This document shows positions 1 to 64,000 of a stretch of 64,000 nt of DNA, one piece after another. The stretch spans positions 66,786-130,785 of the forward strand of contig CAZQUN010000001.1 in NCBI GenBank assembly GCA_964596615.1. The letters run 5' to 3'. The stretch is from an uncultured Candidatus Saccharibacteria bacterium (lineage in GTDB: Bacteria; Patescibacteriota; Minisyncoccia; Portnoybacterales; UBA2143). How positions within the stretch are numbered: the stretch's first letter is position 1; the number at the start of each line of letters is the position of its first letter. The notes beneath the pieces were generated by a model. That model was not told where the DNA came from. It saw only the letters and a program-made list of their open reading frames with translations, and ran no database searches. Position numbers and translations under genes: made by a program.

Positions 1-687
1 AAGAATAATGAAAAAAGGAATAAAGAGATAGAATAGAAACTTTTTTTCTTTCTTAAGCAGAAGATAAATTAAAAGAATTGGCGCTGCAATTAAGAACGCT
101 TCCCTGGCTATCCCGGCTAAAGCCAGGAAAATCCCGGCCAGAGACATTAGAATATATTTATATCTAAAATCTGATTTAAAACCAACAAAAAACAAAAGAA
201 AGAATATTGATAAGAAGAGAAGGGCGACTTCATAGACCCCAAAGTTGTAGGCGGCATACCACCAGTTAAAGGGAAGGAGGATATAGATGAAGGAGAATAA
301 GGCGGCTGTTTTTAGATTGAAGAGATAATAGACGGCGATAGTAAAGATAATTAGTGCTAGGACCAGAATACCAATTGAGATAAAGATTAGATTATTATAG
401 GAAGGTAATCCTGTTATCTTAAATATCTGAGATATGACAATGGGGGCGAGGCGGTTGCTTTCAGTTGAAATTTGTCCCTCCTCTTCAACCAAAGAAGAAG
501 CCAGGAAAACATTAAGACTGTTCTCTGCCCCAAAAAATCCTTCTTGGGACAGATTCCTGGCCAAAAGAGAACTCTTCCATAATTCCATCGGCGAGTAACC
601 TTTGAACATAACCGGAGAATACCAAACTAAAGCTGCTAGGGCAGAGATAATAATTAAAAAACTAATGAGATTTAAAGCATTCTTCAT
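1..687 (-). CDS. Integral membrane protein, C-terminally truncated by window edge (N-terminus MKNALNLISFLIIISALAALVWY...). Not in ORF track
   Basis: Hand translation of the minus strand from ATG at 687..685 gives an open, highly hydrophobic frame to position 1. The ATG overlaps the upstream stop as ATGA (translational coupling). Confidence 0.45.
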   Translation of the reverse strand, partial: MKNALNLISFLIIISALAALVWYSPVMFKGYSPMELWKSSLLARNLSQEGFFGAENSLNVFLASSLVEEEGQISTESNRLAPIVISQIFKITGLPSYNNLIFISIGILVLALIIFTIAVYYLFNLKTAALFSFIYILLPFNWWYAAYNFGVYEVALLFLSIFFLLFFVGFKSDFRYKYILMSLAGIFLALAGIAREAFLIAAPILLIYLLLKKEKKFLFYLFIPFFIIL

Positions 688-1457
688 GATTTCCTGGCAA
701 TAACTAATTGATGATCTCCTTTAATAGAAGAAGGAAGAAACATAGCGAAAAAATCAAGCAAAGGAATAGAAACCAGAGGATAAATATCTTTTTTCTCAAC
801 CTTAAATCCTGTCTGAGTTATCCTTTTTAGCAACTCTTTAGAAGAGACCGGACTAATATGACCAGGGTGATAATCTTTAAACTGCCTTCGATGGATTTCA
901 ACTTTTTTAATTAATCGATAAGCCCTTCCAGAAGCGCTTGTCCTCATCAAAATATTTCTCATGTGATTAAAAGGAAATTTGGAAAAAAAGTAATCATCAT
1001 TATCGGTGGTAATAACTATCCTTCCTCCTGGCTTTAAAATCTTAAAGACCTTTTCTAAAAATACTTCTGGTTTGCCTAAATGCTCAATAACATCAAAAGC
1101 AGTTATTAAATCCGGAGATTCAATATCTAATTGATCAATTTCGTAAGCAGAGTGCTGAATAACTTTTAATCCCGGATAGCGTTCTTTGGCAAATTCAACC
1201 GCGTACCGGGAATAATCGCAGCCGATTACTCTTGCTCCCATCTTTGACATTCTGTCCGTGAAAAATCCGCCGCCACAGCCAACATCCAAGACAGATTTTC
1301 CTTTTAGGCCTAGTCCGTTTAAATGTTTGAAAATATGACCGAGCCGGGAAGAGCTAAATTTAGAAAAATACCTGTATTCCAGACTTAAAAAGTATTCCAA
1401 GTCATAAAAGCCATCATCTTTTTCATCAAATTGAACAACCTTTTGTTCTTTAGTCAT
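684..1457 (-). CDS. Class I SAM-dependent methyltransferase
   Basis: Motif I VLDVGCGGGFF and the downstream acidic and post-II motifs typical of Methyltransf_11/12 fold. Confidence 0.7.
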   Translation of the reverse strand: MTKEQKVVQFDEKDDGFYDLEYFLSLEYRYFSKFSSSRLGHIFKHLNGLGLKGKSVLDVGCGGGFFTDRMSKMGARVIGCDYSRYAVEFAKERYPGLKVIQHSAYEIDQLDIESPDLITAFDVIEHLGKPEVFLEKVFKILKPGGRIVITTDNDDYFFSKFPFNHMRNILMRTSASGRAYRLIKKVEIHRRQFKDYHPGHISPVSSKELLKRITQTGFKVEKKDIYPLVSIPLLDFFAMFLPSSIKGDHQLVIARKS

Positions 1458-2820
1458 TTTTTATCTTCTTAAAATATTTAACAACAAACAAGGTCTGAAG
1501 CAGTATCCCGCCGAATCCGAAATATATTGAAAGAGAAACTGCCGATTCTAAAGGAGAAAAAAAGAACTTATTCAGGATAAAAAACAAAGCCAGGCCGCTA
1601 GCAATAATTGACAGATTAATTACCAAGAGCGGCCTCATCTTATTCAAAGTCCTAAAGAAACTGCCGTAGCCAACCGCCAGACCAGCCAGAACCCAGCCCA
1701 AAAGCAAAACATAAATTAGCTTTATCGCGGGTAAAAACTCCTGGCCATACAAAAATTTAATCAGAACTGGCGCTAGTAAAACAAAGGGGATTAACAACAG
1801 AAGAAAAATAAGGCCGGAAGTTAGACTAGCTTTCTTAAAATTATCCTTAAAAATCTTTCCACCATAAACTAACGATTTAGGCAATTGAACAATTAAAATC
1901 CTTGAAATTGGGGTCATAAAAACCAAAGGCAGAGCTAAATAGCTACTGGCTATTTTAAAGAAGGCCGTTTGAGAGGTATTAGCGGCAAACATACCCAGAA
2001 GGAATACTGGTAGGATAGTATAGAGATTGGTCAGATTCTTATTAACAGAAATCAAAAGACCAAAACCAAAATATTTCCTAAACCTAATATTTTTAAGATT
2101 CCTCAAAATTTGAGAAAGCGATGGAATTAAATTATCTCTTTTTGACAAGCGAGAAAGGATTAAGAGAGAAATGATAAAAAATATTATTGCCGAAAAGAAA
2201 TGACCAAAAACAATTCCCCAAAGACCGTAACCCAATAAAACAAAAGAAACCGGCAAAATCAAATAGATTAATTTATTGAAATTTTCAATAATAGTTAGTT
2301 TCTTTATTTCCCTAATCGACTGAAGAATCAAAGTCAGCATTGAAAAAAGAATTCTGATTAAAACAGCCAAAAAAAGAAGACGGGCCATTTGACCAATTTC
2401 TGGATTCTGATAAAACCAACTAGTTAAAATTGGAGAAATTATTAAAGCTAAAAGACCAACTGTTAGAAAGATAAGCAAACTTAAATAGACAAAATAGCTT
2501 AAAATATTTTTAATTTCTTTTTTGTTCTTTTCCACATAAGCAGCCGGGAATAAAGTCAAAGCACTATAACCCGCTCCCCAATCCATAAACAAACTAACTA
2601 ATCCAACAAAAGCAAAAATTAAAGCGTAAAGACCATAGGTTTCCGCTCCTAATAAGCGGGCGATAACTATTGAGCCAATAGCTGAAACAGCCAAAGAGAA
2701 AAATGAGCCAACCTGAAGAACCGAAACGTCCTGAACGAATTTCTTTTGGCTTAATTCTTTAATTGTTTTAGGTATCTTATTCATTGTATAAATTAAACAC
2801 CGCTTTAAAAACATCGTCAA
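1450..2820 (-). CDS. Polysaccharide flippase-like membrane protein (MOP/Wzx-type)
   Basis: About 12-14 predicted TM helices, 456 aa, located in a GT cluster. Confidence 0.5.
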   Translation of the reverse strand: MTMFLKRCLIYTMNKIPKTIKELSQKKFVQDVSVLQVGSFFSLAVSAIGSIVIARLLGAETYGLYALIFAFVGLVSLFMDWGAGYSALTLFPAAYVEKNKKEIKNILSYFVYLSLLIFLTVGLLALIISPILTSWFYQNPEIGQMARLLFLAVLIRILFSMLTLILQSIREIKKLTIIENFNKLIYLILPVSFVLLGYGLWGIVFGHFFSAIIFFIISLLILSRLSKRDNLIPSLSQILRNLKNIRFRKYFGFGLLISVNKNLTNLYTILPVFLLGMFAANTSQTAFFKIASSYLALPLVFMTPISRILIVQLPKSLVYGGKIFKDNFKKASLTSGLIFLLLLIPFVLLAPVLIKFLYGQEFLPAIKLIYVLLLGWVLAGLAVGYGSFFRTLNKMRPLLVINLSIIASGLALFFILNKFFFSPLESAVSLSIYFGFGGILLQTLFVVKYFKKIKND

Positions 2821-3913
2821 CAGTTATTAATTTAAGACATTTTAACTTTTCTGGGTTGCGACAAACTCTGGCCGGAGGAAGAACAAAAGAACAAGGAAGA
2901 CATTCAATTTTTTTCTGGACAATAATGCAATTTTCACCTAAAGGTGGTTGTTCATTAATATCAATTGGACCAGCTATATCAACAACCGGAATACCAACAG
3001 CATTAGCCATATAAAGAGGCCCGGTATCAACACTGACAAATACTTTCATTTTTGATAAGAAAGCTGATGACTGAGGAAGAGTAAATAATCCGGCCAGATT
3101 AAATATCCTATTCTTCATCATTGATTCCAAATGATTAATTTTACCTTTATCCTTTTCAGAACCAAAAACAATAATCTCAACACCTAAATCATTGATTAAT
3201 TTGTCAAATAATTGAGCGAATTTTTCCAATGGCCACTCCTTTAAAACATTGCCGGCAGTTACGGCTGTTCCAATTAAATTTTTACCAACCAAATCATTTT
3301 CTCTTAAAAAGCTATCAACTTTTTTTTCATCTTCTTGACTAAAGAATAATTCCTTCTTTTTATCTGTTTCTTTAATATTAATAAATTCAAGCAATTTAAG
3401 ATAATGGGTCGCTGTTAAAGTATGCCTCTTGTACTCCAATCTATCTTTAAAAAGAAGAGAAAGCATCCTGTTGGTTTTGCTAGTATATCTAGAAGTTGTC
3501 ATAACTCTTTTCGGAATAGGCGACCACAAAGAGACTAGAATACCTAAGAGGTCTGGTAATAAGGTAAAACAGGTATCAAATTTCTTTTCCCTGATTTTGG
3601 AAATGAAGGCCAGTTTTTTAAAAAATCCGCCTTTAATGAAATTATCGGCTAAAATTATTTCATCAATATGAGGATTGTTTTCTAAAACCGAAGAAGCCAT
3701 CCCGAGACAGATAACCGCTAAATAGCTTTCCGGATATTTTCTTTTTATCTCTCTAAAAACCGGTGTTGAACAAACCAAGTCCCCTATTTTAGCTGTCTGA
3801 ACAATTAAAATCTTTTTCTGATTGCTTTTTTTAAAAAAACTAATCAATGAAAATAAGGGATAGAAAAGATAAGTTAAAATGAGGAAAATTAATTGTTCAA
3901 TGTATTGATTCAT
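2777..3913 (-). CDS. GT9 family glycosyltransferase (heptosyltransferase-like)
   Basis: N-terminal ILIVQTAKIGDLVCSTPVFREIK and C-terminal SVDTGPLYMANAVGIPVV resemble RfaF/RfaC signature regions. Confidence 0.65.
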   Translation of the reverse strand: MNQYIEQLIFLILTYLFYPLFSLISFFKKSNQKKILIVQTAKIGDLVCSTPVFREIKRKYPESYLAVICLGMASSVLENNPHIDEIILADNFIKGGFFKKLAFISKIREKKFDTCFTLLPDLLGILVSLWSPIPKRVMTTSRYTSKTNRMLSLLFKDRLEYKRHTLTATHYLKLLEFINIKETDKKKELFFSQEDEKKVDSFLRENDLVGKNLIGTAVTAGNVLKEWPLEKFAQLFDKLINDLGVEIIVFGSEKDKGKINHLESMMKNRIFNLAGLFTLPQSSAFLSKMKVFVSVDTGPLYMANAVGIPVVDIAGPIDINEQPPLGENCIIVQKKIECLPCSFVLPPARVCRNPEKLKCLKLITVDDVFKAVFNLYNE

Positions 3914-5694
3914 AGAAACTGATAAAGACTAACATCTTTTCCTTGATAGACCGGTTCCAAAAAGCGATAATTATCCAAATTCCATTGAGGATGAAGATTT
4001 TTATCCCAGATAATATAATCTATTGGGTGTTTTCTGAATTCTTCTTCTAGATCTTTTTGATAAAATTCTCTGTATTGGTCAACAACTTTTTGAACCTCCT
4101 CGTCAGTCGGCAGTTTATCTTTTTCAAGATAGGTTAATCGATAGCGATAATAATCATAGATTTTAAGAAATATTTCTTCTCTCTTCTCGTTAAAAAATAA
4201 TTCTTGGGTCATTTCGGGAGTAATTTTATCAAGACGATATTCAAAAAACATTGTCAGCTTATTGTCTTCAATCAAAGGAGGATTAAGATACCGGCTTTTG
4301 TATAAATACTCATCTAATTGAACATAGCAGGATATTAAATGAGCCGGCTTATTCTCCAGTGTCCCAGCGAAATATATTTGATTTTTCTGAGTGTTTTCCT
4401 TTATCCATTGATAAGCTGGCCCGTATTGCTGGCTATGTAAAAGCGTTTCTTCCTTAAATTCGTTGTAAACAAAGATTTCTTGGCTGATGACTAAATAAAA
4501 GCCGGTAAGAATAAACAAGATTAGAAGGAAATTAAAGAATTTAATGCTTTTCTTTCTGACTAAATCAAAGACAAGCCAGATAAAAAATACAATAACCAGG
4601 GGCTTAATAACATACCAATGATAATGGCCTGGCTGGACAATTCGCTGGGTAATGAGCTGCTGATTCAAAATGGCAATAAAGGAAAAAACTATCAAAGACC
4701 AAAGCCAAAGATTTTGACCTTTAATTCTTTTAGTCCAAAGGCCTAAAAGATACAGAACTAAAGCCAAGATTAAATACTTTCCAATTATCATTGAATTGGA
4801 AAGAGTCACCCCAACCAAGCTGGTAAATGAATTAAATGTTTCAGCAGTTGCCAGTTTGTAAAAATTAAACCAATAGGGCAGGGCAATTAAAAGACCGAGA
4901 AGTGTTATCCAAATAATTTTCTTCAATTTTAACCAGTCCCTTCTAAACCAAAACCAGAAAAGCGAAGATAGAATAAAAACAACCAAAAAGCTCCAGGTGA
5001 AAAAATAGATATAGAATGAAAGACCAAGTAAAATTCCAGCCAGCCAGAAATGCTTTTTCTTGGATTGGCCAAGATATGAATAGAAAGAAGATAAGAAGGA
5101 AAATAGGATTATCATTCCAAAAACAGGGATAATCGGACGAGAGAAAATAGAATACCTTGGAATAACAAAACTATTAGCCAGAAAAGCGCTTAGCTCTGAA
5201 GCTGAGCTAATTCCATACCAAAGCATTAAGCCGGCTGCTGAAACCAAGGCTATTTTTTTGTCCTGCTTAAACGAAAGAACAAAAAAATATATTGATAAAA
5301 ACAAGATTAGGGGCAGAATAAACTTGGTTAAGAGAAATATCTGAGAAACATCCAAAAAGAATATCCTCCCTAGCCGATAAAGAATCAATTGGCCTAAATG
5401 CGGACGCTGATAAGGTTGGTCGCCATTAAACGTCCAGAAAACATCTTTTAATCCCCAATCACCTTCAGAGATTTCTTGAAAACGGGATAAATAGTTTGTC
5501 TCAGCATCAATATTTAATATATTAACACCAGCATAATTATCCCCCATTTTAATCATAAAGATAAATTGGGGTAAAACCATTAAAAAACCAATTAGAATTG
5601 AAAAAATAATAGCCAAATAATGATCTTTGATAAATTGCCTCATATTTTTCGGATAAACTTTTTGATAATAATCAACTCTATTGGGAAACTCCAA
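3910..5694 (-). CDS. Large polytopic membrane protein with soluble C-terminal domain (GT-C/YfhO-like?)
   Basis: More than 10 TM segments followed by a ~200 aa hydrophilic tail; context only. Confidence 0.3.
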   Translation of the reverse strand: MEFPNRVDYYQKVYPKNMRQFIKDHYLAIIFSILIGFLMVLPQFIFMIKMGDNYAGVNILNIDAETNYLSRFQEISEGDWGLKDVFWTFNGDQPYQRPHLGQLILYRLGRIFFLDVSQIFLLTKFILPLILFLSIYFFVLSFKQDKKIALVSAAGLMLWYGISSASELSAFLANSFVIPRYSIFSRPIIPVFGMIILFSFLSSFYSYLGQSKKKHFWLAGILLGLSFYIYFFTWSFLVVFILSSLFWFWFRRDWLKLKKIIWITLLGLLIALPYWFNFYKLATAETFNSFTSLVGVTLSNSMIIGKYLILALVLYLLGLWTKRIKGQNLWLWSLIVFSFIAILNQQLITQRIVQPGHYHWYVIKPLVIVFFIWLVFDLVRKKSIKFFNFLLILFILTGFYLVISQEIFVYNEFKEETLLHSQQYGPAYQWIKENTQKNQIYFAGTLENKPAHLISCYVQLDEYLYKSRYLNPPLIEDNKLTMFFEYRLDKITPEMTQELFFNEKREEIFLKIYDYYRYRLTYLEKDKLPTDEEVQKVVDQYREFYQKDLEEEFRKHPIDYIIWDKNLHPQWNLDNYRFLEPVYQGKDVSLYQFL

Positions 5695-7112
5695 AATTCA
5701 TGGTCCCATCTGAATTTCTCAATCTTATGCATCAAATATCCCGCTATTTTAAGAAAAGGATTCTTAAAAAATCCGGAAAAGCGATTGTATTCTGTGGCAA
5801 AGCGGGAACAAAGAGAAAAATGAGGAGAGAATTTATGCTTCGGCCAAGGAGTATTAACCTCTTCAATATTATAGTCCGCCCAGGAAACCAAACTATCAGG
5901 AGGAATAAAGCCATATTCCTGGCTTGTTTTAAAAATCGGCGTGCCCGGATAAGGAGTAAAAATCTTAATAGAAGTATTAGCTTCTGGAGTAATTCTTTTA
6001 AGTTCTTTCATAACCTTGATTGTCTCTGAAACATCTTCGGGTTTTTCACCGGGAAAACCAAGCATAAAAGAATACCAGCCCTTGAAATCATATTTTTTAA
6101 TTATTCGAGCGCTTTCAATGATTTGCTCAACAGTAATATCTTTTCTAATTTTATCCAAAACTCTTTGAGAGCCCGATTCTGCTCCCAAAAACAAGGCCGA
6201 AAGACCAGCTGATTTTAATAATTTCAAGAAATCATCATCCATTCTGGCTAAATAGTCGATTCGGCAATCCGCCTCCCACTTTATGTCTAAGTTGTTTTCT
6301 ATGAATAACTGGCAAATCTTTTTAACTCTGTCAAAATTAACAAAAAAATTATCATCCCAGAAAATTATTCCATCAACCCCATATTTCTCCTTAACTCGTT
6401 TAACCATTTCCAGGACTTTTTCAGGAGACATTGCCCGCCAGTTTCTTTTGTTAAACTCCATGTTGTAGCAAAAAGTACATTGATGACAACATCCTCGGCT
6501 AACCTGAAGAGCAGTGTTTTTTCCGCTCAAACCTGATGACTGATAATTTTTTAAATTAACAAGATTCCAGGCTGGATCCGGTAATCCATCCACGGCTAAA
6601 AACGGCCTTTCCGGATTGTTAACCACCTGACCATTCTTCTTAAAAGAAATCCCTGAAATGCTGTCCAATGGCTTTTCTTCTTTTAAAGCTCTGACTAATT
6701 CCAATAGGGTTTCCTTGCCTTCTCCTCGAACAACAATATCAATATTTTTTTCTTCCAAAGTTTGTTTGGGGAATAAGCTTGAATGGACCCCTCCCCAGAT
6801 AAGAGGCAAATCAGGAAAATTCTTTTTAACAAAGTTAGTCACTTCCAACCCATTATATATCTGATGACCGGTTAAAGCTGAAATACCAAGACAAATAGCG
6901 TCTTTCCCTTCTGATAAAATCAGTTCTTTCCAGTTTGAATCAAAATCAGCATCAATCACCACTGGTGAAAAACCGGCTTTTTCAAGATAAGAAGCCAGGC
7001 AAAGAATCGATAAAGGAGGCCTTCTAACAACTAAAGTCCCTAATTTTGGGTAAACTAAAATTATTTTTCTTTTGTCCTTCATCCTATTTTTTGGAAGAAA
7101 TAGAGCTTCCAT
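5640..7112 (-). CDS. Cobalamin-binding radical SAM enzyme (class B rSAM)
   Basis: N-terminal B12-binding-like Rossmann region (ICLGISALTGH..IWGGVH) followed by SRGCCHQCTFC, which matches the CxxxCxxC motif. Confidence 0.8.
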   Translation of the reverse strand: MEALFLPKNRMKDKRKIILVYPKLGTLVVRRPPLSILCLASYLEKAGFSPVVIDADFDSNWKELILSEGKDAICLGISALTGHQIYNGLEVTNFVKKNFPDLPLIWGGVHSSLFPKQTLEEKNIDIVVRGEGKETLLELVRALKEEKPLDSISGISFKKNGQVVNNPERPFLAVDGLPDPAWNLVNLKNYQSSGLSGKNTALQVSRGCCHQCTFCYNMEFNKRNWRAMSPEKVLEMVKRVKEKYGVDGIIFWDDNFFVNFDRVKKICQLFIENNLDIKWEADCRIDYLARMDDDFLKLLKSAGLSALFLGAESGSQRVLDKIRKDITVEQIIESARIIKKYDFKGWYSFMLGFPGEKPEDVSETIKVMKELKRITPEANTSIKIFTPYPGTPIFKTSQEYGFIPPDSLVSWADYNIEEVNTPWPKHKFSPHFSLCSRFATEYNRFSGFFKNPFLKIAGYLMHKIEKFRWDHEFWSFPIELIIIKKFIRKI

Positions 7113-8377
7113 GCATCAATGTAAGCATCTATAATCTCTTGAAAATTATTGATATCAATATTTTTCTTTTTTTTAACCGGGTATGCTTTTTCAAGTAATC
7201 GGATTCCCTTTTTTATTGCCTTCTTATCAATCCCTCCTTCTTGATTAATGCTTGAAGTAATAAAAAGTAAAGAATTATATATCTTCATCCCCGGATCGCG
7301 CAGATCAAATAAAATTGGCCAGTGAATTTTCCCTCTGAACTGATAAACTCTTAAAAACCAAATCAATGACAGATATGCCTGACTGAAAAAATTGGCTAAT
7401 GATAAAACAAATTTATTTTCAATTTTAAACCGGTTTTTTAAAATAATCTTTAAATAGGGCTTAAAATATTTCCTAGAAGTTCTTGATAGAAACTGATCAA
7501 AACTATTAATGGAAAAAGATTCTTTTAAAACAAACTTGATTGCTCTTAATAAATCATCTCTTGCCTCAAACCAACGCTCTAGATAATTATCAATCCCCTC
7601 ATATTCTGATTTTAATTTTAATTGGGTGTAATAATCAATTTTTTCCAATAGATCGGGGGTTTGATTTTTAAGATCAATAAATTCTTGGTCAAAAACTTTT
7701 TTTAATTCCTCTAATCGTTTCTGGTAAGTTGGTTGGTAAACTCCGGCTAATTGAGTTAAACAAGTACAGATTTCGATATAGGATTTGGAGATATCGTACA
7801 AGAGAGCATCCTTTTGCCATTGAGGCAAATCTTTTTTTAAGATTAAATCAACTGGCCCCCATAAAGAGATTGAAGACAGCCTGTTAAGTATAAAGCGAAG
7901 CCCTTCAGATACTGGCAAATCCTGAGGCTTGTAATCTGGTATTAAATTTCTGATATCTTCTCCGAATAAAACATATGAAGCATGCTTCATTTCATAGTAT
8001 TTGATAAAAGGAGAGAGTTTGGTTAATTGATTTAAGTTTAAAAAACGGATATCAAAATAGAACGATTTTTCTGATTTTTCGTATAAAGAAAATCCTGAAG
8101 TCTCGGCCTTTTCCTCAATTTCTTTGGTTAGTTCCTGATTTTCCGATTCGCTGATTTTAAAATTATCTTTTAAAACAACGTAAATATCATAGTCATTAAG
8201 AGGAATCATTTTCTCATTTTCTAATTTAACACTTCCTTCTCCCCGGCCAAAACCACCAACTAAAATTATTGAAGAAATATTCTTTATTCTTTTCTCTATT
8301 ATATCTACCGCTAAATCTAATTGCCTCTTAATTTGTTCATCAACCCAAGGTTGATTATATGCCGTATATTTCCCCAT
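7079..8377 (-). CDS. Hypothetical protein with N-terminal Pol-beta-type nucleotidyltransferase motif
   Basis: LVGGFGRGEGS...NDYDIYVV fits the GS-x(n)-DxD nucleotidyltransferase signature. Confidence 0.3.
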   Translation of the reverse strand: MGKYTAYNQPWVDEQIKRQLDLAVDIIEKRIKNISSIILVGGFGRGEGSVKLENEKMIPLNDYDIYVVLKDNFKISESENQELTKEIEEKAETSGFSLYEKSEKSFYFDIRFLNLNQLTKLSPFIKYYEMKHASYVLFGEDIRNLIPDYKPQDLPVSEGLRFILNRLSSISLWGPVDLILKKDLPQWQKDALLYDISKSYIEICTCLTQLAGVYQPTYQKRLEELKKVFDQEFIDLKNQTPDLLEKIDYYTQLKLKSEYEGIDNYLERWFEARDDLLRAIKFVLKESFSINSFDQFLSRTSRKYFKPYLKIILKNRFKIENKFVLSLANFFSQAYLSLIWFLRVYQFRGKIHWPILFDLRDPGMKIYNSLLFITSSINQEGGIDKKAIKKGIRLLEKAYPVKKKKNIDINNFQEIIDAYIDAWKLYFFQKIG

Positions 8378-9503
8378 GAATAAGATTTAAAATTTCATTA
8401 TAAAAAACCTGCTCTTTTTTCCCTAAATTAAGATTGGAAATAAATATTCCTTTTTGATCGCCTTCTGGTAAATAGCCATGCATACCCTTAGCCATTTTCT
8501 TTGACATATAGCTCTGTAAAATTATCTTTCCTTCATCCAAGACAAAGAATTCATCGCCGTAACGATTATCAAAAAAATTATACCCATATTCATCTTTTTC
8601 CTGGGAAGTCAGAAAATGACCGACTGATAATGATTCTAATTTCTCTCTGAACGCTGGAAAAACATTGGAATTAAAAAACCAAAAACGCGCCATAGCTGAG
8701 TCCAAAAAAATTAAATAATCTTTTCCCATCTTAAAAGGAAGTTCTTTAAGAATTCCCAAAAGATCAACTGAATCCTTAACCTCTGCCATACCATGATCAG
8801 AATGGATAATAAATTTCTCTCCTTTTAGATAATTTTCTAAAAGCTTATCTATTTTTTTAACTTGGTTAATGGCCTCTGGAGAATCAGGGCCAAATTTATG
8901 AGTAATAGCATCAAGTTCTAAAAGCCAAATTAAATTAAAATCCTTATCCCTGTATTTTTCAGCTAACCCTATTGTTCTCTCATCTCCGCGAAAGAATATA
9001 TTACGGAAGAAATTTCGCATAAACTTATTCTCTCTATCTGTTATTAACCAAGGGCCTTTAATAAAAGCAAAACTTTTATTCTTTTCAATTAAATCATCGA
9101 AAATAGTTTTAACTTCTAAAACATAATTATTTGGCTCTAAACTATGAGTACTAATGTCAAAATTGGAAATAAATTTAATCGGAATATCAGATTTACCTAA
9201 ATGCTTTTCTTTTTTAAAAAAATGAGACAAAGTAATTAATCCATATTTAAAAAGTGTCAAATCTAAAAAACGAAAATACTTAAATAATTTTAGCCAGGAA
9301 AATATCGAGGTCTTGGGGCTATAACAAAACAAGGGCCCAATATTTATCTGATCAGGTTTTTTCCCAGAAAAAAAACTCAAGCCATCTTCCTGATATCCAA
9401 GGGGAGGAATAAAATCCGCTTGATAATTATCAGCAACTGAACTCAAAAAGGGAGCGTGTTTTAATTGTTTAAACATTAAGGAATCAATAATAATCCACTT
9501 CAT
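8355..9503 (-). CDS. Alkaline-phosphatase-superfamily-like metalloenzyme (hypothetical)
   Basis: The HSDHGM motif is typical of AlkP-core phosphotransferase/phosphomutase enzymes. Confidence 0.3.
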   Translation of the reverse strand: MKWIIIDSLMFKQLKHAPFLSSVADNYQADFIPPLGYQEDGLSFFSGKKPDQINIGPLFCYSPKTSIFSWLKLFKYFRFLDLTLFKYGLITLSHFFKKEKHLGKSDIPIKFISNFDISTHSLEPNNYVLEVKTIFDDLIEKNKSFAFIKGPWLITDRENKFMRNFFRNIFFRGDERTIGLAEKYRDKDFNLIWLLELDAITHKFGPDSPEAINQVKKIDKLLENYLKGEKFIIHSDHGMAEVKDSVDLLGILKELPFKMGKDYLIFLDSAMARFWFFNSNVFPAFREKLESLSVGHFLTSQEKDEYGYNFFDNRYGDEFFVLDEGKIILQSYMSKKMAKGMHGYLPEGDQKGIFISNLNLGKKEQVFYNEILNLIHGEIYGI

Positions 9504-10339
9504 ATTTTTTCAGCTAAAATGTATCGATGATGAGCCCAACAAAGCTTTAATCGCCAATAAAGAGGCAGATTTTCCAAAAAAGCAAACTTTTTAATTCTTT
9601 TTAGCATATCTTTGTCTTTGCCAGTAAAGTAATCCAAGCTGTTCCATTGCCAGGAAGAAAAATCTTCTTTTGATTTCCTGATTTTTAATTTAGACAAAAG
9701 ATCCGTTATCGGCATACAAGTATCAGGCCAGACAGGAATATCAAAGACCCCTTCCTTTATTACTCGACAATTATTCTTTTTCAAATTCCTTTTAACCCTT
9801 GAAGCGCTCAGGGCCTTGAAATTTAAACCAATAAAATATTCTTTATTCAAAAAATATTTCCCCAAGAAATATCCTGGCTGATAGCGATTAGGAATATAGA
9901 TTAAAATTAACTTGTTACTAGTCCTGACCACCTCAGAAAGCAAATCCTCAAAGTTTCTAAGTCGCCATAAAGAAGCGAAATTCCAAACTAAATCAAAGGA
10001 ATCATCATTAAATGGCAGTTGATTGTAGTTTGATAAAATAAAATCTGCTTTTAGATTTAAATGATTCCAAATCTTTTCAACTTCTTCCAAATACTCTTTA
10101 TTATCATCAACTAAACTGACATTAATCCCGTTCTGGGCTAAAGAAACGCTGTTTATACCCGGAAGACCCAACATTCCTCGGGTCGGGACTTCTAAAACAT
10201 TTTTCAGATTATGTTTTTTGGCTAATTTAACTAAATTATCAGCTAGTAAAAGCCGCTCGTAGACCAAACCCAGCCCTTCGTTAAAATTAAACTTATTCTT
10301 GGATTTCCAATAGCTATTATAAATATCCTGACCGATCAT
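9500..10339 (-). CDS. Hypothetical protein, possible degenerate class I methyltransferase fold
   Basis: VLEVPTRGMLG / VSLVDDN / FDLVWNF resemble MTase motifs I-III. Confidence 0.3.
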   Translation of the reverse strand: MIGQDIYNSYWKSKNKFNFNEGLGLVYERLLLADNLVKLAKKHNLKNVLEVPTRGMLGLPGINSVSLAQNGINVSLVDDNKEYLEEVEKIWNHLNLKADFILSNYNQLPFNDDSFDLVWNFASLWRLRNFEDLLSEVVRTSNKLILIYIPNRYQPGYFLGKYFLNKEYFIGLNFKALSASRVKRNLKKNNCRVIKEGVFDIPVWPDTCMPITDLLSKLKIRKSKEDFSSWQWNSLDYFTGKDKDMLKRIKKFAFLENLPLYWRLKLCWAHHRYILAEKI

Positions 10340-11288
10340 AATATTTTGTTAATTCAATTAAAGAATCTTTAATATCAAATTTTGGCTGATAGCCAAGTTC
10401 TTTTTCAGCCCTGCTAATATCATAGCGCTGATTTTTAGTCAGCAGATTAATCCGATAAACATCTAAGGGAGGATTTTTAAAAAATAATTCTGCTAAAAGA
10501 CCAATAGATTTCGCTAAAAAAACAGGAAGGGTTAATGGAAATATTTTAACTTTAAGGACTTGGGAGATTAAAGAAACAATCTCTCTTATTCTCAAAGCCT
10601 GACCATCCCCAATAATATATATCCTTCCAATAGAATTCTTGTTTTCCAAAACAAGGATAAAGGCCTCAACTAAGTTCCTAACATCAACCAAATGAAGATA
10701 ATTATCGCCTTTTCCAATTTGAAAATAGTTTCTTTGTTTTATCATTTTAATTAATTTAAAAATCATGCCATCAAAGTCATTTCTGCCATAGATAATTGTC
10801 GGACGAACAATTGTCGCCCTATGCCCTAAACCAATCGCTTCCTTAACTTTCTTTTCAGCTTCAATTTTTGATAAATGATAATATTGATTGCCTCTGGTTG
10901 TCTGATAAGGAGAATTATCTAAGGCAATTTTCTCCTTTGGCCAGCCCAAAACCCCAACGCTGCTGCAATGAATAATTCTTTTTTCCTTGCCAGCTGCTTT
11001 TAATATATTTTCTGTTCCTTTAACATTAACTTCCCAGTAATCTTTTTTGGATTTATCTGTCTGTCCCCGGATGGCAGCTAAATGAAAAACAACCTCAACG
11101 TCCGAAGTGATTTTTTTCAAAAACTCTAAGTCAGTTATCTGGCCATAGACAACCTCAGCGCCAATTCTTTCCAATTCTTTTCCATTTTGACGGACAAGGC
11201 ATTTAACTCTGAAATTTTTTCTCAATAATTCCTTAACTAAATTAGAGCCAATAAAACCTGTTGCTCCAGTAACTAATATTTTAGACAT
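10317..11288 (-). CDS. NAD-dependent sugar epimerase/dehydratase (SDR family)
   Basis: N-terminal ILVTGATGFIGSNLVKEL Rossmann motif; conserved YxxxK region. Confidence 0.8.
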   Translation of the reverse strand: MSKILVTGATGFIGSNLVKELLRKNFRVKCLVRQNGKELERIGAEVVYGQITDLEFLKKITSDVEVVFHLAAIRGQTDKSKKDYWEVNVKGTENILKAAGKEKRIIHCSSVGVLGWPKEKIALDNSPYQTTRGNQYYHLSKIEAEKKVKEAIGLGHRATIVRPTIIYGRNDFDGMIFKLIKMIKQRNYFQIGKGDNYLHLVDVRNLVEAFILVLENKNSIGRIYIIGDGQALRIREIVSLISQVLKVKIFPLTLPVFLAKSIGLLAELFFKNPPLDVYRINLLTKNQRYDISRAEKELGYQPKFDIKDSLIELTKYYDRSGYL

Positions 11289-12379
11289 TATTCCAAAAGC
11301 CCTTTTAAAAAATATTTAAGAGTTAAAAACAAGTTCTGAGGGATACTGGTGTTAGCCGCAACAGCTAAATAGCATCCTGGGCAATTCTCTAATTTTCTCT
11401 TTTTGACTAGTTTTCTGATTTCTTTCGCCCGGCTTGAAAACCAGATCTTTCTGAAATCATATCCAGCCCGATGTAAATTGCCCATCGGATAATGATCAGC
11501 CATCATGCAACAAATCCAGACATTACCATTAGTTGTGATCTGAGTGTGATTAAAACTAGCATAACAAGGCAGGCCATTGCCCTTAATATATTTATCAATA
11601 TATATTCTTCTGACCAAATCAATCAATTTGGTTGTATTCTTTTTAGTACTGTAGCTTTTAACTACATTAACCAAATCCTCTTTTTTAGGCAAAATATCTG
11701 TTCCCATTGTTCCTAATTCAAATCTTAATTCCGAGGGCTCCATCTTAAAAGAATCCGGGTTAAAGTTTTTAACAACATAGTCATAGATTCGAGGAACTTT
11801 CTGGTAATTCCATTTACTGACAACGGTGTGAATGCCTAAATTCAAATTCTTGTACTTTTTTTGAAGCTCTTTAGTTATCTCAATTGTTTCAACAAGTTTT
11901 TCCCAATTCCCTTCCATCCCTCTAATTTTATCATGGTCCTGGCCAATGCCGTCTAAGGACAGATTAACCGTAACATCACTTTTAATTCCCTGGCTTAAAA
12001 ACTTATCCATAATTTCCAAGTATCTTTTCGGCATTGAACCATTATGACAAATGACTAAAATCTCAGGCCGGCAATTCTGATAAAGACCGATTAATAGTTC
12101 TAAAGCATCCTGCCTTAAAAATGGCTCTCCGCCAGTCCAAACACAAAAAGTAGTTTTGCCCATACTTTTCCAAATATCTATCCATTGCTGAGTTGTTAAT
12201 TCCTTTTCAGCCAAATCAGAGTCCTTTCGGTATTTCTCCCAAATATGACAAGTCCGGCATTTGCTATTGCAAAAATTAGTCACTGAAAAAACCGCGTTAG
12301 AAGGTAGCATTTTTGGCCAACCAAAAAAACGAAATGACTTATAACCTAAAATTTTAAAAAAGTAATTAAAATAATTCAT
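11288..12379 (-). CDS. Radical SAM protein with C-terminal SPASM-like Cys cluster
   Basis: CNSKCRTCHIW (CxxxCxxC); C-terminal CYASF..CC..CPGC cysteine-rich region. Confidence 0.7.
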   Translation of the reverse strand: MNYFNYFFKILGYKSFRFFGWPKMLPSNAVFSVTNFCNSKCRTCHIWEKYRKDSDLAEKELTTQQWIDIWKSMGKTTFCVWTGGEPFLRQDALELLIGLYQNCRPEILVICHNGSMPKRYLEIMDKFLSQGIKSDVTVNLSLDGIGQDHDKIRGMEGNWEKLVETIEITKELQKKYKNLNLGIHTVVSKWNYQKVPRIYDYVVKNFNPDSFKMEPSELRFELGTMGTDILPKKEDLVNVVKSYSTKKNTTKLIDLVRRIYIDKYIKGNGLPCYASFNHTQITTNGNVWICCMMADHYPMGNLHRAGYDFRKIWFSSRAKEIRKLVKKRKLENCPGCYLAVAANTSIPQNLFLTLKYFLKGLLE

Positions 12380-13296
12380 TGTTTTTTTAATCTAAAGCTT
12401 AAAAAAACTCCGAAAAGAGCAGGTAAATAGGAAACTAATATCAAACCACTCAAAGAAAGAGCAACTATGCTCTCTATCGAAACATCAAACTGAGAAAAAA
12501 GAAGAATTAAAGCCATTTCCCTTGTTCCTAATCCACTGATTGTAATAGGGATCAAACTAACAACGGTAGCAATCGGCAAATAGAATATTATCTGCCAAAA
12601 ACCAATATCAATATTTAGGGCTTTAACAATGAGATAACTCTGCGAATAAATTAAAAACCAGATTAAAATTGTCAAAAGAAAGGAAAAAAGCAGTTTTCTG
12701 CGACGAGGCAAGTTGTCATAGAAATCATGAAATACTTTTTTTAATGGTTCCTGGAATTTATCTGGAACAAGTTTCTTTAAAAAACCGAACAAAAACTTTG
12801 CTCTTTTCTTAGAGTAGAAAAGCAGGACTATTAGAATAAAAACGGAAGCGAAAATTGAAACTTGAAGAATTAAATTCGGGAATTGACTAATCAGCATAAT
12901 TGCTCCAATAGAAGCGAAAATTATCAAAGCTGAAATATCTAAAATCCGGTCAATGATAACACTGGCGCCAACTGCGCCAAATGAATCTCTAAGATAGCCG
13001 ATTTTGATAAAATAGCCTAGCCGGGAAGGGGTCAAAAGGGCGTAATAATGACTAACAAGCTGAACTTTAAAAAGATGCCAAAAATTATAATCCAATTTCT
13101 GGATTTTTAATAGTTTCTGCCATTTTAATGCTTGAAAAAGAAAGACTGAGAGAATAAGAAAAGGCAGAAAGGCAAAAAATGAATAATCAGCTTGTTTTAG
13201 AAGTAGCAAAAACTCGTCTAAATCAATTCTGGACAGAATTAATAGGAATAAAAGGATTCCTATCAAAGCAAGGTATTTATACCAATTTTTCCGCAT
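12376..13296 (-). CDS. Flippase-like membrane protein (lysyl-PG-synthase TM region-like / UPF0104)
   Basis: About 8 TM helices, 306 aa, directly downstream of a GT2 gene. Confidence 0.4.
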   Translation of the reverse strand: MRKNWYKYLALIGILLFLLILSRIDLDEFLLLLKQADYSFFAFLPFLILSVFLFQALKWQKLLKIQKLDYNFWHLFKVQLVSHYYALLTPSRLGYFIKIGYLRDSFGAVGASVIIDRILDISALIIFASIGAIMLISQFPNLILQVSIFASVFILIVLLFYSKKRAKFLFGFLKKLVPDKFQEPLKKVFHDFYDNLPRRRKLLFSFLLTILIWFLIYSQSYLIVKALNIDIGFWQIIFYLPIATVVSLIPITISGLGTREMALILLFSQFDVSIESIVALSLSGLILVSYLPALFGVFLSFRLKKQ

Positions 13297-13335
13297 ATTC
13301 TCTTAATAATACTCTTTATTTAACCTTTTTTCAAG

Positions 13336-13362
13336 ATAAAAAAACGAAGCCAAAGCCTCGTC
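13336..13362 (-). terminator. Intra-cluster rho-independent terminator followed by promoter-like TTGAAA-17-TATTAT
   Basis: Hairpin ACGAAGC-caaa-GCCTCGT followed by a U-run on the minus strand. This is the only gap longer than 60 bp in the 33-kb cluster. Confidence 0.4.
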
Positions 13363-13391
13363 TCTTGTAAAAATTATTCTGTTTTTTAGAC

Positions 13392-14342
13392 CTATTTTCT
13401 CTTATTAACCAACCCGTAAAAAAATCCTATTCCATAAGTTAAATGAGTTAAAATTATAGCGATAAAAATCAAAGGGCTCAAAACAAAATTAATTATTAAA
13501 CTGGTAATAATAATTATGATTAAATAGAAAGCCGTTAATAGCAAAAACATTTTAGCGATCATTAGAGACAAGAAGGAAAAAATCGTTCCAAAAACTAGAA
13601 AAAGAACAAAGGAAAAAGGAATGAAATAATAGAGTTTGTCAAAAGAAAAATCCTCTTTTATTACCCAGGCCTTATCCCGACTATAATTCCAAATCTGCCT
13701 TAAATGCGGTTTCCATAAATGACGCCTGTCATGGTAAACAACTGCTTCAGGAATATAGAGTACTTTTTTCCCCAATTTCCTAATATTAAAACAGAACTTA
13801 GCATCTTCGCCAGTCAAAAGCGTCTCATCAAAGCCATTAACTTTTAGAGCGTCTTTTCTTTTAACTATCAGATTACAAGAAGGCATTTCTTTAACCGGCA
13901 ATCCTTCTCTGAATTTTAATCTCAGCTTGTACCTTAGAGCAAAAGCGCCGCTAGCAATCGAGGAAGCAAAAATATATCCGCTGACTTTTTGGCCAATTGA
14001 GTTATCACTGGGAGTCAAATTAGGACCACCAACCGCACCGACATCATCTCTTTCAAAGTACCTCAAGGCAATTTTGAGCCAATCTTTGATTGGATAAGCA
14101 TCATCATCAACAAAAGCCAGGATTTCTCCTTTGGCTTTTTTTATAGCTATGTTTCTTTTTCTGGAAGGTTTAACTGGGCCGGTTTCAATAATCTTAATCT
14201 TATCACTACTTGGCTCGGTTGTTTTTTTATCCGGCAAAGCAATAATTTCAAAGTCCTTTTCAGATTGATTTAAGCAATGTTTAAAACATTTTCCTGCCTG
14301 AGCGCCAAATAGCGGGTATGGGATAATAATTGAAACCTTCAT
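13392..14342 (-). CDS. GT2 family glycosyltransferase
   Basis: N-terminal VSIIIPY..., DDD and DxD-like motifs, C-terminal TM helices. Confidence 0.7.
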   Translation of the reverse strand: MKVSIIIPYPLFGAQAGKCFKHCLNQSEKDFEIIALPDKKTTEPSSDKIKIIETGPVKPSRKRNIAIKKAKGEILAFVDDDAYPIKDWLKIALRYFERDDVGAVGGPNLTPSDNSIGQKVSGYIFASSIASGAFALRYKLRLKFREGLPVKEMPSCNLIVKRKDALKVNGFDETLLTGEDAKFCFNIRKLGKKVLYIPEAVVYHDRRHLWKPHLRQIWNYSRDKAWVIKEDFSFDKLYYFIPFSFVLFLVFGTIFSFLSLMIAKMFLLLTAFYLIIIIITSLIINFVLSPLIFIAIILTHLTYGIGFFYGLVNKRK

Positions 14343-15610
14343 ATGAATTTAATCTTTCTCATGGCGAAAATGACCATTTTTAACAAAATCCAGCCATGTC
14401 TGAATCGACTAATATTCGTTTCTCCGTAAATTCTTTCCTGGTATCTAATTGGCAAATCAACAATTTTCAGATTTAACTTAGCCGCTCCAAAAAGCATATC
14501 AAAATCACCAAAAGGATCAAAATCACCAAAAAACTTTCTCCCCTTCCTTATCCTTTGGTAGTCATCCCGCCACATAACTTTTGTCCCGCAAAGAGTATCT
14601 TTAATCCTTTGGTCTAAAAGCCAGGAAAACATTAAGCTAAAAAACTTATTCCCCAAAACATTCAAAAACCTCATTGATTCTTTTTCCAAAGGATAAACCA
14701 AACGACAGCCATTAATGAATTCTCCCCGGCCGCTGGTAATTGCTCGGTAAAACTTTCTTAATTCCTTTGGCCTAACTGTCATATCAGCATCTAAAATCAT
14801 TAAAATATCTTTTTTAGCGTTTCTGAAACCTTTTCTGACAGCATTGTATTTTCCTTTGCCATCCTGGACAAAAACCCTAATATTCTTATCAGAATATTTC
14901 TTTTTTACCCTTTTAATCTCTTCCAGAGTATTATCTTTTGAATCGCCTTCGACAAAAATGATTTCTGTTTCAGAACCAAGCATAGGGGTTTTTTGAACAA
15001 CCGGTTCAATATGGTCTTTTTCATTTCTGGTCGGGACAATTATTGAAACACTTGGTTTTTTCTTAATCAGCTTCTTTTCCGGTTGAGACCTAACTATGAA
15101 AAATTTTAACAAACAGAATTTTCTGATTAAAGGAAACCTTGATAAGAACCGGTTAAAAAAAGATGAAAGAAAAGGAATATATTTAGGAATTAAAAGGCGT
15201 TCCCCTTTTTTAACAACATCGAAACCGGCTAAATAGAGGAGGTTCTCAATATCAGAAGAAGCCAGCCAGTTCCGAAAGGGTTGTGGCCTTTTTAGACGGA
15301 AAAATTCAGCTAATTTCAAAACCGGCTCCCATAAATAATTGTGGTAAGTCAAAACTATTCTTGATCCGGGATTAACTACCCGGTGAAGCTGCTGGAGAGT
15401 TTTCTGAATATCTCTGGCAAAACTAATTAAATCAAGGGCAATAATATATTGATATTTTTTCCCTTTTTTCAATTGAATAGCTGGAATTTCTCCTTTAGAG
15501 CAATCTATTCTTAAAATTAAACTTTCTTTCGGAACCAAAAAGCCAAGAAGATTTTTAATCTCTTGATGATAATATTTATTCTTTTTTGCCCATTTATCTG
15601 GATTGTTCAT
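14339..15610 (-). CDS. GT2 polyprenyl-phosphate glycosyltransferase-like (DPM1/ArnC-like) with N-terminal extension
   Basis: SVSIIVPTRNEKDHI, DGKGKYNAVRKG, LDADMT motifs. Confidence 0.6.
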   Translation of the reverse strand: MNNPDKWAKKNKYYHQEIKNLLGFLVPKESLILRIDCSKGEIPAIQLKKGKKYQYIIALDLISFARDIQKTLQQLHRVVNPGSRIVLTYHNYLWEPVLKLAEFFRLKRPQPFRNWLASSDIENLLYLAGFDVVKKGERLLIPKYIPFLSSFFNRFLSRFPLIRKFCLLKFFIVRSQPEKKLIKKKPSVSIIVPTRNEKDHIEPVVQKTPMLGSETEIIFVEGDSKDNTLEEIKRVKKKYSDKNIRVFVQDGKGKYNAVRKGFRNAKKDILMILDADMTVRPKELRKFYRAITSGRGEFINGCRLVYPLEKESMRFLNVLGNKFFSLMFSWLLDQRIKDTLCGTKVMWRDDYQRIRKGRKFFGDFDPFGDFDMLFGAAKLNLKIVDLPIRYQERIYGETNISRFRHGWILLKMVIFAMRKIKFI

Positions 15611-16964
15611 CTAGATTAAAGTATCTCAAATATCGATAAACCCCATAAAAGAAAAGGATAAATAGAAATGGCTGGAATGGCAAGCGCAGCCGGGCCATGG
15701 CAGCCCAACTTGAGCCAAAAGCAATTAATCCGATAATAATTAACAGGACCAAACCGATTCGGCGTAAATCTCTTTTTTTTAACATCAAAATTGCGCCAAT
15801 TAAAGCAATTAAATTAATTAAAAGCCAAAAGCCAATACCAAAAATTCTGATTAAAAATATCTGATTGCCTTTCAAAGAAGAAGCCAAAGCTGAAAAATCT
15901 TTCTGAGTTAAAAGATTAGAAATATTGACTGAAACTGATTGGCCTAAGTCAATATTCCAAAAAGATAATATTCTTAGCCAGCCTGATTCGGTAAAAACAG
16001 GAATGGCTTTAATAATATGCCATTTTAAATATGTTAATGGCTGGGCTGTGACAACCGAGAAATTAATTTCTCTTAGAACTGGGATGTATTCGTCAACATA
16101 GCGTATTTGTTCAAAACTCTCAACGCCGGCTTTTTCAACAGCCAAGTTCTGTAAATATGCATCAGCCTGTTCCCGTGTCATTCCCTGGCTCAGGACTAAA
16201 TAGTCGCGGACTCCACCAAAAAAATACAGGAAATGATTAATATTGGAAATAGTATAGGTTCCGAACTGAACCTTATTCCTCATCATCCAAGGAGAAAGAA
16301 CTGCTAAAAATATGATTAAATAGACAATTAAGTATTTAACTAATTTAGGCCAACTCACTTTTTTCCAGAGGATAATGATGGTTGCAATTGCCAGAATCGG
16401 ATAAAAGAAAAGGGCAATCTGTCTGACAAAAGCTGCTAAAGCTAGAAAAACCGCTGACCAGATAATGAATTTCCATTTTTCTTTTTTCCAGAATAAGGCC
16501 AGAAGATAAACTGAGAGAATGAAGAAGAACATAAAAGGCGCCTCTGAAGAAGTGACATTGGATGAATAAAAGCTGAATGGCTCAAAAGCCATAAAAACCG
16601 CTGTTCCGATTGAAATGAAATTATTAAAGAAGAGGCGAGCGAACTTGTAAACGAAAACAATGAAAAATGAATAAATAATATTCTGCCAAAGAACAATAAA
16701 AAGATATTTGGGAATAATCAGCCAGGAAACAGCCATTAAAATCGGGTAGCCCGGAGCTGGATAAGAATGAGGGATTACTCCATCAGCACTGAAAATACCC
16801 TGGGTTAAAAAATTCAAACCGGCCTGAATATATCCATCCTGATCCTTGATAAAATTAATATCGCCCAATTTAAAAAAGGCGATGAGCATGTAAATTAGCC
16901 GAGGAATCAAAGCCAGAAAAAATAAAATAACAATTACCTTATTCTTTTTTATCCAGTTTTTCAT
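15594..16964 (-). CDS. GT-C fold glycosyltransferase (ArnT/PMT-like, GT39/GT83-like)
   Basis: About 12 TM helices, 456 aa, directly downstream of a DPM1/ArnC-like GT2 gene (classic lipid-P-sugar donor pair). Confidence 0.5.
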   Translation of the reverse strand: MKNWIKKNKVIVILFFLALIPRLIYMLIAFFKLGDINFIKDQDGYIQAGLNFLTQGIFSADGVIPHSYPAPGYPILMAVSWLIIPKYLFIVLWQNIIYSFFIVFVYKFARLFFNNFISIGTAVFMAFEPFSFYSSNVTSSEAPFMFFFILSVYLLALFWKKEKWKFIIWSAVFLALAAFVRQIALFFYPILAIATIIILWKKVSWPKLVKYLIVYLIIFLAVLSPWMMRNKVQFGTYTISNINHFLYFFGGVRDYLVLSQGMTREQADAYLQNLAVEKAGVESFEQIRYVDEYIPVLREINFSVVTAQPLTYLKWHIIKAIPVFTESGWLRILSFWNIDLGQSVSVNISNLLTQKDFSALASSLKGNQIFLIRIFGIGFWLLINLIALIGAILMLKKRDLRRIGLVLLIIIGLIAFGSSWAAMARLRLPFQPFLFILFFYGVYRYLRYFNLDEQSR

Positions 16965-17845
16965 TTAAATGAATTCTTAATTTCAATAGTTTGCTTAATT
17001 TTTCCTAAAAAAATCAGGGGAGAATAAAGCAGAACACTTGGCCTGAATCTGACCCATTTCAATATTATAAACCCGGTATAAAGAATCGCCAAGGGAAGGA
17101 TATAGAGATAAGCTATTAATAAGGAATTGGGCATTAGATAAGATAAATCCATTTTCATTCCTTTTCTCATTTTAACAGCATGTTTGCCGCAATGGGCCTG
17201 ATGGGCTAAAAAGCCCTTCAAATCATCCCGGTCATAATGACGAACAACTATATCTGATTTAAAATACAATTTCAGATTATTCTTCAGGGCCCGAAAACTG
17301 AATTCAGCATCTTCTCCACCATGTCCTAATTCTTCATTGAAATAGCCAATTTTTTCAAAAACACTCCTTTTAATTGAAAGATTATTGGTTGGGAAATGGA
17401 ATCTTTTGATATAGTAATCTTTGCTAAAAGGAACTGATGTCCACCAGCTGGAAAATGTATCAGCTGCTCCATAAATCGTCTTGTAAATTCCAACTACTCC
17501 CCCGCCAATTAAATCAGTCTCATTTTCCCTATGGGCTTGGACATGTCTTTTTATCCAATCCTTTTCAACCAAACTATCAGCATCGAGCAGAATAATTAAA
17601 TCTCCATCTGAATTCTTAATTCCGACATTCCTACTAAAAGCCGTCAACGACCTTGCTTGATTGGAATAGTATTTCAATCTTTTGTCTTTGATGCTTTCTA
17701 AAATCTCTAAGGTATTATCAGTTGATTTATCATCAACAACAATAACCTCAAAATTCTGATAATCATTTTCAAAAACACTCTCTAGGCATTCTCCAATTGT
17801 TTTTCCCATGTTATGAACCGGGATTATAAGACTAACTTTTCCCAT
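16961..17845 (-). CDS. GT2 family glycosyltransferase
   Basis: VSLIIPVHN...VVDDKSTDNT...LLDADS motifs. Confidence 0.7.
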   Translation of the reverse strand: MGKVSLIIPVHNMGKTIGECLESVFENDYQNFEVIVVDDKSTDNTLEILESIKDKRLKYYSNQARSLTAFSRNVGIKNSDGDLIILLDADSLVEKDWIKRHVQAHRENETDLIGGGVVGIYKTIYGAADTFSSWWTSVPFSKDYYIKRFHFPTNNLSIKRSVFEKIGYFNEELGHGGEDAEFSFRALKNNLKLYFKSDIVVRHYDRDDLKGFLAHQAHCGKHAVKMRKGMKMDLSYLMPNSLLIAYLYILPLAILYTGFIILKWVRFRPSVLLYSPLIFLGKIKQTIEIKNSFK

Positions 17846-18825
17846 TGTTTTGGATTTAAGAAAATATTATCGATTAAATTACAATTATGGTAGCAATAGC
17901 ATTCCTTTTGTTTAATACAATTCCTTTGCTCAATCGCCCTTTCTGATTTGAATAATTCCTTTAATTCTTTCTCCCTAATATTCCCATAGGGTTTTAACAT
18001 TTCGCAACTTGAAACATCGCCATTAGCATAAACAACCAGATGATGCTTCCAGGCCAGACAATCCGGAATTTGCCTCTTTTCCTTTATCACCCTTAAACTG
18101 GCATCAAAAGCTGTTCTCTGGTAATTCCTTAAAATTCTTCTTTCTAATGGCCCAAAGCCGTAATCATATTCTTTCCAAATGTCAAATATCTTATCTTTAA
18201 TCTTTAACAGCTCTTCATATGACGGGCGTCTTAAATTAGGATCTCTTGAAATTCCTCTCTGGATATTAATTGAATGAAAATCAACGCCTAACTTTTTAAC
18301 AAAATTCATCAAGTCAATTATTTCCCCGTAATTATCCTTTGAAAGGACGCTGGTAACTTTAACTCTAACTCCATCTATTTCTTTAAGTTTTCCAATTGTT
18401 TCAATCGCCTTGTTAAAAGTCCCTTCGCCTCTGATTGAATCATTGGTTTTTTCAAATCCATCTAATGAAACAGAAAGAACTATTTCAGCTTTTGTCCTTT
18501 CCTTGATTTTTTTAACCTGAGAACAAATTAATTCTCCATCAAAGCCATTGGTTGCAATGGCTATTGATTTAGTATCAAAGGTTGCGCAAATCTCATCTAA
18601 ATCATCTCTTAAAAATGGTTCTCCTCCGCCAATTTCCAGCCAGATTAATTTATCTAAATATTTTGAAATCCCTTTTATCTCTTCCAAGGTTAATTCTTTT
18701 CCTTTTAGATTATCAAAATCAACAAAACAAGTCCGGCATCTTAAATTACACCGGTTAGTAACATGAAGAATTAAATGAACCGGCTTATTAGAAAAAAAAG
18801 CGGATTTCAGTATTCTTTTTTTCAT
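17824..18825 (-). CDS. Radical SAM protein with SPASM/twitch-like C-terminal Cys motifs
   Basis: CNLRCRTCFV; IGGGEPFL; C-terminal CEMLKP...CYCYHNCN. Confidence 0.7.
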   Translation of the reverse strand: MKKRILKSAFFSNKPVHLILHVTNRCNLRCRTCFVDFDNLKGKELTLEEIKGISKYLDKLIWLEIGGGEPFLRDDLDEICATFDTKSIAIATNGFDGELICSQVKKIKERTKAEIVLSVSLDGFEKTNDSIRGEGTFNKAIETIGKLKEIDGVRVKVTSVLSKDNYGEIIDLMNFVKKLGVDFHSINIQRGISRDPNLRRPSYEELLKIKDKIFDIWKEYDYGFGPLERRILRNYQRTAFDASLRVIKEKRQIPDCLAWKHHLVVYANGDVSSCEMLKPYGNIREKELKELFKSERAIEQRNCIKQKECYCYHNCNLIDNIFLNPKQWEKLVL

Positions 18826-19928
18826 GAAATAAAGTTTAGAATATTTTCAGTTCTTTTCTGCCAGGAATATTTTTTAATATCTTCTCTGGCTTGTTTTGAA
18901 ATTCTCTCAGAAAGAGCTCCATCTTCTAAAACAATTTTAATTCCTTTGGCTAATTCTTCAGGATTATCTGGTTTAACTAAATATGAATTATTCTCATTCA
19001 AAACTTCTCTGATAGAAGGCAAATCAGAAGCGACAATTGGCCGATTACTGGCCATGTAGGTAAATAGCTTTAAAGGAGATGTCCAATATTGGGAAATCTT
19101 TTCTTTTCCTGAATTAGGCAAAACCAGAACATCAGCTGCTTTTTGATTAAAAGGCAGGTCTGTATAGGATAAATATCCAAGAAAAATGACATCAGGATAT
19201 TCTTTTTTAAGTTTTTCAACCTGTTCTTTAGTTCCGCCAATCATGACTAATTTAACTTCTTCGCTAAAAAACTTGGAAGATTCTAAAAGCGTCGAATATC
19301 CTTTCCATTCGTCAAAAAGCCCGGCGTAAAGAACAATCTTTTTATCTAAAGGCAGATTTAATTTTTCCCTTGCTTCTGTTTTTGATACTTCAATATTAAA
19401 ATCATTTAAATCAACTCCATCCGGAGCAACTAGAATCTTTTCTTCTGGAATTCCTTTTTCAATCAATTCGTTTTTTAATCCCTGGGTAATGGTAATAAGG
19501 CCTTTTGTTTTTTCTAAATCCTCTTTATTCAAACTTCTTGGTAATCTATGTATTTCGCAAAAAATATTCTCATCAGAAATACTTAAACGCTTGGCAAAGG
19601 AAATATCTCTTGTATAGATAATATTGGCTTCCTTTTTCTTTAAATATGACAAAACTGATTTAAGAAAACTTCTGCTTTGAAGCCAAAAGGAAATTCTTGG
19701 GACAAAAAATTGCATAAAATCTGTAATTTCCAAATATTTAATTTTAAAATTTTCTTCTTGGCCGTAATATTGCCAAACGCTTTCTTTTATCTCGTTTTTT
19801 CTTTTTGGAACAACTAATTCAACATTTAATCCAGCCAAAGCAAAATTCCGGCACATTTTCATGATTTGAATTCCATGCGCTTTTTCCGTCGGCATTCGAG
19901 TATTAGCAATGTAGATCAATTTTTTCAT
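18822..19928 (-). CDS. GT4 family glycosyltransferase
   Basis: GT-B fold; C-terminal EX7E-like region. Confidence 0.7.
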   Translation of the reverse strand: MKKLIYIANTRMPTEKAHGIQIMKMCRNFALAGLNVELVVPKRKNEIKESVWQYYGQEENFKIKYLEITDFMQFFVPRISFWLQSRSFLKSVLSYLKKKEANIIYTRDISFAKRLSISDENIFCEIHRLPRSLNKEDLEKTKGLITITQGLKNELIEKGIPEEKILVAPDGVDLNDFNIEVSKTEAREKLNLPLDKKIVLYAGLFDEWKGYSTLLESSKFFSEEVKLVMIGGTKEQVEKLKKEYPDVIFLGYLSYTDLPFNQKAADVLVLPNSGKEKISQYWTSPLKLFTYMASNRPIVASDLPSIREVLNENNSYLVKPDNPEELAKGIKIVLEDGALSERISKQAREDIKKYSWQKRTENILNFIS

Positions 19929-21349
19929 ATGCCTAAATATTTAATTCCGGCTTTAATTAAACTTTTCAAATCTGAAAATGACTCAACCTTTTTCAGCTTA
20001 TTCCACCCCTTTTTCCAAATATCTCCATCAGACAAATTCTTAACCATAAAGGCTTTAACTTTTTCTAATTCCATTCCTGACCATTCCATATATGGAACGC
20101 TGGGATCTTCTCCGGTAATTCTTGATTTCTTTCCTTGATAATGACTATTCCAGGAAAAATTGTTATCCAGGATTCCTTTTTTCTTAGCAATCCATTCTAT
20201 TTCTGTCCCTGGATAAATTAGGGCAAAACCATAGCTAGCTTCCACATTCTCATAACTCCTTAATTCTTTAATCAAATCAGCGCTCATTTTTAAATCTTCC
20301 ATTGTTTCATCGGGCAAATTGACAATAAAATTCAAGCTAACAATTAAACCAGCCTTTGAAGAAATTTGAACTGCTTTTCTGGTTTGTTCTAAAGTAATAT
20401 TCTTCTTAATTTCCTTCAAAATCCTTGGACTGCCGGATTCAATACCAAAACTGATTCTCCGACAACCGGCTTTTTTCATCATATTAATCATTTCCTCATC
20501 AACTGTATTGACCCTTGCCCGGGCGTACCATTTAATATCAAGCCCGCGATCAAGAATTTCCTGACAAATACCCATAACATGATTCTTTGAAACAGTTAAA
20601 GTATCATCCCAAAAATTAAAACCCTCAAATCCATATTTCTGATTCAAAAACTCTAACTCATCAACAAAATTCTTTGGAGTTCTTAAACGAAGAATTGATT
20701 TTGAAAAAGCAGCATTATCGCAGAAAACACATTGATTTGGACAGCCTCGGGCGCTAATGACTCCAATTGTCCGAAAATCAGTTCCATGAATCTTTTTCTG
20801 GTATCTATCTAAATCATACAAATACCAGGCTGGAAAAGGTAATTGGGACAAGTCTCTTAAAAAGGGCCTGTCCGGATTAGAAACAATTTCCCCGTTATCC
20901 CGATAGGTAATGCCTAAAACATTTTTCAGTTTTTCCCTCTCAGGCCAGGCATCTAAAAGTTCTTTAGCTGTAATTTCTCCTTCTCTTTTAACAACAACAT
21001 CAATTTCAGGGACAACCTCCAGAGCATTTTTATCGCTCAAAGAAAAATGAGGGCCACCAACCATAATCATCAAATCTGGCTTTTTCTTTTTTAAAAGTTT
21101 AATTACTGAAATAGCTTGGAGACGATTATGAGTTGTCGCAGTCAAACCGACAACTTCCGGAGAAAAGGATAAAATCTTTTTAACGGTTTCTTCCTGATTT
21201 AAATTTTCGCTATGCCCGTCAACAATGACAACATTATGATTACCTTTTTTTTCTAAATACGAAGCAACATAGCCAATGCTAAGAAATGGCAATCCTGCCA
21301 TTTCAATCTCTCCTAATGCTCTTGGTCCTGTGGCTAATACTATTTTCAT
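19925..21349 (-). CDS. Cobalamin-binding radical SAM enzyme (class B rSAM)
   Basis: B12-binding-like N-terminal domain (VVGLTATTH..MVGGPHFS) and ARGCPNQCVFC. Confidence 0.8.
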   Translation of the reverse strand: MKIVLATGPRALGEIEMAGLPFLSIGYVASYLEKKGNHNVVIVDGHSENLNQEETVKKILSFSPEVVGLTATTHNRLQAISVIKLLKKKKPDLMIMVGGPHFSLSDKNALEVVPEIDVVVKREGEITAKELLDAWPEREKLKNVLGITYRDNGEIVSNPDRPFLRDLSQLPFPAWYLYDLDRYQKKIHGTDFRTIGVISARGCPNQCVFCDNAAFSKSILRLRTPKNFVDELEFLNQKYGFEGFNFWDDTLTVSKNHVMGICQEILDRGLDIKWYARARVNTVDEEMINMMKKAGCRRISFGIESGSPRILKEIKKNITLEQTRKAVQISSKAGLIVSLNFIVNLPDETMEDLKMSADLIKELRSYENVEASYGFALIYPGTEIEWIAKKKGILDNNFSWNSHYQGKKSRITGEDPSVPYMEWSGMELEKVKAFMVKNLSDGDIWKKGWNKLKKVESFSDLKSLIKAGIKYLGI

Positions 21350-21355
21350 ATTATT

Positions 21356-22267
21356 TTAAATATTCAATAAATAAACTCCTATAAACATAATCATAATCGC
21401 TACCAATCTTTGAGCAATATGCTTCTTTGCTAAACTTTCTTTTGCTAAATAAGGAAAGAATAGAGTAATAATTATCCCGAAGATTAAAACAAAGAATGGT
21501 TGAAATCCGTTAATTACCCATGCTAAGGCCAGAGGGGCTAAAAGAGTGGCAAGGTTCATTATTATTTTAGCAATAATATTTAACGTTTCGTTAATTGTAT
21601 TCCAAGTTAAAACAGGAACCCTGTTTAATTTAATAACAGACAAAAATTGCCTTCTGTATGAACCAATGAATACTAACAGTATTACAGATAATATGGCAAA
21701 GCCAATATATTCCCAAAAACTTGTTGTCCAAAAACCCTCTTTAATTGCTACGAACTTAAAGACTAACCCATTTAATGCTACTAAAAAAGAAGCTAAAAGC
21801 ATTAACCAGAAAACTTTTTGCTTTAATTCTGGCTTCCCTTTATCTAAATCTAAAGATAGCGCTACTGCCCCTGCTATAATCAGCAAAGAGGCAAAAATCT
21901 GAATACCCGTTAAAACCTCCCTCAAAACAACTAAAGCTAAAATATAGCTAAAAACAGGGATGGTCTGAAACAGCGGCACGACAATTGAAACTTCATCTTC
22001 TTTTAAGGCGTGATAGTAAGGCAAAAGACCTAAAACATAGAGAAAACCATTCACTACAATCAGAAGGGCAAATACTGGCTTAACAGCAAAAACAGCAGGG
22101 TGGATTATTAAGATAAAAGGTAAAACTAATATTCCAATCAAAGAAGAAAAAATAACCAAAGCACCAATCCCGTCACCCTTAAAATACCTACTAATCAAAT
22201 GCTTGTCTATATAATTTGTGATAGCCCACAGGGCAGGCGCTATTGACGCTATAAGAAGCCAGTTCAT
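21356..22267 (-). CDS. DMT/EamA-like 10-TM transporter
   Basis: Two 5-TM repeats, 303 aa. Confidence 0.4.
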   Translation of the reverse strand: MNWLLIASIAPALWAITNYIDKHLISRYFKGDGIGALVIFSSLIGILVLPFILIIHPAVFAVKPVFALLIVVNGFLYVLGLLPYYHALKEDEVSIVVPLFQTIPVFSYILALVVLREVLTGIQIFASLLIIAGAVALSLDLDKGKPELKQKVFWLMLLASFLVALNGLVFKFVAIKEGFWTTSFWEYIGFAILSVILLVFIGSYRRQFLSVIKLNRVPVLTWNTINETLNIIAKIIMNLATLLAPLALAWVINGFQPFFVLIFGIIITLFFPYLAKESLAKKHIAQRLVAIMIMFIGVYLLNI

Positions 22268-22273
22268 ATACCT

Positions 22274-22921
22274 TTATTTCCTCCCAACCACGAAATACCC
22301 CAATGGACAAGGATGAAGTCTTTTAACCTTCTTCGGAATCAACTTGTCAAAAACCATGGCTTTAGTAAAAGAAATTAAACGGATAAAGTTAAAAAGGAAA
22401 AAACTGTGCCATAAATGAATTCCAGCAGTAAATCTTTCCCCAAAAGGAATAATTTCAAAATCAGAAAAGCCGCCTTGTTTTAATAACTCCTCTAATCCCT
22501 GTGAAGTCAATCTTCGGTAATCATTAGGCTCTTTAGCTTCGTTAAAAACAAAAGGCGAGGCAATGAATAGTCTTCCTTCTTTTTTAAGAACCCGATGAAT
22601 TTCTTGCATTAATTTTTCCGGTTCTTTAACAATATAGATAGCGTTGAAGAAAAAGATATTATCTATTGAATTATCTTCCAAAGGCAACTCTCTATTAAAA
22701 TCAATTTGTAAATCAGGATTTTTATCCTGATTGTAATCAGCATTGATTAATTCGGCATTTTCCAAGGACCAATACTGATGATAGCTTGGATCTTTGCCCG
22801 CAGCCAGATCAAGGCATTTACCGGTTAAATTCCGGCAATGCTTTTGAACCTGCCAATTGAATTGAATCCGGTAAATGCTTTTTCCTCTAAAAACTTGTTT
22901 TATAAAATCAAATATCTTCAT
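22274..22921 (-). CDS. SAM-dependent methyltransferase-like protein
   Basis: CLDLAAGKDP motif I-like; LKKEGRLFIASPF. Confidence 0.5.
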   Translation of the reverse strand: MKIFDFIKQVFRGKSIYRIQFNWQVQKHCRNLTGKCLDLAAGKDPSYHQYWSLENAELINADYNQDKNPDLQIDFNRELPLEDNSIDNIFFFNAIYIVKEPEKLMQEIHRVLKKEGRLFIASPFVFNEAKEPNDYRRLTSQGLEELLKQGGFSDFEIIPFGERFTAGIHLWHSFFLFNFIRLISFTKAMVFDKLIPKKVKRLHPCPLGYFVVGRK

Positions 22922-22922
22922 A

Positions 22923-23942
22923 TTATTTCCTCCCTTTAATATAGACTAATTTTCCAAATTTACTAACTAATTTCTGAGCAATGAAATTAGGTGTAATAAA
23001 TTTAAACAAAGGCAATTTGCTCCAAGGGAGCAATTTAATTTGTTCAACTGGACCAGTTGGATAGAACTTTAATCTGGAAAATTTATTCAACATCCTTTTT
23101 AATTCCTTTTTGCTGGTAAAATCAGCCTTGGGATTGCCCCCTTGGTAATTTCTATCAGTTCTCATAGCAGTCAATTGTTTCGAATTCATTTTCCAAAGTT
23201 TCCCTTTAATAATCCCCCAGCCAAACCAGATATGCCACCAGTAATTAATTGAATCCTTGTTGTACATCATAATCAGGAATCTTCTATTTGGTTTTAAAAC
23301 CCGATGAATTTCATCAAAGGCCTTCTGGGTGTCTTCTGTATGATGAAGAACTCCATAAGAGAGGATATAGTCAAAAGAATTGTTTTTAAAAGGGAGGGTT
23401 TCTGCGTCGCCCTGATAAATATATCCTTTGCCTTCAAAATTATTCAACTGGGTTCTTTGATGAGTCATTCTGGCGCTGGGAAAATTTAATTCCAGGCCAT
23501 GGGTTTCAATTCCTTGACCAACAAACTGCTCAAACATTGTTCCAACCCCAGACCCAATCTCTAAAACTCTCTTTTTCTTTAAGGAAGAATAATCAATCCA
23601 TCGATGGAGAATAGGGAATTGGAAATTAGCCCAGGGATGATGCCATTTAAACCATTTCCGGTCCGTGTTCTGGAAATATTTCCAAGTCCCCTCTTCAATA
23701 TTTTCTGAACCAGTGACATAGGCATCCAAATCACACTTATTCTCTCCCCACCATTCCATAATTTCCCTCTTCTTTTCAGAAATATTTTTAGGAATTAAAA
23801 CAAAGAAATTATCATCTAAAACATCGTATCTATCACTGCATTTCTGACATTGAAATGATTTCTTGTTTTTTGACAAAGTTAAACTTCCTCGGCAAATTGG
23901 ACAGGCAAGTATTTTAACAAGTTTTGGATCTATTTCTCTCAT
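22923..23942 (-). CDS. Methyltransferase with N-terminal Trm112-like zinc-ribbon
   Basis: LVKILACPICRGSL..CQKCS followed by VLEIGSGVGT motif I. Confidence 0.6.
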   Translation of the reverse strand: MREIDPKLVKILACPICRGSLTLSKNKKSFQCQKCSDRYDVLDDNFFVLIPKNISEKKREIMEWWGENKCDLDAYVTGSENIEEGTWKYFQNTDRKWFKWHHPWANFQFPILHRWIDYSSLKKKRVLEIGSGVGTMFEQFVGQGIETHGLELNFPSARMTHQRTQLNNFEGKGYIYQGDAETLPFKNNSFDYILSYGVLHHTEDTQKAFDEIHRVLKPNRRFLIMMYNKDSINYWWHIWFGWGIIKGKLWKMNSKQLTAMRTDRNYQGGNPKADFTSKKELKRMLNKFSRLKFYPTGPVEQIKLLPWSKLPLFKFITPNFIAQKLVSKFGKLVYIKGRK

Positions 23943-24667
23943 ACCTTTGATTTGAATTGAATAAAGGAAACTATTGAATTAATTGATTGTCTTTTTAATT
24001 CAAAGAGATTATCTCCTTTTTTAATAAATCCTCTTTCTATAGTCAAAACTGCTTCAAATCCTTCGTTTTCCAATATTTCTTTAACTTCTTGGCTAATCCT
24101 TCCTTTGGGCGGAGCGAAAAACCGGCATTCTTTGTTTAATTTCTCTTCAATGATCTTTTTTGATTGAATAATCTCTGATTCAATTTCTCCCAAGGTAATT
24201 TGATCTAATTTTGGATGAGTTATGGTGTGGGGCTGGAAATCTATTAAATCAGAACTATGCATTTCTTCAATTTCATTCCAATTAAGAGCAGGGAAAGCCC
24301 CGTGAGAAGTTACTACTTCTTTTCCAACCCAGCCAACAGTCAAAAATATTGTTGCAGGAAGATTGTATTCCTTTAAAACAGGGAAGGCGTTTGAATAATT
24401 GTCTTTAAACCCATCATCGAATGTTAAAACAACAGTTTTTTCTGGCAATTCCTTACCACCCTTTAAAAGATTAACTAAATCAGATAATTTAATCACCTGG
24501 TAGCTATTATCCTTCAAGTATTTCATTTGCTTTTGAAAAATCTCTGGTTTAACCGCAAGAAGAGGAATAGCATCATTACGTTCAACAGAATGATACATTA
24601 AAATAGATGCTCCCTTAGAGCGAGGCATTAAAGTCAAAATATCTTTAATTATTCTCTTCAAAAGCAT
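23939..24667 (-). CDS. Polysaccharide deacetylase (NodB homology domain)
   Basis: TFDDG motif, HTITHP His motif. Confidence 0.7.
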   Translation of the reverse strand: MLLKRIIKDILTLMPRSKGASILMYHSVERNDAIPLLAVKPEIFQKQMKYLKDNSYQVIKLSDLVNLLKGGKELPEKTVVLTFDDGFKDNYSNAFPVLKEYNLPATIFLTVGWVGKEVVTSHGAFPALNWNEIEEMHSSDLIDFQPHTITHPKLDQITLGEIESEIIQSKKIIEEKLNKECRFFAPPKGRISQEVKEILENEGFEAVLTIERGFIKKGDNLFELKRQSINSIVSFIQFKSKV

Positions 24668-25697
24668 TGACTATTCCTTTCAACAAATTATCTAGATTGT
24701 GGTGCTTAATAACCTGTTCTCTTAAATACATTCCAATTTCTTCCATTTTGCCACTTCGGGAGAGATTAATAATCTTATCAGCCAAATCCTGAGGGTTTTT
24801 TTCTTTAAAAAGCAACTGGTCTTTGTATGGACCAAAATTCTGAACATAACTCTGATTACAGGCCAGGAGGGGCAGGCCAACTGCCATGGCTTCAAAGCCA
24901 ACCTTATCCGGCGCTCCGGTTGGACATAAATTAACACTCAAATCAGAATTTTGGTAAAGCCTAATTGTTTCAGATTGGATAGTGCCCCCTAAAAGTTGTA
25001 TCTGATTTTCTAATCCTTTTTCCTTTATTAATTCTTTTAGTTTATCTAAATACCCTTTCTGTTTCTCTAAAAGAACTGGACCAGCAATATTTACTATCAA
25101 ATTCACTCCTTTGTCTTTTAAAATGCCAGCAGCATTAATTAACGTTTCGTAGTTTTTAATCGGAGAAATTCTGCCAACTGCAATAATCCTTAATTTATCT
25201 GATTTTTCTTTATTCGGATCTGGCCTAAACAAATCTGTATCAATCCCCTGGCTAATGACAATTCTTTTCGGACTATCTATTTGAAATCCGTCTTTGCTTG
25301 AAGTCACAACCTTATCGGCAAAAAAATGCATTAATTTTGTTTTCCAGGTAACAGCTTTGTGGGCATAAAAACAAATTATCTTTTTTCTGAATAATTTAGC
25401 GAAAGGAGCAATTAAAATAGTGTATTCCGGATTTTGATGGCAAAAAACTCCATCAACCCTGGAAATGAATTTAAAAGCGCCTATTTGGAAGTTAATAAAT
25501 TCCTTTAATCTATTCTTTCCTCTCTCCTTGCCCAAAGAAAAAACTTCAACATTTTCCAATCCTTCAATATTTCCTTTTTCCAAACAGATTACTTTTAATA
25601 AGTTAACTTTCTGGCTTAACTTTTTAACCCAATTAAAAGCAAACCCGGCCTGGGCATCATCTTTATCCAATTTTCTTGTTATCATTAACAATTTCAT
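24645..25697 (-). CDS. GT4 family glycosyltransferase
   Basis: GT-B fold, C-terminal GFEAMAVGLPLLA. Confidence 0.7.
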   Translation of the reverse strand: MKLLMITRKLDKDDAQAGFAFNWVKKLSQKVNLLKVICLEKGNIEGLENVEVFSLGKERGKNRLKEFINFQIGAFKFISRVDGVFCHQNPEYTILIAPFAKLFRKKIICFYAHKAVTWKTKLMHFFADKVVTSSKDGFQIDSPKRIVISQGIDTDLFRPDPNKEKSDKLRIIAVGRISPIKNYETLINAAGILKDKGVNLIVNIAGPVLLEKQKGYLDKLKELIKEKGLENQIQLLGGTIQSETIRLYQNSDLSVNLCPTGAPDKVGFEAMAVGLPLLACNQSYVQNFGPYKDQLLFKEKNPQDLADKIINLSRSGKMEEIGMYLREQVIKHHNLDNLLKGIVNAFEENN

Positions 25698-27544
25698 AAA
25701 TTCTGTTTAGCCCAAATCTGGAAAGTGATTAAAATCCAAAGACAGGTTAAATTGTATCTTTTTTTACTAATATGGTCGTCCAGCATTTTATTGACTTCCT
25801 TGAAATTAAAGTATTGGCTGGTAGCTGGAGAATAGTTTTCTGACAGAACATCATGGGCAAAATCATTTAAATCCGTTCTTAGCCATTTGGCCACCGGGGA
25901 AAACCAGCCTCTTTTTGGAGCTTTAATAACATACTCTGGCAAATATTCTTTCATTGCTTTCTTGAAAATATCCTTCCCCTCTCCCTTGATTTTGTATTTA
26001 CTCGGAATCTTGGCTGCTAATTCAACCAGGCGATGATCTAAAATCGGAACCCTTTCTTCCAACCCAAAAGCCATGGTCATTTTATCAGTCCTCATTAACG
26101 ATTCATTCACCAGCCAGGTTTTAACATCTGTCAGCATAAAATGTTTTTCAAAATCATCTTCAGGCCAGTTCTGGAAATATTCCTTCCCATAAAAATCCTT
26201 AGTTAAATCTCTTTGAAAATATTCCTGATTAAGGACTTCTTCTAAAACATTATCTTTTTGGGACATAAAGAGCAAGTATCTTCCAACACCGGAAGGAAGA
26301 TTAAGTTTTTGAGAAAGATTTTCTTTTTTCAAATATTTTCCCAATAAATTAAGGGAAAAATCAGTCAAAACGTTTTCTCTTAAAAATTGAGGTAGCTTTT
26401 GCCAATTACTCGTTAATTGGCTGTAAGCATAGCGGGGATAGCCGCCAAAAAGCTCATCGCCGCCATCACCGCCCAAAGCAACAGCAACTTTCTCTTTGGT
26501 AAATTTAGACAAAAGAAAAGTCGCGATCTGAGTCGCATTGGAAATTGGCTCATCCAAATGGTAAATGACCTTTTCAACATTCTCCAGCATATCTTTTCCG
26601 TTGATGATTAACTCATGATGGTTAGTTCTGTAATCCTGGCTGACTCGCCGGGCCATATCCAGGTCAAAATTAAATTTCTTTTTGTCTTCGAAATCAAAAC
26701 CAACTGAAAAGGTATTAATCTTTTTATGACCCAATTGATTAACTATGCCTAAAATTGAAGTTGAATCAATTCCTCCGCTTAAAAATATGCCGACTGGCCG
26801 GTCTGAAATCAACTGACCCTTGACTGATTCTTTCATTAAAGATTGGATCTGTTCAATAATTTCATTTTCTGATTCAATATTTTCCAAGTCATTTATCTGC
26901 CAATACTCTTTAATATCAACCTGATTGTTTTTAAAAATCAAATAACTGGCCGGCGGAAGCTTGTAGATGTTCTTGTAAATTGTTAAAGGATGAGGAATGT
27001 AGTGAAGGCGGAAATAGTGGTTAAAGGCATTTAAATCAATTTCTCTCTTAATATCATGCTCTAAAATTGCCTTGATTTCTGAAGAGAAAATGAACTTCTT
27101 GTTGTCAAAGTAATAATAAAGGGGCTTGACTCCAATTCTGTCCCGGGCTAAAAAGAATTCTTTCTTTTTTAAATTAAGAATGGCAAAGGCGAAAATTCCA
27201 TTAAGGAGTTTAAGGCAATCAGGGCCGTGATCTTCATACAAGTGCAAAATGACTTCTGAATCTGATTGGCTGATAAATTGATGTCCTTTTTTGACTAAAT
27301 CCTTTCTTAATTCCTTGAAATTGTAAATCTCGCCGTTGTAAACCAAGGTCAATGATTTATCTTCATTAAACATTGGCTGTTTGGCATTATCCGACAGGTC
27401 AATAATTGAAAGGCGAGTCTGGCCCAGTGAAAAATTGTCAAAACAAAACGAACCTTTTTGATCCGGCCCTCGATGCCGAATCTTCTGATTCATTTTCTCA
27501 ACTAAATCCGGCTGGTTAGAATCAAACCCGTTTATTCCACACAT
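25694..27544 (-). CDS. asnB: Asparagine synthase (glutamine-hydrolysing)-type amidotransferase
   Basis: MCGINGF N-terminal nucleophile; SGGIDS PP-loop. Confidence 0.85.
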   Translation of the reverse strand: MCGINGFDSNQPDLVEKMNQKIRHRGPDQKGSFCFDNFSLGQTRLSIIDLSDNAKQPMFNEDKSLTLVYNGEIYNFKELRKDLVKKGHQFISQSDSEVILHLYEDHGPDCLKLLNGIFAFAILNLKKKEFFLARDRIGVKPLYYYFDNKKFIFSSEIKAILEHDIKREIDLNAFNHYFRLHYIPHPLTIYKNIYKLPPASYLIFKNNQVDIKEYWQINDLENIESENEIIEQIQSLMKESVKGQLISDRPVGIFLSGGIDSTSILGIVNQLGHKKINTFSVGFDFEDKKKFNFDLDMARRVSQDYRTNHHELIINGKDMLENVEKVIYHLDEPISNATQIATFLLSKFTKEKVAVALGGDGGDELFGGYPRYAYSQLTSNWQKLPQFLRENVLTDFSLNLLGKYLKKENLSQKLNLPSGVGRYLLFMSQKDNVLEEVLNQEYFQRDLTKDFYGKEYFQNWPEDDFEKHFMLTDVKTWLVNESLMRTDKMTMAFGLEERVPILDHRLVELAAKIPSKYKIKGEGKDIFKKAMKEYLPEYVIKAPKRGWFSPVAKWLRTDLNDFAHDVLSENYSPATSQYFNFKEVNKMLDDHISKKRYNLTCLWILITFQIWAKQNL

Positions 27545-27550
27545 AGGTCT

Positions 27551-28144
27551 CTACTTTACTAAAAAGACATTAAAGCCCGATGCTTGTTTTCCTGAAAAAA
27601 ACTTATCAATTAACCTGATAAAAGGAAGAAAAATCTTAATTTTCCTCAAAGGAGTCAGATTAAAAACTGTCTCCAGATTACCCCGAACCGGACAAATCTC
27701 AATTACCTTAAAATCTTCGAACAAATATTTAACTCCATCCTCAGTGTATCGAAAGTAATCCTGGTAAACCCCTTTATGAGCATGATAAGGATAAAGGAAA
27801 GGAAGATAGATTAATCCTTTGCCGCCTGGTTTCAAAACTCTGAAAATTTCCCGGGCGGCTTTTTTCGGTTCCTGGATATGCTCTAAGACCGCTTTGCAGA
27901 TAACAGCATCGAAGGATCCATCTTCAAAAGGCATTTGGCAAACATCGCCAACAATATCGGGATTAAAACTTGGCTCTTTATCCAAAACCTGGTAATTGCT
28001 TTCCTTAAAAAGCTCTTTGTATTTTTGAAGTTCTTTTTGGAATTTAAAGCCGCCGCCAATATCAAGGATATTTTTCTCCTGGGCAATTTCTCTAATTTTA
28101 TCGTCAAAAAACCTTTCCCATTTGGTCATGTTAAATCTTTCCAA
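27551..28144 (-). CDS. Class I SAM-dependent methyltransferase
   Basis: ILDIGGG; VLKPGGKGLIYLP. Confidence 0.65.
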   Translation of the reverse strand: MERFNMTKWERFFDDKIREIAQEKNILDIGGGFKFQKELQKYKELFKESNYQVLDKEPSFNPDIVGDVCQMPFEDGSFDAVICKAVLEHIQEPKKAAREIFRVLKPGGKGLIYLPFLYPYHAHKGVYQDYFRYTEDGVKYLFEDFKVIEICPVRGNLETVFNLTPLRKIKIFLPFIRLIDKFFSGKQASGFNVFLVK

Positions 28145-29244
28145 AACTTAATTATCTTTCTAATAGTTTTCTCTTGATTGAACCTTTCTCTGACTATTCT
28201 TCTTCCAGCTCTCCCTATTTCCTTGGCTTTTTCCGGATTATTAAGCAAAAACAAAACCTTCCTAGCCAAAGCAGCGCTGTCGCCAATATCAATCAAATAT
28301 CCATTAACTCCGTTTTTAATGATTTCTTTGGAGCCGGTTGTTCTGGTTGCAACAACTGGCAGTCCAGCCGCCATAGCTTCAACTAAAACCTTGCCAAAGC
28401 TTTCATGCTTGGATGAGGAGATATATATATCTGAAGCATGATAGTAATTAGTTAATTCTTCTAATTTAATTTCCCCAGTTGAGGTTAAAATTAAATTCTT
28501 ATCCCCTTTTATTCTCCCTGGTAAATATTCTCTGTTTCCGACCTGCCAGAAAGCCAGATTCTTGTAATCCTGATGAATTGATTCAATTACTTTGTAGAGA
28601 GTTTTAAAATCCTTGGATGGATCTTTCCGGCCAACATTAATTAAAACTTTTTTGTTCCGATGTTTTTCTCTAAAGCTCTTTACTTTTTTCTCATCAAAAT
28701 CTTCAAACTTTTCCAAATCAATTGGGGTTGAAATGACTCTAATTTTTTCCTTCTTAATTCCATTGCTAACCAATTTCTTTTTAATCCCTGAACTGGTTAC
28801 CCTGACCCCATCCGCTCCTCTAACAACAAATTTACTGATTAAAAGGAAAAACCAGTTAAACCACCATCTTCCCTTTTCAAAAAACCAATACTTGTTCTGC
28901 CAAAAATCTCCATGGAAATGAACCAGCAAAGGAACATTAAAGGCCTTCTTAATCAGCCAGCCAGCCAGACCATTAAGAAACGGATCTTGGCAGACAATCA
29001 AATCAAAATCCAGGCGTCGGGCAATTCCAAAAGCGTTAAAAACATAATTTAATTTAGTTCTGGAATTAGTCGGATAAATTGTTAAATGCGAATTAACTTT
29101 CCTTTTTTCAAATCCTTTTTTAGTTAGAAGGATGACATCCAAATGATCAGCTCTTTGGCCATACTCCTTATGACGCTCTAAAGCATCGCCGCTGAATCCG
29201 GCGCCTAATAATGCTCTTTCAATGCTGATCATTAAAACCCTCAT
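28126..29244 (-). CDS. GT4 family glycosyltransferase (start trimmed to MRVLMISIE)
   Basis: GT-B fold; ESFGKVLVEAMAAGLPVV. The ORF-track start would overlap the upstream mini-gene. Confidence 0.7.
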   Translation of the reverse strand: MRVLMISIERALLGAGFSGDALERHKEYGQRADHLDVILLTKKGFEKRKVNSHLTIYPTNSRTKLNYVFNAFGIARRLDFDLIVCQDPFLNGLAGWLIKKAFNVPLLVHFHGDFWQNKYWFFEKGRWWFNWFFLLISKFVVRGADGVRVTSSGIKKKLVSNGIKKEKIRVISTPIDLEKFEDFDEKKVKSFREKHRNKKVLINVGRKDPSKDFKTLYKVIESIHQDYKNLAFWQVGNREYLPGRIKGDKNLILTSTGEIKLEELTNYYHASDIYISSSKHESFGKVLVEAMAAGLPVVATRTTGSKEIIKNGVNGYLIDIGDSAALARKVLFLLNNPEKAKEIGRAGRRIVRERFNQEKTIRKIIKFWKDLT

Positions 29245-29248
29245 AATA

Positions 29249-29428
29249 TTAATCCTTCCTATAAAGCCAGGTAACTCCGGCAATAACACCTAAAGAAACG
29301 ATAATATCAAACTCCAGGGCAATAATCTCCCTAAAATCTTTAACCTCTGAGAAATAGTAGATAATTTCGAAAATGAGAAAAAATATCATCAGAGACAAGA
29401 CTAAATAGTAGGCTGCTTTTTTATTCAT
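29249..29428 (-). CDS. 59-aa two-TM membrane mini-protein (MNKKAAYYLVLSLMIFFL...)
   Basis: Internal Met of the 94-aa ORF; its ATG overlaps the stop of the upstream rSAM gene as ATGA; hydrophobic. Confidence 0.4.
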   Translation of the reverse strand: MNKKAAYYLVLSLMIFFLIFEIIYYFSEVKDFREIIALEFDIIVSLGVIAGVTWLYRKD

Positions 29429-30885
29429 GTTTTTGTGACAAATCTTTTTGCTAATTTGTAATCCCAGGGAAAACCAAAAAACTTTAATTTCCATCTCATC
29501 TGGCAAAGCAGAACAAAAGGCAGTTTCAGCCATTTGGTTGCTTTAACAGTTGAACCAAGAGCGCTTTTAATTGAATGAGCGCCAAATCTGACATAGGCCT
29601 CCAATGACTCAACAAAATCAGGATTCTCCAGCCAGGGAAACCTGGAAACGTCTAAATAGTTTAATTGGTCTCTGGCTGTCTCTGACCATTCCTGAAGCGA
29701 TCTTGGTTCTTGCCAGCCGGACTGAAGGCATTCAGCATAAAGTTCGGAGCCAGGATAGGGCCGAAAAGCCTGAGGGCCTAAAATTTGAATCCTGTCGCCT
29801 AATTTAACCAACCGGTCAATTAATTTCAATGTTTCCATAACTTCATCTTTGGTTTCTCCCGGTAGGCCGGCCATAAAGGAATATTGGGGAATAATATCAT
29901 ATTTCAAGCACATCTCAGCTGAACGAAGCACATCTTCTGGATCAATATCCTTTTTAATTTTCTTAAGAATCCTCGGACAACCTGATTCAGCTCCAAAAGA
30001 TAAAAGATAGCAACCGGACTCTTTAATTTTCTTCAAAAATTCCTCATCAATCATTCCATCTTTTAAATAGTTAGCCCGAACGGTCGTCTCCCAAGGAATA
30101 ACTAAATCACTCTCAATCATGCCATTAATAATACCTTTAGCTCTTTTAATATCAACAAAGAAATTCTCATCCCAGAAACGAAGTTTCTTTCCTTTGAAAT
30201 ATGGACTGGTTTTAATGCTTCTAATATCCTCCAAAACCTGATCAACTGTTCTTGGTCGCCAATTACACTTTAAAATGGCGTTAATACAAAAAGCGCAGCG
30301 ATGAGGGCATCCTCTTGAAGTCAAGGAAGGAACCAGATACAAATCTTGAAGGATTTTTTCCGGCATTAATTCCCATTTGAACAAGGGCATTTGAGTTGGA
30401 TCATGTAATCCCTGAGACAAGCTTATCGCTATCTCCCCACCCTTTTTAAAGGCGATGCCTGATATCTGATTCAAGGACTTTTGATTAACAATATCAAGCA
30501 TGGGCAATTCCCCTTCCCCATAGCAGACAACATCAATTAAAGGATGTCTGGCGGTCTGGTCAGTAAAAAAGCTCGGATGAGGCCCACCCCAGATAATCTG
30601 ACATTCTGGATTAATTTCTTTAATTAATTCCGAGGCCTTAAGAGCAGCTGGAACTTGAGTGGTCATAACGGAGATTCCGGCAAAATTACAATCAGGAGCT
30701 TTTTCCTTAATTAAATTCAAATAGTTTTTCTGTCTGACACCGTCAATAATTTCAACATCAATTCCATTATCATTTAAATATGTGGCAATGCTCAAAAGCC
30801 CGACAGAAATGGAACTGTCGTAATTCTCTTTGTTAATATTAAATGGTGGATTAATGAGTAAAACTTTAGGCATTGAACAATTCAT
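29425..30885 (-). CDS. Cobalamin-binding radical SAM enzyme (class B rSAM)
   Basis: B12-binding-like N-terminal domain and SRGCPHRCAFC. Confidence 0.8.
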   Translation of the reverse strand: MNCSMPKVLLINPPFNINKENYDSSISVGLLSIATYLNDNGIDVEIIDGVRQKNYLNLIKEKAPDCNFAGISVMTTQVPAALKASELIKEINPECQIIWGGPHPSFFTDQTARHPLIDVVCYGEGELPMLDIVNQKSLNQISGIAFKKGGEIAISLSQGLHDPTQMPLFKWELMPEKILQDLYLVPSLTSRGCPHRCAFCINAILKCNWRPRTVDQVLEDIRSIKTSPYFKGKKLRFWDENFFVDIKRAKGIINGMIESDLVIPWETTVRANYLKDGMIDEEFLKKIKESGCYLLSFGAESGCPRILKKIKKDIDPEDVLRSAEMCLKYDIIPQYSFMAGLPGETKDEVMETLKLIDRLVKLGDRIQILGPQAFRPYPGSELYAECLQSGWQEPRSLQEWSETARDQLNYLDVSRFPWLENPDFVESLEAYVRFGAHSIKSALGSTVKATKWLKLPFVLLCQMRWKLKFFGFPWDYKLAKRFVTKT

Positions 30886-31504
30886 CTAATGAATTAATTA
30901 CAGCAAGAGAATGCTTTTTTAAATCAAGAGTATGTTCTCCTCTTTCCAGATGGATAAAATCAGCCCCGGCATTCTTGGCGTAAAGAGCATCTTCATTGCT
31001 ATTACCGATATAGAGGGTTTCTTTTGGTTTAATTTTCATCTCTTTTAAAACAAAATGAAAGCTTTTTGGATCTGGTTTTTCTTTGTGTTTGCTTTCGAAT
31101 ATAGATAGGTAGAAGTCATAAGGAGCACCATTTATTTTTTTAATCTCAAAATTCGCGATTCTGTCAGGAGCGCCTGTGATAATAGAGACCAATTTATCAT
31201 GCTTTTTTAACTTTTTAAATCCCGGTTCAACATCCTGATAGGCTTTAGTAAATCTAGCTCTTTCCCTGGCTTTATCGTTCTTTCTAAAGGCGGGCCAGAA
31301 AACAAAGGGGTCAAGACCGAATTCATCTTTAATTATTTTATCCCTTCCTGTTTCAAACCAAAATCTGTTTACAGAATTACTGTCTCCGACTTTTCCTCCT
31401 AATTCCTTTACTGTTTTCGAAACAACCCGATGCCTATACTCTGGTAGGGTATAGACTAACGTTCCATCTAAATCAAATGAAATATGCTTGTATTTTTCAA
31501 TCAT
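30866..31504 (-). CDS. HAD superfamily hydrolase/phosphatase
   Basis: ISFDLDGTLV motif I; C-terminal GNSNEDAL...AG. Confidence 0.7.
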   Translation of the reverse strand: MIEKYKHISFDLDGTLVYTLPEYRHRVVSKTVKELGGKVGDSNSVNRFWFETGRDKIIKDEFGLDPFVFWPAFRKNDKARERARFTKAYQDVEPGFKKLKKHDKLVSIITGAPDRIANFEIKKINGAPYDFYLSIFESKHKEKPDPKSFHFVLKEMKIKPKETLYIGNSNEDALYAKNAGADFIHLERGEHTLDLKKHSLAVINSLDELFNA

Positions 31505-32655
31505 ACTTTCTCAAAGACACTTATCGTCTCCCTAATCAAATTATCCCAATTAAATCTTTTTAAATCCTCTTTAGCTTTTTCAACAAACCCGTTAGCTAAA
31601 TCGGAATTATCCAAAACCTTTCCAATCGCCCCTATCCACTCTTCCTTATCCCTATACCCAACCAGAATTCCAGTTTGATTATCCTTAATTGTTTCTAGAT
31701 TCCCACCAGCCGGAGTAGTAATAATTGGAATACCAGCTTTCATAGCTTCTAAAAGCAAATGAGACATGCCTTCATAATTAGTATTTAAAAGGAAAACATC
31801 GGCTAAAGACAAGTAATCAATAACTTGCTGACGGCTGGCCTTGCCGGTAAAGACAACATTATTCTCCAATTTAAGATTTTTGGTTAATTGCTTTAAATTT
31901 TCTGACTCCGGACCCTGGCCAACAACAACCAGTTTGATTTCTCCGTGTTTCTTAATCAAATCCGGCACAATTTCAATTAGCATGTCAATTCCTTTCCAGG
32001 GAACCAATCGGGCAATAGTTAAAAGAATTTTTCCTTCCAAATCCGCTTTTTGCTTTAACTCTTCTTTCCCAGCTGAGGGATTCATTTCAAAAAAATCAAT
32101 TGAATTGTAAATGACTTTAATTTTTTCTTCCGGCAAACCAATCTTTAAGGCAACCTCTTTTAAGAAATTACTGGCAACAATAATTTTGTCCGAATTAACC
32201 AGTATTTTCTTTCTGATTTTTTTCCTTTTTTCAACCTTTGGAGAATATTTCTTTTCCTGGAAAACCATAATATCATCAGAGACAATTTTTTCAGCAGATG
32301 ACTTCTCCCAGGCTGAATCACCGACAAACCGGGTAACTAATCTCTTTCCTAAAACCTTTTTAATAATTAAACTGGTTAGTCCGGCAGTATACAAATCTTG
32401 GCTGTATAAGATATCTGTTCTCAGTCCATACCAAAGACCCCATTTGAGGTAGATAAAGCTCTTTAAAAATCCAGGCCAGAGATTAGAAACTCTTTTGACC
32501 GGATAAGGATATTTATCTTTGCTCTTACCAAAAGTCAAAACCCTGACTTTAAAACCATTCTTAATCAAATCCTTAGCTAAAGGATCCAAAAAAGCACTCG
32601 GTCCGCCAATATCAGGCGGGAAAACTCCTGATAAGATTAAAATTCTTTTGCTCAT
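31501..32655 (-). CDS. GT4 family glycosyltransferase
   Basis: GT-B; EGMSHLLLEAMKAGIPIITT. Confidence 0.7.
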   Translation of the reverse strand: MSKRILILSGVFPPDIGGPSAFLDPLAKDLIKNGFKVRVLTFGKSKDKYPYPVKRVSNLWPGFLKSFIYLKWGLWYGLRTDILYSQDLYTAGLTSLIIKKVLGKRLVTRFVGDSAWEKSSAEKIVSDDIMVFQEKKYSPKVEKRKKIRKKILVNSDKIIVASNFLKEVALKIGLPEEKIKVIYNSIDFFEMNPSAGKEELKQKADLEGKILLTIARLVPWKGIDMLIEIVPDLIKKHGEIKLVVVGQGPESENLKQLTKNLKLENNVVFTGKASRQQVIDYLSLADVFLLNTNYEGMSHLLLEAMKAGIPIITTPAGGNLETIKDNQTGILVGYRDKEEWIGAIGKVLDNSDLANGFVEKAKEDLKRFNWDNLIRETISVFEKV

Positions 32656-33806
32656 AATTGATTGAAGGCCTCTTCCATTTTCAAAGCAATATTATCCCAG
32701 TTGTATTTCTCCCTAACTAATTCTAAACCATTTTTAATTAATTTCTCTCTCAATAAGTCATCTTCTAAAACTTCCTTAACTTTCTGAGCGATACTTTCAG
32801 GGCTTTTTGGCTGACAAAACAATCCGGTCTCTCTGTCAATCAGAAAATCAGGAATTCCGCCAACTGGCGTTCCAATAATTGGCAAACCGGTTGCCATGGC
32901 TTCCAAAAAAACATTGCCCAATCCTTCGGAAACTGAAGGCCGGACAAAAACATCAGCTAGATAATAGTATTTAACAATTTCCTTATGATCCATATGGCCC
33001 AAGAATTTAATCTTATCCTCAAGATTCAACTCTTTAACCAAGTTCCTTAATTTCTTCTCTTCCGGGCCAATATCAATAATTAAAATCTTAAAAGGGAAAT
33101 CAAGGTATTGCCCGGCTTTGATTAAATCATCAACTCCATTCTTTTTAACTAATCTTGAAACAGTTAGAATTATTTTTTCTCCTGAAACAATTCCTGATTT
33201 TTCCTCCGGTCTTTTCGGTCTAAACAAATCCAAATCAACTCCATTGGGAATAATTTTAATCGGAACTCTGTCATTGTTTTTTAAAGCTCTTTTTTTCAGA
33301 TGACTACTGATGACTGTAATAGCATCGGCATTTTTAAAGGAAAGCAGATGCCAGGGTTTAATTAAAATCTGGTAAAGAAATTTAATTCCAAAAACATATC
33401 TTTCCAAATGCTCTTCTGGATCACCTTCTTGGATAGTTAAAAGCAGTTTCTTGCCTTTGCTTGAGAATTTAAAGAATACTGCTGCCACTCCGGCTTGAGA
33501 AGCCATAATTGACCAGATTATTGAGTAATCCCTTTTCTTATCCAATTGAACCACTTTTAAAACTCCTAGAATAGGGAGAAGAAATTTATCTAAAATATTC
33601 AGACCAAAGCCGGTCCGATAAATATTAACATTGTCTATTTTCTCAAATTTAGCCAGTTTTGGGCTAATTCTAGCTGTAATCAAATCAAACTGCCAATCGG
33701 GCAGCCTTTGGGTGATTTCTCTGACGGCAATTTCCGCTCCGCCGGTCAAAGGAAGATAGGCAGTCGAGAAAATGAGAATAGTTTTTTTGGCTTGATTGCT
33801 AGCCAT
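32652..33806 (-). CDS. GT4 family glycosyltransferase
   Basis: GT-B; EGLGNVFLEAMATGLPIIGT. Confidence 0.7.
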   Translation of the reverse strand: MASNQAKKTILIFSTAYLPLTGGAEIAVREITQRLPDWQFDLITARISPKLAKFEKIDNVNIYRTGFGLNILDKFLLPILGVLKVVQLDKKRDYSIIWSIMASQAGVAAVFFKFSSKGKKLLLTIQEGDPEEHLERYVFGIKFLYQILIKPWHLLSFKNADAITVISSHLKKRALKNNDRVPIKIIPNGVDLDLFRPKRPEEKSGIVSGEKIILTVSRLVKKNGVDDLIKAGQYLDFPFKILIIDIGPEEKKLRNLVKELNLEDKIKFLGHMDHKEIVKYYYLADVFVRPSVSEGLGNVFLEAMATGLPIIGTPVGGIPDFLIDRETGLFCQPKSPESIAQKVKEVLEDDLLREKLIKNGLELVREKYNWDNIALKMEEAFNQL

Positions 33807-33830
33807 ATCTATGTTTTAATATATAATAGA

Positions 33831-34958
33831 ATGGCGAAAAAATCAATCCTATACATTATTACCAAATCAGTCTGGGGCGGCGGCAACCGCTATGTTTTTG
33901 ATTTGGCTACTGCTTTAAAAAAAGAAAATCACCGGGTTTTTATCGCTGCTGGCGGAAAAGAAAGATTCTACCAGGAAATTAACAAAACCGACATCCCATA
34001 TTTCAACATTAACGGTTTTCAAAGAACCGTTAATTCTTTTAAGGATATTTTTGCTTTTTTTGAAATTCTAAGCTTGATTCTTCAATTAAAGCCGGAAGTC
34101 ATTCACACCAATAGCCCTAAGGTCGGAGGAATTGCCGGCTTGGCTGGTTGGATTTACAAATTTTTCTCACATCAAAAAACCAAATTAATCTATACTCCTC
34201 ATGGCTGGGCTTTTTCAGAAGACCGACCCCAATGGCAAATTTCATTAATTAAATTATTCAGCAAATTAACCTGTCTTTTTTACGATAAAATTATCTGTGT
34301 TTCGGAGCACGATAAGAGAAACGCCCTTAAAAACAATATCGCGCCTGAGAATAAATTAATTACAATCCATAACGGACTTCGTCCAGTATCATTTTTAGAA
34401 AAAAAACAAGCCCAGGAAAAATTAATCCAAAAAACCCCTCCTTTAGTTATTGGAACAATTGCTGAATGGACTAAAAACAAAGGACTTTTCTATCTCTTAA
34501 AAGCAATTAAAGAAATTGACAAGGAATTTGAATTAATCATGATTGGCAGCGGAGAGAACCCGGATAAAGAGAAAATGCATCAATATATTAAAAAGAATGA
34601 ATTAAAAAATGTTCATTTAATTGAATGGATTGACAATGCTTCTCAATATTTAAAGGCTTTTGACATTTTTATCCTTCCCTCAATTAAAGAGGGCCTGCCT
34701 TATACAATTCTTGAGGCCTCGGCAGCTGAAATTCCGATTATCACTACTCCAATCGGAGGTATCCCGGAAATAATTAAAAATAATGTTAATGGTCTTTTGG
34801 TTCAACCAAAAAACAGCCAACAACTGGCTGAAAAGATAAAATACTTGATTAATAATCCGGAGAAAATTAAAGAATTAACTCGAAAAGCAAAAGAAAAGGC
34901 AGAAAAAGAATTTAGTTTGGAAAAAACAATAGAAAAGACAAAAGGATTGTATGCCTAG
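33831..34958 (+). CDS. GT4 family glycosyltransferase (start at MAKKSILYII)
   Basis: GT-B; EGLPYTILEASAAEIPIITT. Diverges from the 32652..33806 gene with only 24 bp between the two start codons. Confidence 0.7.
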   Translation: MAKKSILYIITKSVWGGGNRYVFDLATALKKENHRVFIAAGGKERFYQEINKTDIPYFNINGFQRTVNSFKDIFAFFEILSLILQLKPEVIHTNSPKVGGIAGLAGWIYKFFSHQKTKLIYTPHGWAFSEDRPQWQISLIKLFSKLTCLFYDKIICVSEHDKRNALKNNIAPENKLITIHNGLRPVSFLEKKQAQEKLIQKTPPLVIGTIAEWTKNKGLFYLLKAIKEIDKEFELIMIGSGENPDKEKMHQYIKKNELKNVHLIEWIDNASQYLKAFDIFILPSIKEGLPYTILEASAAEIPIITTPIGGIPEIIKNNVNGLLVQPKNSQQLAEKIKYLINNPEKIKELTRKAKEKAEKEFSLEKTIEKTKGLYA

Positions 34959-34967
34959 GAGGAAAGT

Positions 34968-35237
34968 ATGTTCTTTAATAAGGAAAAGATTAAGTTTTTT
35001 CGCCAAAATTGGAAACTAAGCGTACATCTACTTCTCAGAACAAAGTATTTTGGCGTTAATAATCAGTGGCGGTCAAGTTTTCCGTCAATATTCGGATGGC
35101 CCTGGTGGAAGATATTTCTGAGTGTCATCACCATTTATCCGATTATCCTAAACTATCGGCGAACTAAGTGGAGAGCAAAACATGTACATTTCCTACATCC
35201 CACAATCATTGAAACATTGGGGTGGAATAAAAAATAG
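34968..35237 (+). CDS. Hypothetical 89-aa Trp-rich small protein
   Basis: Strong SD (GGAGG 6 nt upstream of the ATG), immediately after the GT4 stop, followed by a terminator. Confidence 0.4.
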   Translation: MFFNKEKIKFFRQNWKLSVHLLLRTKYFGVNNQWRSSFPSIFGWPWWKIFLSVITIYPIILNYRRTKWRAKHVHFLHPTIIETLGWNKK

Positions 35238-35276
35238 CCTTTCGTTAAAAAAACCAACAAAAGGCTGTTTTAATAC
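35238..35276. terminator. Bidirectional rho-independent terminator
   Basis: AGCCTTT-loop-AAAGGCT hairpin flanked by T/A runs, between convergent genes. Confidence 0.5.
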
Positions 35277-37544
35277 TTACTTTCCAAACTTTCCAGCTAA
35301 AACATCGTTGATAAAGGCCTCGGCCTGTTCAACATAGCTGCCGCCGAATTCTTTGACCTTTTCGGCGGTTTTAATTGCTTCCTGACGCTGACCTAAATGA
35401 GCGTAGGACAAAGCCAGATTAACCCAGTAGTCCGGATTTTGAGGAGATATCTCAAGTAATTCCTGGTAAATCCTTAAAGTCCATTGATACTGCTCAGCAT
35501 GAATTGCTGAATTAGCCATTCTTGTCAGCTTGTCTTCTGTGCGCCAATTAAGGCCAAGTTCATCCATTCTGTCTAAATAGAGTTGAACCTGATCAGATTG
35601 GTCAACAAGATAAAGAATCATAATCATATTAAGGTATGATTCTATTACTTCAGGATTTAAGGCAATTGCTTTTTCCATGTTGACTATGGCCTGTTGGCGA
35701 AGCTGTTCGGCCTTATTCGTTTCCCCTATAGTCTGATAATATCTTCCTAAATAGAATTGACTGTAGCCAGCCTCCGTATATATCTGAGGCCTGGTCGGGC
35801 TTATCTTAGCTACCCTTTCAAAAAGGACCAATGCCTTGACTAAGTGTTCTGGATTTTGACCGCGGGTATTATTCAGGAATCTCATAAACATCAGGTAGTT
35901 CCGGGCGCTTAGAGGCCTCTCCTCTATCTGTTTCTCAAGCTCCTGTTCTACTCTAATAGCGCTTTGATTAAGCCAGCTTCCGCTAATGCCTGGCTCTTTT
36001 AATGCTCCATCGACAAACTCAGCAAAATGCTGCCGATATTCCTGATTACCATGGGTTTCCCTGTCTAAAACACTAACAAACTGGGTGTTGGCTTCCTGAT
36101 ACTTTTTAAGGTAAATCATCTCCATTGCTTTAATCAGCCCCCGATTGGCTGAGGCCGGCTTAATATTAAAGGTAAACAGAACTGGCAAATAGATTATGAT
36201 GCCAATGACTAATAGGGTTAAATAGATTTTTTTCGATTGGGAAAATCTTCCAGGCCACTTGGGGCTGTAACGGGATAAATATCCCAAGACCAGGAAAAGG
36301 GGAATATATGTCACCAGAGATTCAAAAATGAAGAGGTTCTGGATAAAATAGGCGAGCATGACCAGACTGAGAATAACCGGGATCAGGTATTGTTCCCTCT
36401 TTTTCTTGCGGAAATAGACCCAAAGATAAACCAAAGGAACAATCAACAAGCTCAAATACAAAGACAAACCAATTATTCCCCCTGTAATCAAACGATCAAA
36501 AACAATATTATGAGCTCGGTCAAACCAGATAACCGAACCTGCTTTTCTGTAAATCTGAGGTTCAAAATATTTATCAAAAACCTTGTAAAAACTCTCGTAG
36601 CCGTATCCCAGGATCGGTTTCTCCTTAAATCCTCTCAAGGACGATTTCCAGGTCAAAAGCCTGTTCTCGGCTGTAGTATCAGAAAAGGAAATACTAACAA
36701 CTCTTCTTAAGGTCCCGTTTTTCTTAACCCAGGTAGCATCTTTATTGGCAAAAACTATCCCGGTAAAAATTATTCCCAAAAGCAAGATAATAATGCCGGT
36801 ATTTCTAATCATCTTGTTCTCCTTCAAATGAAAGAAAGCTAAATAGAAAATGAAAATGAATAATGAAAAACTCAAGGAAAGAATAGCGCCTCGAGTCAGG
36901 GTATTCATGGTAATAAATATCTGTAAAAGAATACCAAGGATATAGTACCAGCGAAGATATTTGTTTTTTCTGGAGAAAAATAATATTAAGCCAAAGAAAA
37001 TATTGAAGATTAGATACCCGGCAACGTAGCCCGGATTACCAATAGTCGAAGCCAGCCTTGCTCCGGCAGCTGAAGCCAGAATCCATCCCAGATTAAGATA
37101 CTGACCCAAAGCAAACAAACTAACTAAAATACTACTAATAAAACTGGCCTCAAAAAGAACGAGCCAGTTTTTAGCTTTATGCAGAAATCCAGTCAGGACG
37201 AATAAATAGAGGAAGAGATGGAGCAATAAAAGTAATCCTTCGCTCCTTTCATTGTTAGACCAAAAACTGAAATAGAAGCCGTCATTTATCAAAGAAGAAG
37301 CAAAAACAATGATGATATACAAAAAGAACAAAACTAAAACCAAATTCAGCTTTGGCCGGTATTCTTTTTTAATCACTGCCAAGCCCAAAAAAAGCAAAAA
37401 CAGGACCTCTGTCACAATCTTGAAAATCAGTGTCTTTGGAACAATGTAGGGGAAATAATAGCTGCTGTTAAGAAAAACAGGAATAAGGGTAACAGCAACC
37501 AAACCAACCCAAATAGAATATTTTAATGCTTTTTCCATATTCAT
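35277..37544 (-). CDS. O-antigen ligase/polymerase-like (Wzy_C) membrane protein fused to C-terminal TPR repeats
   Basis: About 12 TM helices in the N-terminal 470 aa; a TPR-like helical repeat region follows. Confidence 0.6.
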   Translation of the reverse strand: MNMEKALKYSIWVGLVAVTLIPVFLNSSYYFPYIVPKTLIFKIVTEVLFLLFLGLAVIKKEYRPKLNLVLVLFFLYIIIVFASSLINDGFYFSFWSNNERSEGLLLLLHLFLYLFVLTGFLHKAKNWLVLFEASFISSILVSLFALGQYLNLGWILASAAGARLASTIGNPGYVAGYLIFNIFFGLILFFSRKNKYLRWYYILGILLQIFITMNTLTRGAILSLSFSLFIFIFYLAFFHLKENKMIRNTGIIILLLGIIFTGIVFANKDATWVKKNGTLRRVVSISFSDTTAENRLLTWKSSLRGFKEKPILGYGYESFYKVFDKYFEPQIYRKAGSVIWFDRAHNIVFDRLITGGIIGLSLYLSLLIVPLVYLWVYFRKKKREQYLIPVILSLVMLAYFIQNLFIFESLVTYIPLFLVLGYLSRYSPKWPGRFSQSKKIYLTLLVIGIIIYLPVLFTFNIKPASANRGLIKAMEMIYLKKYQEANTQFVSVLDRETHGNQEYRQHFAEFVDGALKEPGISGSWLNQSAIRVEQELEKQIEERPLSARNYLMFMRFLNNTRGQNPEHLVKALVLFERVAKISPTRPQIYTEAGYSQFYLGRYYQTIGETNKAEQLRQQAIVNMEKAIALNPEVIESYLNMIMILYLVDQSDQVQLYLDRMDELGLNWRTEDKLTRMANSAIHAEQYQWTLRIYQELLEISPQNPDYWVNLALSYAHLGQRQEAIKTAEKVKEFGGSYVEQAEAFINDVLAGKFGK

Positions 37545-37545
37545 G

Positions 37546-38232
37546 TTACAAATCAGGCAATTGATCTTTTAAATCAGGATCGATTTCCAATGTTTTTTGA
37601 GTATAATCTTTGGCCTTGGCAATATCATTGCCACCGTTATTCTCCGGACCTTCGGCAAAATAGTTAGCCAAATACATGTAATAATTCTGTGCTTCGCCCG
37701 GATTAAAGACTATGGCATCATTCATTAGGTCTTCTATCTGATCGGCTTTTTCAGTCATATCATAGCGATACAATGTTGCCAGACCAACAAAATAATTGTA
37801 ATTGTAAGGATTCTTTGTCAGAACGGTCTTGTAATACTCTTCGGCTTTTTCAACGTCTCTTAAATCAAAAAGATACAAATCAGCTAAATTACCATAAGCC
37901 AGGGTCTGATCCGGATTGTATGAAATAGCGTTTTGCCAGGCATCTTCTGCGCCTTTGTAATCCCCTAGTCGCTTTTTCAAAATACCAATATTAATCCATC
38001 TGATATAGACATGTTCATCGCCTTCTCTTAATTTCTGGTACTGCTTGTTTAAATCTTCGAGAGTAAAATCCAGAGCTTCCTGGCTCATCTTATTCAAAGC
38101 CCCGGGGAAATCTTCAGCAGTATAAACTTTATCTAATCTATTTGGAAGGAAAAATTGGGTTAAATAGAAATAAAAAATCGCTCCGATAGCCAAAGCAATT
38201 AGGATAATAAAAAAATAGCGTTTTTTGTTCAT
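37546..38232 (-). CDS. Membrane-anchored TPR repeat protein
   Basis: N-terminal TM helix, then TPR-like W-x2-A-x3-Y-x8-A-x3-Y repeats. Confidence 0.6.
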   Translation of the reverse strand: MNKKRYFFIILIALAIGAIFYFYLTQFFLPNRLDKVYTAEDFPGALNKMSQEALDFTLEDLNKQYQKLREGDEHVYIRWINIGILKKRLGDYKGAEDAWQNAISYNPDQTLAYGNLADLYLFDLRDVEKAEEYYKTVLTKNPYNYNYFVGLATLYRYDMTEKADQIEDLMNDAIVFNPGEAQNYYMYLANYFAEGPENNGGNDIAKAKDYTQKTLEIDPDLKDQLPDL

Positions 38233-38257
38233 AATAATCTAATAATACACAACCAAC

Positions 38258-38292
38258 AAAGAAAAGGCAAGACCAAAAGGACCTGCCTTTTC
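38258..38292 (-). terminator. Rho-independent terminator of the 447-aa surface protein gene
   Basis: AAGGCAAGACC / GGACCTGCCTT imperfect hairpin followed by a U-run on the minus strand. Confidence 0.45.
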
Positions 38293-38324
38293 TAAAGGTA
38301 TACCAAATATTTAACCATTAATAT

Positions 38325-39668
38325 CTATCCAGTAATATCTGTGCCAGTAGTATAGGCGTTCTTGTCAGTAGCGTTAATCTCGTAGATGGAATCAGCGTCA
38401 TAACCTCCGGCAGTAAATTCAGCTGCTGTCATGTTCAACCATTGTTTAGTCCCGGAATCACCATTAGCAATCAATTTGTAAACTTCGTCTTCTCCGGTTG
38501 CCCGGACCAAATCAGAAGTTGTGTATTCGTCCATTTTGGACTGGTTGACATCCAAAACATCGTTCCAAGGACTCCCATCTCCATCTTTGTCAAAATGCTC
38601 ATAGCTCTCAAAAACATGAGGACTTAGGATAAGACGCTTAAACTTACTACTACCAACTACTTTGACGATATAGATGTCGAACTGGGCCATGCCTTCGGCA
38701 TTAGGATTACGGATTAAGTCACCATCAACAACCGTTATTTCCGTTGAAGGAGTTTCTTCTGTCAGATCTTCTTCTTCTCCCTCTTCCCTGCCCATAACAG
38801 CAAAGTAAGTAAAGTGATCAGTTGTTGCAGTCAAACTATTATTCGTCTCATCAACTGTTGTTGGCAGAGCCACCCATTGGGAAGTAGATTCTTTCCAATA
38901 AAAGACCCTCAAGATTGATTCGTCTAGTCCTTCAATTTGACTATCGGTATAGGTGAAAGTTAGTGTGACAGTCTGGTCAAAACTACTGACTGCTTCTCCA
39001 CTGGCCGTAGCGGTAAAATCATAGACATAGGTTCCAACAACGCTTCTTCCCGAAGGAGTTGGCCGAGAATTGGTAATAGTATCCTTGGCTTTGGATTCTA
39101 CTTTAACATCTGTCGAAGCATCAACTGCGTCAGCCGGTAATTCTGCTGCTGCAGTTGTGTTTTCACCAGTTGTCAAGGTTGTCTTGCCTCCGCCTGAAGC
39201 GGTCGCGGTTACCTCGCCGGTTGTTGTCTCCGGCATTGTCGTTGAGGTTGTCTCTTCGGTGGTTGTTGTTGGAGTTGCGGTGCCTCCACCGCCTCCGCCG
39301 CCAGAGCTACCTCCGCCTCCACCAGTGCTACCGCAAACAGCATCAGTCGGAGTAACTTTTAAAGTAGAACCAATACTATTACCGCTAACATTTATTCGAG
39401 AATACGAGGCAGTACAGACGACATCTGCAGTTGGAGTAGTCCCTAAAGCTTTTCTGTTATTAGACTGGACAACCAATGATGAGCCACTAGAAAGGGAAAA
39501 AGTGACACTATTAGCACCAACAACCATCTGATCAACTGTTCCGCTGACTACTAAAGTATAGCCACCGACATCAACATTCGTATCGCTGAAAACAGCATCA
39601 TCAGCTCCATTAGCCACAAGTGGTAAAAGCAGCAGCAAAGACAAAACTGGAATAACAATTTTTCTCAT
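38325..39668 (-). CDS. Secreted Gly/Thr-rich surface protein with C-terminal ~130-aa module shared with the 1207-aa protein
   Basis: Signal peptide; poly-Gly/Thr linker; C-terminal LIRNPNAEGMAQFDIYIVKVVGSSKFKRL... is homologous to the N-terminus of the 40908..44531 product. Confidence 0.6.
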   Translation of the reverse strand: MRKIVIPVLSLLLLLPLVANGADDAVFSDTNVDVGGYTLVVSGTVDQMVVGANSVTFSLSSGSSLVVQSNNRKALGTTPTADVVCTASYSRINVSGNSIGSTLKVTPTDAVCGSTGGGGGSSGGGGGGGTATPTTTTEETTSTTMPETTTGEVTATASGGGKTTLTTGENTTAAAELPADAVDASTDVKVESKAKDTITNSRPTPSGRSVVGTYVYDFTATASGEAVSSFDQTVTLTFTYTDSQIEGLDESILRVFYWKESTSQWVALPTTVDETNNSLTATTDHFTYFAVMGREEGEEEDLTEETPSTEITVVDGDLIRNPNAEGMAQFDIYIVKVVGSSKFKRLILSPHVFESYEHFDKDGDGSPWNDVLDVNQSKMDEYTTSDLVRATGEDEVYKLIANGDSGTKQWLNMTAAEFTAGGYDADSIYEINATDKNAYTTGTDITG

Positions 39669-39698
39669 ATCAAGCTTCTATTACGAAAGCAAGGCAAC

Positions 39699-39714
39699 GA
39701 AACAAAATTGTTTC
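39699..39714. promoter_or_regulatory. Perfect 16-bp palindrome GAAACAAAATTGTTTC upstream of the 447-aa surface protein gene
   Basis: Seen directly; lies in the 77-bp gap between two surface-protein genes. Confidence 0.35.
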
Positions 39715-39745
39715 TGTCTCCATTGTCCCCGTAATATCCTTATTT

Positions 39746-40609
39746 TTACTCCCAAATTTGCTTCCAGGCAGAGCCGTTGTAACAGTTAAGCTGGTTGTCG
39801 GTGTTGTCAACAAAACACTTTCCTGCAACCTCAGAAGTAGGAGTAGCTGTTGGTTCTAACTTGAGAGTGGTTTGAATGAAGATAGAACTGGTTGTTGCGA
39901 TTGAAGAAGTAGAATTACCGAAATACATAGTCCCGTCAACTTCGACATCACCCTGAACATAGATATCATTGGACATATCAATATTGTTCATTGTTCCTCC
40001 AGCGCCAGCCCAAAAACCGGTTGAAGTTGCTACACCACCAATATTCATGCCATCGCTAACGTCGAATTCTCCCGGGCTGTCATCCCATCTGATAAACTCT
40101 GATGAAGAAGCGTCAAAGAAGATAGAGTCGTCATCATCGGCGATAAGATTACCTACCCAGAAATCATTAGATGTTGAAGCGCTTTCAAAGGTAGCCCAGC
40201 CAGTGCCATAGAGAGTTCCGTCAATTTCAACATCATCCTGGACGTAGAGGTCATTGGACATATCAATATTGTTCATTGTTCCTCCAGCGCCAGCCCAAAA
40301 ACCGGTTGAGGTTACTTTGCCGCCAACGTTAAAATCGTCTGTTAAATCAAACTCTCCTGGAGCATTGTCCCACATTAGCCATTCGCTTCCTGAAGCATCA
40401 AAAAAGAGCGAGTCATCATCATCGGCAATAACATTGCCCAACCAGAAATCATTGGTTGTTGAAGCGCTTTCCATTGTTACAGTTCCAGCAGTATTAATGT
40501 TGCTGTCAATAGTGGTGGCTGCGTAAGTAATTACGCTAACCAAGAAAACCGAAACGATGACACTTAACAAACCAGCAAAAAATTGGTGTTTTTTGAATAT
40601 TTTACTCAT
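39746..40609 (-). CDS. Secreted/anchored protein with two tandem ~95-aa repeats
   Basis: N-terminal TM/signal; the 285-nt DNA repeat is visible as duplicated antisense ORFs both starting MDISILFIVPPAPAQKPVEV. Confidence 0.55.
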   Translation of the reverse strand: MSKIFKKHQFFAGLLSVIVSVFLVSVITYAATTIDSNINTAGTVTMESASTTNDFWLGNVIADDDDSLFFDASGSEWLMWDNAPGEFDLTDDFNVGGKVTSTGFWAGAGGTMNNIDMSNDLYVQDDVEIDGTLYGTGWATFESASTSNDFWVGNLIADDDDSIFFDASSSEFIRWDDSPGEFDVSDGMNIGGVATSTGFWAGAGGTMNNIDMSNDIYVQGDVEVDGTMYFGNSTSSIATTSSIFIQTTLKLEPTATPTSEVAGKCFVDNTDNQLNCYNGSAWKQIWE

Positions 40610-40823
40610 ATAATTCTGAAAAGCTCAAAGTTGAAACCTAAGGTGTATTATTCAGAAGTTCCAAGCCTTAACTTTTCAGCCCTAAAAATATTTTCGACCT
40701 TTCTTGTTTGATAACACTAACCAAGAATACAAACCGACCTTCTTGCATTCTTATAGGAATATATAGAATTTAACTTACTCAATAATTATACCATTGGACA
40801 AGAATTAAAAAAACCTGTCAATT

Positions 40824-40851
40824 GTGGATAAGTTCTATGGTTGTGGATAAT
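40824..40851 (-). promoter_or_regulatory. Two DnaA-box-like 9-mers (TTATCCACA on minus strand) abutting a TTGACA -35
   Basis: TGTGGATAA at 40824-40832 and 40843-40851; the minus strand reads TTATCCACAAccatagaaCTTATCCACAATTGACA. Confidence 0.4.
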
Positions 40852-40855
40852 TAAA

Positions 40856-40886
40856 AGACCCCCGAAAAACGGGGGCCTTTTGTCCA
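40856..40886 (-). terminator. Rho-independent terminator of the 1207-aa gene
   Basis: CCCCCG-aaaaa-CGGGGG hairpin; the minus strand reads GGCCCCCGTTTTTCGGGGGTCTTTT. Confidence 0.7.
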
Positions 40887-40907
40887 ATTCTGTAATAAAC
40901 CTACTCG

Positions 40908-43900
40908 TTAGCCAGACCAACCAATAACATATGGTGTGGTTGAAACAGCATTCTCTAAGCCTGGTACTAAGTGACCGTTATACCACATTGGTAGAGTGGT
41001 AGCGTTGTTAGCGCCAGTTCCTGAAATGCTCGCGCCCTTGTAGTTGTCAGACCATAGGAAGTTACCTAGGTTAGCTGACAGATTCTGGCCGGTTGGGGCC
41101 GTGAATCCTGAGGCGTTGGTAGCATTAGCGAAGTTATGGGTATTAACCTCGTTTGAAGTAGAAACTGTGTCACCAACTAGGAAGGTACTTAGGTTTTCAC
41201 CAGTACCTGCTCCTGAAACAGTACCGCAGACCTTATAAAGTTTGCTTTCGCCAGCCGGAATCTTAATAGCTTCCGTGCTGTCATCAACACTAATGTCTGG
41301 GTTGTCAAAGGTCGCTGTATACCAAGATTCCATATTGCCATCATAGTTGTTGATAGCAGCCGCTGATTTAATCGTATTGCCATCCTGGTCTTTGACATAG
41401 ACATTGGATAATGTCATGCCAGATCCAGAGGTAGCAAAGACGAAAGTAGTTCGATAGAGAAGAACTTCTCCACCGGAAGCATCGGCTGTAACCTTATAGG
41501 CATACATACAAACCGTACCGTTGGTCAGTTCGTCTGCCAAACCGATAGAGTCTGCATCGGTTGAACTAAGTGATCCGGCCTTAGTAACGGTCGGCTTGCT
41601 GGACCTCATAATCATGGCTGAACTGGTTGAATCACGATAAACCTCATAGGTACTAGTGGTAAGTTTGGTATTAGAGGACATACCTGTCGTCTGAATACCA
41701 TTGATACCGCCGATACCAAGCTTTAAGTCAGCTGAGTTAGTACCCGGCGAATTATCGGTGTCTGGGTCAATCGTGCTCATATCGGCTTTGATTGCCAAGG
41801 TCTTATCGCCACCCTTTGGAACGGTCAAGTCGCCAGCGTCAAAGTTGAAGGTGTACTTAGCGGTTGACGGAATAGCCGCTTCGCCTAACTTGGTTGTGCC
41901 ATCATAGACAGCAACATTAGTAAAGTCGCGGTATTCACCACTACCAGCGCTGAAGCCATAACTACCATCAGCTACATAGATTGTCAACTTGTCTAGCCTC
42001 AAATCTTCATACTTGGATGACAGTTTAACGTTGGTAAAGACATTTCCAGTTGAGCCGGCCAAAACAATCGCTGAAGAAGGATTGCTCTCGGTCTCAATTG
42101 TCAATTCTCCATTAGCTCTGGACGTCAAAGTTGGACCATCATCAGAGGTTAAGCTTTCGGTAACTGAGTTACCGGTGTTAACACCATAAGCGGTGATAGA
42201 GTCGCCCCGGAGACCCCAGTTTTCTGTATCATCAGAAACAACTGTGTCTTTATCACCGTGCAACTCAATTGTCATAACCGTACCCTTTTCAATGATGATT
42301 GGCTCTTCCAAAGCGAACGTTGAGGAAGCTGCTGCAGCATCAGAAGAATCAGAAATAGCGTCATTGACTGGAGATTGCGCCACATCATCAGCGTAAACAG
42401 TTAGCGCGTTGGTGTTGGTTGCAGCGAAACCGCTAGCCTTGGCGGTGAAGCCAATAGATGTAATTCTGATGTCTTCTCCTGAGTCAGTCGCATCAAAACG
42501 CCAGCTGGAAAGATTAACATCCTTCTGGTCAATAATGATGTTTGTGTCAGCAGGAAGAGTATTCCTGGTAACTGTCAATGAAGCTGCTTTAACTGTCTGA
42601 GTGTTGCCGCTAATAGATGAGGATGGGGTCGGCGTGATAGAATTGCCGGTTGTAACCCCTTGAGCAGTCATAGCTGAAGGAGTAAAACTGACAACAATAG
42701 TATCATCACTTGCCCAACCACCATTGGTAGCTAGGTCGCCTCGAACCTTGTAAATAGTGTTGCCAACCGGGACGGTAAAGGTATCTGTCCAGGCAACAGT
42801 CAAGACATTGTTAGTAATGTCTGTCGGACCAGCAACAACTGTTCCGTCAGGATCAACTAATTCCAAACCAGTCAAAGCGTCTTCAATCTGACCAGTACCT
42901 CCGCCGGAGGCAACAGTCAAAGTTAGAGCGGAAATATCAATCTCTTCACCCTTAACTTCGAAGTTAAAGGCGCCTAAGATTTGATCATTGGCAACGCCAA
43001 TGTTCTCTGAGCCAACTGAATTACTTCTGGTAACCTGCAAGGTACCATTAGAAATTGTGAATTGGTTATCGCTCAAGACTGGATTGCCACTGCTTGAACC
43101 AGTGCTGCTGTAGGTTGGAGTAATGTTATAACCATAGGTAACACCTTCAACCAATAGGTCGGTTGTTCGGTAAATACCCAGGTCAATGGTTCGAGCTGAA
43201 CCATCTTCAATATCGGCTCTGACTTGATACTGGAGGGTTTGTCCCTTATCAAGAGTAATCGGGTCGAAACTGAAGTTAACGTACTTGCTGCTGGCTACAA
43301 CGCCGTCAGCAACTTTTACTCCATCTTGAAGTAATTCCATGTTAATAACATCAGTTCCTAGAGTAGCGCTACCTTCCTGATAAACCTTAATCTGGCTGAA
43401 TTTAACTTTTTCAGCTGAACCAGCCTGAATCTGGAAGGAAAAGAAGGTGTAATCTTCTTTACCAACCTGAATGCTGGTTGAGGTCGCATTGGTGTAAGCG
43501 CCTCTTTGAACAGTAGCTGTACCAATAGCAATGGTGCTGTTCAAAGTCATTCGGTTACCAGTTAATGGCAAGCTGGCATTTACACTAGCGTCATCTTTAA
43601 CTGTAACAGCAGCTAGAGATAATGACGGTGTTTCACCGTTGTATGAATCTAGGCTGGCAGGCATGTTAGCCGCAATAATAATCGGCTTGGTTGTTCCATC
43701 CTCAACAGTAAAGTCGTTGTTAAAGGTTGACTTATGAAGTGAGTTTAGAGTTTTACTGTTGGTATTGATTGGCAAACCTGTGTCGCCATCAATAAGATCT
43801 AATGAGGAGAAACCGCCATCCTGACCAACGCCAGTTCTTTCAACTACTACCTGGTCAACGATAACATCGCCGCCTGAAGCAGTGAAGTTGAGTTTTGTGA

Positions 43901-44531
43901 AGTAATATCTGGCTGCGTTCTCAACAACGATAGCCGATGCTGGAGTGTCAGCCGCCAAAGAAACTGAAAGAGTTCCTTCGCTGGTAGTAGTGCCTGCTGG
44001 CGGGAAAGTTGCATTCGGATCAGTGACATTAGCACCAGACGTATACCCAGCTGAATCGGTGCTGTTAATGGTGTAAATTGAATCAGCGTCAAAGACCGCC
44101 GTGAACTCACTTGAGGTCATATTGAGCCAATACTTATCACCGGTATCAGTGCCATCGGCAGCATGGAGTCGGTAGACATTGTCAGCTCCATCAACTCTGA
44201 CTAGGTCAGAGGTAGAAAACTCGTCCATGGTTGACTGGTCAACATCCATAACATCATCCCAGTTATCACCATTGCCGTTCTTGTCAAAGTGTGCATAGCT
44301 CTCAAAAACATGAGGGCTAAGAACTAATCTTTTGTACTTCTCGCTGCCAACAACTTTAACAATATAGATGTCGAGTTGAGCTAATCCTGCAGCGCTTGGG
44401 TTGCGGATTAAATCACCATCAACAACATCGACTGCTAAAGCCGCTACTGGAGCAAGCATTGCTACTCCTGAAAGCGATAGAGTTGTAGCGATAGAAGTCA
44501 AAACTGTAATTGACTTTTTCATTTTATTCAT
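40908..44531 (-). CDS. Giant (1207 aa) secreted Ser/Thr-rich surface protein, probable adhesin/S-layer-like with Ig-like beta-rich repeats
   Basis: Signal peptide; N-terminal module shared with the 447-aa protein; low-complexity T/S/G/V-rich repeats. The 262-nt 5' UTR contains the GAGATTG/CAATCTC hairpin. Confidence 0.65.
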   Translation of the reverse strand: MNKMKKSITVLTSIATTLSLSGVAMLAPVAALAVDVVDGDLIRNPSAAGLAQLDIYIVKVVGSEKYKRLVLSPHVFESYAHFDKNGNGDNWDDVMDVDQSTMDEFSTSDLVRVDGADNVYRLHAADGTDTGDKYWLNMTSSEFTAVFDADSIYTINSTDSAGYTSGANVTDPNATFPPAGTTTSEGTLSVSLAADTPASAIVVENAARYYFTKLNFTASGGDVIVDQVVVERTGVGQDGGFSSLDLIDGDTGLPINTNSKTLNSLHKSTFNNDFTVEDGTTKPIIIAANMPASLDSYNGETPSLSLAAVTVKDDASVNASLPLTGNRMTLNSTIAIGTATVQRGAYTNATSTSIQVGKEDYTFFSFQIQAGSAEKVKFSQIKVYQEGSATLGTDVINMELLQDGVKVADGVVASSKYVNFSFDPITLDKGQTLQYQVRADIEDGSARTIDLGIYRTTDLLVEGVTYGYNITPTYSSTGSSSGNPVLSDNQFTISNGTLQVTRSNSVGSENIGVANDQILGAFNFEVKGEEIDISALTLTVASGGGTGQIEDALTGLELVDPDGTVVAGPTDITNNVLTVAWTDTFTVPVGNTIYKVRGDLATNGGWASDDTIVVSFTPSAMTAQGVTTGNSITPTPSSSISGNTQTVKAASLTVTRNTLPADTNIIIDQKDVNLSSWRFDATDSGEDIRITSIGFTAKASGFAATNTNALTVYADDVAQSPVNDAISDSSDAAAASSTFALEEPIIIEKGTVMTIELHGDKDTVVSDDTENWGLRGDSITAYGVNTGNSVTESLTSDDGPTLTSRANGELTIETESNPSSAIVLAGSTGNVFTNVKLSSKYEDLRLDKLTIYVADGSYGFSAGSGEYRDFTNVAVYDGTTKLGEAAIPSTAKYTFNFDAGDLTVPKGGDKTLAIKADMSTIDPDTDNSPGTNSADLKLGIGGINGIQTTGMSSNTKLTTSTYEVYRDSTSSAMIMRSSKPTVTKAGSLSSTDADSIGLADELTNGTVCMYAYKVTADASGGEVLLYRTTFVFATSGSGMTLSNVYVKDQDGNTIKSAAAINNYDGNMESWYTATFDNPDISVDDSTEAIKIPAGESKLYKVCGTVSGAGTGENLSTFLVGDTVSTSNEVNTHNFANATNASGFTAPTGQNLSANLGNFLWSDNYKGASISGTGANNATTLPMWYNGHLVPGLENAVSTTPYVIGWSG

Positions 44532-44784
44532 TTTGTTTCAATCTCTGAGATTGGCTAATTCATATGATATTAAACAATCTCATTCGACTTTTTTATCCCG
44601 TTTTACAGGGATTTCTTCAATCATATCGACCATTTATATTTACGATTGAATCTCTATTTATATCTCAAACCAGTCCAAAAGTCAAGGTTTTTTCACTATT
44701 TACGCGAAAACACGACCAATCCCTGACTTAGGCTTGGACTTCTTCAAATTATACAATAAATAAACTATTTTAAAACAACTTCTT

Positions 44785-44793
44785 TGTGGATAA
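44785..44793 (-). promoter_or_regulatory. DnaA-box-like 9-mer upstream of the giant-protein promoter
   Basis: TGTGGATAA abuts the anti-sigma gene stop; the minus strand reads TTATCCACAaagaagTTGTTT...TATAAT. Confidence 0.35.
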
Positions 44794-45546
44794 CTATTTC
44801 TCAATAATATCGTCTGTTGAAGTCACGGTTTCAAGGAAAATTAGGATTTCCTCGTCAATTATTCCGGTTGTAGTAGCATTATGATTGTTTTCTTCTCCAT
44901 TATCAATTAAAACCGCCAAAATATCCTGGCTAATTTCTTTAATCGTTTTTTCTGCTTCATCAATATCACCCTTAACCTCAATTGGCATTCCTTCCTTGGT
45001 TTTATCCAGGTTTTCCTTTAATCTTTTGGTCTTTTTAGCGACAACAACAGCCTCTTCTTTAGAAGAAATTCCTTTAACATGCTGGCTGAATCCAGCTAAA
45101 TTATCCTTAAAATTAGTCATGACCTGCTTGGTTTTTTCTGTTTTTTCTTCCGGACTAAAGGAATCCCCCGTTATTTTCGCCAATTCCTCTAATCGGCGGC
45201 TGGCAAATTTGACTTCCAGTTGAGTTTTGCTTTCCTGAGAAGCAACTGTTTTCTGAATATCTTCTCCTGCTCTTTTGACCGCATAAAGAAATTCTCCTGG
45301 CAAACTTGGCTCTGAGGCCTTTAATGTCAGCCATGGTCCAAGAACCAGAATCAAGGTCAAAGAGACAGCCAAAGCCATTGGCTGTAATCTCATAAACCAG
45401 CCGAAATCAAGGCTATTCCTTCCTTCTCTAACCATTTCAAAATCAATCTGAGCAGATAAATTACGGCGCAATAAGGCCAGCCAATGGCGAGACGGCTGGA
45501 TTTTATCCAATTTCTTTATTCTTTTGATTAAATCTTGTTCAGTCAT
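44794..45546 (-). CDS. Putative anti-sigma factor (single-TM, coiled-coil ectodomain)
   Basis: Immediately downstream of the ECF sigma gene; one TM at ~aa 55-75; context-based call. Confidence 0.35.
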   Translation of the reverse strand: MTEQDLIKRIKKLDKIQPSRHWLALLRRNLSAQIDFEMVREGRNSLDFGWFMRLQPMALAVSLTLILVLGPWLTLKASEPSLPGEFLYAVKRAGEDIQKTVASQESKTQLEVKFASRRLEELAKITGDSFSPEEKTEKTKQVMTNFKDNLAGFSQHVKGISSKEEAVVVAKKTKRLKENLDKTKEGMPIEVKGDIDEAEKTIKEISQDILAVLIDNGEENNHNATTTGIIDEEILIFLETVTSTDDIIEK

Positions 45547-45590
45547 GTATTACTATATTAAGACGATTAAAAACCCTTTTTGTTACAGGT

Positions 45591-46094
45591 TTAAAGCTTC
45601 TTTTTTAGAGCATTCATTGCCCGATGGACAAGAACCCGGGTTGCTCCCTCTGATTTACCTAAAATCTGGCTAATTTCCTTGGTTGAAAGTTCGTCTAAAT
45701 ACCGCCAGACAATCACATTCTGATGCTCATCTTTTAGTTGAGAAAGCGCCTTTTTAACCCCTTCCATATCCGAGTCTACCTTAATTTTAGCGCCTAGATC
45801 GCTTTTATCTTTAATTCCAGCTAAAACATTCTCGCTCGGGTTTAAAATTATTTCTTTCCTGGATTTCTTCCGATAGAGATCAATAACCAGATTATGGGCT
45901 ATCCGATAAAGTAAAGCCCGCGGATTATCTATCTTTTTCTTTTGGCGGTTGTTTTTAACATTTTGCCAGAACTTAAAAAAGGTTTCTGAAGTCAAATCTT
46001 CAGAATCTTCTGGCGAACTCACCTTTAGGAAAATGAAGCGATAAATTCGCGGAGCGTAGTTATCGTATAGTTTTACAAATTGTCTTTTTCTCAT
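45591..46094 (-). CDS. RNA polymerase sigma-70 factor, ECF subfamily
   Basis: Region 2 LYRIAHNLVIDLYRK and region 4 HTH ISQILGKSEGATRVLVHRAMNALKK. Confidence 0.8.
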   Translation of the reverse strand: MRKRQFVKLYDNYAPRIYRFIFLKVSSPEDSEDLTSETFFKFWQNVKNNRQKKKIDNPRALLYRIAHNLVIDLYRKKSRKEIILNPSENVLAGIKDKSDLGAKIKVDSDMEGVKKALSQLKDEHQNVIVWRYLDELSTKEISQILGKSEGATRVLVHRAMNALKKKL

Positions 46095-46103
46095 TTTAGC
46101 AGG

Positions 46104-46112
46104 TTATCCACA
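46104..46112 (+). promoter_or_regulatory. DnaA-box-like 9-mer, 9 nt upstream of the sigma start codon
   Basis: TTATCCACA on the plus strand. Confidence 0.35.
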
Positions 46113-46120
46113 AAAACAAG

Positions 46121-46213
46121 TAATAAGGAATTAATAAGGAATCTTCAGGATTAATAAGGAACTAATAGGGAATTAATAAGGAATTTTATTGTTCCTTATT
46201 AAGTTCCTTATTA
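46121..46213. repeat. Decamer array: 5 direct TAATAAGGAA (one TAATAGGGAA) plus 2 inverted TTCCTTATTA
   Basis: Seen directly; sits in the sigma promoter region; the inverted copies encode the C-terminal NKELNKEQ of the upstream HTH protein. Confidence 0.8.
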
Positions 46214-46722
46214 TTTCGATAAAAACTACTCCTTCCCCGGCCTTGCTGGATTAATAATTTCCTTTTAACCATTTTATTCAAATCTTTACGGATTGTTCTG
46301 GGATTAACCTTGGGAAGTAAAACTAATAATTCTTTTAATTGAACCTCTCTAACTTCTTTAATATATTTAAGAATCTTCTTTTGTCTTTCGCTTAGATTCT
46401 CAATTCTCTCTTTTTTTAAAAGATTTGTTTGTTCTTTCTTGTTTCCCCGTCTTATCTCTCTTAATAACTCATTATATCCCCTTATTAGTATATCAAAATT
46501 AACGTTTCTTATCCAATTCTGGTCCCGGGCAATTTGAAGATAACTTAAAATGATTTCTATTTTTTTACCGGCCTTTGCCCTTTGGTTTAAAGCTAAATCG
46601 GATAATATCTCATTGGCTATCCCTCTCATCTGGGAAATTAAAATCTCACCCCCGGGGAAAAGCTTGGTCACACGGTATACTGCCAAGCCTAATCTGAGTG
46701 CTTTTTCCTTCAAATCTTCCAT
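46186..46722 (-). CDS. Putative DNA-binding protein with C-terminal winged HTH (DeoR/HTH_11-like)
   Basis: SERQKKILKYIKE...VQLKELLVLLPKVNPRTIRKDLNKMVKRKLL resembles DeoR-type wHTH; N-terminal helical domain. Confidence 0.4.
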   Translation of the reverse strand: MEDLKEKALRLGLAVYRVTKLFPGGEILISQMRGIANEILSDLALNQRAKAGKKIEIILSYLQIARDQNWIRNVNFDILIRGYNELLREIRRGNKKEQTNLLKKERIENLSERQKKILKYIKEVREVQLKELLVLLPKVNPRTIRKDLNKMVKRKLLIQQGRGRSSFYRNNKELNKEQ

Positions 46723-46808
46723 GTATTAAAGAGTATATGATATTTAACAATTCAAGGCAACATAAAAGCGACTAAGAATTACTTTCCCTAGTCGCCATAT
46801 TTTTTGGG

Positions 46809-46898
46809 TGGTGGCGATGACGGGGCTCGAACCCGTGACAGTACGGCTACAGCCCACAGGTTATGAACCTGCCGCTCTATCCTCTGAGCTACATCGCC
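46809..46898 (-). tRNA. tRNA with CAT anticodon (Met/Ile2-type) carrying an unusual 19-nt variable region; 90 nt incl. CCA
   Basis: Hand fold: acceptor GGCGATG/CATCGCC, U8A9, D-stem GCTC/GAGC, anticodon stem GCAGG/CCTGT with loop TTCATAA, T-arm ACGGG-TTCGAGC-CCCGT, encoded CCA. Confidence 0.55.
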
Positions 46899-46911
46899 AC
46901 ACTTTTTGGGT

Positions 46912-46987
46912 TGGAGCGGGAGGCGGGAATCGAACCCACGACCCGCTGATTAAGACTCAGACGCTCTTCCAACTGAGCTACTTCCGC
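46912..46987 (-). tRNA. tRNA-Lys (CTT), 76 nt incl. CCA
   Basis: Hand fold: acceptor GCGGAAG/CTCCCGC (one A-C mismatch), D-stem GCTC/GAGC, anticodon loop GTCTTAA, T-arm GTGGG-TTCGATT-CCCGC, CCA. Confidence 0.65.
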
Positions 46988-47037
46988 CCAAAACCACTTA
47001 GGAACTAAAAAGAATTTATCATAAATATTTTTCCAAG

Positions 47038-47529
47038 TCAAACCTCAACCAACTCCGGACTCGCCCGGACTTTTCTAATGGGCTGGGAAATAAACTTTAT
47101 TTCAGCGGTAGCAATAGTATCTTTTCCCCTCAAAACAATTGCTCGACCTTCGGCCCAAGTATATCTCCCTAAATCTTTACTCGACATATTTTTTGTCCTC
47201 CTAAGCCGAGCCTTAACCACGACACTTTCGCCAATCAGTAAGAGGTTTTCAAAATCTATGATTGACTTCATCTCTACTCTACGAGTCATGCCCGCAATTC
47301 CATTCCTAGCAGCCAAATTACTCACCGCTCCGTCAATTAGACCGAAAATAATCGCTCCATGACAGATTCCAGGCCAACTAACATGGAAAGCATTAGGGGT
47401 AAACTCTGCTTCGCATCTGTTTTTGCCAGTATTTTCAAATTCCAGACCAAGCCCCCATGGATTTGAAGACCCGCAGACAAAACACCTGGGAGAATGTCCT
47501 TCTACTCCTGGCTTGCCATCCATAACCAA
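47038..47529 (-). CDS. Hotdog-fold thioesterase (PaaI/COG2050-like)
   Basis: CFVCGSSNPWGLGLEF matches the conserved N-terminal motif of PaaI-type thioesterases. Confidence 0.55.
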   Translation of the reverse strand: MVMDGKPGVEGHSPRCFVCGSSNPWGLGLEFENTGKNRCEAEFTPNAFHVSWPGICHGAIIFGLIDGAVSNLAARNGIAGMTRRVEMKSIIDFENLLLIGESVVVKARLRRTKNMSSKDLGRYTWAEGRAIVLRGKDTIATAEIKFISQPIRKVRASPELVEV

Positions 47530-47542
47530 TCCCTCTTTATTC

Positions 47543-48142
47543 CTATTTCAAAGAATATCCAGGGATTTTAATTTCCCCGGTTGTGATTTTTTGCAATGTT
47601 TTTGGGAATAAAATATGCTCTTGTTTTAAAACCCGGGCTGCCAAACTTTCTGGTGTATCATTTTTTTCAACCGGAACCCGAACTTGGGCAATAACCGGTC
47701 CGGTATCGTAGTCAGCATCAACAATATGAATTGAAACGCCAGTTTCCCTTTCTCCGGCTTTAAGAACCGCCTGATGAACCCTAATTCCATACATTCCGTC
47801 TCCGCCAAACTTGGGTAAAAGCGCTGGGTGAATATTTAAAATTGCCCCGTTATAGCGAGACAATATTTCCGGTCCGATTTTCTTCATATATCCAGCTAAA
47901 ACCACAATATCAACAGAATGTTTATTCAAGGCATCAATAATGGCCTGATCAAGATTTTGATGAGTCTTATTACTTAAATGAAAATAGGGGATATTTTCTT
48001 TTTTTGCTCTTTTAATTGCCCCTGAATCGCTGTTGTTACTAATGACAACAACCGGCTTTGCTTTCAAAGCCTCTGATTTGCAGGCATCAATAATCGCCTG
48101 CATATTACTTCCATTACCTGATGCTAAAAACCCAATTCTCAT
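47543..48142 (-). CDS. purN: Phosphoribosylglycinamide formyltransferase
   Basis: MRIGFLASGNGSNMQAIIDA; NIHPALLPKFGG; HIVDADYDTGPVIAQ. Confidence 0.85.
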   Translation of the reverse strand: MRIGFLASGNGSNMQAIIDACKSEALKAKPVVVISNNSDSGAIKRAKKENIPYFHLSNKTHQNLDQAIIDALNKHSVDIVVLAGYMKKIGPEILSRYNGAILNIHPALLPKFGGDGMYGIRVHQAVLKAGERETGVSIHIVDADYDTGPVIAQVRVPVEKNDTPESLAARVLKQEHILFPKTLQKITTGEIKIPGYSLK

Positions 48143-48189
48143 CGTTATATCCAGAATACCTTTTCACTATCAAAAGTCAATCTTTTGAC

Positions 48190-48218
48190 TTGACAAAACC
48201 AAATAATTTTGGTAGACT
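48190..48218 (+). promoter_or_regulatory. Sigma70-like promoter TTGACA-17-TAGACT for the His-rich ORF
   Basis: Seen directly; preceded by the AGTCAA/TTGACT inverted repeat. Confidence 0.45.
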
Positions 48219-48281
48219 GAATTAATTGAATTAAAAGAAAAACAAGTTCTCTTTAAATAAATTTCCGAAAAGGAGAGAGAA

Positions 48282-48629
48282 ATGAGAAAAGTAGTAATAG
48301 TTCTTTTTTTAGTCGCTGTTATGATTTTTATGACGGCGATAGGGGCGACGGCTCGCCCTGGTCACGGTCAGGCTCGCGGTCACGGTCCACGATGGCATGG
48401 ACACGGGCATGGTCCACGGTGGCCCCTTGTACCATTTGTGCCATGTCTTGTTTCGTGGCCCCATCGTGATTCACCTCCCCGTGACTATTCCGTACGGTAC
48501 GACCCAGCAGTGCCTGCCCGCGGCTGCTGGATCTGGGTTGAGAGTTACCGGATTCCAGGACATTGGAATCGTCACGGTCATTGGGTCAACGAGCTCCGAG
48601 TGGGGGAATGGAAAAGGTGTCCCCCATAA
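48282..48629 (+). CDS. GC-rich small secreted His/Arg/Trp/Pro-rich protein (115 aa) with HGPRW-type repeats
   Basis: Strong SD AAAGGAGAGAGAA-ATG; signal peptide; ~60% GC body in a ~33% GC genome; strong terminator follows. Confidence 0.5.
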   Translation: MRKVVIVLFLVAVMIFMTAIGATARPGHGQARGHGPRWHGHGHGPRWPLVPFVPCLVSWPHRDSPPRDYSVRYDPAVPARGCWIWVESYRIPGHWNRHGHWVNELRVGEWKRCPP

Positions 48630-48644
48630 AAATAAACCCTTTCC

Positions 48645-48682
48645 GGCCAGCTCTATAAATGTATAGATCTGGCCATTTTTTA
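48645..48682. terminator. Rho-independent terminator (bidirectional)
   Basis: GGCCAGcTCTATAaatgTATAGAtCTGGCC hairpin followed by TTTTTT. Confidence 0.75.
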
Positions 48683-48701
48683 TTATGGCTCGTATTTGAC
48701 A

Positions 48702-49319
48702 TTATCCATTAATATCATTTAGAGCAATTTCGGCAACCTCCTCAGAGACTCCAAATATCTTTGACATTAAGACTGCTAGGTAGGAATCTAATGTCTTTTT
48801 GTCTATTTCCTCTAGTTTCTTGGATAAAGCAAGCTTATCTTTCTCTTTTAGTATTTTGTTTTTTCTAGACGCCAATATATCTCTTGGCACTAGCAAATAG
48901 TTAGCAAATTTATTTGCTTGTGTTTCCAAATAACTATACTGTTTTTCTGGAATTTCTCGGTAAAGCCTGTAAAAATCGATTGGATTTCTAATGTTAAGAC
49001 CCTTATAGAATTCTTTATGCAAAACAAAATGGCCCACTTCATGAGCCAGTGAAAATCTCAAACGATTCTGAAAACGATCGCTTAAAAACCTGCCTTTATC
49101 GACGTAGATGGATTTCCAGTTTGAAGTGATAAGAGCGTCAACATCAAAACTTTTCTGCAGTCCTGACTTGGGAATAAGGTCTATTTCTAGCTTTATATCA
49201 ATAATACTTTCTATATCAACTGGCACAGACCCATCCCAGAATTTTTCCCTAAATAAATCTGCTTTCTTTTTTACGACTAAATTATCTAAAAAGGGAACTA
49301 CTATCTTTCTGTAATCCAT
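48702..49319 (-). CDS. ImmA/IrrE family zinc metallopeptidase (COG2856-like)
   Basis: HEVGHFVLH HExxH motif; directly downstream of an XRE HTH gene. Confidence 0.7.
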   Translation of the reverse strand: MDYRKIVVPFLDNLVVKKKADLFREKFWDGSVPVDIESIIDIKLEIDLIPKSGLQKSFDVDALITSNWKSIYVDKGRFLSDRFQNRLRFSLAHEVGHFVLHKEFYKGLNIRNPIDFYRLYREIPEKQYSYLETQANKFANYLLVPRDILASRKNKILKEKDKLALSKKLEEIDKKTLDSYLAVLMSKIFGVSEEVAEIALNDING

Positions 49320-49320
49320 T

Positions 49321-49692
49321 TCAACTACCCCTGATTAATTCTATTAATTTATCTATTTCTTCCTTGGTCGGTTTTTTATTCCGAACAGTCCTAAAAAAAG
49401 CGGGTAGGTACTCAACCGCATTTTTTTGAGATAAGATATCCCGAGGAATAATGCCTTGAGCCACTTTAGCCTGATCTATAAGCTCCCCGGTTTTATTCTG
49501 GGAGAGTCCTAAAGTTTTTGCCCATTTTCGCAAGATTCTTTCATCAGACGGAGGAGAAATAATTCCTCTTTCTATTTTACTCCAATTACTTGGATCATAA
49601 TCTATTAACCGACACATCTTTCTTAGGGTTAGTCCTCTTTGAATCCTCATCTCTTTTAAGTTTTTACCAAATTTTTTAAGGTTTTTGTACAT
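49321..49692 (-). CDS. XRE-family helix-turn-helix transcriptional regulator
   Basis: LKEMRIQRGLTLRKMCRLIDYDPSNWSKIERG matches the HTH_3 pattern. Confidence 0.75.
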   Translation of the reverse strand: MYKNLKKFGKNLKEMRIQRGLTLRKMCRLIDYDPSNWSKIERGIISPPSDERILRKWAKTLGLSQNKTGELIDQAKVAQGIIPRDILSQKNAVEYLPAFFRTVRNKKPTKEEIDKLIELIRGS

Positions 49693-49719
49693 AATATTAG
49701 AGATAATTATTTATTCTCC

Positions 49720-49739
49720 TGTGGTATTATCCTACCACA
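49720..49739. promoter_or_regulatory. Operator-like palindrome TGTGGTA-ttatcc-TACCACA overlapping the XRE gene -10 region
   Basis: Seen directly; 7-bp perfect arms. Confidence 0.4.
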
Positions 49740-49767
49740 ATAATATGTTGGATGTCAAATAAACATC

Positions 49768-49776
49768 TGTGGATAA
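49768..49776 (-). promoter_or_regulatory. DnaA-box-like 9-mer, 9 nt upstream of the TTGACA -35 of the XRE gene
   Basis: The minus strand reads TTATCCACAgatgtttatTTGACA. Confidence 0.35.
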
Positions 49777-49962
49777 ATTCTACGGTTCGTATCTGATATT
49801 ATCTCCCAAAACAACATCGGAGCTAATAAGCTGCAAGGGCTGAGCACTACCATACCGGAAAAGGATATGGTCCAATTCTCCCCGACTGCCGGTAAAGAAC
49901 TTAATATTCTTCCAGTCGCCAACCGCCGGCGTTGTGCTGACATTGTCTTTTGAATTTTATTG

Positions 49963-51453
49963 TTAAATCTGAACTATTTCGTCCATTTTCGTCTGTAAGA
50001 AATTGTTAATTATCTCGTCCCTATTTCTATCAAGAACAGCATTAAGCAAGACAATTATATCTTTGTCCGTCAAAACAAATACATAAACGCTCCTATTGAT
50101 AACAAAATCTCTACAAGTTTCCAAAGCTCTTTTTTTATTTTTGATACCCCTACACACAATATACCCGATGGTAGATTCGCGGTTATTAAATCTGCCATTC
50201 ATTTGGTCATACTCAGGGTTATTTATGTCGTGACTATAATTCTTACATTCAAACAATATCTTAGCGCAGAATAATCTGCCATAATTAGATAGCCGCGAGA
50301 AAAAACCCCTATCGCTTGAATTATGAAAAGTAATGTCTATTCTTTTTCTGCCTTGGTTTTGGGGGTCTTCCTTTTTAGGACCGCATAAGTAATTACTTGA
50401 ACTGGGGTCATTAAAAATCGTATTTAAACAATCTAGAATATGTTCGTGATAATCGTCAGCATCTTGATTTCCGGGTTTTATTTTTTGAAACATTTTTATT
50501 TTCTGAGTTATAGACTCTTGTATCTCATTTTTTCTTCTTTGCTTCTTTATAATATCTTCGTTTCCAACAGTATTTAAAGCAACCTTGCTCTTTTTGTTCT
50601 TATATTCTTTTAGTAAAGTTGGACGGTCCTTAATATAATCAAACACTAGTTCCCGTGACAGATTATACCGCCCATCTTTTTTAAGAGTCTTCTTGTATGG
50701 TTTAGCTATGCTTTTGTCTTTAAGAGTCCGACATAAAGCAGTTCTCAAATCATAATGTCTGGCTTGCTCAAACTCCAGTATTCCTTTGTTGTAAAAGTCA
50801 GCATAATTTATTGAGATATGTCTTCTTAATACCCTTTTAGGCACTAGCAACATCTTTTTACCTTCAACCACCAATAATCTTTCTTGGTTTTTCTGAAGAA
50901 AATCCCTTTTAGACTCATCCCAAAATATCTTGGTCTGAGTTTCTGCCATATCAATACCATATAAATCACATTGTTGTTGGGTATACTTAATTAAATCTAA
51001 TCTAATTATGTTCGTTACAATATCAGATACATTATCATTTCCGATATTCTCTATATGTAACGCGGTATCTTCAAGGTCGTTTAAATAACCAGACTTAACC
51101 GCCTTACTCTCTTTTAATTTACGGTAAATAGCTCTTGATTTTTTTCTGCCAATAGATTTTCCATCCTTTGTCTTGCGACCATAACCCAGTCCAGTTTCGC
51201 TAGGTTCGTGTAAATTATCTAATAAATCTAAAGCTTTATCCCTATTGCCCTTACGGATATAATTTATCAATCTTTCAAAAACAGATTGTATCTTTTGATA
51301 GCAATCCACAGAAAAATCATCATCTCCGCATCTTATAGCCCAAGGATCAATAAATAGAGGCGTATCCTTTTTGATAAAGCAATCAAAAAAATCCAAATCA
51401 TACTGGGTTTTTCCTAATTCAAAATATTCGGAAATAGTCTTTTTCATTTTCAT
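49963..51453 (-). CDS. Hypothetical protein with C-terminal PD-(D/E)xK nuclease-like motif (restriction-endonuclease-like; possible defense protein)
   Basis: RIDITF ... LFECKNY (D...ExK arrangement); the 350-aa N-terminal domain has no recognisable motif. Confidence 0.35.
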   Translation of the reverse strand: MKMKKTISEYFELGKTQYDLDFFDCFIKKDTPLFIDPWAIRCGDDDFSVDCYQKIQSVFERLINYIRKGNRDKALDLLDNLHEPSETGLGYGRKTKDGKSIGRKKSRAIYRKLKESKAVKSGYLNDLEDTALHIENIGNDNVSDIVTNIIRLDLIKYTQQQCDLYGIDMAETQTKIFWDESKRDFLQKNQERLLVVEGKKMLLVPKRVLRRHISINYADFYNKGILEFEQARHYDLRTALCRTLKDKSIAKPYKKTLKKDGRYNLSRELVFDYIKDRPTLLKEYKNKKSKVALNTVGNEDIIKKQRRKNEIQESITQKIKMFQKIKPGNQDADDYHEHILDCLNTIFNDPSSSNYLCGPKKEDPQNQGRKRIDITFHNSSDRGFFSRLSNYGRLFCAKILFECKNYSHDINNPEYDQMNGRFNNRESTIGYIVCRGIKNKKRALETCRDFVINRSVYVFVLTDKDIIVLLNAVLDRNRDEIINNFLQTKMDEIVQI

Positions 51454-51455
51454 AA

Positions 51456-51854
51456 TCAGGGCAACGTCTCACAAGCCGACCCGTCTTTGTCTCGGTCTAG
51501 CCCGTGAACATCGTTAGATATTCCACCACAATACTCGTAGACCCCTTGGGCTTGTCTGTGGGTAGAGAAATCATCGCAGTTGTAGGCATTGTAAGAACAA
51601 GTATATTTCGGGGTTGGCTCGGGTTCTTTCTTAAAAATCTCGTCAAGCGTAGGTTTGGATTCAACTGGCTCTTGTTCTTCTTCTTTTAATTGTTCTGAAT
51701 CGGTTGGCTGTTCTAAATCAGCTGGTTGTTCTAACCTAGTATTAACCGACTGGATAATGTTTGCTTCCTGATTGTTCTTTTCATCACTACCAGAAAAAGC
51801 GATGATTAGGATAATCACCATTACTCCTCCAGCGATGTAAAGATATTTTTTCAT
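51456..51854 (-). CDS. Secreted Excalibur calcium-binding domain protein
   Basis: Signal/TM; C-terminal CDDFSTHRQAQ...GLDRDKDGSACE matches the Excalibur DxDxDGxxCE motif. Confidence 0.65.
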   Translation of the reverse strand: MKKYLYIAGGVMVIILIIAFSGSDEKNNQEANIIQSVNTRLEQPADLEQPTDSEQLKEEEQEPVESKPTLDEIFKKEPEPTPKYTCSYNAYNCDDFSTHRQAQGVYEYCGGISNDVHGLDRDKDGSACETLP

Positions 51855-51860
51855 ATTTTT

Positions 51861-52454
51861 TTATTCAATATCATCAATGTTATATCCAGCCGCCAAACAA
51901 TGGTCTTTAGTCATTTGTATTAAGCCATCCCAGCTATTTAGGTTTCCATCAATGTATTGTATTTCATTTCTGTATTTGCCGTATTTTGATTTTAAAAGAT
52001 TAACCTCGCCTATAAACATAAAATAAGCATTCTCTCGAGTAGTGCGTGCTTTAATGATACTTGGACAAAGTTGCTTTGGAGAATTAAGAACAGCCCCAAG
52101 CAAAAGTTCTCCTAATTCTTCAACATCATCGGTTGCTAATTTATATTCGGTCAAAATAGTATCGTTATCCTTTTGGGGTTGTATATAGACAGGTTTTTCT
52201 ATGATTTTTTCTTGTGGTAGCTGTTGTTTAAGTGTTTCTATTTCCTGTTTTAATGCTTCTATTGTATCTTGAGTAGTCGTGCCAGATTCATCGGACGTTT
52301 CTTGTTGATTAGGTAGTATTTGAGCTTTCTGATGTTGCCAATCACTATATTTGCCAAACCCATAAGAAAAAACTAAGCCGACACCGATGACAAGTAAGCC
52401 GACTTTTAACCATTCCTTTCTTAGGAATTCTATAATTTTGTCTTTTTCTTCCAT
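51861..52454 (-). CDS. Hypothetical membrane-anchored protein with coiled-coil
   Basis: N-terminal TM; QQ/EE-rich coiled coil. Confidence 0.35.
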   Translation of the reverse strand: MEEKDKIIEFLRKEWLKVGLLVIGVGLVFSYGFGKYSDWQHQKAQILPNQQETSDESGTTTQDTIEALKQEIETLKQQLPQEKIIEKPVYIQPQKDNDTILTEYKLATDDVEELGELLLGAVLNSPKQLCPSIIKARTTRENAYFMFIGEVNLLKSKYGKYRNEIQYIDGNLNSWDGLIQMTKDHCLAAGYNIDDIE

Positions 52455-52835
52455 ATTTTTATTATACTGACTATTTCTATAAAATCAACCCTGACAGATA
52501 GATGGATATTCAACAGAGATTAGATAGTAATCTTTTTAAAAATAAAAACCCAATAGGCCGTAAACTATTGAGTAAAAAGTTCTTTTCCTAGCCAGTTGTC
52601 TAATAGTTCCCAGATAATACTTGGATTAGCATAGCACCATCATCTCCTTTGTATACTTTAATTTAGGAATCCGAGAAAATCAGGTTCTCTAGGGTTTCCG
52701 AAGATTTACATATCTCCCCATAGAAACTGCAAGGGCTTGGGGCGTGAACTAGCCGAGCCTCATTTACAGCAACTGGCTAGGAAAATAGCTAGCGTATTTA
52801 GTTTAATTCTTTTATTTTATTTTGTCAAATCATCA

Positions 52836-53084
52836 TCAAGAGAACCCGATCCCATATCCTAAAAACCCGGCTAGGGCTGATTTGGAGATTTGTTTGATGC
52901 TCTTGTTATACCAAACCAGAGAAATTCCGCCCAGAAGTCCCAGCACAATAATTGCCATAAAGTGAAAAGGATATTCCAAATCCGGCAACTCGCGATAAAG
53001 TATCCATCCCCAAAGCAAACCGCCCAAACCAAATCCAATAATATTGATTAATAAATATTTTTTAAAAGATATATTCTCAAACAT
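52836..53084 (-). CDS. Small 2-TM membrane protein (82 aa)
   Basis: Strong SD (GGAGG) upstream; Gly-zipper-like GFGLGGLLWG. Confidence 0.45.
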   Translation of the reverse strand: MFENISFKKYLLINIIGFGLGGLLWGWILYRELPDLEYPFHFMAIIVLGLLGGISLVWYNKSIKQISKSALAGFLGYGIGFS

Positions 53085-53192
53085 AAAAATTCCTCCTTGT
53101 TTCTATTTTACCCCAAAAGCCAAACCAAACAAACAAACTTATTAACAACTCAACTATCGACATTCAATATCAATATTTTTGAAGAATAACCC

Positions 53193-53381
53193 TTGACGTT
53201 TATAATGCCTCGTGGTAGTATAAAGAGGCAACCCGCCAAAATGATACCCCAATTGGGTATCGTCTCGCGAAGTAGTGGACATCCTAGACAGCCATTATAC
53301 TGTCGCCTCCGTGCCCTAAAGATGGGATATAGCGGAGAATGGACCCACACGAAGAACGAGTGAGGCGGGTTTCTTCGTTTC
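53193..53381 (+). ncRNA. Candidate small RNA unit 1 (promoter TTGACG-17-TAGTAT; ~155 nt; terminator hairpin CGAAGAAC.../GTTTCTTCG)
   Basis: Promoter and terminator seen directly; no credible ORF (only a 16-codon frame); GC-enriched. Confidence 0.3.
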
Positions 53382-53437
53382 CTAAATTGTAGTTATGGGG
53401 TTATAGGGATATGGATAAGAGATATGCCTAAAAACTC

Positions 53438-53631
53438 TTGACAAGTTTGTTTGTATATGATACGATATTAACAATATTAGCGGCCTGCCGAAAAAAGACG
53501 ACCCCCAGTGTCTTCGGAGTAGAGGCCAGTATTACAGGGGTGATTGGAAGGAATAAAACCGCTCCCCTTCCGAAAAATTGTACTTGAGGCGGAACCCCCC
53601 GGGCGAAATAACAGTAACTCGGGGGTTTTTT
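53438..53631 (+). ncRNA. Candidate small RNA unit 2 (promoter TTGACA-17-TACGAT; ~160 nt; strong terminator CCCCCGGG...CTCGGGGG + U6)
   Basis: No ATG anywhere in the transcript; internal hairpins (GGCCTGCC...GGCCAG; GGAAGG...CCTTCC); followed by a conserved 45-nt block shared with unit 1. Confidence 0.45.
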
Positions 53632-53729
53632 CGCTTCCCAAATTGTAGCTGTGGAGTTATAGGTATATGGATGACAATCATAGCGACCCCGAACAATTCT
53701 ATCCCAAAACCAATAATCCCCCTAAAAAC

Positions 53730-53738
53730 TTATCCACA
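53730..53738 (+). promoter_or_regulatory. DnaA-box-like 9-mer adjacent to a bidirectional terminator
   Basis: TTATCCACA on the plus strand; a GCCGC-tggg-GCGG hairpin + T6 follows at 53741..53767. Confidence 0.3.
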
Positions 53739-53783
53739 ATAAAAAAGCCGCTGGGGCGGTTTTTTACTTACGCCACCAGCGGG

Positions 53784-53948
53784 TTAAGAATTTTGTTCCC
53801 TACTTTGAATATAATCCCATTTTATCCTGTCCTCTCGTATTTCTCTTTCCACGGGATCATTGTCTTCAATTGTCCGAGAATCGGCCCCGCATTCTGGACA
53901 GGATTCTCCCCTGCTAATCCTCCGGTAACCACATATTGGACAATCCAT
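53784..53948 (-). CDS. 54-aa double-CxxC zinc-ribbon protein (MDCPICGYRRISRGESCPECGADSRT...). Not in ORF track
   Basis: Hand translation; SD AAGGAGGG 6 nt upstream; promoter TTGACA-16-TAATAT at 54014..53988; terminator at 53741..53767. Confidence 0.55.
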   Translation of the reverse strand: MDCPICGYRRISRGESCPECGADSRTIEDNDPVEREIREDRIKWDYIQSREQNS

Positions 53949-54011
53949 CTTATCCCTCCTTCTTTGTAAATTCGCTTTTTTTAAGAATATTATCAGAAAA
54001 CGTGCTTATGT

Positions 54012-54044
54012 CAAACCAAAAAGGACCCATCCGTAATGGGCCCC
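54012..54044 (-). terminator. Rho-independent terminator of the 54094..54723 gene
   Basis: The minus strand reads GGGCCCATTACGGATGGGTCC + TTTTT. Confidence 0.55.
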
Positions 54045-54093
54045 GCGGCTCAGAAGAAGAATTGCAACCTCCATTTGTGCCTCCTGTTGAGAT

Positions 54094-54642
54094 TTAGTTG
54101 AAAGTGCTTGCTGGGATATGTGATGAAAGAGTCATGCCGCCTGTTTTTTCCATCGTTGGTTCGGTTTCCTTTTTTTCTTTTTTTGGTCCTGCTTTTGGTT
54201 TAGATTCAGGCAAGGGTTTAACTTCGGGAATTGGCCAATGGCATCTTGAGCAGATCATGCTCGTCTTTGCAAAGGAACCGGTATCTGTTACATATCTCCC
54301 ATTGACAAGAATGATCCTCTCGAATTCTCGACTTTTACCATTAACTCCCTCTTTGAGATGTTCGTGTTGCACTAATATACCATTCCGATAAAGCGCCCCT
54401 ACCCGATGAATGCCATTTTCGCTCTTTGTATTTTTAATCATGCAAAATTCGGAGGCAACCCAACGTTTTTTGGGCGTAATTACTTGAACGATTCCTGACC
54501 AAACATGAGGCCATTTAACCAGCTTTTGCGGATCAAACTTGCCTTCCCAATCTTTCTCCTTCGGAGGCTCTTCTGCTAACGCCACCACCCCCATTAAGAA
54601 CAAGGTGGCTACAACAATCAATATGATTCTTTTCTTTTTCAT
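54094..54642 (-). CDS. Secreted hypothetical protein (start trimmed to MKKKRIILIVV)
   Basis: SD GAGAGGTGAAGAG before the internal Met; signal peptide; two Cys pairs. Confidence 0.45.
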   Translation of the reverse strand: MKKKRIILIVVATLFLMGVVALAEEPPKEKDWEGKFDPQKLVKWPHVWSGIVQVITPKKRWVASEFCMIKNTKSENGIHRVGALYRNGILVQHEHLKEGVNGKSREFERIILVNGRYVTDTGSFAKTSMICSRCHWPIPEVKPLPESKPKAGPKKEKKETEPTMEKTGGMTLSSHIPASTFN

Positions 54643-54733
54643 CTCTTCACCTCTCTGCTTTTTAGTTTTTATGGTACTTTTCCTCTTTGTCTTTGGTATA
54701 GCGCTGGGAAGTGATTTTGTCAAGGGAAAAGCG

Positions 54734-54769
54734 AAACTACCGGCATCGTTAGTTAATAACCGGTAGTTT
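54734..54769 (-). terminator. Hairpin AAACTACCGG/CCGGTAGTTT (10-bp perfect stem) overlapping the stop of the upstream gene, followed by promoter TTGACA-17-TATACC
   Basis: Seen directly. Confidence 0.4.
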
Positions 54770-55397
54770 ATTTCAATTCCTCCTCTCTTTCTTTTTTGGA
54801 TCTATAACAGTAAATATAGACCCAGATACTCAAAAAGGCAAAAATGAGTCCAGGAGCAAGCAAGTAAAACAGAACTTCAAATAAATTTTGCCTGACCTTT
54901 ATTTGCCAGAAATAGAGGTTAAGAATTTCGTACGATTGGACATAAAACCATAACCCAATACTTGTAAAATAAAAAGATGCTTTAAACTTGCCCGTCCAGT
55001 GGACTGAAACATTAATCTTTTTGCGACGGCTGAAAAGACTAATGTAGGATAGAAACGCCTCGCCGACCAGGATTAAGATAATTAGCAATCTAATCCTGTT
55101 GATACCCTGAATCCACAATTCTTTGAAAACAAAGGCGAACATAGTGACTCCAAAGAACTTGTCCCTGGCTTGGTCTAGAAATGCTCCAAACTTAGATTTG
55201 GCATTAAGGGCAAAAGCGGCAAACCCGTCAGCTAAATCAGTCAGCCAAACAAAGAGAACCAGGTAGAAAATATCGGAATTGCTGAACGAGTAGGGCCCGA
55301 ACCATAGAATAATGTTAAGGCCTATAGTCACCACTATTCCTATGCCGGTGATAAAATTAGGAACATCTTGAAGAGTGATTCTTCTCATTTCTTTCAC
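54768..55397 (-). CDS. CDP-alcohol phosphatidyltransferase family protein
   Basis: DLADGFAAF...GAFLDQARDK matches D-x2-DG-x2-A-x8-G-x3-D-x3-D; 5-6 TM. Confidence 0.55.
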   Translation of the reverse strand: MKEMRRITLQDVPNFITGIGIVVTIGLNIILWFGPYSFSNSDIFYLVLFVWLTDLADGFAAFALNAKSKFGAFLDQARDKFFGVTMFAFVFKELWIQGINRIRLLIILILVGEAFLSYISLFSRRKKINVSVHWTGKFKASFYFTSIGLWFYVQSYEILNLYFWQIKVRQNLFEVLFYLLAPGLIFAFLSIWVYIYCYRSKKEREEELK

Positions 55398-55439
55398 CTC
55401 CTCCTGTGATAAATTTTCAAAAGAACCTAATATACATAA

Positions 55440-55457
55440 AGGGCCAAAATCGGCCCT
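55440..55457 (-). terminator. Hairpin AGGGCC-aaaatc-GGCCCT downstream of the protease gene
   Basis: Seen directly; weak U-tract. Confidence 0.4.
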
Positions 55458-55485
55458 CCGGTTAAACTAATGACTTGCGAAATTA

Positions 55486-56232
55486 TTAATTGATAATGAT
55501 GAATTCTTTGATTATGCCGGACGGAATTGTTTTAGTCAATCCTCTTGAGCTAACCAGGTTAAGACCAATAACTTCTCCTTTAATATTAATTAAAGGACTG
55601 CCGTTAGCCAAAGTATCTTCTTCAATTAAATTAAGTTTCAGAGTTGAATCGCTGATGCTTCTAATAGTTCCCAAACTGATAAATCTGTTTAATTCATTTT
55701 TTTCCAGTTTGATTCCGGCTAAGACAACTCTTTGTCCAAGACGAAGGTCTCCTGGTTCAACCAATGAAACAACCGGCAAATTATCCTGGTCTATCTTAAG
55801 AAGAACCAGATTATTCTCTAAATCTCTTTTAATCACCTGGGCAGAAAGATAATCTCCGTTTTTAATAATCCAGTAATTATTTGTCCTTGAAGAAATTAAA
55901 TCAGCGGCGGTAATAATTAAGCCGTCGCTTGTGATAATAAAGCCGGTCCCCTGATTAATCAGAGTCTTATTCTGATAAGATTGAACCGCAACTAGACGAG
56001 GACTAATCCTTTCAATTGCCTCTTCCAAAGCGGTATTTTCAGTAATAATAATTTCCTCAGTCGGATTGATAATGGTCGTCCCATTGCCAGCATGACGGAA
56101 AAATTCAATCTTTGAAAAAGGCGGAATAGTTGCTAAATAGGGCAGGAGGAGATTATCAGCCAAAACGCCTCCCAGGCCTCCAATAACCAGAATCAAAAAA
56201 ATGTTTATGGTCTTATCTTTTAATTTAGACAT
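55486..56232 (-). CDS. Membrane-anchored trypsin-like (S1/DegP-like) serine protease domain protein
   Basis: GTGFIITSDGLIITAAD; ANGSPLINIKGEVIGLN resembles the GNSGGPL..G.VIGIN catalytic-Ser region. Confidence 0.45.
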   Translation of the reverse strand: MSKLKDKTINIFLILVIGGLGGVLADNLLLPYLATIPPFSKIEFFRHAGNGTTIINPTEEIIITENTALEEAIERISPRLVAVQSYQNKTLINQGTGFIITSDGLIITAADLISSRTNNYWIIKNGDYLSAQVIKRDLENNLVLLKIDQDNLPVVSLVEPGDLRLGQRVVLAGIKLEKNELNRFISLGTIRSISDSTLKLNLIEEDTLANGSPLINIKGEVIGLNLVSSRGLTKTIPSGIIKEFIIIN

Positions 56233-56272
56233 AGGGTTTGATTATGGCCGCTTAAATGATAAATGTCAATAT

Positions 56273-56623
56273 TTACCAGGTCACCTCGATTTTCCGGCTG
56301 GCTCCTTGGAATTGGCCAATAGATGTAATTGTATCCGACCCATTATAGGTCGTTGTATAGATGGCATCAGCGCTGAAATCAAGAGCAACATCGGTATAGG
56401 GGCAACTACCAGCTCCGTTTTGCCTGACTTCGTAAAGGCATTTTTCCGCCCCGGCATCGGCAGTATAAAAAGCAATAACTGACTTTCCTGCCTGGCGGGA
56501 GGCCTCAATTTGCTGGATTGCTAAAGCGCCGACTCCGAATCCAATGGCCGTAATTGCGCTTAGAATTAAAAGAGTCAGAATGATTGCTACAGCTCCTTGT
56601 TGATTGATATTTTTTGTTCTCAT
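56273..56623 (-). CDS. PilX-like minor pilin / pilus assembly protein
   Basis: N-terminal QQGAVAIILTLLILSAIT matches the PilX_N pattern. Confidence 0.45.
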   Translation of the reverse strand: MRTKNINQQGAVAIILTLLILSAITAIGFGVGALAIQQIEASRQAGKSVIAFYTADAGAEKCLYEVRQNGAGSCPYTDVALDFSADAIYTTTYNGSDTITSIGQFQGASRKIEVTW

Positions 56624-57120
56624 TAATATATTCTCGGAGCGATAGTGTTTTGGAGATTAATTACCGTTGCTTCTTCGGGCCTGTTGCCGCTTGTTTCGAT
56701 CTTCATAACAATGGTAACTACTTTTCTGGCCGGAGCAGACGGGAAGGTGTAAGCCTGAACATAGAAACTACCCGTTATCTCAACATTACTCGGACTGGTG
56801 ACCTGGCCGTTTCTCAAAAGTTTTTTATTAGTATTATCAAATTGGTAATCAAAGGTCTGGCTATCGGCATTGGTAATATTAAGCGTTGTCAAACCACTGC
56901 CAGCGCCAGTATTAATTGCGCTTGTTCTTAATTCTTTAAACATCGTTTCCGAAAGAAAACGACCGGCTTCCTGGGCATTTTGAATAGCAAATGCCTTTCG
57001 CTGGCCCTTGATAACGGTAGAAGCGATATTACCAACAGTAATGATGATTATACCAAAAGCAGCCATTGCGACAAGCAATTCAACAAGAGTAAATCCTTTG
57101 TTTTTTACTTCCAGTTCCAT
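56623..57120 (-). CDS. Type IV pilin/pseudopilin (prepilin N-terminal cleavage/methylation motif); start trimmed to MELEVKNKGFTL
   Basis: KGFTLVELLVAMAAFGIII matches G/FTLxE. Confidence 0.65.
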   Translation of the reverse strand: MELEVKNKGFTLVELLVAMAAFGIIIITVGNIASTVIKGQRKAFAIQNAQEAGRFLSETMFKELRTSAINTGAGSGLTTLNITNADSQTFDYQFDNTNKKLLRNGQVTSPSNVEITGSFYVQAYTFPSAPARKVVTIVMKIETSGNRPEEATVINLQNTIAPRIY

Positions 57121-57608
57121 AATCTGTTTTCTGTATTTAGATATTGCCAGTCCCCTGTTGGCAAAAGCCATTTAATTTCAATAACAACCTTGACTTCGTT
57201 AGTAGAAACACTTGTTAAACTGACTTTGCGATAAAAGGGGCTGTCATCGCCAGTATCATACTGATAAAGACCACTATTGCTGTCGTACTTGAGAGGAGTC
57301 TCAGAAGAAGATAAGAGCGAAGCGCTGTCATATTGAATCCGGTAATCGCCGGTAGTAACCGAGCTGTACCAATCATCCCATTCAGTTTCTGCTTTTCTCA
57401 TATCCCTGATAACTTCTATCCCTTCCTGGGCTAGACCAGAGGCAATTAGTTTCATCTTGGCAGTACTGGCTCCTTCAAAAGAAGAACTGACTAAACTCAT
57501 AATCCCAACCAAGGCAACCGAGGTAATAAAGACAGCGGTTATTACTCCGATTAAACTAAATCCTTTCTGGTTTTTTCTTTTTTTAGGCATAAAACTATTT
57601 AACTTCAA
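57105..57608 (-). CDS. Minor pilin-like protein (degenerate prepilin N-terminus)
   Basis: KGFSLIGVITAVFITSVAL. Confidence 0.5.
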   Translation of the reverse strand: MKLNSFMPKKRKNQKGFSLIGVITAVFITSVALVGIMSLVSSSFEGASTAKMKLIASGLAQEGIEVIRDMRKAETEWDDWYSSVTTGDYRIQYDSASLLSSSETPLKYDSNSGLYQYDTGDDSPFYRKVSLTSVSTNEVKVVIEIKWLLPTGDWQYLNTENRLWNWK

Positions 57609-58122
57609 TTAAGCCGGCTGTACTAATAACCACCGACTTGGTTAAAGAAGCATCAATAATTTCCAATGTAATGGTTGCTCTCTTGCCAGCTAAGCTTTCT
57701 CCGTCAATATATGTGGTTGGATTGGGCGATTCAAAAAAAACATCAACTTCATTTGATAAAGGAGCGATTTCATTAACTCTAATATTATCGGACAAATTAA
57801 TTGTTTCGATAGTTGTATCGCCTCCCTGATAAGATGAGTCGCCGTTTACATCTCCGTAAATAATATACGAAGTGGCATTATCGGCAACATAGAGACCATA
57901 GCCGTAGTAGTTTCCGGTAATATCAACTCCGCTTAGAGCTTTGTTCTGAGCCTCCCTCAAGTCAGAGGCCAGTTTCTGGGTATCTTGGGAAAGAGTATAA
58001 TTTTTCTGACCAGACCGATAACCAACTAAAACAATTGTCGAAAGCAAACTCAAAATGAACATGACAACAAGAAGCTCAAGCAGGGTTGCTCCGGATTCTT
58101 TTTTCTTTTTATTTCCAAACAT
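57595..58122 (-). CDS. Type IV pilin/pseudopilin (GspH/PilE-like)
   Basis: SGATLLELLVVMFILSLLSTIV prepilin motif. Confidence 0.65.
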   Translation of the reverse strand: MFGNKKKKESGATLLELLVVMFILSLLSTIVLVGYRSGQKNYTLSQDTQKLASDLREAQNKALSGVDITGNYYGYGLYVADNATSYIIYGDVNGDSSYQGGDTTIETINLSDNIRVNEIAPLSNEVDVFFESPNPTTYIDGESLAGKRATITLEIIDASLTKSVVISTAGLIEVK

Positions 58123-58149
58123 CCCTTATATTATACCACACTACTCTAA

Positions 58150-58178
58150 CTTAAAAAACCGCCATCAATTAACGGTTA
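58150..58178 (-). terminator. Hairpin AACCG...CGGTT + U-run downstream of the FN3/PKD gene
   Basis: Seen directly. Confidence 0.4.
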
Positions 58179-58198
58179 AAAAATACTAAAAAATATTT

Positions 58199-59281
58199 TT
58201 AGTGGGGAGTAACTTCTTTCCATTCAGGTAATGGAATCTGAACACCAACAGTCTGTGGGTCGCTTACATTATCGCAACTCAGACCGTCTGAGTCGGTTAC
58301 ATCCAAAGTGACTTCTTTTTCTCCATTAGAAGTAAATTGAACTGTTGGATTTTGGTCGCTGGAACTGGATGGGTCACCATCTTCAAATGTCCAGGACCAA
58401 CTTGATTTAGAAGCCCCACCGTAAACCGTTGATTGATCAGTAAACAAGACATCTTCATCCTGGCTTGGATTCTCCGGCGACCAGGAAAAATCAATTGTCG
58501 GATATTGATGAAGTCCGGTTGTAAATGACGAGCCACTCACCCAGCCGGAATCATCCCCTTCTTCATCGTAGACCTTAACCCGCCAGTAATAGGTGTTATT
58601 GTAGCCAATCTGGTCGGAGCCGGGTGATTCCGCCACGGTTACTGTCTGATTATTAGTTGTCGGGCTTGGATTGGAAAGATCCTCATAATCTCTGTCAACT
58701 TCTGGTGAACCAAAGTCACTATTATCATCCACCTGGAACTCAAATCTCTCCTGGTCATCATCGTCACCGTCAGAATAAGTCCAGGAGAAATAGTGAGAAG
58801 GAGTAGAACAATAATCTCCGCTTGTAACCGAAAGATCGGTCGCAGTCGGGTCGCTTGAACAACTATCACTAACCACAAAAGAACTATCATCTTCGACCCA
58901 TTCACTAATACTGCCGTATTCATCTTCAACCCTTACCCGCCAGTAATAGGTTGCGCCAAAAGACAGGCCTTCTTGATCAACTTCATAGTTTTCATTGCTT
59001 GAATCGACCCAGCCGGTATCTATCTCCGGATCATCAAAATTATCGTCATCGTCAATTTCAACTTCATAATCAGTATGACTAGAAGAACCATCTACAGTCC
59101 ATTCAACCTTTGGGGTTGGATAAGCGCTTGAATAACAAGATGGCTGGTCGACATTGTCGGTACAAAGAGTAAAATCAGTCCCTTCCTCATAAGCCCAGAC
59201 ATAATAGGCGAAATAAAAGCTGCCCGCTATAACAATCAAAAGCAGCATTAAAAACGAATATCTTTCGATAAAACTTCTCAT
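58199..59281 (-). CDS. Secreted highly acidic protein with two FN3-like repeats (YYWRVRV/YYWRVKV) and a C-terminal PKD-like domain
   Basis: N-terminal TM/signal; Asp/Ser-rich; WSWTFEDGD...EVTLDVTDSDG PKD signature. Confidence 0.55.
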   Translation of the reverse strand: MRSFIERYSFLMLLLIVIAGSFYFAYYVWAYEEGTDFTLCTDNVDQPSCYSSAYPTPKVEWTVDGSSSHTDYEVEIDDDDNFDDPEIDTGWVDSSNENYEVDQEGLSFGATYYWRVRVEDEYGSISEWVEDDSSFVVSDSCSSDPTATDLSVTSGDYCSTPSHYFSWTYSDGDDDDQERFEFQVDDNSDFGSPEVDRDYEDLSNPSPTTNNQTVTVAESPGSDQIGYNNTYYWRVKVYDEEGDDSGWVSGSSFTTGLHQYPTIDFSWSPENPSQDEDVLFTDQSTVYGGASKSSWSWTFEDGDPSSSSDQNPTVQFTSNGEKEVTLDVTDSDGLSCDNVSDPQTVGVQIPLPEWKEVTPH

Positions 59282-59325
59282 TTCCTTTCTATTGTATTAC
59301 TTTTTTAAGCAATTAGCCAAAAAAC

Positions 59326-59334
59326 TTATCCACA
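59326..59334 (+). promoter_or_regulatory. DnaA-box-like 9-mer, 5 nt upstream of the -35 of the FN3/PKD gene promoter (TTGGCT-18-TACAAT)
   Basis: TTATCCACA on the plus strand, 3 nt after the stop of the peptidase gene. Confidence 0.35.
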
Positions 59335-59337
59335 ACC

Positions 59338-60546
59338 TTAATTAGCATTAAGAACCAAATGGAATAATGAACTCTTTAAGATTAGAGTAATAATTACTCC
59401 AATAAACATCCATAAAACAAAAGGAAAGGGTTTGCAGATTTTGATTTTTTCATCCTTCTTTTCCAAAAGCCATTTTTTAACTGATTCGGCCTGGCTTCGA
59501 GTTAATCCCTCTGGATAAATCTGGCTAAGATGTTCTTTGAAAAACTTTTTGTCATTTTTAATTTGATTAATAACGCTCTCGTCCAGATTCATTTTAGGTT
59601 TTAGATTCCTGGTCTCTATTTCTCTTGTTCCGGTTCTTGAAATATGAAAATCAATTAATGAGGTAAATATGGTAAAAACTATCATAAAGATAATCATTAT
59701 CTGAACAGTTTTTTTAAGAGATTGCCAGGTAGCGGTCGGGGAAGTAATAAATCCGTAAATCAGAACAATAATTAGGATAGAAGTAATTACTTTAAGAACA
59801 ATTGGTTTTTTCAGAAAATCAGAAGCAATTCTTCTGAAGATAACAAAGGCAGCGAAAACAAACATTTGAAAAGAAGCAATATCAACTGAAAAATATTTCT
59901 TAATTGGTTCTTGGAAAACAGTAAAAATTAAAACTATGGTTACAAAGGCAAGAAGAATTGTTCCCATGCTTTTAATCTTGTCTTTAATTGCTTTTTTAAC
60001 ATCTGGCTTTTTCTTTTTTTCCCGGCTGATTTCTTTCTTAGATATTTTCAAGTAAATAAATTTAAGAAAATAGAAAAAGGCTTTGATGAGTAAATAGATA
60101 AAAATTGGAATAAAAATATTAACCAAGAGAGAAAAAGAAGGAAAAAGAGGCAGATATGATTTCCAATAATATCCCAAAGGGATAAGAAGGGCATAGACAA
60201 AAAAGAGTTTGGCATCACCAGCAGCCCAAGCCCCGCCCCGCCACATTAAAAAGGCGATTATCAGAGCGATAACGGCATTAAGAAAAACTCTTGATAAATA
60301 GACTAAAGAAACAGTAAGGACCGGGGTTGGCGAATTGGCCGGCTGGTCCAATATTTCAAAATGGAAAAAGTGGGTTACCGGCGAGGCAACAAAATACCAA
60401 ATCAAAAAGAACAGAATAATCCCTAATCCCCAGAAAAGACCGAGAAGAATCCATTTGTTTCTGACCTTGCCATATCTAATATCTTCGTAGGTAGTTATCA
60501 GGCCAAGAAATATGACAAAAGGCAGGAATAGAATATTAAATATCAT
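59338..60546 (-). CDS. A24-family prepilin peptidase-like membrane protein with long C-terminal extension
   Basis: YEDIRYGKVRN (first Asp motif) and AAGDAKLF (GGGDxKL-type second Asp motif); 8-10 TM. Confidence 0.55.
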   Translation of the reverse strand: MIFNILFLPFVIFLGLITTYEDIRYGKVRNKWILLGLFWGLGIILFFLIWYFVASPVTHFFHFEILDQPANSPTPVLTVSLVYLSRVFLNAVIALIIAFLMWRGGAWAAGDAKLFFVYALLIPLGYYWKSYLPLFPSFSLLVNIFIPIFIYLLIKAFFYFLKFIYLKISKKEISREKKKKPDVKKAIKDKIKSMGTILLAFVTIVLIFTVFQEPIKKYFSVDIASFQMFVFAAFVIFRRIASDFLKKPIVLKVITSILIIVLIYGFITSPTATWQSLKKTVQIMIIFMIVFTIFTSLIDFHISRTGTREIETRNLKPKMNLDESVINQIKNDKKFFKEHLSQIYPEGLTRSQAESVKKWLLEKKDEKIKICKPFPFVLWMFIGVIITLILKSSLFHLVLNAN

Positions 60547-61463
60547 TTCTCTTTAATCCCAATAATGGGATGGTAAAAATCTTTTGTTTCCTGGATAATT
60601 AAATCTTTTTTAATTGGCTTGAACTCTTTACTTTTATCAGGATAATCCCGATGAATACCAAGACAATATTTCTTGTATTGGCATTTTTTGCAGGTTGAAA
60701 TAAACATGATTTCCTTTTCCGGCAGGGTTCGCCAGACAAAGGGCCAGAACTTAGGTTCAAGAGTACAAAGAGGAAAATGATAGAGTCGAAGTTCTTTTAA
60801 GTCAGAAAAGAATGGCTCAATTTTATTTAAATAGGGCCTAATTTTTGAATAGGAAATCATAACCTTATCTAGATTCTTCTCTGCCTGGCCTTCTGTCTCA
60901 AGGTAAATAACAATGACCCTATCTGTGGAAGGAAATTTAGAATTGATAAGATTGAGTGTTTGATCAATGTATTTGGCTGAAAGTTTACTTAGAACTGTTC
61001 TAATTTCTATTGTCTGGTTTTCCTTCAGATCTAAAATATTTTCTAATCCTTTAACCATTTGGGTAAAGCTATTTTTTGTCTGAGTAATACTATCGTGAAC
61101 TTTTTCATTTGGACCACATAAAGAAACAGCAATATTTAAATTATCAGCGCTCATAATCTCTTTAGCAAAGTCCCGGTAACAAAAACGCCGGCCGTTGGTT
61201 AAAAGTCTTAATTCATGCTTAGGAAAATTTTTCCTGACAAATCGAAAGATATCCAGAAAATGAGGATGAAGAGTTGGTTCGCCGCCGGTTAAAATAACCG
61301 GCTCATTGGGACCAATCTTTTTCTTAATCTGTTTAATCCTTGAAATTAGAAGATTGTAATCATAGCCTTTGCCAACATGACCACCCTCAGATTCCCAGGG
61401 CAAATCCGGATTGGTGCACATCAGACACTTATTATTACATTTATCCCAAACGCATATATCCAT
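60543..61463 (-). CDS. Small radical SAM enzyme with C-terminal CxxCxxxxxC auxiliary motif (twitch-like)
   Basis: CNNKCLMC; ILTGGEPTL; CKKCQYKKYC. Confidence 0.65.
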   Translation of the reverse strand: MDICVWDKCNNKCLMCTNPDLPWESEGGHVGKGYDYNLLISRIKQIKKKIGPNEPVILTGGEPTLHPHFLDIFRFVRKNFPKHELRLLTNGRRFCYRDFAKEIMSADNLNIAVSLCGPNEKVHDSITQTKNSFTQMVKGLENILDLKENQTIEIRTVLSKLSAKYIDQTLNLINSKFPSTDRVIVIYLETEGQAEKNLDKVMISYSKIRPYLNKIEPFFSDLKELRLYHFPLCTLEPKFWPFVWRTLPEKEIMFISTCKKCQYKKYCLGIHRDYPDKSKEFKPIKKDLIIQETKDFYHPIIGIKEK

Positions 61464-61465
61464 AA

Positions 61466-62383
61466 TTAGACTGGTTTTAATTCCTTATCGCCGTAATGCT
61501 TTAAATACTCCTTCCAAATTCCTTCGCATTGGTTGAATAATTTGCATTGACGGCATTTTTTTGGTTTTATCCGGCCGACTATTTTCCTTGAATTTTCAAC
61601 ATCAAGATTCTTAAAATCAGGAGCGATGTGTTCCGTTTTGAAAGTAGCAACTTCTTGAAGTTCGCTGACCTGATTGAGATAGTCCTGGAAATAACAAAGG
61701 GGGACATAGCGAATATGCCAGTGGGGGATTTTATTTTTTTTTCCGATATCAAGGCATTTTTTAATAGCGGGAGCGGCTTTTGAGATTTGAGGAACTAATT
61801 TATTGAAATTATCATGGGCGGCGCCGTAGCTCGGATCAACAAAGATGAATTCTGAGTTCCTAATGCCCTGATTAAAAATGAATTTTCCAATCTCGGGCAA
61901 ATATTTAAGATTATCCTTGATAATAGTTGTATTAGAGCCGATCTTTTCGAAATTGAGTTTTTTTAAATTGTTTAATCCTTTTTTTAACTGATTAAAACTT
62001 CCTTTTGACTGAGTCAGGTAATCATGGGTTTTGGCATTATGGCCGTGAATAGAAAAAATAATATCTGTTAGGCCGGCCTTAATGATTTTTTGAGCGTATT
62101 TGGGATAAGAAAACATCCGGCCATTAGTTGCCATATTAATCGTTTCAAAGCCTAAATCCTTGGCAAACTTTATCAGTTCAACCGCGTCTTCTCTGATGGT
62201 TGTTTCTCCGCCGATTAATTCGAGATAGGTCGTTCCTCTTTTTCTGGCTCGAATCATTTCCTGTTTAATTTCATTGGTTGTTTTATTGGGTAATTCCCTT
62301 TTATTGGAATCAATACAAAAACGGCAATGATTATTGCACTCATAGCCGATAATAAGCACTGTTTTTTTTATTTTATCCGTCAT
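61466..62383 (-). CDS. Small radical SAM enzyme, paralogue of the preceding gene
   Basis: CNNHCRFC; LIGGETT; CRQCKLFNQC; blocks shared with the 60543..61463 product (TNGR.F.Y; HD..TQ.K.SF.Q..KGL.N). Confidence 0.7.
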   Translation of the reverse strand: MTDKIKKTVLIIGYECNNHCRFCIDSNKRELPNKTTNEIKQEMIRARKRGTTYLELIGGETTIREDAVELIKFAKDLGFETINMATNGRMFSYPKYAQKIIKAGLTDIIFSIHGHNAKTHDYLTQSKGSFNQLKKGLNNLKKLNFEKIGSNTTIIKDNLKYLPEIGKFIFNQGIRNSEFIFVDPSYGAAHDNFNKLVPQISKAAPAIKKCLDIGKKNKIPHWHIRYVPLCYFQDYLNQVSELQEVATFKTEHIAPDFKNLDVENSRKIVGRIKPKKCRQCKLFNQCEGIWKEYLKHYGDKELKPV

Positions 62384-62388
62384 TAAAA

Positions 62389-63381
62389 TTACCTATTCGG
62401 TTTAACTAAAACCGGGATATATTGGTTTTCTTTTTTAACTTTAGTAATTCTTTTCTTGTCTTTGTATATTTCAAAATATTGAGGGGTCATAACCAATCTG
62501 TTACCTTTTTTAATTCCTTTATAGATATTCTCTATATTGTTTAAAAAGTTTTCATCATTTTCCTGATAAAAAACACCTGATTCTATCTTAGATTCAGATT
62601 TATGGTATTTAATCTCTGAATTCTTAAAGTTTCCTTTAAAATTTCCGTAGAGAAGTATTTTATCAACGCAGGTCCAATACAAGGAGGCTGGCTCTTTTAA
62701 ACTCTCTTCTGTGATTTTAACCCTTTCCGGATCCATAACTTTTAATATCTCCAAAATATCATTGACGAACTTGATTGAAGGCCTACATTCTAAATGGCAG
62801 GGGTAATAAGAAAGGAGTGAATATGAAAAAACATTTAGTTGCCAGGCGAAATTCTTTGATCTTTTTAAAGATTCAACTGCTGGATTGGAAAATCCAAAAT
62901 TATTTGGATCACGTTTCTTATCTCCCTTGCTGTTAAGACATAAATAATCCCCGAAATCAAGACAGCATTTGGGATAGCCCATAACTTCTCCGAATTTTCT
63001 GCTGTCACGACTGTCTAAAGTTTTTTTGTAATAAAGATCTACCCCCTCCAGAGCCTTGCTTATATCCTTGGATACGCCTAAAGATATCTTTCCTTTTCTC
63101 TTATCATCCATATCAACCATCTCAAAGATTCCTCTTGGGCTGTTGACAATGAACTTACAATTAGAAACTCCTAATTTAAAGCCTAGTTTTTTACACAACT
63201 GATTAACCCGATTAAGTTTGTTAATAAAGGGCTGGTCATATTTGTCAAAATTAATTAGTTCTCCCATTGTCGGCTTTAGATCATACAAAAGAGCAATCAG
63301 TTCTATGTCAGATAACTGGGCCAAATTGGATATCTCCTGTATTATTCCGTACTCCTTTTTAACTTTTTTTTGGTTAACCAT
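62389..63381 (-). CDS. Hypothetical protein (Cys-containing, 330 aa)
   Basis: ORF only; conserved-looking YPKCCLDFGDYLC / YYPCHLECRP motifs. Confidence 0.3.
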   Translation of the reverse strand: MVNQKKVKKEYGIIQEISNLAQLSDIELIALLYDLKPTMGELINFDKYDQPFINKLNRVNQLCKKLGFKLGVSNCKFIVNSPRGIFEMVDMDDKRKGKISLGVSKDISKALEGVDLYYKKTLDSRDSRKFGEVMGYPKCCLDFGDYLCLNSKGDKKRDPNNFGFSNPAVESLKRSKNFAWQLNVFSYSLLSYYPCHLECRPSIKFVNDILEILKVMDPERVKITEESLKEPASLYWTCVDKILLYGNFKGNFKNSEIKYHKSESKIESGVFYQENDENFLNNIENIYKGIKKGNRLVMTPQYFEIYKDKKRITKVKKENQYIPVLVKPNR

Positions 63382-63385
63382 TTAA

Positions 63386-64000
63386 TTAGATATCTGTTAT
63401 CTGCCGAACCGTTAAAGCAATTATGTCTTTGCTTTTCTCGTTTAGAATAATGGAAACACTATCTCCTATTTTTAAATCCGAATACTTATTTTTTTTCTGA
63501 GAGATTATTTTATTGGGAGGAGATATCTCCATAACAACAAATTTCGTTTTACTGGTAAGCAAAACCTTCTCAATCCCTATTTCTGTCTTTATTAAAATAG
63601 AGGTCTTGTTCCTTTTGGCAACAGCGCCGTCTAAGATATTGCCCGAAACAGCGCTTTTTTGTTTTTTCTCTACTTTTTCTTTGTTTGTTTTTTTCATTTT
63701 TTTCTTATAAGAAGCAATTTTAGCATTAGCCCCTTCTAAAAAGAAGAGTAAATGCAAAAAAGGTTCATTTGATTTATTATCTTTAAAGTGAATTTCGTCT
63801 CCAAAACTTGGCTCAATCATTCCAAGATTTTTAAGCTGGGATATGTTTTCTTTAAATTTTTTTAAAAAACTTAAACCAAAGTTACTTCTAAAATCCCTTC
63901 TTGAAATATATCCGTCAATAATCATTTTCTTGCTTATATAGTATAACATCTGCGATATCTTATTATTAGGCGTTCCTTCGTAAAAAACCTTGAACCCACC
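63386..64000 (-). CDS. Hypothetical protein, probably extends beyond window end
   Basis: The frame stays open upstream of the annotated Met to position 64000. Confidence 0.3.
   Translation of the reverse strand, partial: GGFKVFYEGTPNNKISQMLYYISKKMIIDGYISRRDFRSNFGLSFLKKFKENISQLKNLGMIEPSFGDEIHFKDNKSNEPFLHLLFFLEGANAKIASYKKKMKKTNKEKVEKKQKSAVSGNILDGAVAKRNKTSILIKTEIGIEKVLLTSKTKFVVMEISPPNKIISQKKNKYSDLKIGDSVSIILNEKSKDIIALTVRQITDI

Follow-up and report, generated by a model that had tools for sequence, protein, structure and literature searches.

We identified with high confidence a tRNA-Met gene of the elongator type that carries a 14-nt insertion in its variable loop, an insertion specific to one species, in a 64-kb stretch of bacterial DNA (hereafter referred to as the window). 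The best explanation overall, and one that we regard as probable though far from certain, is that the gene still encodes a working elongator tRNA-Met that tolerates a solvent-facing insertion. The insertion is a young oddity of a single species, and the sequences do not support a new tRNA class.

Structure of the tRNA-Met gene and comparison with its orthologue

ARAGORN called two tRNA genes in the 64-kb window, tRNA-Met(cat) and tRNA-Lys(ctt), both of which lie on the minus strand (Table 1). The Rfam model RF00005 matched the tRNA-Met gene with a score of 61.7 bits, compared with a gathering score of 29, over positions 46812-46898 and along the whole model (model positions 1-71), with approximately 15 bases inserted after the anticodon stem and before the T stem. 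The covariance score was thus not below a pseudogene threshold, an outcome that would have refuted the original prediction by its own terms. The full RNA reads, from 5' to 3', GGCGAUG-UA-GCUC-AGAGGAUA-GAGC-G-GCAGG-UUCAUAA-CCUGU-GGGCUGUAGCCGUACUGUC-ACGGG-UUCGAGC-CCCGU-CAUCGCC-A-CCA, and comprises an acceptor stem (GGCGAUG/CAUCGCC) followed by A73 and CCA, a D arm (GCUC-AGAGGAUA-GAGC), an anticodon arm (GCAGG-UUCAUAA-CCUGU), and a T arm (ACGGG-UUCGAGC-CCCGU). All 21 stem pairs are standard, with G27.U43 being a wobble pair, and the conserved tertiary nucleotides are all kept (U8, A14, G18G19, A21, U33, G53-T54-T55-C56, A58, and C61). G45, G46, and C48 are also retained, flanking the insert, and are still free for class I core contacts. 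The 19-nt variable region, the anticodon loop TTCATAA, and the canonical arms that had been described for this gene were correct as judged by ARAGORN, the Rfam score, and the pairing of the stems.

Table 1. Positions of the tRNA genes and associated sequence features in the window.
Feature	Position	Strand	Basis
tRNA-Met(CAT) gene, 90 nt, CCA encoded, elongator-type	46809..46898	(-)	ARAGORN; Rfam tRNA; orthology to sister-species 77-nt tRNA-Met
Anticodon CAT, positions 34-36	46863..46865	(-)	ARAGORN; reads ATG on plus strand
Whole 19-nt variable region GGGCUGUAGCCGUACUGUC	46837..46855	(-)	Sequence
14-nt insertion CUGUAGCCGUACUG, tRNA positions 47-60, within ancestral variable loop GGG^UC	46839..46852 (boundary uncertain by 1 nt; 46840-46853 equivalent)	(-)	Alignment with L137-L141
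tRNA-Lys(CTT), co-oriented, upstream, 13 nt from tRNA-Met	46912..46987	(-)	ARAGORN; Rfam 57.5 bits
Sigma-70-like promoter site TTGACT-17-TAAATT with TG extension, upstream of tRNA-Lys	47013..47041	(-)	Consensus scan, pattern match only
Intrinsic-terminator-like hairpin and T run, 12 nt past CCA end	46767..46796	(-)	Consensus scan

The same 90-nt gene is present, without any difference, in two other assemblies, L116 (SRR8146440) and L117 (SRR24302413), which are Logan contigs from different runs that were located via the PurN protein encoded in the window (47543-48142). These contigs match the window with 100% identity along 12.9 and 9.7 kb, respectively; the three sequences represent one strain and are silent on population variation. 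Given that two independent assemblies from other runs are 100% identical to the window, the extra nucleotides are not an artefact of assembly, a concern that had been attached to the original prediction and was not borne out. With the same gene recovered in three assemblies from different runs and with different assemblers, the probability of an assembly or sequencing artefact is negligible.

A sister species was reached via a cluster-mate of the window PurN (at least 90% identical), and five assemblies of it were compared with the window (loci L137-L141, from NCBI GCA_964594965.1, ENA, two JGI metagenomes, and Logan). All five contain an identical, normal 77-nt tRNA-Met(cat) directly upstream of an HTH_DeoR gene, and the sequence GGCGATGTAACTCAGGTGGTTAGAGTTGCGGGTTCATACCCCGTGGGTCACCGGTTCGAATCCGGTCATCGCCACCA is found just 5' of the shared HTH_DeoR-sigma-DUF5667 gene block. 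Flanking DNA of the two species is 80-85% identical, and a blastn homology block with 82% identity (window 44798-46901) starts at the DUF5667 gene, takes in the HTH_DeoR gene, and reaches the 5' end of tRNA-Met. The sequence flanking tRNA-Met on its 5' side is homologous between the two species, as is the terminator hairpin on its 3' side, and the acceptor stem GGCGATG/CATCGCC is common to the two genes. The sister-species gene scored 65.9 bits with Rfam, compared with 61.7 for the window gene, and position 38 is C in the former and A in the latter. The variable loop of the sister species is GGGTC (5 nt) and that of the window is GGG[CTGTAGCCGTACTG]TC. The 19-nt region therefore consists of the ancestral 5-nt loop and a 14-nt insertion, and of the alternatives offered originally it is the insertion that gains support, the orthologue being a 77-nt class I tRNA-Met that lacks these 14 nt.

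No donor of the 14-mer was detected within the window, where no other copy exists at up to three mismatches, and the 14-mer shares no 7-8-mers with sequence elsewhere in the tRNA operon. More distant relatives that possess the HTH_DeoR-sigma-DUF5667 block showed no tRNA-Met at the locus; none of the six that were identified via the HTH_DeoR protein has an upstream tRNA that could serve as an outgroup for polarising substitutions or dating the insertion.

Outside the insertion, the window and sister-species genes differ at 13 of 77 aligned columns, about the same divergence as that of the flanks. Six of these differences make up three fully compensatory pairs (10-25 G-C/A-T, 29-41 A-T/G-C, and 51-63 G-C/C-G), the other seven are at unpaired, non-conserved positions, and none of the 21 stem pairs is broken in either species. 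The chance of such a pattern under random substitution is approximately 3e-4 for six changes in stems and 7e-4 for 13 changes anywhere. Given these compensatory pairs and the lack of any broken stem, the ability of the gene product to fold as a tRNA has been preserved since the species split, and the gene is not an old pseudogene; the comparison clearly indicates structural selection since separation from the sister species. All of the compensatory changes may nonetheless be older than the insertion. The pseudogene alternative of the original prediction is thus contradicted for a long-dead gene, both by the Rfam score and by the compensatory substitutions, and retains some probability for a very recent loss of function.

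Amino acid identity and the status of the extra arm

The base A73 and the pairs G2-C71 and C3-G70 are minor MetRS determinants in E. coli, and all three are present in the window tRNA-Met. Recognition by MetRS is dominated by the anticodon CAU (PMC9976931), and this major determinant occupies positions 34-36. The marks of a bacterial initiator are absent, in that G1-C72 is paired rather than forming a C1xA72 mismatch and position 29-41 is A-U, so that three consecutive G-C pairs at 29-31/39-41 do not exist. The E. coli tRNA-Met genes metT/metU, which encode a class I elongator, share with the window gene the CAU anticodon, A73, G1-C72, G2-C71, C3-G70, A5-U68, G7, stems of 7/4/5/5 pairs, and the class I core, as well as the variable loop GGGUC (in the ancestral state of the window gene) and the T arm ACNGG/CCNGU. 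They differ from it with regard to the 14 extra variable-loop nucleotides, which give rise to a 19-nt region and a 90-nt tRNA.

The CAT anticodon is common to tRNAs for Met, fMet, and Ile2, and the gene might be read as a tRNA-Ile2 that carries the insertion, in which TilS would convert C34 to lysidine for the reading of AUA. A decoder of AUA is needed in an AT-rich genome such as this one (approximately 36% GC), and G27.U43 is also found in E. coli tRNA-Ile2. The acceptor stem argues against this assignment, given that the pairs C4-G69/C5-G68 of E. coli tRNA-Ile2, which are determinants for TilS as defined in E. coli and are species-specific and may differ in CPR bacteria, are absent, the window tRNA having G4-C69/A5-U68; G7, the loop GGGUC, and the T arm also resemble those of E. 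coli tRNA-Met. Overall identity, calculated as simple sequence identity, was 74.7% to E. coli tRNA-Met and 70.5% to tRNA-Ile2, with both references being a 100% match to RefSeq annotation. We consider the Ile2 reading unlikely. Elongator Met is the best assignment, with features of an initiator and of an E. coli-type Ile2 not fitting the sequence.

A variable region of more than approximately 10 nt is the length criterion for class II tRNAs, and that of the window gene measures 19 nt. It resembles the variable arms of the bacterial class II tRNAs for Leu, Ser, Tyr, and Sec in its length of more than 10 nt, its capacity to form a stem-loop, and its position between the anticodon stem and the T stem. 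Unlike these arms, however, it is not conserved in the sister species and its pairing is weak and ambiguous, and it belongs to a tRNA with the anticodon of a class I family. The class II core is characterised by a 3-bp D stem with a non-Watson-Crick 13-22 position, whereas the D stem of the window tRNA, GCUC/GAGC, contains four Watson-Crick pairs including C13-G22 and is of the class I type.

When the cloverleaf was enforced, the fold with a GGC-UGUA-GCC hairpin had a total energy of -33.0 kcal/mol and an alternative fold (G-C/G.U/C-G/(U.U)/G-C/U-A/A-U, with loop GCCG) had a total of -33.3 kcal/mol, compared with -28.4 kcal/mol when the variable region was left unpaired; unconstrained minimum free energy folding of the tRNA did not recover the cloverleaf. 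Replacement 14-mers folded equally well or better in 39% of shuffled sequences, 23% of uniform random sequences, and 11% of random sequences with 36% GC. Helix formation in the insert is therefore at chance level, and, with the insert carried by a single sequence, the hairpin has no support from covariation. The GGC-TGTA-GCC mini-hairpin that had been described originally does exist, but as one of two nearly isoenergetic folds and with no more stability than expected by chance. If the insert is placed between G46 and U47, the 14-mer corresponds to a small hairpin with imperfect pairing (CUGUA-GCCG-UACUG). In tRNA crystal structures, nucleotide 47 is directed toward solvent, and the insert would sit at this solvent-pointing part of the variable loop.

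The novel Met/Ile2 tRNA with a long variable arm of the original prediction, if taken to mean a conserved class II family, was not supported. The arm is absent in the closest relative, with its 5-nt loop, no homologue with the extension was found in the genome, metagenome, or viral collections, the fold is at chance level, and both the D stem and the core are those of class I.

Removal of the 14 nt after transcription, either as an archaeal-type bulge-helix-bulge (BHB) intron or as an excised IVS, would yield a mature tRNA of class I, and deletion of these nucleotides indeed gives exactly the GGGUC loop of the orthologue. CPR bacteria, moreover, are known for insertions in their rRNA genes. 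A permissive search for BHB motifs in tRNA-Met yielded three BHB-like matches, of which none would remove the 14 nt or regenerate a tRNA; rather, they would take out parts of the anticodon or T arms. Bacteria are not known to possess an endonuclease or ligase machinery that splices introns of the BHB type. Archaeal tRNAs with noncanonical BHB introns (for example, Thermocladium tRNA-Met; L030/L099/L114) resemble the window gene in that a CAT tRNA is extended 3' of its anticodon stem, but their hosts possess a splicing endonuclease, whereas the window is bacterial and shows no BHB around the insert. Known tRNA introns of bacteria are group I introns of hundreds of nucleotides located in the anticodon loop (PMC8450103). 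We thus consider excision to be extremely improbable. A bacterial group I intron is likewise not supported, given that the insert, at only 14 nt, is far too short and is located in the variable loop, and that the Rfam scan gave no match to an intron family. The intron alternative of the original prediction thus gained no support in either form.

The extra arm might also alter the function of the tRNA, by rendering it a substrate for a SerRS-type long-arm synthetase, with consequent Ser/Met ambiguity at AUG, or by providing a handle for another RNA-binding protein. The 19 nt are within the class II range, and G1-C72, G2-C71, and C11-G24 of the window tRNA coincide with serine identity elements of E. 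coli. Charging with serine depends on the size of the arm rather than on its sequence (PMC9976931). The window tRNA, however, has A73 and not G73, and its arm is weak and irregular, containing either a U.U mismatch or a stem of only 3 bp; a single bulge in the V stem was sufficient to abolish SerRS charging of allo-tRNAs (PMC7590224). The class I core with its 4-bp D stem and the lack of conservation of the insertion also weigh against a changed function. Finally, the Met residue of the sequence GYMKKI in the translated window PurN, which on comparison by eye with PurN sequence appears to be a conserved PurN motif, is encoded by ATG as normal. This reading is in our opinion very improbable; were it true, the gene would be a natural and very young case of a class I tRNA becoming class II-like.

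Genomic context and predicted function

The GC content of the window is about 34-44%, an ECF sigma factor and a DUF5667 protein are encoded next to the tRNA locus, and the nearest named homologues of the neighbouring proteins are from Candidatus Portnoybacteria or Patescibacteria. On the basis of GC content, neighbouring genes, and homologue annotations, the host is therefore a CPR/Patescibacteria bacterium. The tRNA-Lys(CTT) gene is atypical and deviates more from the canonical form than does tRNA-Met, with A5.C68 and U27.C43 mismatches, G32, and U73; bacterial tRNA-Lys usually has A73, and the gene may be a foreign or accessory tRNA. Together with tRNA-Met, and judged only by consensus matches to a promoter and a terminator, it looks like part of one small transcription unit. 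A homologous terminator hairpin with compensatory changes follows tRNA-Met of the sister species.

The region beyond the 5' end of tRNA-Met differs between the two species. Approximately 320 bp, from tRNA-Met to the PurN-proximal gene (window 46902-47221, L137:10934-11269), are without blastn homology to the sister. This segment contains tRNA-Lys(CTT) in the window and a tRNA-Pro(CGG)-like sequence in the sister (L137:11186-11248), the latter matching only Rfam tRNA positions 6-65 with 48 bits and having an unpaired acceptor stem and no ARAGORN call. The segment looks like a site of tRNA gene turnover. The adjacent gene (47038-47529, minus strand) encodes a protein of 161-163 amino acids without a Pfam match, whose only homologues other than itself are two thioesterases of the 4HBT/TIGR00369 family with 38-39% identity; the sister species appears to retain a truncated 90-amino acid ORF at this position. 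PurN (GAR formyltransferase; 47543-48142, minus strand) is 65-71% identical to the PurN proteins of Desulfobacteraceae, Syntrophus, Syntrophorhabdaceae, and similar taxa, and in relatives (L118, L121, and L137) it is preceded by a Y1 (IS200/IS605-type) transposase, which suggests that PurN of the window was acquired horizontally. Farther along (48702-51453, minus strand) are an M78 peptidase (ImmA/IrrE-like) and HTH_XRE pair and then a 496-amino acid DUF8370 protein, a mobile-element or defence-like module near the tRNA locus in whose position relatives have other genes (Y1 transposase or a large beta-helix/LTD protein). A 115-amino acid ORF on the plus strand (48282-48629), which was also called in L117, has a signal-like NH2-terminus and a repeat-like composition rich in His, Gly, Pro, Arg, and Trp (HGQARGHGPRWHGHGHGPRWP...).

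MetRS belongs to the class I synthetases; it recognises the anticodon and the acceptor end of its substrate, and the variable side is left facing solvent. In the explanation that we favour, that of a tRNA-Met that still works, the elongator tRNA-Met of a Portnoybacteria-like CPR bacterium has gained the species-specific insertion CUGUAGCCGUACUG in its 5-nt loop GGG^UC, with transcription, processing, charging by MetRS, and use at internal AUG codons presumably all continuing. MetRS would read the anticodon CAU, A73, G2-C71, and C3-G70, all of which are kept, and the inserted nucleotides would extend outward from the variable loop at its 46/47 side in the form of a short stem-loop, irregular in shape and weakly paired. 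This side faces solvent in class I synthetase complexes. Because MetRS leaves the variable side free, because EF-Tu and the ribosome have room here for the long arms that Leu, Ser, and Tyr tRNAs carry, and because the rest of the gene is intact, we predict with moderate confidence that the tRNA-Met with the insertion is still functional.

Engineered tRNAs provide a point of comparison. Like the window tRNA, synthetic V-arm and V-loop fusions (aptamer-tagged allo-tRNAs and V-Spinach) have a hairpin at the variable region, and they indicate that this site can permit translation, with engineered V arms able to keep translational activity (PMC7590224). Class I tRNAs of E. coli with a large aptamer inserted in the V loop, in contrast, were reported to have only marginal activity (PMC7590224). 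The insert of the window gene differs from these constructs in being natural and small, at 14 nt.

The marginal activity of such V-loop fusions also bears on the main rival to a working tRNA, in which the insertion has very recently disrupted folding, processing, or charging to leave a young pseudogene or crippled copy, with another tRNA-Met compensating. Our census of tRNA genes covers the 64-kb window, and the rest of the genome may contain another elongator tRNA-Met of normal structure, in which case the present copy could be dispensed with. A single species and strain has the insertion, and the long-variable CAT tRNAs of bacteria that our genome scan recovered are mostly degenerate duplicates or members of accessory arrays (L086, L021, and L102). 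The variability of the locus, with no tRNA-Met in distant relatives, decayed tRNA-Pro-like sequence next to the sister-species gene, and an atypical tRNA-Lys in the window, likewise favours a crippled copy and counts against our preferred explanation. On the other hand, single copies of each tRNA are usual in CPR genomes, and the gene has no further defect, with stem pairs, tertiary nucleotides, encoded CCA, and promoter-like and terminator-like sites all intact. That selection has acted on the structure of the tRNA after the two species diverged also argues against loss of function. We regard a crippled copy as a possibility to be taken seriously, although a doubtful one.

Distribution of long-variable CAT tRNAs and implications

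We scanned one genome per species, for a total of 185,579 species, with the pattern TAGCTCAG..TCATAA..N{19,34}GGTTCRA, in which the gap corresponds to a variable region of 11-26 nt. The scan returned 115 matches, nearly all of which were archaeal intron-containing tRNA-Met genes, and no relative of the window tRNA-Met was among them. A T32 version of the pattern gave 13 matches in a metagenome collection, none related, and two scans of viral contigs gave one unrelated match and then none. Our literature search found no report of a long-arm tRNA-Met in CPR bacteria. A survey of cyanobacteria lists some tRNA-Met genes with variable regions of 8-23 nt, without functional evidence (PMC6933170).

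Bacterial CAT tRNAs with long variable regions that were accepted by ARAGORN were few, being found in Saprospiraceae (L086), a Burkholderiales MAG (L021), Streptomyces (L102), and Nocardia (L033). These sporadic tRNAs are similar to that of the window in being rare, over-long (81-87 nt), and endowed with extra variable-region nucleotides or hairpins. They are unrelated to it in sequence, however, and whereas L086 is a degenerate tandem duplicate and L021 and L102 are array members, the window gene is an intact positional orthologue of a canonical gene. The Saprospiraceae MAG (L086:2409-2630) contains two tandem Ile2-like CAT tRNAs, the first of which is normal (75 nt) and the second of which has a perfect 8-bp hairpin (GTCCCGATAGCTATCGGGAC) in place of the variable loop and an unpaired 3' acceptor strand. 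The Burkholderiales MAG (a 4.4-kb contig) and Streptomyces ardesiacus (L102:6287-7110) harbour dense arrays of 16 and 6 tRNA genes, respectively, in which over-long Met (86 and 81 nt), Lys (90), Cys (87), and Trp (83) tRNAs are present; such accessory arrays seem to be enriched for variable-region expansions. In Candidatus Doudnabacteria, an elongator tRNA-Met of normal form is directly followed on its 3' side by a tRNA-Met-like sequence (L004:2480-2536) that ARAGORN did not call. The acceptor ends of the two are the same, and in the second the D/anticodon arm is disrupted and the variable region contains the hairpin CGCC-GC-GGCG.

If the window gene encodes a working elongator tRNA-Met, it would constitute a natural experiment in which a 14-nt extension of the variable loop is tolerated in a minimal CPR bacterium, with such tolerance extending to MetRS, RNase P, the enzymes that modify the variable loop, EF-Tu, and the ribosome. 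It would also capture a possible first step in the origin of a long variable arm and be of relevance to engineered tagged or orthogonal tRNAs. If the gene is instead a crippled copy, it would represent an early stage of tRNA gene decay. Either way, the event is confined to one species and should not be taken by annotation pipelines for a new tRNA class.

Follow-up and report, generated by a model that had tools for sequence, protein, structure and literature searches.

Results

A probable small gene with its own signals

ORF115 occupies positions 48282-48629 on the + strand of the 64-kb stretch of DNA analysed here (the window). It begins with ATG and has 115 codons, and its stop codon (48627-48629) lies 15 nt before a terminator hairpin (Table 1). 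The stem of this hairpin comprises 12 bp with one mismatch (48645-48674) and is followed by TTTTTT at 48676-48681; a simple terminator scan overlooked it on account of that single stem mismatch. The initial annotation, which had described a 115-codon ORF with a textbook Shine-Dalgarno (SD) sequence and a strong terminator, is therefore borne out in these respects. Since promoter-like site, SD, ATG, signal-like N-terminus, stop codon and terminator are colinear in one frame, the arrangement favours a coding reading. An SD-like motif precedes only 9 of 57 host ORFs in a crude scan, a count made imprecise by longest-ORF start calls. The strong SD of ORF115 thus appears, from the sequence, to be unusual for a genome whose genes mostly have none, and we count it toward acquisition. 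The gene content of the window also includes ECF sigma and DUF5667 genes, together with genes for secreted proteins with LTD, PKD and Excalibur domains.

Table 1. Features of ORF115 and its surroundings (window coordinates)
Feature	Position	Strand	Remarks
Cassette, promoter to terminator	48183..48683	+	blastn match to the close relative stops at 48182
Sigma-70-type promoter-like site	48190..48218	+	TTGACA-17 nt-TAGACT, TG before the -10 hexamer; 10/12 matches (consensus match only)
Shine-Dalgarno AAGGAG	48270..48275	+	6 nt 5' of the ORF115 ATG
Putative Sec-type signal peptide or signal anchor	48282..48353	+	MRKVVIVLFLVAVMIFMTAIGATA; A-T-A is the candidate cleavage motif
His/Gly/Arg/Trp repeat tail	48354..48425	+	RPGHGQARGHGPRWHGHGHGPRWP; bears the in-frame DNA repeats GGTCACGGTC and GGTCCACGRTGG
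Pro-rich linker with one Cys	48426..48524	+	mature residues 25-57; includes the short predicted strand YSVRY
C-terminal Trp-rich segment and stop codon	48525..48629	+	CWIWVESYRIPGHWNRHGHWVNELRVGEWKRCPP; predicted beta-hairpin
Intrinsic-terminator-like hairpin and T-run	48645..48681	+	GGCCAGCTCTATA-AATG-TATAGATCTGGCC, then A, TTTTTT; read from the sequence, present in the RNA fold
LTD 23-mer, copy 1	48684..48706		directly 3' of the ORF115 terminator; right edge of the cassette, left edge of the XRE/ImmA module
XRE/ImmA gene pair	48702..49692		
LTD 23-mer, copy 2	49781..49803		start of the 167-bp LTD gene remnant 49781-49947

The DNA repeats and the HGPRW/HGHGHG peptide repeats reported previously are real. 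ORF115 contains two exact copies of GGTCACGGTC and one with a single mismatch, as well as two copies of GGTCCACGRTGG; together they encode GHGQAR-GHGPRW-HGHGHGPRW. The repeat spacings are 18, 27 and 192 nt, every one a multiple of three, and such in-frame periods again favour a coding reading. The DNA repeats are essentially confined to ORF115: window-wide, GGTCACGGTC has four matches in total, including a one-mismatch match at 2223, compared with 0.53 expected.

Predicted export and structure of the product

The N-terminus of ORF115 reads MRK, then an 18-residue hydrophobic core (mean Kyte-Doolittle 3.0), then A-T-A. By heuristic criteria this agrees with the signal peptide of the initial annotation, having a basic n-region, a core and an A-x-A motif from which we infer the cleavage site. 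Signal-like N-termini were found by the same kind of criteria in 10 of the 93 ATG-initiated ORFs of at least 60 aa in the 64-kb window, ORF115 being one of them and the most hydrophobic of the ten. The remaining nine are all long minus-strand ORFs that we took as host genes, with no spurious overlapping ORF among them, and several likewise begin with MRK or MKK. The long hydrophobic segment of ORF115 may instead be retained as an uncleaved anchor.

The predicted mature domain has 91 residues (10.7 kDa, pI ~10.4, net charge ~+7.5), among them 14 Pro, 12 Arg, 11 Gly, 9 His, 8 Trp and 3 Cys. Six of the nine His fall within the first 24 residues, in HG repeats; HGHGHG and two HGPRW units are present. 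Single-sequence AlphaFold2 modelling gave a mean pLDDT of 51.8; the 18 residues that reached at least 70 lie in a C-terminal hairpin, and block means over the C-terminal segment were 69, 80 and 65. The repeat tail scored below 50, and residues 1-40 are predicted to be disordered. Strands are predicted at 45-49, 58-71 and 77-89, the last two forming the beta-hairpin, in which Trp alternates on both strands and Cys58 faces Cys89 at the open end. On this predicted register, a Cys58-Cys89 disulfide probably closes the hairpin, giving a ring of ~32 residues; the net charge of the hairpin itself is only ~+2. Foldseek returned no match for the model in the PDB at E <=0.001. As a control, the product of the +1 frame was modelled in the same way and reached a mean pLDDT of 39.9, with zero residues at 70 or above. 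The better model for the ORF115 frame thus favours a coding reading.

No homologue in protein, nucleotide or RNA searches

Family searches with ORF115 gave no match in Pfam-A, NCBIfam, PADLOC or PHROGs (E 0.1 to 10 or less), and the best match in a sequence search of the PDB was spurious (E = 0.18). A word-indexed search of 5.8 billion protein clusters found the ORF115 product alone, with no relative. When 1.84 billion representatives were searched exhaustively with phmmer, a single match besides ORF115 itself was returned (P0006, E = 6.8e-4); this eukaryote-like sequence, whose Pfam matches make no sense, we rejected as a tandem-repeat artefact. The Trp-Gly repeat proteins of the WXXGXW or YXWGXW type, which we take to be Pfam PF12779, were considered as a candidate family and set aside: neither the full nor the mature protein matched Pfam at E up to 10, and the exhaustive phmmer search with ORF115 returned no WXXGXW-type repeat protein.

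A concatenated search with the five other reading frames gave no match at E <=1, and we therefore reject the idea that ORF115 is a piece of some known gene read in the wrong frame. Nor is the +1 frame the conserved one, a possibility raised by the initial annotation, as it has no homologue and the poorer structure model. Scans of genome, metagenome and viral contigs revealed no ORF115-like locus, and blastn against phages and plasmids produced only marginal chance matches, outside or across the AT-rich leader. A low-stringency search for paralogues, covering the 64-kb window and 90 fetched loci, turned up no further copy, so that within these sequences the segment is not the dispersed GC-rich repeat that the initial annotation had considered. 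Whether run on proteins, in six frames or on contigs, the search for homologues recovered only ORF115 itself; judged by sequence, its product would so far be a singleton among small exported cationic His/Trp-rich peptides.

Rfam 15 at gathering thresholds detected only two tRNAs in the window, and at E <=10 the region 48100-48750 gave three noise matches far under gathering scores. Folding energies compared with shuffled sequences gave z = -2.9 and -2.5 on the two strands. Such similar scores on both strands are as expected from repeats or composition, and not from a strand-specific RNA. With no Rfam family and no strand preference, a known structured RNA was rejected.

The GC spike is chiefly, but not wholly, explained by composition

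ORF115 as a whole has 55.5% GC and its mature part 60.4%, the latter 4.7 sd over the 64-kb mean. The highest 273-bp GC window of the whole 64 kb falls on the body of ORF115 (62.3%; mean 36.5%, sd 5.1%), in agreement with the earlier statement that the gene body is far GC-richer than its neighbours. For the mature part, GC1/GC2/GC3 are 0.73/0.60/0.48; GC3 in neighbouring genes is ~0.26-0.45. When the mature sequence was re-encoded with the synonymous codon frequencies of the window, it had 54% GC, compared with 60% observed and a 36.5% background, which means that amino-acid composition explains about three-quarters of the excess. On this sequence analysis, the spike appears to follow for the most part from the codons for Gly, Pro, Arg, His, Ala and Trp.

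A comparison of codon usage with the window's genes bears on the rest. In ORF115, 11 of the 12 Arg codons are CGN, whereas host genes use CGN for 35% of theirs (binomial P = 8e-5), and no host gene with at least 12 Arg codons exceeds 75% CGN. Similarly, CAC accounts for 4 of 9 His codons, compared with 16% in host genes. The remaining GC excess would thus reflect atypical, foreign-looking synonymous usage, consistent with import from a GC-richer donor. The initial annotation had offered recent horizontal acquisition or amino-acid-driven codon bias as explanations, and each holds in part. Amino-acid content carries some three-quarters of the excess but leaves a remainder of non-host codon choice; acquisition gains from the CGN bias and from the absence of the cassette in a close relative (see below). 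The second-highest GC peak in the window (39081-39353) belongs to a secreted Gly/Thr-rich protein with a GGGGGSSGGGGGGG/Thr-rich tract and is also composition-driven.

The cassette is missing from a close relative

A close relative, L082 (GCA_964594965.1 and matching JGI, ENA and Logan contigs), was reached via P0005, a cluster-mate of PurN. By blastn, it is 80-89% identical to the window up to position 48182, over a stretch that covers a 1207-aa gene, the DUF5667 gene, the sigma factor, a DeoR-type gene, tRNA-Met and purN; DNA identity is ~85% in both flanks of the cassette. From 48183 to 49780 there is no long match, the 23-mer copy at 48684 apart. A 167-bp match at 49781-49947 then covers the final codons of the 1111-aa LTD/beta-helix gene in the relative, the interval 49948-52842 is again without a match, and homology is back from 52843. 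At the site of ORF115 the relative carries an IS200-like Y1 transposase (Y1_Tnp) gene flanked by palindromes, ATCGATTT...AAATCGAT. Two copies of the last 23 nt of the LTD gene (TACGGCTCGTATTTGATATTATC in the relative) are present in the window, each with 2 mismatches, where 0 are expected by chance.

Since the unit from promoter to terminator is missing from the relative, it is strain-specific. We conclude from the arrangement of these sequences that, before the XRE/ImmA insertion, the ORF115 terminator would have abutted the LTD stop codon. purN and the LTD gene are co-oriented and the spacer between them is tiny in the relative, so the simplest history is a compact ancestral junction into which ORF115 came in one lineage, whereas the other received an IS. 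Alternatively, the relative may once have had ORF115 and lost it. Taking these observations together with codon usage, we regard strain-specific acquisition of the cassette as moderately likely.

No mobility gene and no terminal repeats were found on the cassette itself. An exact scan of metagenome contigs for a 27-mer from the purN junction returned no match, a weak result because the collection is incomplete: JGI contigs do contain the 27-mer. More distant PurN relatives were uninformative for synteny, the best matches being ~70% identical and spread over many phyla.

The adjacent XRE/ImmA pair appears to have arrived separately

The initial annotation had placed ORF115 beside an XRE/ImmA module, and the two are indeed adjacent: the ImmA (Peptidase_M78) gene is convergent with ORF115 and ends 72 nt away, and the XRE HTH gene comes next. 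PADLOC scores the ImmA/XRE pair as capP (7.8e-17) and capH (2.3e-6), and assigns an upstream gene of 496 aa to the candidate defence protein PDC-M36A (4.3e-42); the same gene matches phrog_27295 (1.4e-82). In the CapH/CapP systems that have been described, capH and the regulated operon, which is upstream of it and on the other strand, have a promoter region in common (10.1101/2022.04.27.489752). ORF115, in contrast, does not share a promoter region with capH or lie upstream of it; it lies downstream of capP, convergent, with its own promoter-like site and at least about 1.1 kb from the capH promoter. The resemblance to CapH/CapP defence operons is thus one of neighbourhood alone, an XRE HTH and M78 peptidase pair that scores as capH/capP, with ORF115 outside the position of the regulated operon and not co-inserted with the pair.

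Indeed, the 23-nt direct repeats bracket the XRE/ImmA pair, which argues that it arrived separately from ORF115. From these repeats we conclude that the pair would have inserted into the LTD terminus with duplication, or else via recombination at that sequence. ImmA homologues are numerous (~50-79% identity among the 120 matches listed), and the few that are named among those matches come from Parcubacteria, Paceibacterota and Nealsonbacteria. From these names and the gene content given above, the host, with its low-GC genome, is probably CPR-like and akin to Parcubacteria. Four long contigs with homologous XRE/ImmA pairs, from Parcubacteria-type genomes, have unrelated housekeeping neighbours and no small convergent gene comparable to ORF115. 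Orientation, separate insertion and these four unrelated contexts all indicate that the adjacency is coincidental, and a functional link between ORF115 and the pair is not supported.

Discussion

A tentative model for the ORF115 product

The explanation that we rank first, albeit tentatively and at somewhat less than even confidence, is that ORF115 is a strain-specific orphan cassette of ~0.5 kb for an exported, cationic, envelope-active peptide that responds to metal or pH. The cassette, with its own promoter, SD, ORF and terminator, would sit between purN and the 3' end of the former LTD/beta-helix gene. A Sec signal, cut after ATA or kept as an anchor, would place the 91-residue basic domain outside the cytoplasm, as a disordered GHG/HGPRW/HGHGHG tail, a Pro-rich linker and a Trp-rich beta-hairpin. 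There, the His/Gly tail could modulate binding by taking up Zn2+, Cu2+ or Ni2+ or by becoming more charged at low pH, and the Cys-closed Trp/Arg hairpin could insert at the membrane interface or bind wall polymers. The product would then act at or beyond the envelope as a cationic membrane- or wall-binding peptide, against competitors or on a host cell surface. Its working mode would combine that of a metal- or pH-potentiated His-rich antimicrobial peptide with that of a disulfide-stapled beta-hairpin peptide. The function suggested here is inferred from composition and analogy. The low overall confidence of the structure model, and the lack of a structural match to it, count against this explanation.

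Analogy provides several points of comparison. Histatin 5, the clavanins and the shepherins are short, exported, cationic antimicrobial peptides, potentiated by metal or pH, with clustered His-Gly repeats in a disordered segment, features that the predicted ORF115 product would share. These peptides, and those from kininogen D5, are to our knowledge all eukaryotic; there is no homology with ORF115, whose product adds a Pro-rich linker and a predicted Trp-rich hairpin. Arenicin, tachyplesin, protegrin and thanatin are disulfide-stapled hairpins with rings of 8-18 residues. The ORF115 model resembles them in having two antiparallel strands joined as a hairpin, an abundance of Trp, Arg and Val, and Cys at the open end, but differs in the larger ring, the low hairpin charge and a pLDDT of 65-80, and again there is no homology. 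A third likeness is to the Sec-dependent class II bacteriocins (enterocin P, hiracin JM79, lactococcin 972), namely a small gene that stands alone, a putative Sec-type signal in place of the double-glycine leader, a mature product predicted to be cationic and the possibility of disulfides. Unlike these, ORF115 has no YGNGV/pediocin box, no homology to them and a larger, low-complexity mature part. A cognate bacteriocin immunity gene is absent, the cassette being a single ORF with purN and ImmA, on the other strand, as neighbours; genes for a transporter, metal homeostasis or a modification enzyme are likewise not found adjacent to ORF115. HGHGHG peptides from kininogen domain 5, which belong with the His-rich cationic peptides named first, are reported to be antifungal (PMC3173955).

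The initial annotation had proposed that the mature peptide binds metal or is antimicrobial, and by analogy both ideas are plausible and stay foremost among the functional readings. Taken by itself, an envelope-active or antimicrobial role, possibly potentiated by metal, is a possibility on the doubtful side. A little more doubtful is extracytoplasmic metal handling, in which the product would be a sponge, chaperone or buffer for Zn, Cu or Ni, the hairpin a unit of folding or oligomerisation, and any antimicrobial or host-directed activity lacking. The density of His in the first part of an apparently exported domain fits such a role, and HGHGHG-type stretches are reported in connection with binding of Cu and other divalent metals by loops and tails (PMC10170517; 10.1101/2024.09.03.611018). 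HG repeats also occur in the C-terminus of mycobacterial GroEL1, the IRT1 loop and the prion octarepeat, but those of ORF115 belong to a separate exported mini-protein. The prion octarepeat, PHGGGWGQ, is an HG repeat with Trp and Pro inside the unit, and copper sites of the prion HGGGW type coordinate via a backbone amide nitrogen. In HGPRW, Pro follows Gly at the third position and this amide is gone, making that mode of coordination incompatible. Moreover, ORF115 matches no metal-binding family in Pfam or NCBIfam, and no metal transporter, sensor or resistance gene lies nearby. As a stand-alone, strain-specific cassette without a homeostasis operon or other such neighbours, it led us to rank metal handling slightly under an envelope-active peptide. 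Far less probable is that ORF115 is the regulated cargo of the CapH/CapP-like module, an effector induced by damage or phage. Adjacency, the capP and capH scores and the upstream PDC-M36A candidate speak for this reading; the convergent position of ORF115 downstream of capP with its own promoter, the direct repeats around the pair and the four homologous pairs in other contexts make it very unlikely.

All of these readings take the frame to be a gene. That it is open by chance, in imported junk DNA or in a small-RNA gene, we consider unlikely, although several results point that way. No frame has a homologue, so that conservation, dN/dS and co-occurrence lend no support to translation or selection, and this counts against the coding reading. 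So does a host-trained, position-specific nucleotide model, which does not prefer the ORF115 frame (-9.8 bits, versus +5.5 for the +1 frame). Open frames also come easily at 60% GC: by our estimate, the chance of a 91-codon open frame is ~5% per frame, and most of the +1 frame is free of stops as well. The RNA is somewhat more stably folded than shuffled sequences, but similarly so on both strands, and Rfam gave nothing beyond noise even at E <=10. Against a chance frame stand the SD, ATG and host-style signal peptide, in frame with the GC-rich body and with a stop codon just before the terminator, together with the repeat spacings and the better structure model. On balance, ORF115 is quite probably a real gene for an exported protein. 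An assembly chimera, in which a GC-rich fragment of another organism was mis-joined into the AT-rich contig, is scarcely credible. It would explain the sharp GC jump and the unique sequence, but an independent Logan assembly (SRR24302413) matches window positions 40280-49939 (9.66 kb) at 100% identity, with the proviso that the same reads may underlie both. In addition, the frame passes seamlessly from an AT-rich SD and signal peptide through the GC-rich body to an AT-rich terminator within ~450 nt, and GC3 of the mature part is only 0.48.

A bolder extension of the envelope-active reading, which we regard as quite improbable, is that ORF115 founds a new class of exported bacterial effector peptides, of which it is as yet the sole member and in which a His/Gly tail acting as a metal or pH switch is joined to a Trp-zipper-like hairpin closed by a disulfide. 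The gene would have arisen in an episymbiotic CPR bacterium, or been imported there, only recently, and its product would serve in attack on, or attachment to, neighbouring cells or those of a host. The gene would travel from strain to strain as a minimal unit from promoter to terminator, at an intergenic hot spot and with no mobility gene of its own.

Genomes of this kind commonly encode small secreted proteins that are orphans. On present evidence ORF115 is a fairly ordinary strain-specific orphan, one of many, and its importance is modest. The locus illustrates that a sharp GC anomaly can be mostly an effect of amino-acid composition, and that three independent insertions have accumulated, across closely related strains, at the intergenic site between purN and the LTD gene. 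If it is made and active, the ORF115 peptide would rank among the rare candidate effectors or antimicrobials of uncultured CPR-type bacteria. Its design, which joins a metal- or pH-responsive tail to a Trp-rich stapled hairpin, would be unusual, and it would be a cheap target for peptide synthesis.

The purN/LTD junction and its neighbours

In the relative GCA_964594965.1, which lacks the cassette carrying the secreted His/Trp-rich mini-gene ORF115, the interval equivalent to 48183-48683 of the window holds an IS200-like Y1 transposase gene at exactly the ORF115 position. The presence of this gene argues that the junction between purN and the LTD/beta-helix gene is a hot spot for insertions. 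The adjoining XRE/ImmA gene pair lies between two short copies of the sequence with which the LTD/beta-helix gene of the relative ends, an arrangement which indicates that the pair is a 1.07-kb module inserted at the terminus of that gene. No recombinase of its own was found in the module. Homologous pairs are common across Parcubacteria-type genomes, in differing contexts.

Features of the window and of contig L082 of the relative
Feature	Position	Remarks
Second-highest GC peak of the window	39081-39353	55.7% GC; inside ORF 38325-39668 (-)
tRNA-Met(CAU)	46809-46898 (-)	90 nt
Two imperfect direct copies, 23 nt each, of the relative's LTD/beta-helix 3' end	48684-48706, 49781-49803	Flank the XRE/ImmA pair
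XRE (CapH-like) and ImmA (CapP-like) gene pair	48702-49692	Bracketed by the 23-nt copies
LTD/beta-helix gene remnant	49781-49947	167 bp, of a 1111-aa gene; one flank of the island
Replacement island	49948-52842	2.9 kb; between the two gene remnants
Membrane-protein gene remnant	52836-53084	82 aa, of a 212-aa gene; other flank of the island
IS200-like Y1 transposase gene	L082 7249-7975	Interval equivalent to window 48183-48683; the gene has ATCGATTT...AAATCGAT palindromes at each end

Beyond this module, the replacement island codes for a 496-aa PDC-M36A / phrog_27295 protein, a 132-aa protein with an Excalibur domain and a third protein, of 197 aa, whose match to Rz-like spanins is weak. The island resembles an insertion related to defence or derived from a phage. 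A Logan contig from SRR24302413 (L001), assembled independently, is identical to 40280-49939 of the window and ends in the LTD remnant, just ahead of the PDC-M36A island; its end there may be due to strain variants that co-exist at this junction. Since the scan of the metagenome contig collection missed an exact 27-mer known from two JGI contigs (L084 and L086), negative results from that collection are weaker than they appear.

Composition, tRNA-Met and the origin of purN

An SD-like motif was found upstream of only 9 of the 57 long ORFs in a crude scan of the whole window, in which starts were longest-ORF calls and hence imprecise; on this count, the host seems to make sparing use of Shine-Dalgarno sequences. 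The second-highest GC peak is another GC spike driven by composition, and the ORF around it encodes a secreted protein of 447 aa that has no Pfam match and contains a poly-Gly/Ser and Thr-rich tract.

CAU-anticodon tRNAs with a long variable arm are unusual. The variable region of the tRNA-Met(CAU) carries a 14-nt insert, GCTGTAGCCGTACT, which could form a small hairpin; the orthologue in the relative is 77 nt long and lacks the insert.

Once its own species cluster is set aside, PurN (47543-48142, -) has top matches of only ~70% identity, and these are spread among Dehalococcoidia, Syntrophus-like and other phyla. Taken with a local rise in GC over ~35-48 kb of the window, the scattered matches may be the mark of an older block that was acquired horizontally by a CPR-like genome.

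Follow-up and report, generated by a model that had tools for sequence, protein, structure and literature searches.

The repressor-peptidase gene pair and the nuclease operon that lie side by side in the window (the whole 64-kb stretch of DNA that we analysed) are probably two unrelated things that became neighbours by chance: a Parcubacteria-wide switch and a solitary candidate defence nuclease. A first-pass annotation had joined them in one mobile/defence-like islet at 48702-52781. The defence half of that description is supported, as the nuclease belongs to a candidate phage-defence family, but the single mobile unit is not: mobility genes are missing, the remnant of another gene lies between the two pieces, and the repeat said to bracket the nuclease genes is a chance one.

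Gene content and layout

The ORF listing confirmed five minus-strand ORFs where the annotation had placed them, and its gene and domain calls (XRE, ImmA, PD-(D/E)xK, Excalibur, membrane coiled-coil) are upheld by the ORF list and by profile matches. The first gene of the upstream three-gene operon encodes a 197-aa protein that combines a single TM helix with a coiled coil (51861..52454, minus strand); it falls in no family, with only sub-threshold Pfam, PADLOC and PHROG matches, and has no homolog in the other loci. It is followed by a 132-aa protein (51456..51854, minus strand) in which an acidic linker connects an N-terminal membrane anchor or signal to an Excalibur Ca-binding motif at the C-terminus. 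The Excalibur profile match is marginal (22.9 bits against a cut-off of 22), and the DRDKDGSACE motif is present; among the other fetched loci, tblastn matched this protein only in the identical contig L001. The third gene encodes the 496-aa DUF8370 protein. Gaps of 6 and 2 nt separate the three genes, packing that agrees with the co-operonic layout proposed earlier. Spacing this tight could mean a real functional trio.

By consensus scan only, a terminator-like hairpin (52573-52548, minus strand) lies directly upstream of the operon, and a promoter-like site (TTGATT, 16-nt spacer, TATAAT; 52488-52461, minus strand) stands between hairpin and operon. The ORF list and the Pfam and PHROG searches contain no integrase, recombinase, phage, structural or replication gene in or beside the region, and the GC content of its genes (33-42%, against 36.5% for the window) is not distinct.

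Replacement of ancestral genes

Homology to the closest syntenic relative, L016, ends at window position 49947 and restarts at 52854, placing the breakpoints at about 49947/49948 and 52853/52854. The intervening 2.9-kb block (49948..52853, minus strand), which comprises the three genes and a 0.4-kb leader and has no counterpart in L016, stands in place of about 3.6 kb of ancestral sequence. On one side, positions 49777..49947 (minus strand) are a pseudogene remnant, the last 56 codons and stop of an ancestral gene for a 1125-aa LTD/beta-helix protein; it shares 71% nucleotide identity over 171 nt with L016:5462-5632 and 68% amino acid identity over 56 aa, has an in-frame stop upstream and lacks a start codon. 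A 62-aa ORF (49755-49943) that overlaps the remnant in another frame is probably not a gene. On the other side, an 82-aa ORF (52836..53084, minus strand) is what remains of an ancestral gene for a 201-aa membrane protein, truncated to its 5' 77 codons, with 83% amino acid and 78% nucleotide identity to the start of that gene at L016:1645-1877. These flanking gene fragments show that the nuclease block replaced ancestral genes, displacing the 3' part of one and nearly all of the next by illegitimate recombination. The three-gene block is accordingly not core sequence, as the islet description had supposed: other genes hold its place in L016. The grouping of the block with the XRE-ImmA pair as one unit fails on the same comparison, since the 171-nt remnant parts the nuclease gene from XRE and makes their adjacency secondary.

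The 11-mer CTGCAAGGGCT, said to bracket the three genes, does occur twice, at 49831..49841 and 52727..52737 (both plus strand) rather than at 49833 and 52724. One copy lies inside the ancestral gene remnant, 107 bp outside its breakpoint, and the other inside the imported leader, 117 bp within. Exact 11-mer pairs number 13 in 48600-54200, where first-order Markov simulations give 12.6 +/- 5.8, so the repeat is at chance level. As att sites the repeats are rejected, on their chance-level frequency and their positions off the junctions.

The XRE-ImmA pair

The XRE-family repressor (123 aa; 49321..49692, minus strand) has an N-terminal HTH (HTH_19, E 4e-11) and a conserved C-terminal tail (LPAFFRTxRNKKPTKEEI...); its orthologs in L021-L023 show 57-73% identity. 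One nucleotide separates its stop codon from the start of the ImmA-type Zn-metallopeptidase (205 aa; 48702..49319, minus strand; Peptidase_M78, E 4e-9), which consists of the peptidase domain only, with neither a GAF domain nor a cysteine switch. Across 24 homologs, the HExxH motif (H93, E94, H97) and E132 never vary.

The predicted sigma-70-type promoter of the pair (49729..49758, minus strand) has TTGACA, an 18-nt spacer and TAGGAT, with TG before the second hexamer. Overlapping its predicted (extended) -10 is the operator palindrome TGTGGTAGGATAATACCACA (49720..49739; TGTGGTA-N6-TACCACA), whose 7-nt arms are 100% complementary. The 64-kb window, including the nuclease operon leader, contains no other operator site with fewer than three mismatches. 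TGTGGT-N8-ACCACA occurs exactly once in each XRE-ImmA locus (6/6), always at the XRE promoter, and in 0/29 other loci, and TTGACA holds the same position relative to it in 6/6 orthologous promoters. The first-pass annotation had noted both a palindrome and a DnaA-box 9-mer at this promoter, and both are present. The box, TTATCCACA (49768..49776, minus strand), lies 9 nt upstream of the -35 and starts where the remnant's stop codon ends; it is one of seven in the window, all intergenic, and so is not special to this promoter. Either TTATTCACA or TTATCCACA is found upstream of the -35 in L021 and L023, and neither is in L022 or L033-L035.

Full-length homologs of the pair at 51-79% identity are abundant in Parcubacteria, and in 6/6 sampled loci the genes sit among housekeeping genes (def, yceG, rplJL, murB, secA, miaB, gatB, thrS) with no defence gene attached. 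On this sequence evidence the pair with its promoter (48702-49776) is a Parcubacteria-wide, chromosomal, autoregulated repressor/protease module and not a prophage switch. From the position and conservation of the operator, XRE dimers would bind TGTGGT-N8-ACCACA over their own extended -10 and repress the promoter. By analogy with CapP/CapH, IrrE/DdrO and ImmA/ImmR, a stress signal would lead the minimal M78 Zn-peptidase to cleave XRE, presumably within the LPAFF|RT stretch of the repressor's conserved C-terminus.

The housekeeping context and the shared operator also speak against the proposal that the pair is a prophage/ICE derepression module. In its full form, 48702-52781 would be a prophage or ICE remnant, with XRE-ImmA as immunity switch and CTGCAAGGGCT as att repeats. 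HTH and M78 pairs are indeed classic ImmR/ImmA modules (PMC13228613), PHROG families match XRE, ImmA and the 496-aa protein, and comparison with L016 shows the three-gene block as an indel. Nevertheless, we consider this origin very improbable: integrase, recombinase, structural and replication genes are absent, the repeat is off the junctions, the region does not stand out in base composition, the pair is conserved among housekeeping genes, and a tblastn search with the 496-aa protein found no match in 50,697 phage records or in IMG/VR.

A CapH/CapP-type arrangement, in which ImmA, once activated by DNA damage or phage-derived ssDNA, cleaves XRE and so induces the adjacent DUF8370 operon, is also unlikely, although several observations point towards it. 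The best PADLOC matches of the pair are capP (E 8e-17, over profile positions 6-123 of 242 only) and capH (E 2e-6, over the full length of XRE); among PDB structures the peptidase has CapP (7t5t_A) as its single relative, aligned at the HExxH...E motif; and regulation of many immune operons by CapP and CapH has been reported (PMC13228613). The pair adjoins the nuclease gene in the same orientation, and because a consensus scan predicts no terminator between nuclease gene and XRE, read-through could couple them. An N-domain homolog on one Acinetobacter plasmid is divergent from an HTH and 284-aa ImmA/IrrE pair, and LexA lies directly upstream of the DUF8370 gene in one CPR lineage (L003, L004, L005), so that a regulatory link between such genes and damage-responsive repressors is possible. 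However, the operator is found at the XRE promoter only, the pair follows the nuclease gene instead of lying upstream of it or divergent from it, and the ancestral remnant between them makes the adjacency secondary. The pair is absent from all close DUF8370 loci, 6/6 other genomes carry it in the housekeeping setting without defence genes, and the peptidase lacks the GAF domain that forms the ssDNA groove of CapP (PMC13228613). Nothing in the sequence shows control of the nuclease operon by the pair.

The DUF8370 protein

The 496-aa protein was proposed to be nuclease-like, and it proves to be a nuclease-fold member of a family listed as a phage-defence candidate (PADLOC PDC-M36A, E 4e-42). 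PF28123/DUF8370 is the precomputed annotation of the identical protein, phrog_27295 matches it at E 1e-82, and 25/25 family-invariant residues are present. The family has 4,926 cluster representatives at E <= 1e-3, with a dominant form of about 480 aa. The C-terminal part (aa 301-496; 49963..50553, minus strand) begins with a helical linker and continues from about aa 325 as the PD-(D/E)xK core, with D373 on beta-2 and E402-C-K404 on beta-3. The strongly conserved N-terminal domain (aa 1-300; 50554..51453, minus strand) is rich in invariant acidic residues (D30, E83, D140, D144) and contains a GIGxDxISDxxTNIIR segment that resembles helix-hairpin-helix; our searches found no solved structural relative of it. 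The protein has no signal peptide or TM segment, and profile searches (Pfam and others) show no cognate methyltransferase in the window.

We compared eight DUF8370 contexts (L002, L003, L007, L008, L009, L024, L025 and the window). Neighbours vary in all 8/8, and several of these contexts clearly are defence islands. The genes next to DUF8370 in the window have no homolog in the other contexts examined. Homologs adjoin genes for an EcoRI-type methylase and GmrSD; for NmeDI_C, HNH, AbiJ, GmrSD and AAA_15; or for DUF559 and MrcB_N-NucS, in this last case downstream of a serine recombinase and a Rep gene. The homolog on a B. mycoides plasmid lies between a TOPRIM and UvrD-helicase pair (Gabija-like) and an integrase, then McrBC, and in a Yersinia P4-like satellite it is the single cargo gene between Ogr/Delta and the integrase, a position to which the psu-int hotspot concept is relevant (PMC9122126).

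We infer that the DUF8370 protein is a stand-alone candidate defence nuclease, and that it would be the functional core of a block with its own predicted promoter, acting alone as a DNA-targeting anti-phage or anti-MGE endonuclease. The N-terminal domain may sense or bind the target DNA, by a phage cue, a DNA structure or a modified base, and thereby license non-specific cutting by the FokI/Mrr-like domain in the manner of Type IIS and Type IV enzymes. Any dependence on modified DNA is purely conjectural. The N-domain is also found alone on small plasmids, so its role may not be DNA sensing for the nuclease.

Those N-domain-only homologs, which lie beside TA modules, par and rep genes, and the missing methyltransferase partner could instead suggest a non-immune protein: a nuclease that is selfish or addictive, an enzyme of repair or recombination, or a factor with a toxin-like or plasmid-maintenance role. 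We find this unlikely, slightly more so than the CapH/CapP-type arrangement, as full-length homologs recur in defence islands and in the cargo position by a P4-like satellite integrase, and the nuclease domain is closest to the cleavage domains of restriction enzymes.

The two small membrane/secreted proteins are probably passengers, judging by their absence beside every other family member examined. Alternatively, all three proteins could form a true three-component system, such as a DNA-handling module of a secreted or competence type, or a sensor anchored in the envelope and coupled to a cytoplasmic nuclease. The short gaps, the single promoter-like site upstream and the arrival of the three genes as one indel favour such a system, as does the definition of PDC-M36 itself as a three-gene cassette; Excalibur domains, moreover, occur on extracellular nucleases. 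We nonetheless think it improbable, given that neither partner has a detectable homolog beside any other DUF8370 gene examined or a meaningful PADLOC score, and that DUF8370 lacks a signal peptide or TM segment.

Comparison with known systems

PDC-M36 is a phage-defence candidate from a 'guilt-by-embedding' screen, defined there as the cassette FAM_01399>>FAM_00303>>FAM_00303 (bioRxiv 10.1101/2024.01.29.577857). The window protein is a full-length member of its PDC-M36A/DUF8370 family. The two FAM_00303 copies are missing, the host belongs to the CPR/Parcubacteria, and the gene is transcribed together with genes for two small, unrelated envelope proteins. The Type IIS enzymes (FokI, N.BspD6I / R.BspD6I small subunit) and the Mrr-like AF1548 are comparable at the cleavage domain, with identity of only 7-15%; the N-terminal domain bears no relation to the recognition domains of FokI or BspD6I, and unlike Type IIS enzymes the window gene has no adjacent methyltransferase. 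As for the Type IV modification-dependent enzymes MspJI and AspBHI, the difference is that no SRA-like fold is detected in the N-terminal domain.

Three systems resemble the XRE-ImmA pair. ImmR/ImmA of ICEBs1 and prophages likewise has a minimal, peptidase-only M78 protein and the order repressor then peptidase, here with a 1-nt gap, but the window pair lies outside a mobile element, with no int/xis or phage genes nearby. IrrE(PprI)/DdrO of Deinococcus is likewise a chromosomal, lineage-wide repressor/metallopeptidase pair rather than a mobile-element switch, with a repressor autoregulated through a palindromic operator, as predicted for XRE. The window pair differs in lacking a GAF domain, in having genes that are always adjacent and co-transcribed, and in an operator sequence specific to Parcubacteria; a DNA-damage regulon is putative. 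CapH/CapP (CBASS-associated; PDB 7t5t; PMC13228613, bioRxiv 10.1101/2022.04.27.489752) differs in that CapP is about 290 aa against 205 aa, with central HTH and C-terminal GAF domains (ssDNA groove) that the window peptidase lacks, together with a cysteine between HExxH and E132, and in 6/6 other genomes the XRE-ImmA pair stands apart from any immune operon. Both systems pair an M78 HExxH...E peptidase with an HTH repressor that is about 120 aa long and has a C-terminal tail, and the conserved Trp in the XRE HTH (DPSNWSKIERG) agrees with the W35 feature of CapH. CapH/CapP is the closest known system to the XRE-ImmA pair, which lacks the GAF domain.

A replacement block beside a conserved gene pair

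Every credible gene between 48702 and 53084 is on the minus strand. Read along transcription, an 82-aa ORF (53084-52836) comes first. A leader of 0.4 kb separates it from three genes: one for a coiled-coil protein of 197 aa that has one TM helix (52454-51861), one for a 132-aa protein anchored at its N-terminus and with an Excalibur motif at its C-terminus (51854-51456), and one for a 496-aa protein (51453-49963). Beyond 270 nt of apparently non-coding DNA stand an XRE repressor of 123 aa (49692-49321) and an M78 peptidase of 205 aa (49319-48702). This gene content agrees largely with the first-pass annotation, and Pfam confirmed the HTH_19/HTH_31 and Peptidase_M78 domains; the Excalibur match (PF05901) is marginal, at 22.9 bits against a gathering threshold of 22, with DRDKDGSACE fitting DxDxDGxxCE. 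A PHROG match of the TM coiled-coil protein to an ‘Rz-like spanin’ (E 2e-4) was rejected as coiled-coil bias. The closest relatives of the window’s proteins are labelled Portnoybacteria, Paceibacter, Nealsonbacteria or Parcubacteria, as befits a CPR/Parcubacteria genome.

With PurN (47543-48142) as anchor we found a syntenic relative, L016, which resembles the window from PurN onward (DeoR-type regulator, sigma factor, DUF5667, 1207-aa protein). Upstream of PurN, L016 carries a 201-aa gene, a 1125-aa LTD/beta-helix gene and a Y1_Tnp (IS200-like) gene, in that order. The window keeps the first 221 nt of the 201-aa gene at 53074-52854 (78% nucleotide identity to L016), which form the 82-aa ORF, and the last 171 nt of the 1125-aa gene at 49947-49777 (71% nucleotide and 68% amino acid identity), a remnant that has the stop of the L016 gene, no start and an in-frame stop upstream. 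Between the two fragments, a 2.9-kb block (49948-52853) with the 496-aa, Excalibur and TM coiled-coil genes replaces about 3.6 kb of L016. That the block is bordered by a 5’ fragment of one gene and a 3’ fragment of another makes the window state the derived one; the block came by replacement via illegitimate recombination, not by site-specific integration.

The region had been read as a single mobile/defense islet with a prophage-type switch, bracketed by an 11-mer repeat. What stands of this is a defense-type nuclease in a non-core indel: the block is absent from L016, where other genes take its place. No integrase or phage gene was found in the region. The 11-mer, CTGCAAGGGCT, does exist, with exact copies at 49831 and 52727, a few bases from where it had been placed. 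Direct pairs of exact 11-mers number 13 in the 5.6-kb region against 12.6 +/- 5.8 in first-order Markov simulations, so the repeat is at chance level. Neither copy sits at a junction, one being 107 bp outside and the other 117 bp inside, and the reading as att sites falls away. Nor did the islet arrive as one unit, since the remnant of the 1125-aa gene lies between the nuclease gene and XRE. Base composition gives no sign of a foreign origin either, as gene GC and GC3 fall inside the window’s spread.

In L016-L019 the Y1_Tnp gene stands where the window has the XRE-ImmA pair (the XRE repressor and M78 peptidase genes) and, on the other strand, a His/Pro-rich ORF. That 115-aa ORF (48282-48629, plus strand), the sole probable plus-strand gene of the neighborhood, encodes a signal peptide and His/Gly/Pro-rich repeats (HGHGPRW), has 55% GC against 36.5% for the window and matches no family. 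In these relatives purN directly adjoins the Y1_Tnp gene. PurN itself has two close CPR relatives only (83% and 78% identity), and its next matches, at about 70%, come from Desulfobacteraceae, Syntrophus, Methylococcaceae and Kiritimatiellae, a distribution that suggests horizontal acquisition of purN by the CPR lineage. Elsewhere, positions 1-40600 hold about 35 abutting minus-strand ORFs in a near-continuous 40-kb array almost devoid of intergenic space.

The DUF8370 family of putative nucleases

The precomputed Pfam label PF28123 (DUF8370) is attached to a protein identical to the 496-aa protein and to nearly every homolog listed; a Pfam copy lacking the PF28123 model gave no match. Checked with PADLOC, the protein is component A of PDC-M36 (PDLC04597, E 4.3e-42; PDLC04598, E 1.8e-8), and in PHROGs it falls in an unannotated family (E 1e-82). 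PDC-M36 is one of 145 “phage defence candidates” embedded in BREX, DISARM or Type I R-M loci (bioRxiv 10.1101/2024.01.29.577857), defined in the supplement of that study as the three-gene cassette FAM_01399>>FAM_00303>>FAM_00303. The window holds the A component only, as none of its four neighboring proteins matches a PDC-M36 model in PADLOC. The names ‘PDC-M36’ and ‘DUF8370’ were not found in literature full text.

The family is large: of 1.84 billion cluster representatives searched with a profile, 4,926 belong to it at E <= 1e-3 and 1,106 at <= 1e-30. Its members are mostly 475-500 aa long and range over CPR bacteria, Proteobacteria, Firmicutes and P4-like satellites. Among 53 aligned sequences (31-73% identity) 25 residues are invariant, including D30, E83, D140, S143 and D144 in the N-terminal part and D373, E402, C403, K404, N405, Q417 and R421 in the C-terminal part. 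The first-pass assignment of a PD-(D/E)xK nuclease is borne out: the 496-aa protein has the alpha-beta-beta-beta-alpha-beta core, with the catalytic D373 in strand 370-378 (beta-2) and E402-C403-K404 in strand 398-404 (beta-3). In a confident model, DUF8370 joins a restriction-type cleavage domain to an N-terminal domain that has no solved relative; PDB sequences compared with the family profile gave nothing below E 0.33.

The two domains are separable. On plasmids the N-terminal domain occurs alone, as proteins of about 300 aa, and versions of the C-terminal domain with 35-41% identity are fused to Dcm methyltransferases. One such fusion, on a B. cereus plasmid (L027; NZ_CP023246.1, 372063-373751), is a 562-aa protein annotated as a DNA cytosine methyltransferase whose C-terminal domain is 41% identical to the DUF8370 nuclease domain; an AAA ATPase and a DUF559 protein lie on either side of it. 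A 304-aa homolog of the N-terminal domain alone lies on the Acinetobacter schindleri plasmid p3AsACE (L028; NZ_CP015618.1, 7791-9197), divergent from an HTH regulator and a 284-aa ImmA/IrrE peptidase in the classical CapH/CapP layout. Other small plasmids have this domain beside RelE/HTH modules, PemK modules or addiction genes.

DUF8370 genes keep different company in each context examined

The neighbors of DUF8370 genes differ in each context examined. In one locus (L002) they are an EcoRI-type methylase and three GmrSD-type genes; this is the one context of eight with an adjacent methylase, and the one locus returned by a GTDB genome scan. Elsewhere LexA lies upstream and NmeDI_C, HNH, AbiJ, GmrSD and AAA_15 follow (L003, L004), or DUF8370 accompanies a serine recombinase, a Rep protein, DUF559 and MrcB_N-NucS (L008), a PDDEXK_1 protein (L009) or a 772-aa protein with no family assigned (L007). 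On a B. mycoides plasmid a TOPRIM and UvrD pair lies on one side of it, and an integrase with McrBC behind it on the other. In Yersinia enterocolitica a P4-like satellite carries it as the one gene separating Ogr/Delta from the integrase, a position resembling psu-int, an anti-phage hotspot of P4 satellites (PMC9122126). Homologs of the window’s TM coiled-coil protein, Excalibur protein, XRE or ImmA were absent from the close DUF8370 loci. Neighbors that all differ, and window partners that are absent elsewhere, make the pattern expected of a self-sufficient, horizontally mobile defense gene. Prophage carriage is not supported, as the phage collection gave no DUF8370 match and an IMG/VR scan gave no confirmed relative.

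These contexts incline us to the view that DUF8370 would act alone, as an anti-phage or anti-MGE DNA endonuclease, and that the two small envelope proteins encoded with it (TM coiled-coil and Excalibur) are, on balance, passengers.

Two further loci bear mention. In one Parcubacteria lineage (L003, L004, L005) the DUF8370 gene has a co-oriented LexA gene (LexA_DNA_bind and Peptidase_S24) about 160 nt upstream, the second example of this family next to a damage-responsive repressor. An 11.7-kb contig (L014; Ga0209576_1000901) encodes a DUF8370 homolog 43% identical to ours and has just two table-11 ORFs of at least 80 aa, so its host probably recodes a stop codon, for example UGA as sense.

A conserved XRE-ImmA pair and its operator

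The M78 peptidase has more than 300 homologs; nearly all of the 120 listed are full-length (184-233 aa, 51-79% identical), and every named one among those listed comes from Parcubacteria lineages. H93, E94 and H97 of the HExxH motif and E132 are invariant, and a helical tail of about 50 aa closes the protein. We compared six contexts of the pair, among them Parcubacteria DG_72 and a 676-kb Nealsonbacteria chromosome. Each of the six has an XRE gene of 121-151 aa directly upstream of the peptidase gene, amid housekeeping genes (def, yceG, rplJ/L; murB, hpf, secA; miaB-miaA, gatB, rplK, thrS), with no DUF8370 or phage genes attached. The pair had been taken for a prophage/ICE derepression module; it proves to be a conserved chromosomal one.

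Each of the six loci has exactly one copy of the palindrome TGTGGT-N8-ACCACA, as does the window, and the 29 other loci examined lack it; with 12 specified bases, about 0.001 would be expected by chance per 10-kb locus. In every case it follows a TTGACA -35 element, precedes the XRE start and overlaps an extended -10 (TGGTAAAAT or TGGTAGGAT). The palindrome is a conserved and, from this placement, predicted autoregulatory operator, through which XRE would quite probably repress its own promoter. ImmA would then cleave XRE on a stress signal, the nature of which we propose with less assurance. By analogy only, the cut would fall in the strictly conserved LPAFF-RT-RNKKP segment of the C-terminal half of XRE, close to F101/R102.

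It might be argued that the pair controls the nuclease operon, as the Acinetobacter plasmid, with an N-domain homolog divergent from an HTH and ImmA/IrrE pair, and the LexA gene beside DUF8370 in one CPR lineage would suggest. We consider this improbable. The operator occurs at the XRE promoter only, and a search of the window, including the nuclease-operon leader, gave no second copy with fewer than three mismatches; the remnant of an ancestral gene separates the pair from the DUF8370 operon; and orthologous pairs sit in housekeeping contexts in six of six cases.

DnaA-box 9-mers and small non-coding units

The perfect DnaA-box 9-mer TTATCCACA occurs at 40823, 40842, 44785, 46104, 49768, 53730 and 59326, seven sites where 0.49 are expected. 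All seven are intergenic, and at four of them a promoter-like TTGACA or TATAAT element follows downstream within about 60 nt. The exact form appears to be selected, because the degenerate consensus TTWTNCACA adds just two sites. The motif does not resemble an origin, as GC skew is monotonic over 40-60 kb; it looks like a promoter-proximal regulatory motif, served by DnaA as a transcription factor or by another factor.

Between 53150 and 53700 lie two successive non-coding units of about 200 nt, each starting at a TTGAC(G/A) promoter-like site, closing with a GC-rich hairpin and T-run, and followed by a 50-nt direct repeat (53367-53416 and 53623-53672, 86% identical). They match no Rfam family and may be lineage-specific small RNAs. 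At gathering thresholds Rfam reported two tRNAs only in the window, and E-value searches of 49650-50000 and 52400-54150 gave nothing credible (top match preQ1-II, 25 bits against a gathering score of 47).

Significance and relation to known systems

For the window our result is mostly a correction: the pieces of the apparent islet have come to lie together by accident, and its repeat is noise. The defense repertoire of CPR bacteria is poorly known, and DUF8370 is a catalogued but unstudied nuclease family whose contexts make it a reasonable single-gene anti-phage candidate, also in these bacteria. The XRE-ImmA pair with its strictly conserved operator offers a possible handle on stress regulation in Parcubacteria, and a concrete lead, because a genome-wide operator search could define the regulon. 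The N-terminal fold of DUF8370 and the Parcubacteria-wide operator are both worth following up.

It is tempting to speculate further, in a combined reading that we hold only tentatively and think doubtful as a whole. DUF8370 may be a single-protein anti-phage nuclease new to science, its 300-aa N-terminal domain a DNA or infection sensor of new fold gating a FokI-like cleavage domain. The GAF-less XRE-ImmA pair and its invariant operator may at the same time do throughout Parcubacteria what DdrO/PprI or LexA do elsewhere. The pair would then serve a major CPR lineage as its master stress or SOS-like switch, possibly with input from a DnaA box.

Type II/IIS R-M systems have a cognate methyltransferase alongside, whereas the window neighbors of the 496-aa protein have no methyltransferase domain. 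Type IV enzymes of the MspJI/AspBHI kind differ too, as no SRA-like or other known modified-base-binding N-terminal domain was detected in the protein.

PADLOC’s top matches for the pair are capP and capH, and among solved structures the peptidase has CapP (7t5t) as its sole relative, with the match at the active site. As in CapH/CapP, an XRE-HTH repressor adjoins an M78 peptidase with HExxH plus E, and the Parcubacterial XRE keeps the HTH tryptophan of CapH. CapH/CapP lies next to an immune operon that it represses, and ssDNA stimulates cleavage of its repressor; the window pair adjoins what may be an immune operon, that of DUF8370, but has the operator at its own promoter only. CapP and IrrE sense ssDNA in a groove between peptidase and C-terminal GAF domain, to which in CapP a central HTH contributes, and CapP is kept inactive by a cysteine-switch loop that is not universal among its homologs (PMC13228613). 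The window peptidase, in contrast, has no central HTH or GAF domain and covers only positions 6-123 of the 242 in the capP profile and residues 89-147 of the 291-aa 7t5t; residues 98-131 (FVLHKEFYKGLNIRNPIDFYRLYREIPEKQYSYL), between HExxH and the third Zn ligand, contain no Cys. A search of the literature on Patescibacteria and ImmA/IrrE found nothing relevant. Unlike ImmR/ImmA of ICEs and prophages, the pair lies outside any mobile element, with no int/xis or lysogeny genes, and its conserved contexts are chromosomal; the peptidase itself is of a minimal ImmA type.

Follow-up and report, generated by a model that had tools for sequence, protein, structure and literature searches.

Two candidate orphan small-RNA units on an accessory insertion, framed by a terminator-block-promoter module that recurs in Parcubacteria

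Two short predicted transcription units stand in tandem in a GC-rich stretch of a variable chromosomal island, each followed by a copy of the same block of sequence. What are these units, and why does the block follow both? The initial annotation took them for two small-RNA units with their own promoters and terminators, and suggested a paralogous sRNA family or a processed repeat element. Small RNAs, promoter architecture and mechanisms of gene exchange are almost entirely uncharted in the candidate phyla radiation. We analyzed the locus within the whole stretch of DNA available, 64,000 nt, referred to here as the window. The reading we favor, with a probability of about one half, takes them for self-contained, moron-like units of non-coding transcription, carried by an accessory insertion and framed by a conserved junction module that acts at the level of DNA.

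A consensus scan recovered both promoters as they had been described, each with a TG extension of the -10 element. The units are made up as follows:

53193-53221, plus strand: promoter P1, TTGACG-17-TAGTAT, TG-extended -10 (consensus scan)
53228-53383, plus strand: unit 1 RNA, about 155 nt, predicted ends
53438-53466, plus strand: promoter P2, TTGACA-17-TACGAT, TG-extended -10 (consensus scan)
53473-53634, plus strand: unit 2 RNA, about 160 nt, without an ATG (predicted)
53596-53631, plus strand: intrinsic terminator of unit 2, hairpin and U6
53748-53782, no strand assigned: GC-rich hairpin between an A-run and a T-run, -21.2 kcal/mol

The 2-kb region holds 11 promoter-like sites, versus 4.4 ± 2.5 in shuffled sequence. 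P2 is a credible promoter, as homologous promoters elsewhere drive protein genes; P1 is credible from its consensus alone. The two stops are of different quality. At the end of unit 2, positions 53596-53603 pair with 53618-53625 in a GC-rich stem of 8 bp; U6 comes next, and the stability is -16.9 kcal/mol. A simple terminator scan missed this stop because its 14-nt loop is longer than the scan allows. The 3′ hairpin of unit 1 (53350-53377) has an 8-bp AU-rich stem and a 14-nt loop, reaches -6.7 kcal/mol, and is followed by UUUCC with no true U-run. This makes it a weak terminator, so transcripts from P1 may run on into unit 2. The proposal of one terminator per unit thus stands in full for unit 2 and in a weakened form for unit 1. 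Further downstream, the hairpin at 53748-53782 is the stop of a convergent Zn-ribbon gene on the minus strand (53784-53948), and transcripts reading through on the plus strand would end there too. Judged by the features of an sRNA gene (its own promoter, its own intrinsic terminator, no open reading frame), unit 2 has all three, there being no ATG between 53467 and 53634, as had been noted. Unit 1 has the promoter, the weak stop and an unsupported 40-codon reading frame inside.

The GC content of the RNA bodies is 0.525 for unit 1 and 0.513 for unit 2, versus a window mean of 0.365. The 99th percentile of 150-nt windows across the 64 kb is 0.515, and the bodies rank in about the top 1%. The GC-enriched island of the initial annotation is therefore real, and the elevation continues rightwards to about 54700, across two protein genes.

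We then searched for known RNAs. Over the whole window, Rfam 15 at the gathering score returned two tRNAs only, with no match to either unit. When the threshold was relaxed to E ≤ 10 for the region 52900-54000, the best match was NsiR1, at 21.1 bits against a threshold of 39, and it covered the terminator hairpin only. No riboswitch family matched the units even at E ≤ 10, ARAGORN found no tmRNA, and Rfam searches of the related loci described below, at gathering and permissive thresholds, gave nothing relevant. The region had been called unassignable to 6S, SRP, tmRNA or RNase P by eye, and it remains so after these scans, which produced no match to a housekeeping RNA.

The two predicted RNAs fold differently. 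The minimum free energy of unit 1 is -54.4 kcal/mol (z = -3.27), and only 2 of 200 shuffles fold equally well. Its dominant helix is a long-range stem that closes the 5′ end on the 3′ end (53230-53237 with 53364-53371) and encloses several hairpins, the strongest of them a perfect 7-bp stem, GAUACCC/GGGUAUC. The fold of unit 2 does not stand out from its shuffles (z = -0.07). This unit carries a degenerate block-like piece at 53575-53589 (AAATTGTACTTGAGG, repeat family D2), located after a GGAAGG/CCUUCC hairpin. Using exact 20-mers in IMG/VR and blastn of the insertion against phage and plasmid records, we found no homologue of either RNA body in these sources, nor in the collected loci. Since no body homologue was found, the RNA bodies may have no function. 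Duplex predictions between the units and nearby start regions gave no convincing complementarity, with long, loop-rich pairings and |z| ≤ 1.6, apart from one case that involves a third unit and is taken up with it below.

The reading frame in unit 1 had not been noted before:

53241-53363, plus strand: open reading frame of 40 codons from the ATG at 53241; 56 codons if read from the TTG at 53193

Could unit 1 simply be a gene for a 40-aa protein (MIPQLGIVSRSSGHPRQPLYCRLRALKMGYSGEWTHTKNE)? The frame begins 13 nt after the predicted RNA start and extends to the region of the 3′ hairpin, its ATG has a GAGG 12 nt upstream, and other cassettes framed by the same module do encode small proteins. We consider this very unlikely nonetheless. 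Among 1.84 billion representative proteins there was no true homologue; two matches at E of about 1e-5 are spurious, because in both weak scores add up over internal repeats of unrelated long proteins. A Pfam search with seven reading frames across the region, on both strands and at E ≤ 1, gave no match, and on an identical Logan contig, which stems from SRR24302413, the gene caller called no gene at this frame. The GAGG sits at the extreme 5′ end of the RNA, adjoining the closing helix, and GC3, about 52% by manual count, is a value that we would take to be high for a genome of 36.5% GC. The statement that the plus strand has no credible reading frame thus survives as to coding support, and needs the correction that unit 1 does contain a frame of 40 codons. 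The fold of unit 1 also invites comparison with a cis-regulatory leader or riboswitch, with the closing helix and the weak terminator hairpin as competing structures; the loop of that hairpin does contain the 3′ strand of the helix, so that one would form at the expense of the other. Downstream on the plus strand, though, there is no gene: P2, unit 2 and its strong terminator follow, and then convergent genes. Together with the missing riboswitch match, this leaves the leader reading with next to no credit. The two units might also be a paralogous sRNA pair that arose by tandem duplication of one ancestral unit, as the initial annotation proposed. They do share their layout, with a period of 245-256 nt, and a global alignment of the bodies is marginally above shuffles, its score being reached by 14 of 500. 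The local alignment, in contrast, is at chance (score 21 versus 18.7 ± 3.1 in shuffles, reached by 125 of 500), the predicted folds differ, and the conserved parts are a module that stands beside unrelated genes in other genomes. Because the module flanks unrelated genes elsewhere, common flanks do not imply common bodies. We find no detectable relationship between the two bodies; as far as their sequences tell, the parts they have in common are the promoter and the block. Descent from one duplicated RNA gene is accordingly improbable, and the idea of a paralogous family gives way to that of a shared junction module.

The common trailing sequence of the initial annotation is a direct repeat of 50 nt with 86% identity, present once after each unit:

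53367-53416, plus strand: block copy 1, "internal" type, core 53384-53407 (repeat and profile)
53623-53672, plus strand: block copy 2, "terminal" type, no promoter after it, core 53640-53663 (repeat and profile)

A search of the 64-kb window gave these two core matches and no others, versus 0.00 expected, and the block is also carried by further Parcubacteria contigs. In those contigs it forms part of a module of about 100 nt with a constant order: the T-run of a terminator, (C)TTCCC, AAATTGTAGCTATGGAGTTATAGG, YATGTGTGTTAGGGATATG, a TTGACN -35 element and a TG-extended -10. As members of the module we counted sequences with the core AAATTGTAGYTRTGGRNNTATAGG directly after a hairpin and T-run, a TTGACN -35 about 51-54 nt past the block start, and a TG-extended -10. 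Block 1 together with P2 has all of these over the full length (53373-53468; profile score 60.0 bits, E = 3.6e-17), the -35 of P2 sitting 54 nt past the start of block 1. This copy is homologous to the other modules over about 100 nt, a stretch that begins at the T-run and reaches the -10. Block 2 fits only the first half of the profile (positions 2-45, 29.0 bits).

To collect the module we searched one genome per species (185,579 genomes) with a strict core pattern. It matched one stretch, in a contig of a Parcubacteria MAG, JABMPX010000004.1 (L002), which has two block copies. A slightly relaxed pattern run on metagenome contigs added three more, L005, L007 and L008, all AT-rich and Parcubacteria-like; L003, L004 and L006 were chance matches to the pattern. 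IMG/VR had no match to the block pattern. Across the collected loci the core profile counts two copies in the window, two in L002, three in L005, two in L007 and one in L008, and with a longer profile L007 gains a degenerate third copy at 852-943, so the family consists of only about 11 copies from 5 genomes.

In these copies the block begins 12-20 nt after a hairpin, inside a T-rich run, the sole exception being a degenerate copy in L005 at about 320. All six internal copies, as read from their sequences, have a TTGACN or TTGAAA -35 at a fixed 51-54 nt past the block start and a TG-extended -10. In the other contigs the promoters of the internal copies precede a 5′ UTR, a ribosome-binding site and an open reading frame. 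The genes framed in this way are mutually unrelated: two different HIT-family proteins, a methyltransferase, small membrane proteins and a 389-aa protein. The terminal copies (L002b, L005c, L007 at 3154-3194 and block 2 of the window) precede a convergent gene and keep the first 30 nt or so. Three of the terminal copies (L002b, L005c and L007b) have a common right arm, GTGCATRCC. The end junctions of the L007 array are each odd on one side, the first in its left arm and the last in its right arm. The block is missing from L019-L024, contigs that encode a HIT protein 84-86% identical to that of L005.

How does the block act? We found no conserved RNA fold in it, the consensus reaching only -2.6 kcal/mol, which removed a structured RNA from consideration. 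Neither did we find inverted arms flanking it, and with no partner arm it is not one arm of a long palindrome or of a MITE. Having neither a conserved RNA fold nor a partner arm, the block most likely acts as DNA. The alternative idea of a processed repeat element is thus half right: the block is a repeat element, and a processed RNA is unlikely. By eye, we also rejected a sigma-54, T7-like or second sigma-70 promoter, a dif/Xer site, a Ter site and an uptake sequence, each of which disagrees with the block in spacing or in copy number. In the literature we found no relevant work on the motif, or on non-coding RNAs and integrons of the candidate phyla radiation. We infer that the block is a protein-binding DNA site tied to the junction, which may serve either the promoter or recombination. 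The fixed spacing of 51-54 nt to the -35 argues for a promoter-associated binding site. The promoter-less terminal copies, the pattern of n genes with n+1 junctions, and the patchy distribution of near-identical copies argue for a role in cassette exchange. Against exchange stand the lack of a recombinase among the window proteins examined, of an attC-like palindrome and of a block at the left edge of the insertion.

That the units lie on an insertion became apparent from related loci:

53149-53695, plus strand: accessory inserted segment with both units and both blocks, 547 nt absent in relatives
53105-53148, plus strand: left copy of the duplicated upstream region of an 82-aa gene (alignment)
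53696-53739, plus strand: right copy of the same region (alignment)

Window positions 52843-53148 align to L015 988-683 and positions 53696-53746 to L015 726-676; in L015 the two matches overlap and form one continuous sequence. The segment 53149-53695 has no counterpart in L015 or L016, and L025 has the same gap between its two matches. The flanking duplication is about 45 nt long (53105-53148 versus 53696-53739, 71% identity), and both of its copies align to a single copy in L015, L016 and L018. The left copy is closest to the version in L018 and the right copy to that in L015, L016 and L025. Thus, from these alignments, the segment of about 550 bp is a strain-specific accessory insertion. 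Its edges are the 45-nt target duplication, and its left edge has no block. Homologues of the adjacent 82-aa membrane protein (64-80% identity) mark five further sites, and the units are present at none of the five.

The same position holds other things in other genomes. L017 has a different divergent promoter there, with a stem-forming RNA of about 60 nt and a terminator; L015 has a promoter and a 112-aa zinc-finger reading frame. Self-contained units of various kinds are therefore gained and lost at this spot. Over a longer range, relatives identified by a 67% identical CDP-alcohol phosphatidyltransferase are syntenic with the window from about 63.6 kb down to about 54010, where synteny stops. 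Past that point they carry a T-box-like leader and a different gene, not the units. On its own side the window has a PDC-M36A candidate defence protein with CapH/CapP-like regulators nearby. No recombinase domain was found among the window proteins from 44.8 to 57.2 kb.

A further unit of similar kind lies close by, on the opposite strand:

52545-52828, minus strand: third stand-alone RNA-like unit, directly after the 82-aa gene, with promoter, closing stem and terminator

Its promoter is TTGACA-17-TAAACT (52828-52800), its closing stem of about 18 bp pairs 52790-52770 with 52598-52578 (inverted repeat I2), and its terminator is at 52573-52548, all on the minus strand. The fold has z = -2.70, with none of 200 shuffles as good, and Rfam gave no match to this unit. 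The initial annotation did not mention this third minus-strand unit, just as it did not mention the insertion polymorphism with its flanking duplication or the reading frame in unit 1. Unit 3 also accounts for the one exception among the duplex predictions, that between unit 2 and unit 3; the signal arises because unit 2 has a weak similarity (2 of 300 shuffles) to the unit 3 region as read on the plus strand. A degenerate block-like piece is present inside unit 3 as well (52678-52655), and the 3′ end of unit 1 (GAGTGAGGCGGGTTTCTTCGTTTCCT) resembles, by eye, the terminator of a 54-aa gene in L002. With these decayed block pieces and the L002-like end of unit 1, the region looks like a patchwork of module pieces and short GC-rich inserts.

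Such a patchwork can be read in a less generous way. The units could be empty or decayed protein cassettes of the kind that the module frames, with a 5′ UTR and a 3′ UTR left behind, and their transcripts would then be functionless by-products. Lengths fit, since coding cassettes elsewhere have a 5′ UTR of about 40 nt and a 3′ UTR of 16-90 nt, with a sum near the length of a unit. At its start (TTAACAATATTAGCGG), unit 2 is similar to the 5′ UTR of the same 54-aa gene of L002 whose terminator the end of unit 1 resembles; unit 2 also has its internal block-like piece and no fold signal; and the units are absent in relatives, with no homologues found. Decay, however, is expected to drift towards the AT-rich background (36.5% GC), and the bodies, at 51-52% GC, are in the top 1%. 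The fold of unit 1 is clearly non-random, and no frame matches a protein family. On balance we regard decayed cassettes as unlikely, although they deserve to be kept in mind. A more ambitious reading makes the block a site of site-specific recombination or binding, and the units RNA cassettes in an unrecognised integron-like array system of Parcubacteria, in which small cassettes with their own promoter and terminator, and with protein or RNA cargo, would be captured and shuffled between genomes. The arrays do have n genes and n+1 junctions, with the odd end arms of L007 and the GTGCATRCC arm of L002b, L005c and L007b. Genomes with unrelated flanking genes have nearly the same core, the relatives with the closely similar HIT protein lack it, and the array is present or absent between strains. 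By eye, a pair of short inverted arms can also be seen in the core, TAGCTAT-N6-ATAGGTA, with several of its variants located in the 6 nt between them. Against this, no recombinase gene is present in the window between 44.8 and 57.2 kb and none was noticed in the reading-frame lists of the short loci L002, L005, L007 and L008. The block forms no long imperfect palindrome of the attC kind, the insertion is bounded by the target duplication and not by block sequences, and HIT, among the framed genes, is a housekeeping gene with wide conservation. We hold an integron-like system to be doubtful.

We return to the reading of two moron-like non-coding units. According to it, each unit would begin with a strong, extended -10 promoter of the sigma-70 type, continue with about 150 nt of GC-rich untranslated body and a stop made of a hairpin and a U-rich stretch, and be followed by the block. 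The block would be the terminator-proximal half of the junction module and not a piece of a duplicated RNA. A few Parcubacteria lineages appear to place this module between small, independently transcribed genes; in the window it would frame two non-coding inserts, giving two unrelated orphan small RNAs. Both are probably transcribed as discrete RNAs, and for P2 the homologous promoters that drive genes elsewhere back this up. The product of unit 1 would be about 150 nt long, a stable RNA of several helices closed by the pairing of its ends and bearing a U-rich tail; that of unit 2 would be a loosely structured RNA of about 160 nt ending at the strong terminator. These RNAs might act in trans, as accessory, moron-like cargo of a variable, defence-rich island.

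If expressed, the units are strain-specific orphan sRNAs in such an island; if they are decayed cassettes, the finding is of local interest only. The module itself is compact and sharply conserved, and it recurs between unrelated genes of different Parcubacteria, which makes it either an unusually conserved regulatory site or a mark of cassette exchange. Should it prove to be a recombination site, its significance would rise sharply.

Several known systems resemble parts of this locus. In AT-rich genomes, GC-rich intergenic regions mark structured non-coding RNAs, as in searches of the Breaker-lab type. The two bodies resemble such regions in their top-1% GC, their scarcity of reading frames, their own promoter and terminator and, for unit 1, a significant fold. 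They differ in that no body homologues were found, and so no covariation evidence, and in that unit 2 has no fold signal. Phage morons, known from the lambdoid literature, are autonomous promoter-gene-terminator units inserted between genes. Like them, the units of the window are self-contained, with their own sigma-70 promoter and factor-independent stop, on an insertion missing from related strains. Unlike them, they carry non-coding cargo and reside in a Parcubacteria-like chromosome island that is no recognisable prophage. Morons, to our knowledge, have no conserved junction sequence.

Integron cassette arrays are a further comparison. They have species-specific conserved attC sites, such as the Vibrio cholerae repeats, and CALINs are clusters of attC sites that lack an integrase. 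Short cassettes separated by one direct repeat, n+1 junctions, varied and sometimes non-coding cargo, and a patchy occurrence between strains are all points of likeness. The block, however, is not an attC-like imperfect palindrome: it shows neither the R''-L''...L'-R' arrangement nor the RYYYAAC/GTTRRRY ends, and the only resemblance, found by eye, is a 6-of-7 match in GTTAGGG. There is no integrase nearby, each module cassette has its own promoter and terminator, and the edges of the insertion in the window are not block sites. A repeat array of the CRISPR, TIGR or ToxI type was discarded, as the block occurs just twice, at a distance of 256 nt.

Intergenic repeats that carry promoters or terminators include the Correia elements of Neisseria, REP/BIME, BOX and the "putative mobile promoters." The module resembles these in being a conserved extragenic sequence at gene ends that supplies a promoter and a terminator. 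Those elements are high-copy and usually have terminal inverted repeats, whereas the module is very low-copy (two in 64 kb) and we saw no such repeats. As sRNA-like orphan genes carried by an accessory insertion, the units themselves are of an ordinary kind, and no known family fits them. The module that frames them looks like an undescribed variant of either the intergenic repeats that carry promoters and terminators or the repeats of cassette arrays.

Two of the module-bearing Parcubacteria contigs, L002 and L007, bear on the extent of the conserved unit. The 3' UTRs before one module terminator in each (L002 1405-1500, L007 1665-1770) are alike, ACATCACNTAACANGGNATATNTNACTACNCCNATC..., and the hairpins of these two terminators are also alike, CAGTTYAAC...TTARCTG. 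Because both the UTRs and the hairpins are alike in the two contigs, the conserved unit may start ahead of the terminator.

Three other RNA-like elements lie in the window or in the loci compared with it:

Window 52545-52828, minus strand: third stand-alone RNA-like unit, directly 3' of the 82-aa membrane-protein gene
L017 ~190-310, minus strand of the locus: a different small unit, sited with respect to the homologue of the 82-aa gene where the window has its tandem pair
L009 11446-11695, and likewise in L010-L013: T-box-like leader, in the syntenic intergenic region of relatives

The third unit has a promoter, TTGACA-17-TAAACT, a closing stem of ~18 bp and an intrinsic terminator at its end; its fold z is -2.70, and Rfam returned no match for it. 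The 3' half of unit 2, the downstream member of the tandem plus-strand pair, shows a weak likeness to the plus strand of this region (2/300 shuffles). In the L017 unit, the promoter CTTGACA-18-TATTAT is followed by a stem RNA of ~60 nt, GTGTCTG...CAGACAC, enclosing a GCGAAAGC hairpin, and then by a terminator. Rfam had no match for this unit either.

We also recorded the following features in the window:

40908-44531, minus strand: 1207-aa ORF
46809-46898, minus strand: tRNA with a CAU anticodon, adjoining a normal tRNA-Lys(CUU)
48282-48629, plus strand: 115-aa protein ORF, the only sizeable plus-strand ORF of the neighbourhood
48702-51453, minus strand: PDC-M36A candidate defence locus, matched by PADLOC

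The 1207-aa ORF is without a match in Pfam, NCBIfam and PADLOC. The tRNA(CAU) spans 90 nt; its variable arm is long and its CCA end is encoded, a combination atypical of Met/Ile2-type tRNAs. The 115-aa protein has a high content of His, Gly, Pro and Arg; GHGPRW motifs recur in it, its N-terminus is signal-like, and PADLOC found no match for it. The 496-aa protein of the candidate defence locus gave a match to PADLOC's candidate defence family PDC-M36A (E = 4e-42) and is annotated as Pfam DUF8370 in the locus record. Upstream of its gene are an XRE-type HTH protein and an M78 peptidase, matching capH and capP. The locus has the look of a candidate defence gene regulated by CapH/CapP, here in a Parcubacteria-like genome.

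The leader in L009 scores 41.9 bits (E = 6.6e-8), under the Rfam gathering score of 93; it carries the AGGUGGUACCACG box, along with a promoter and a terminator of its own. Downstream lies a gene for an 820-aa PPDK_N / PEP-utilizer protein, a gene type uncommon under T-box control.
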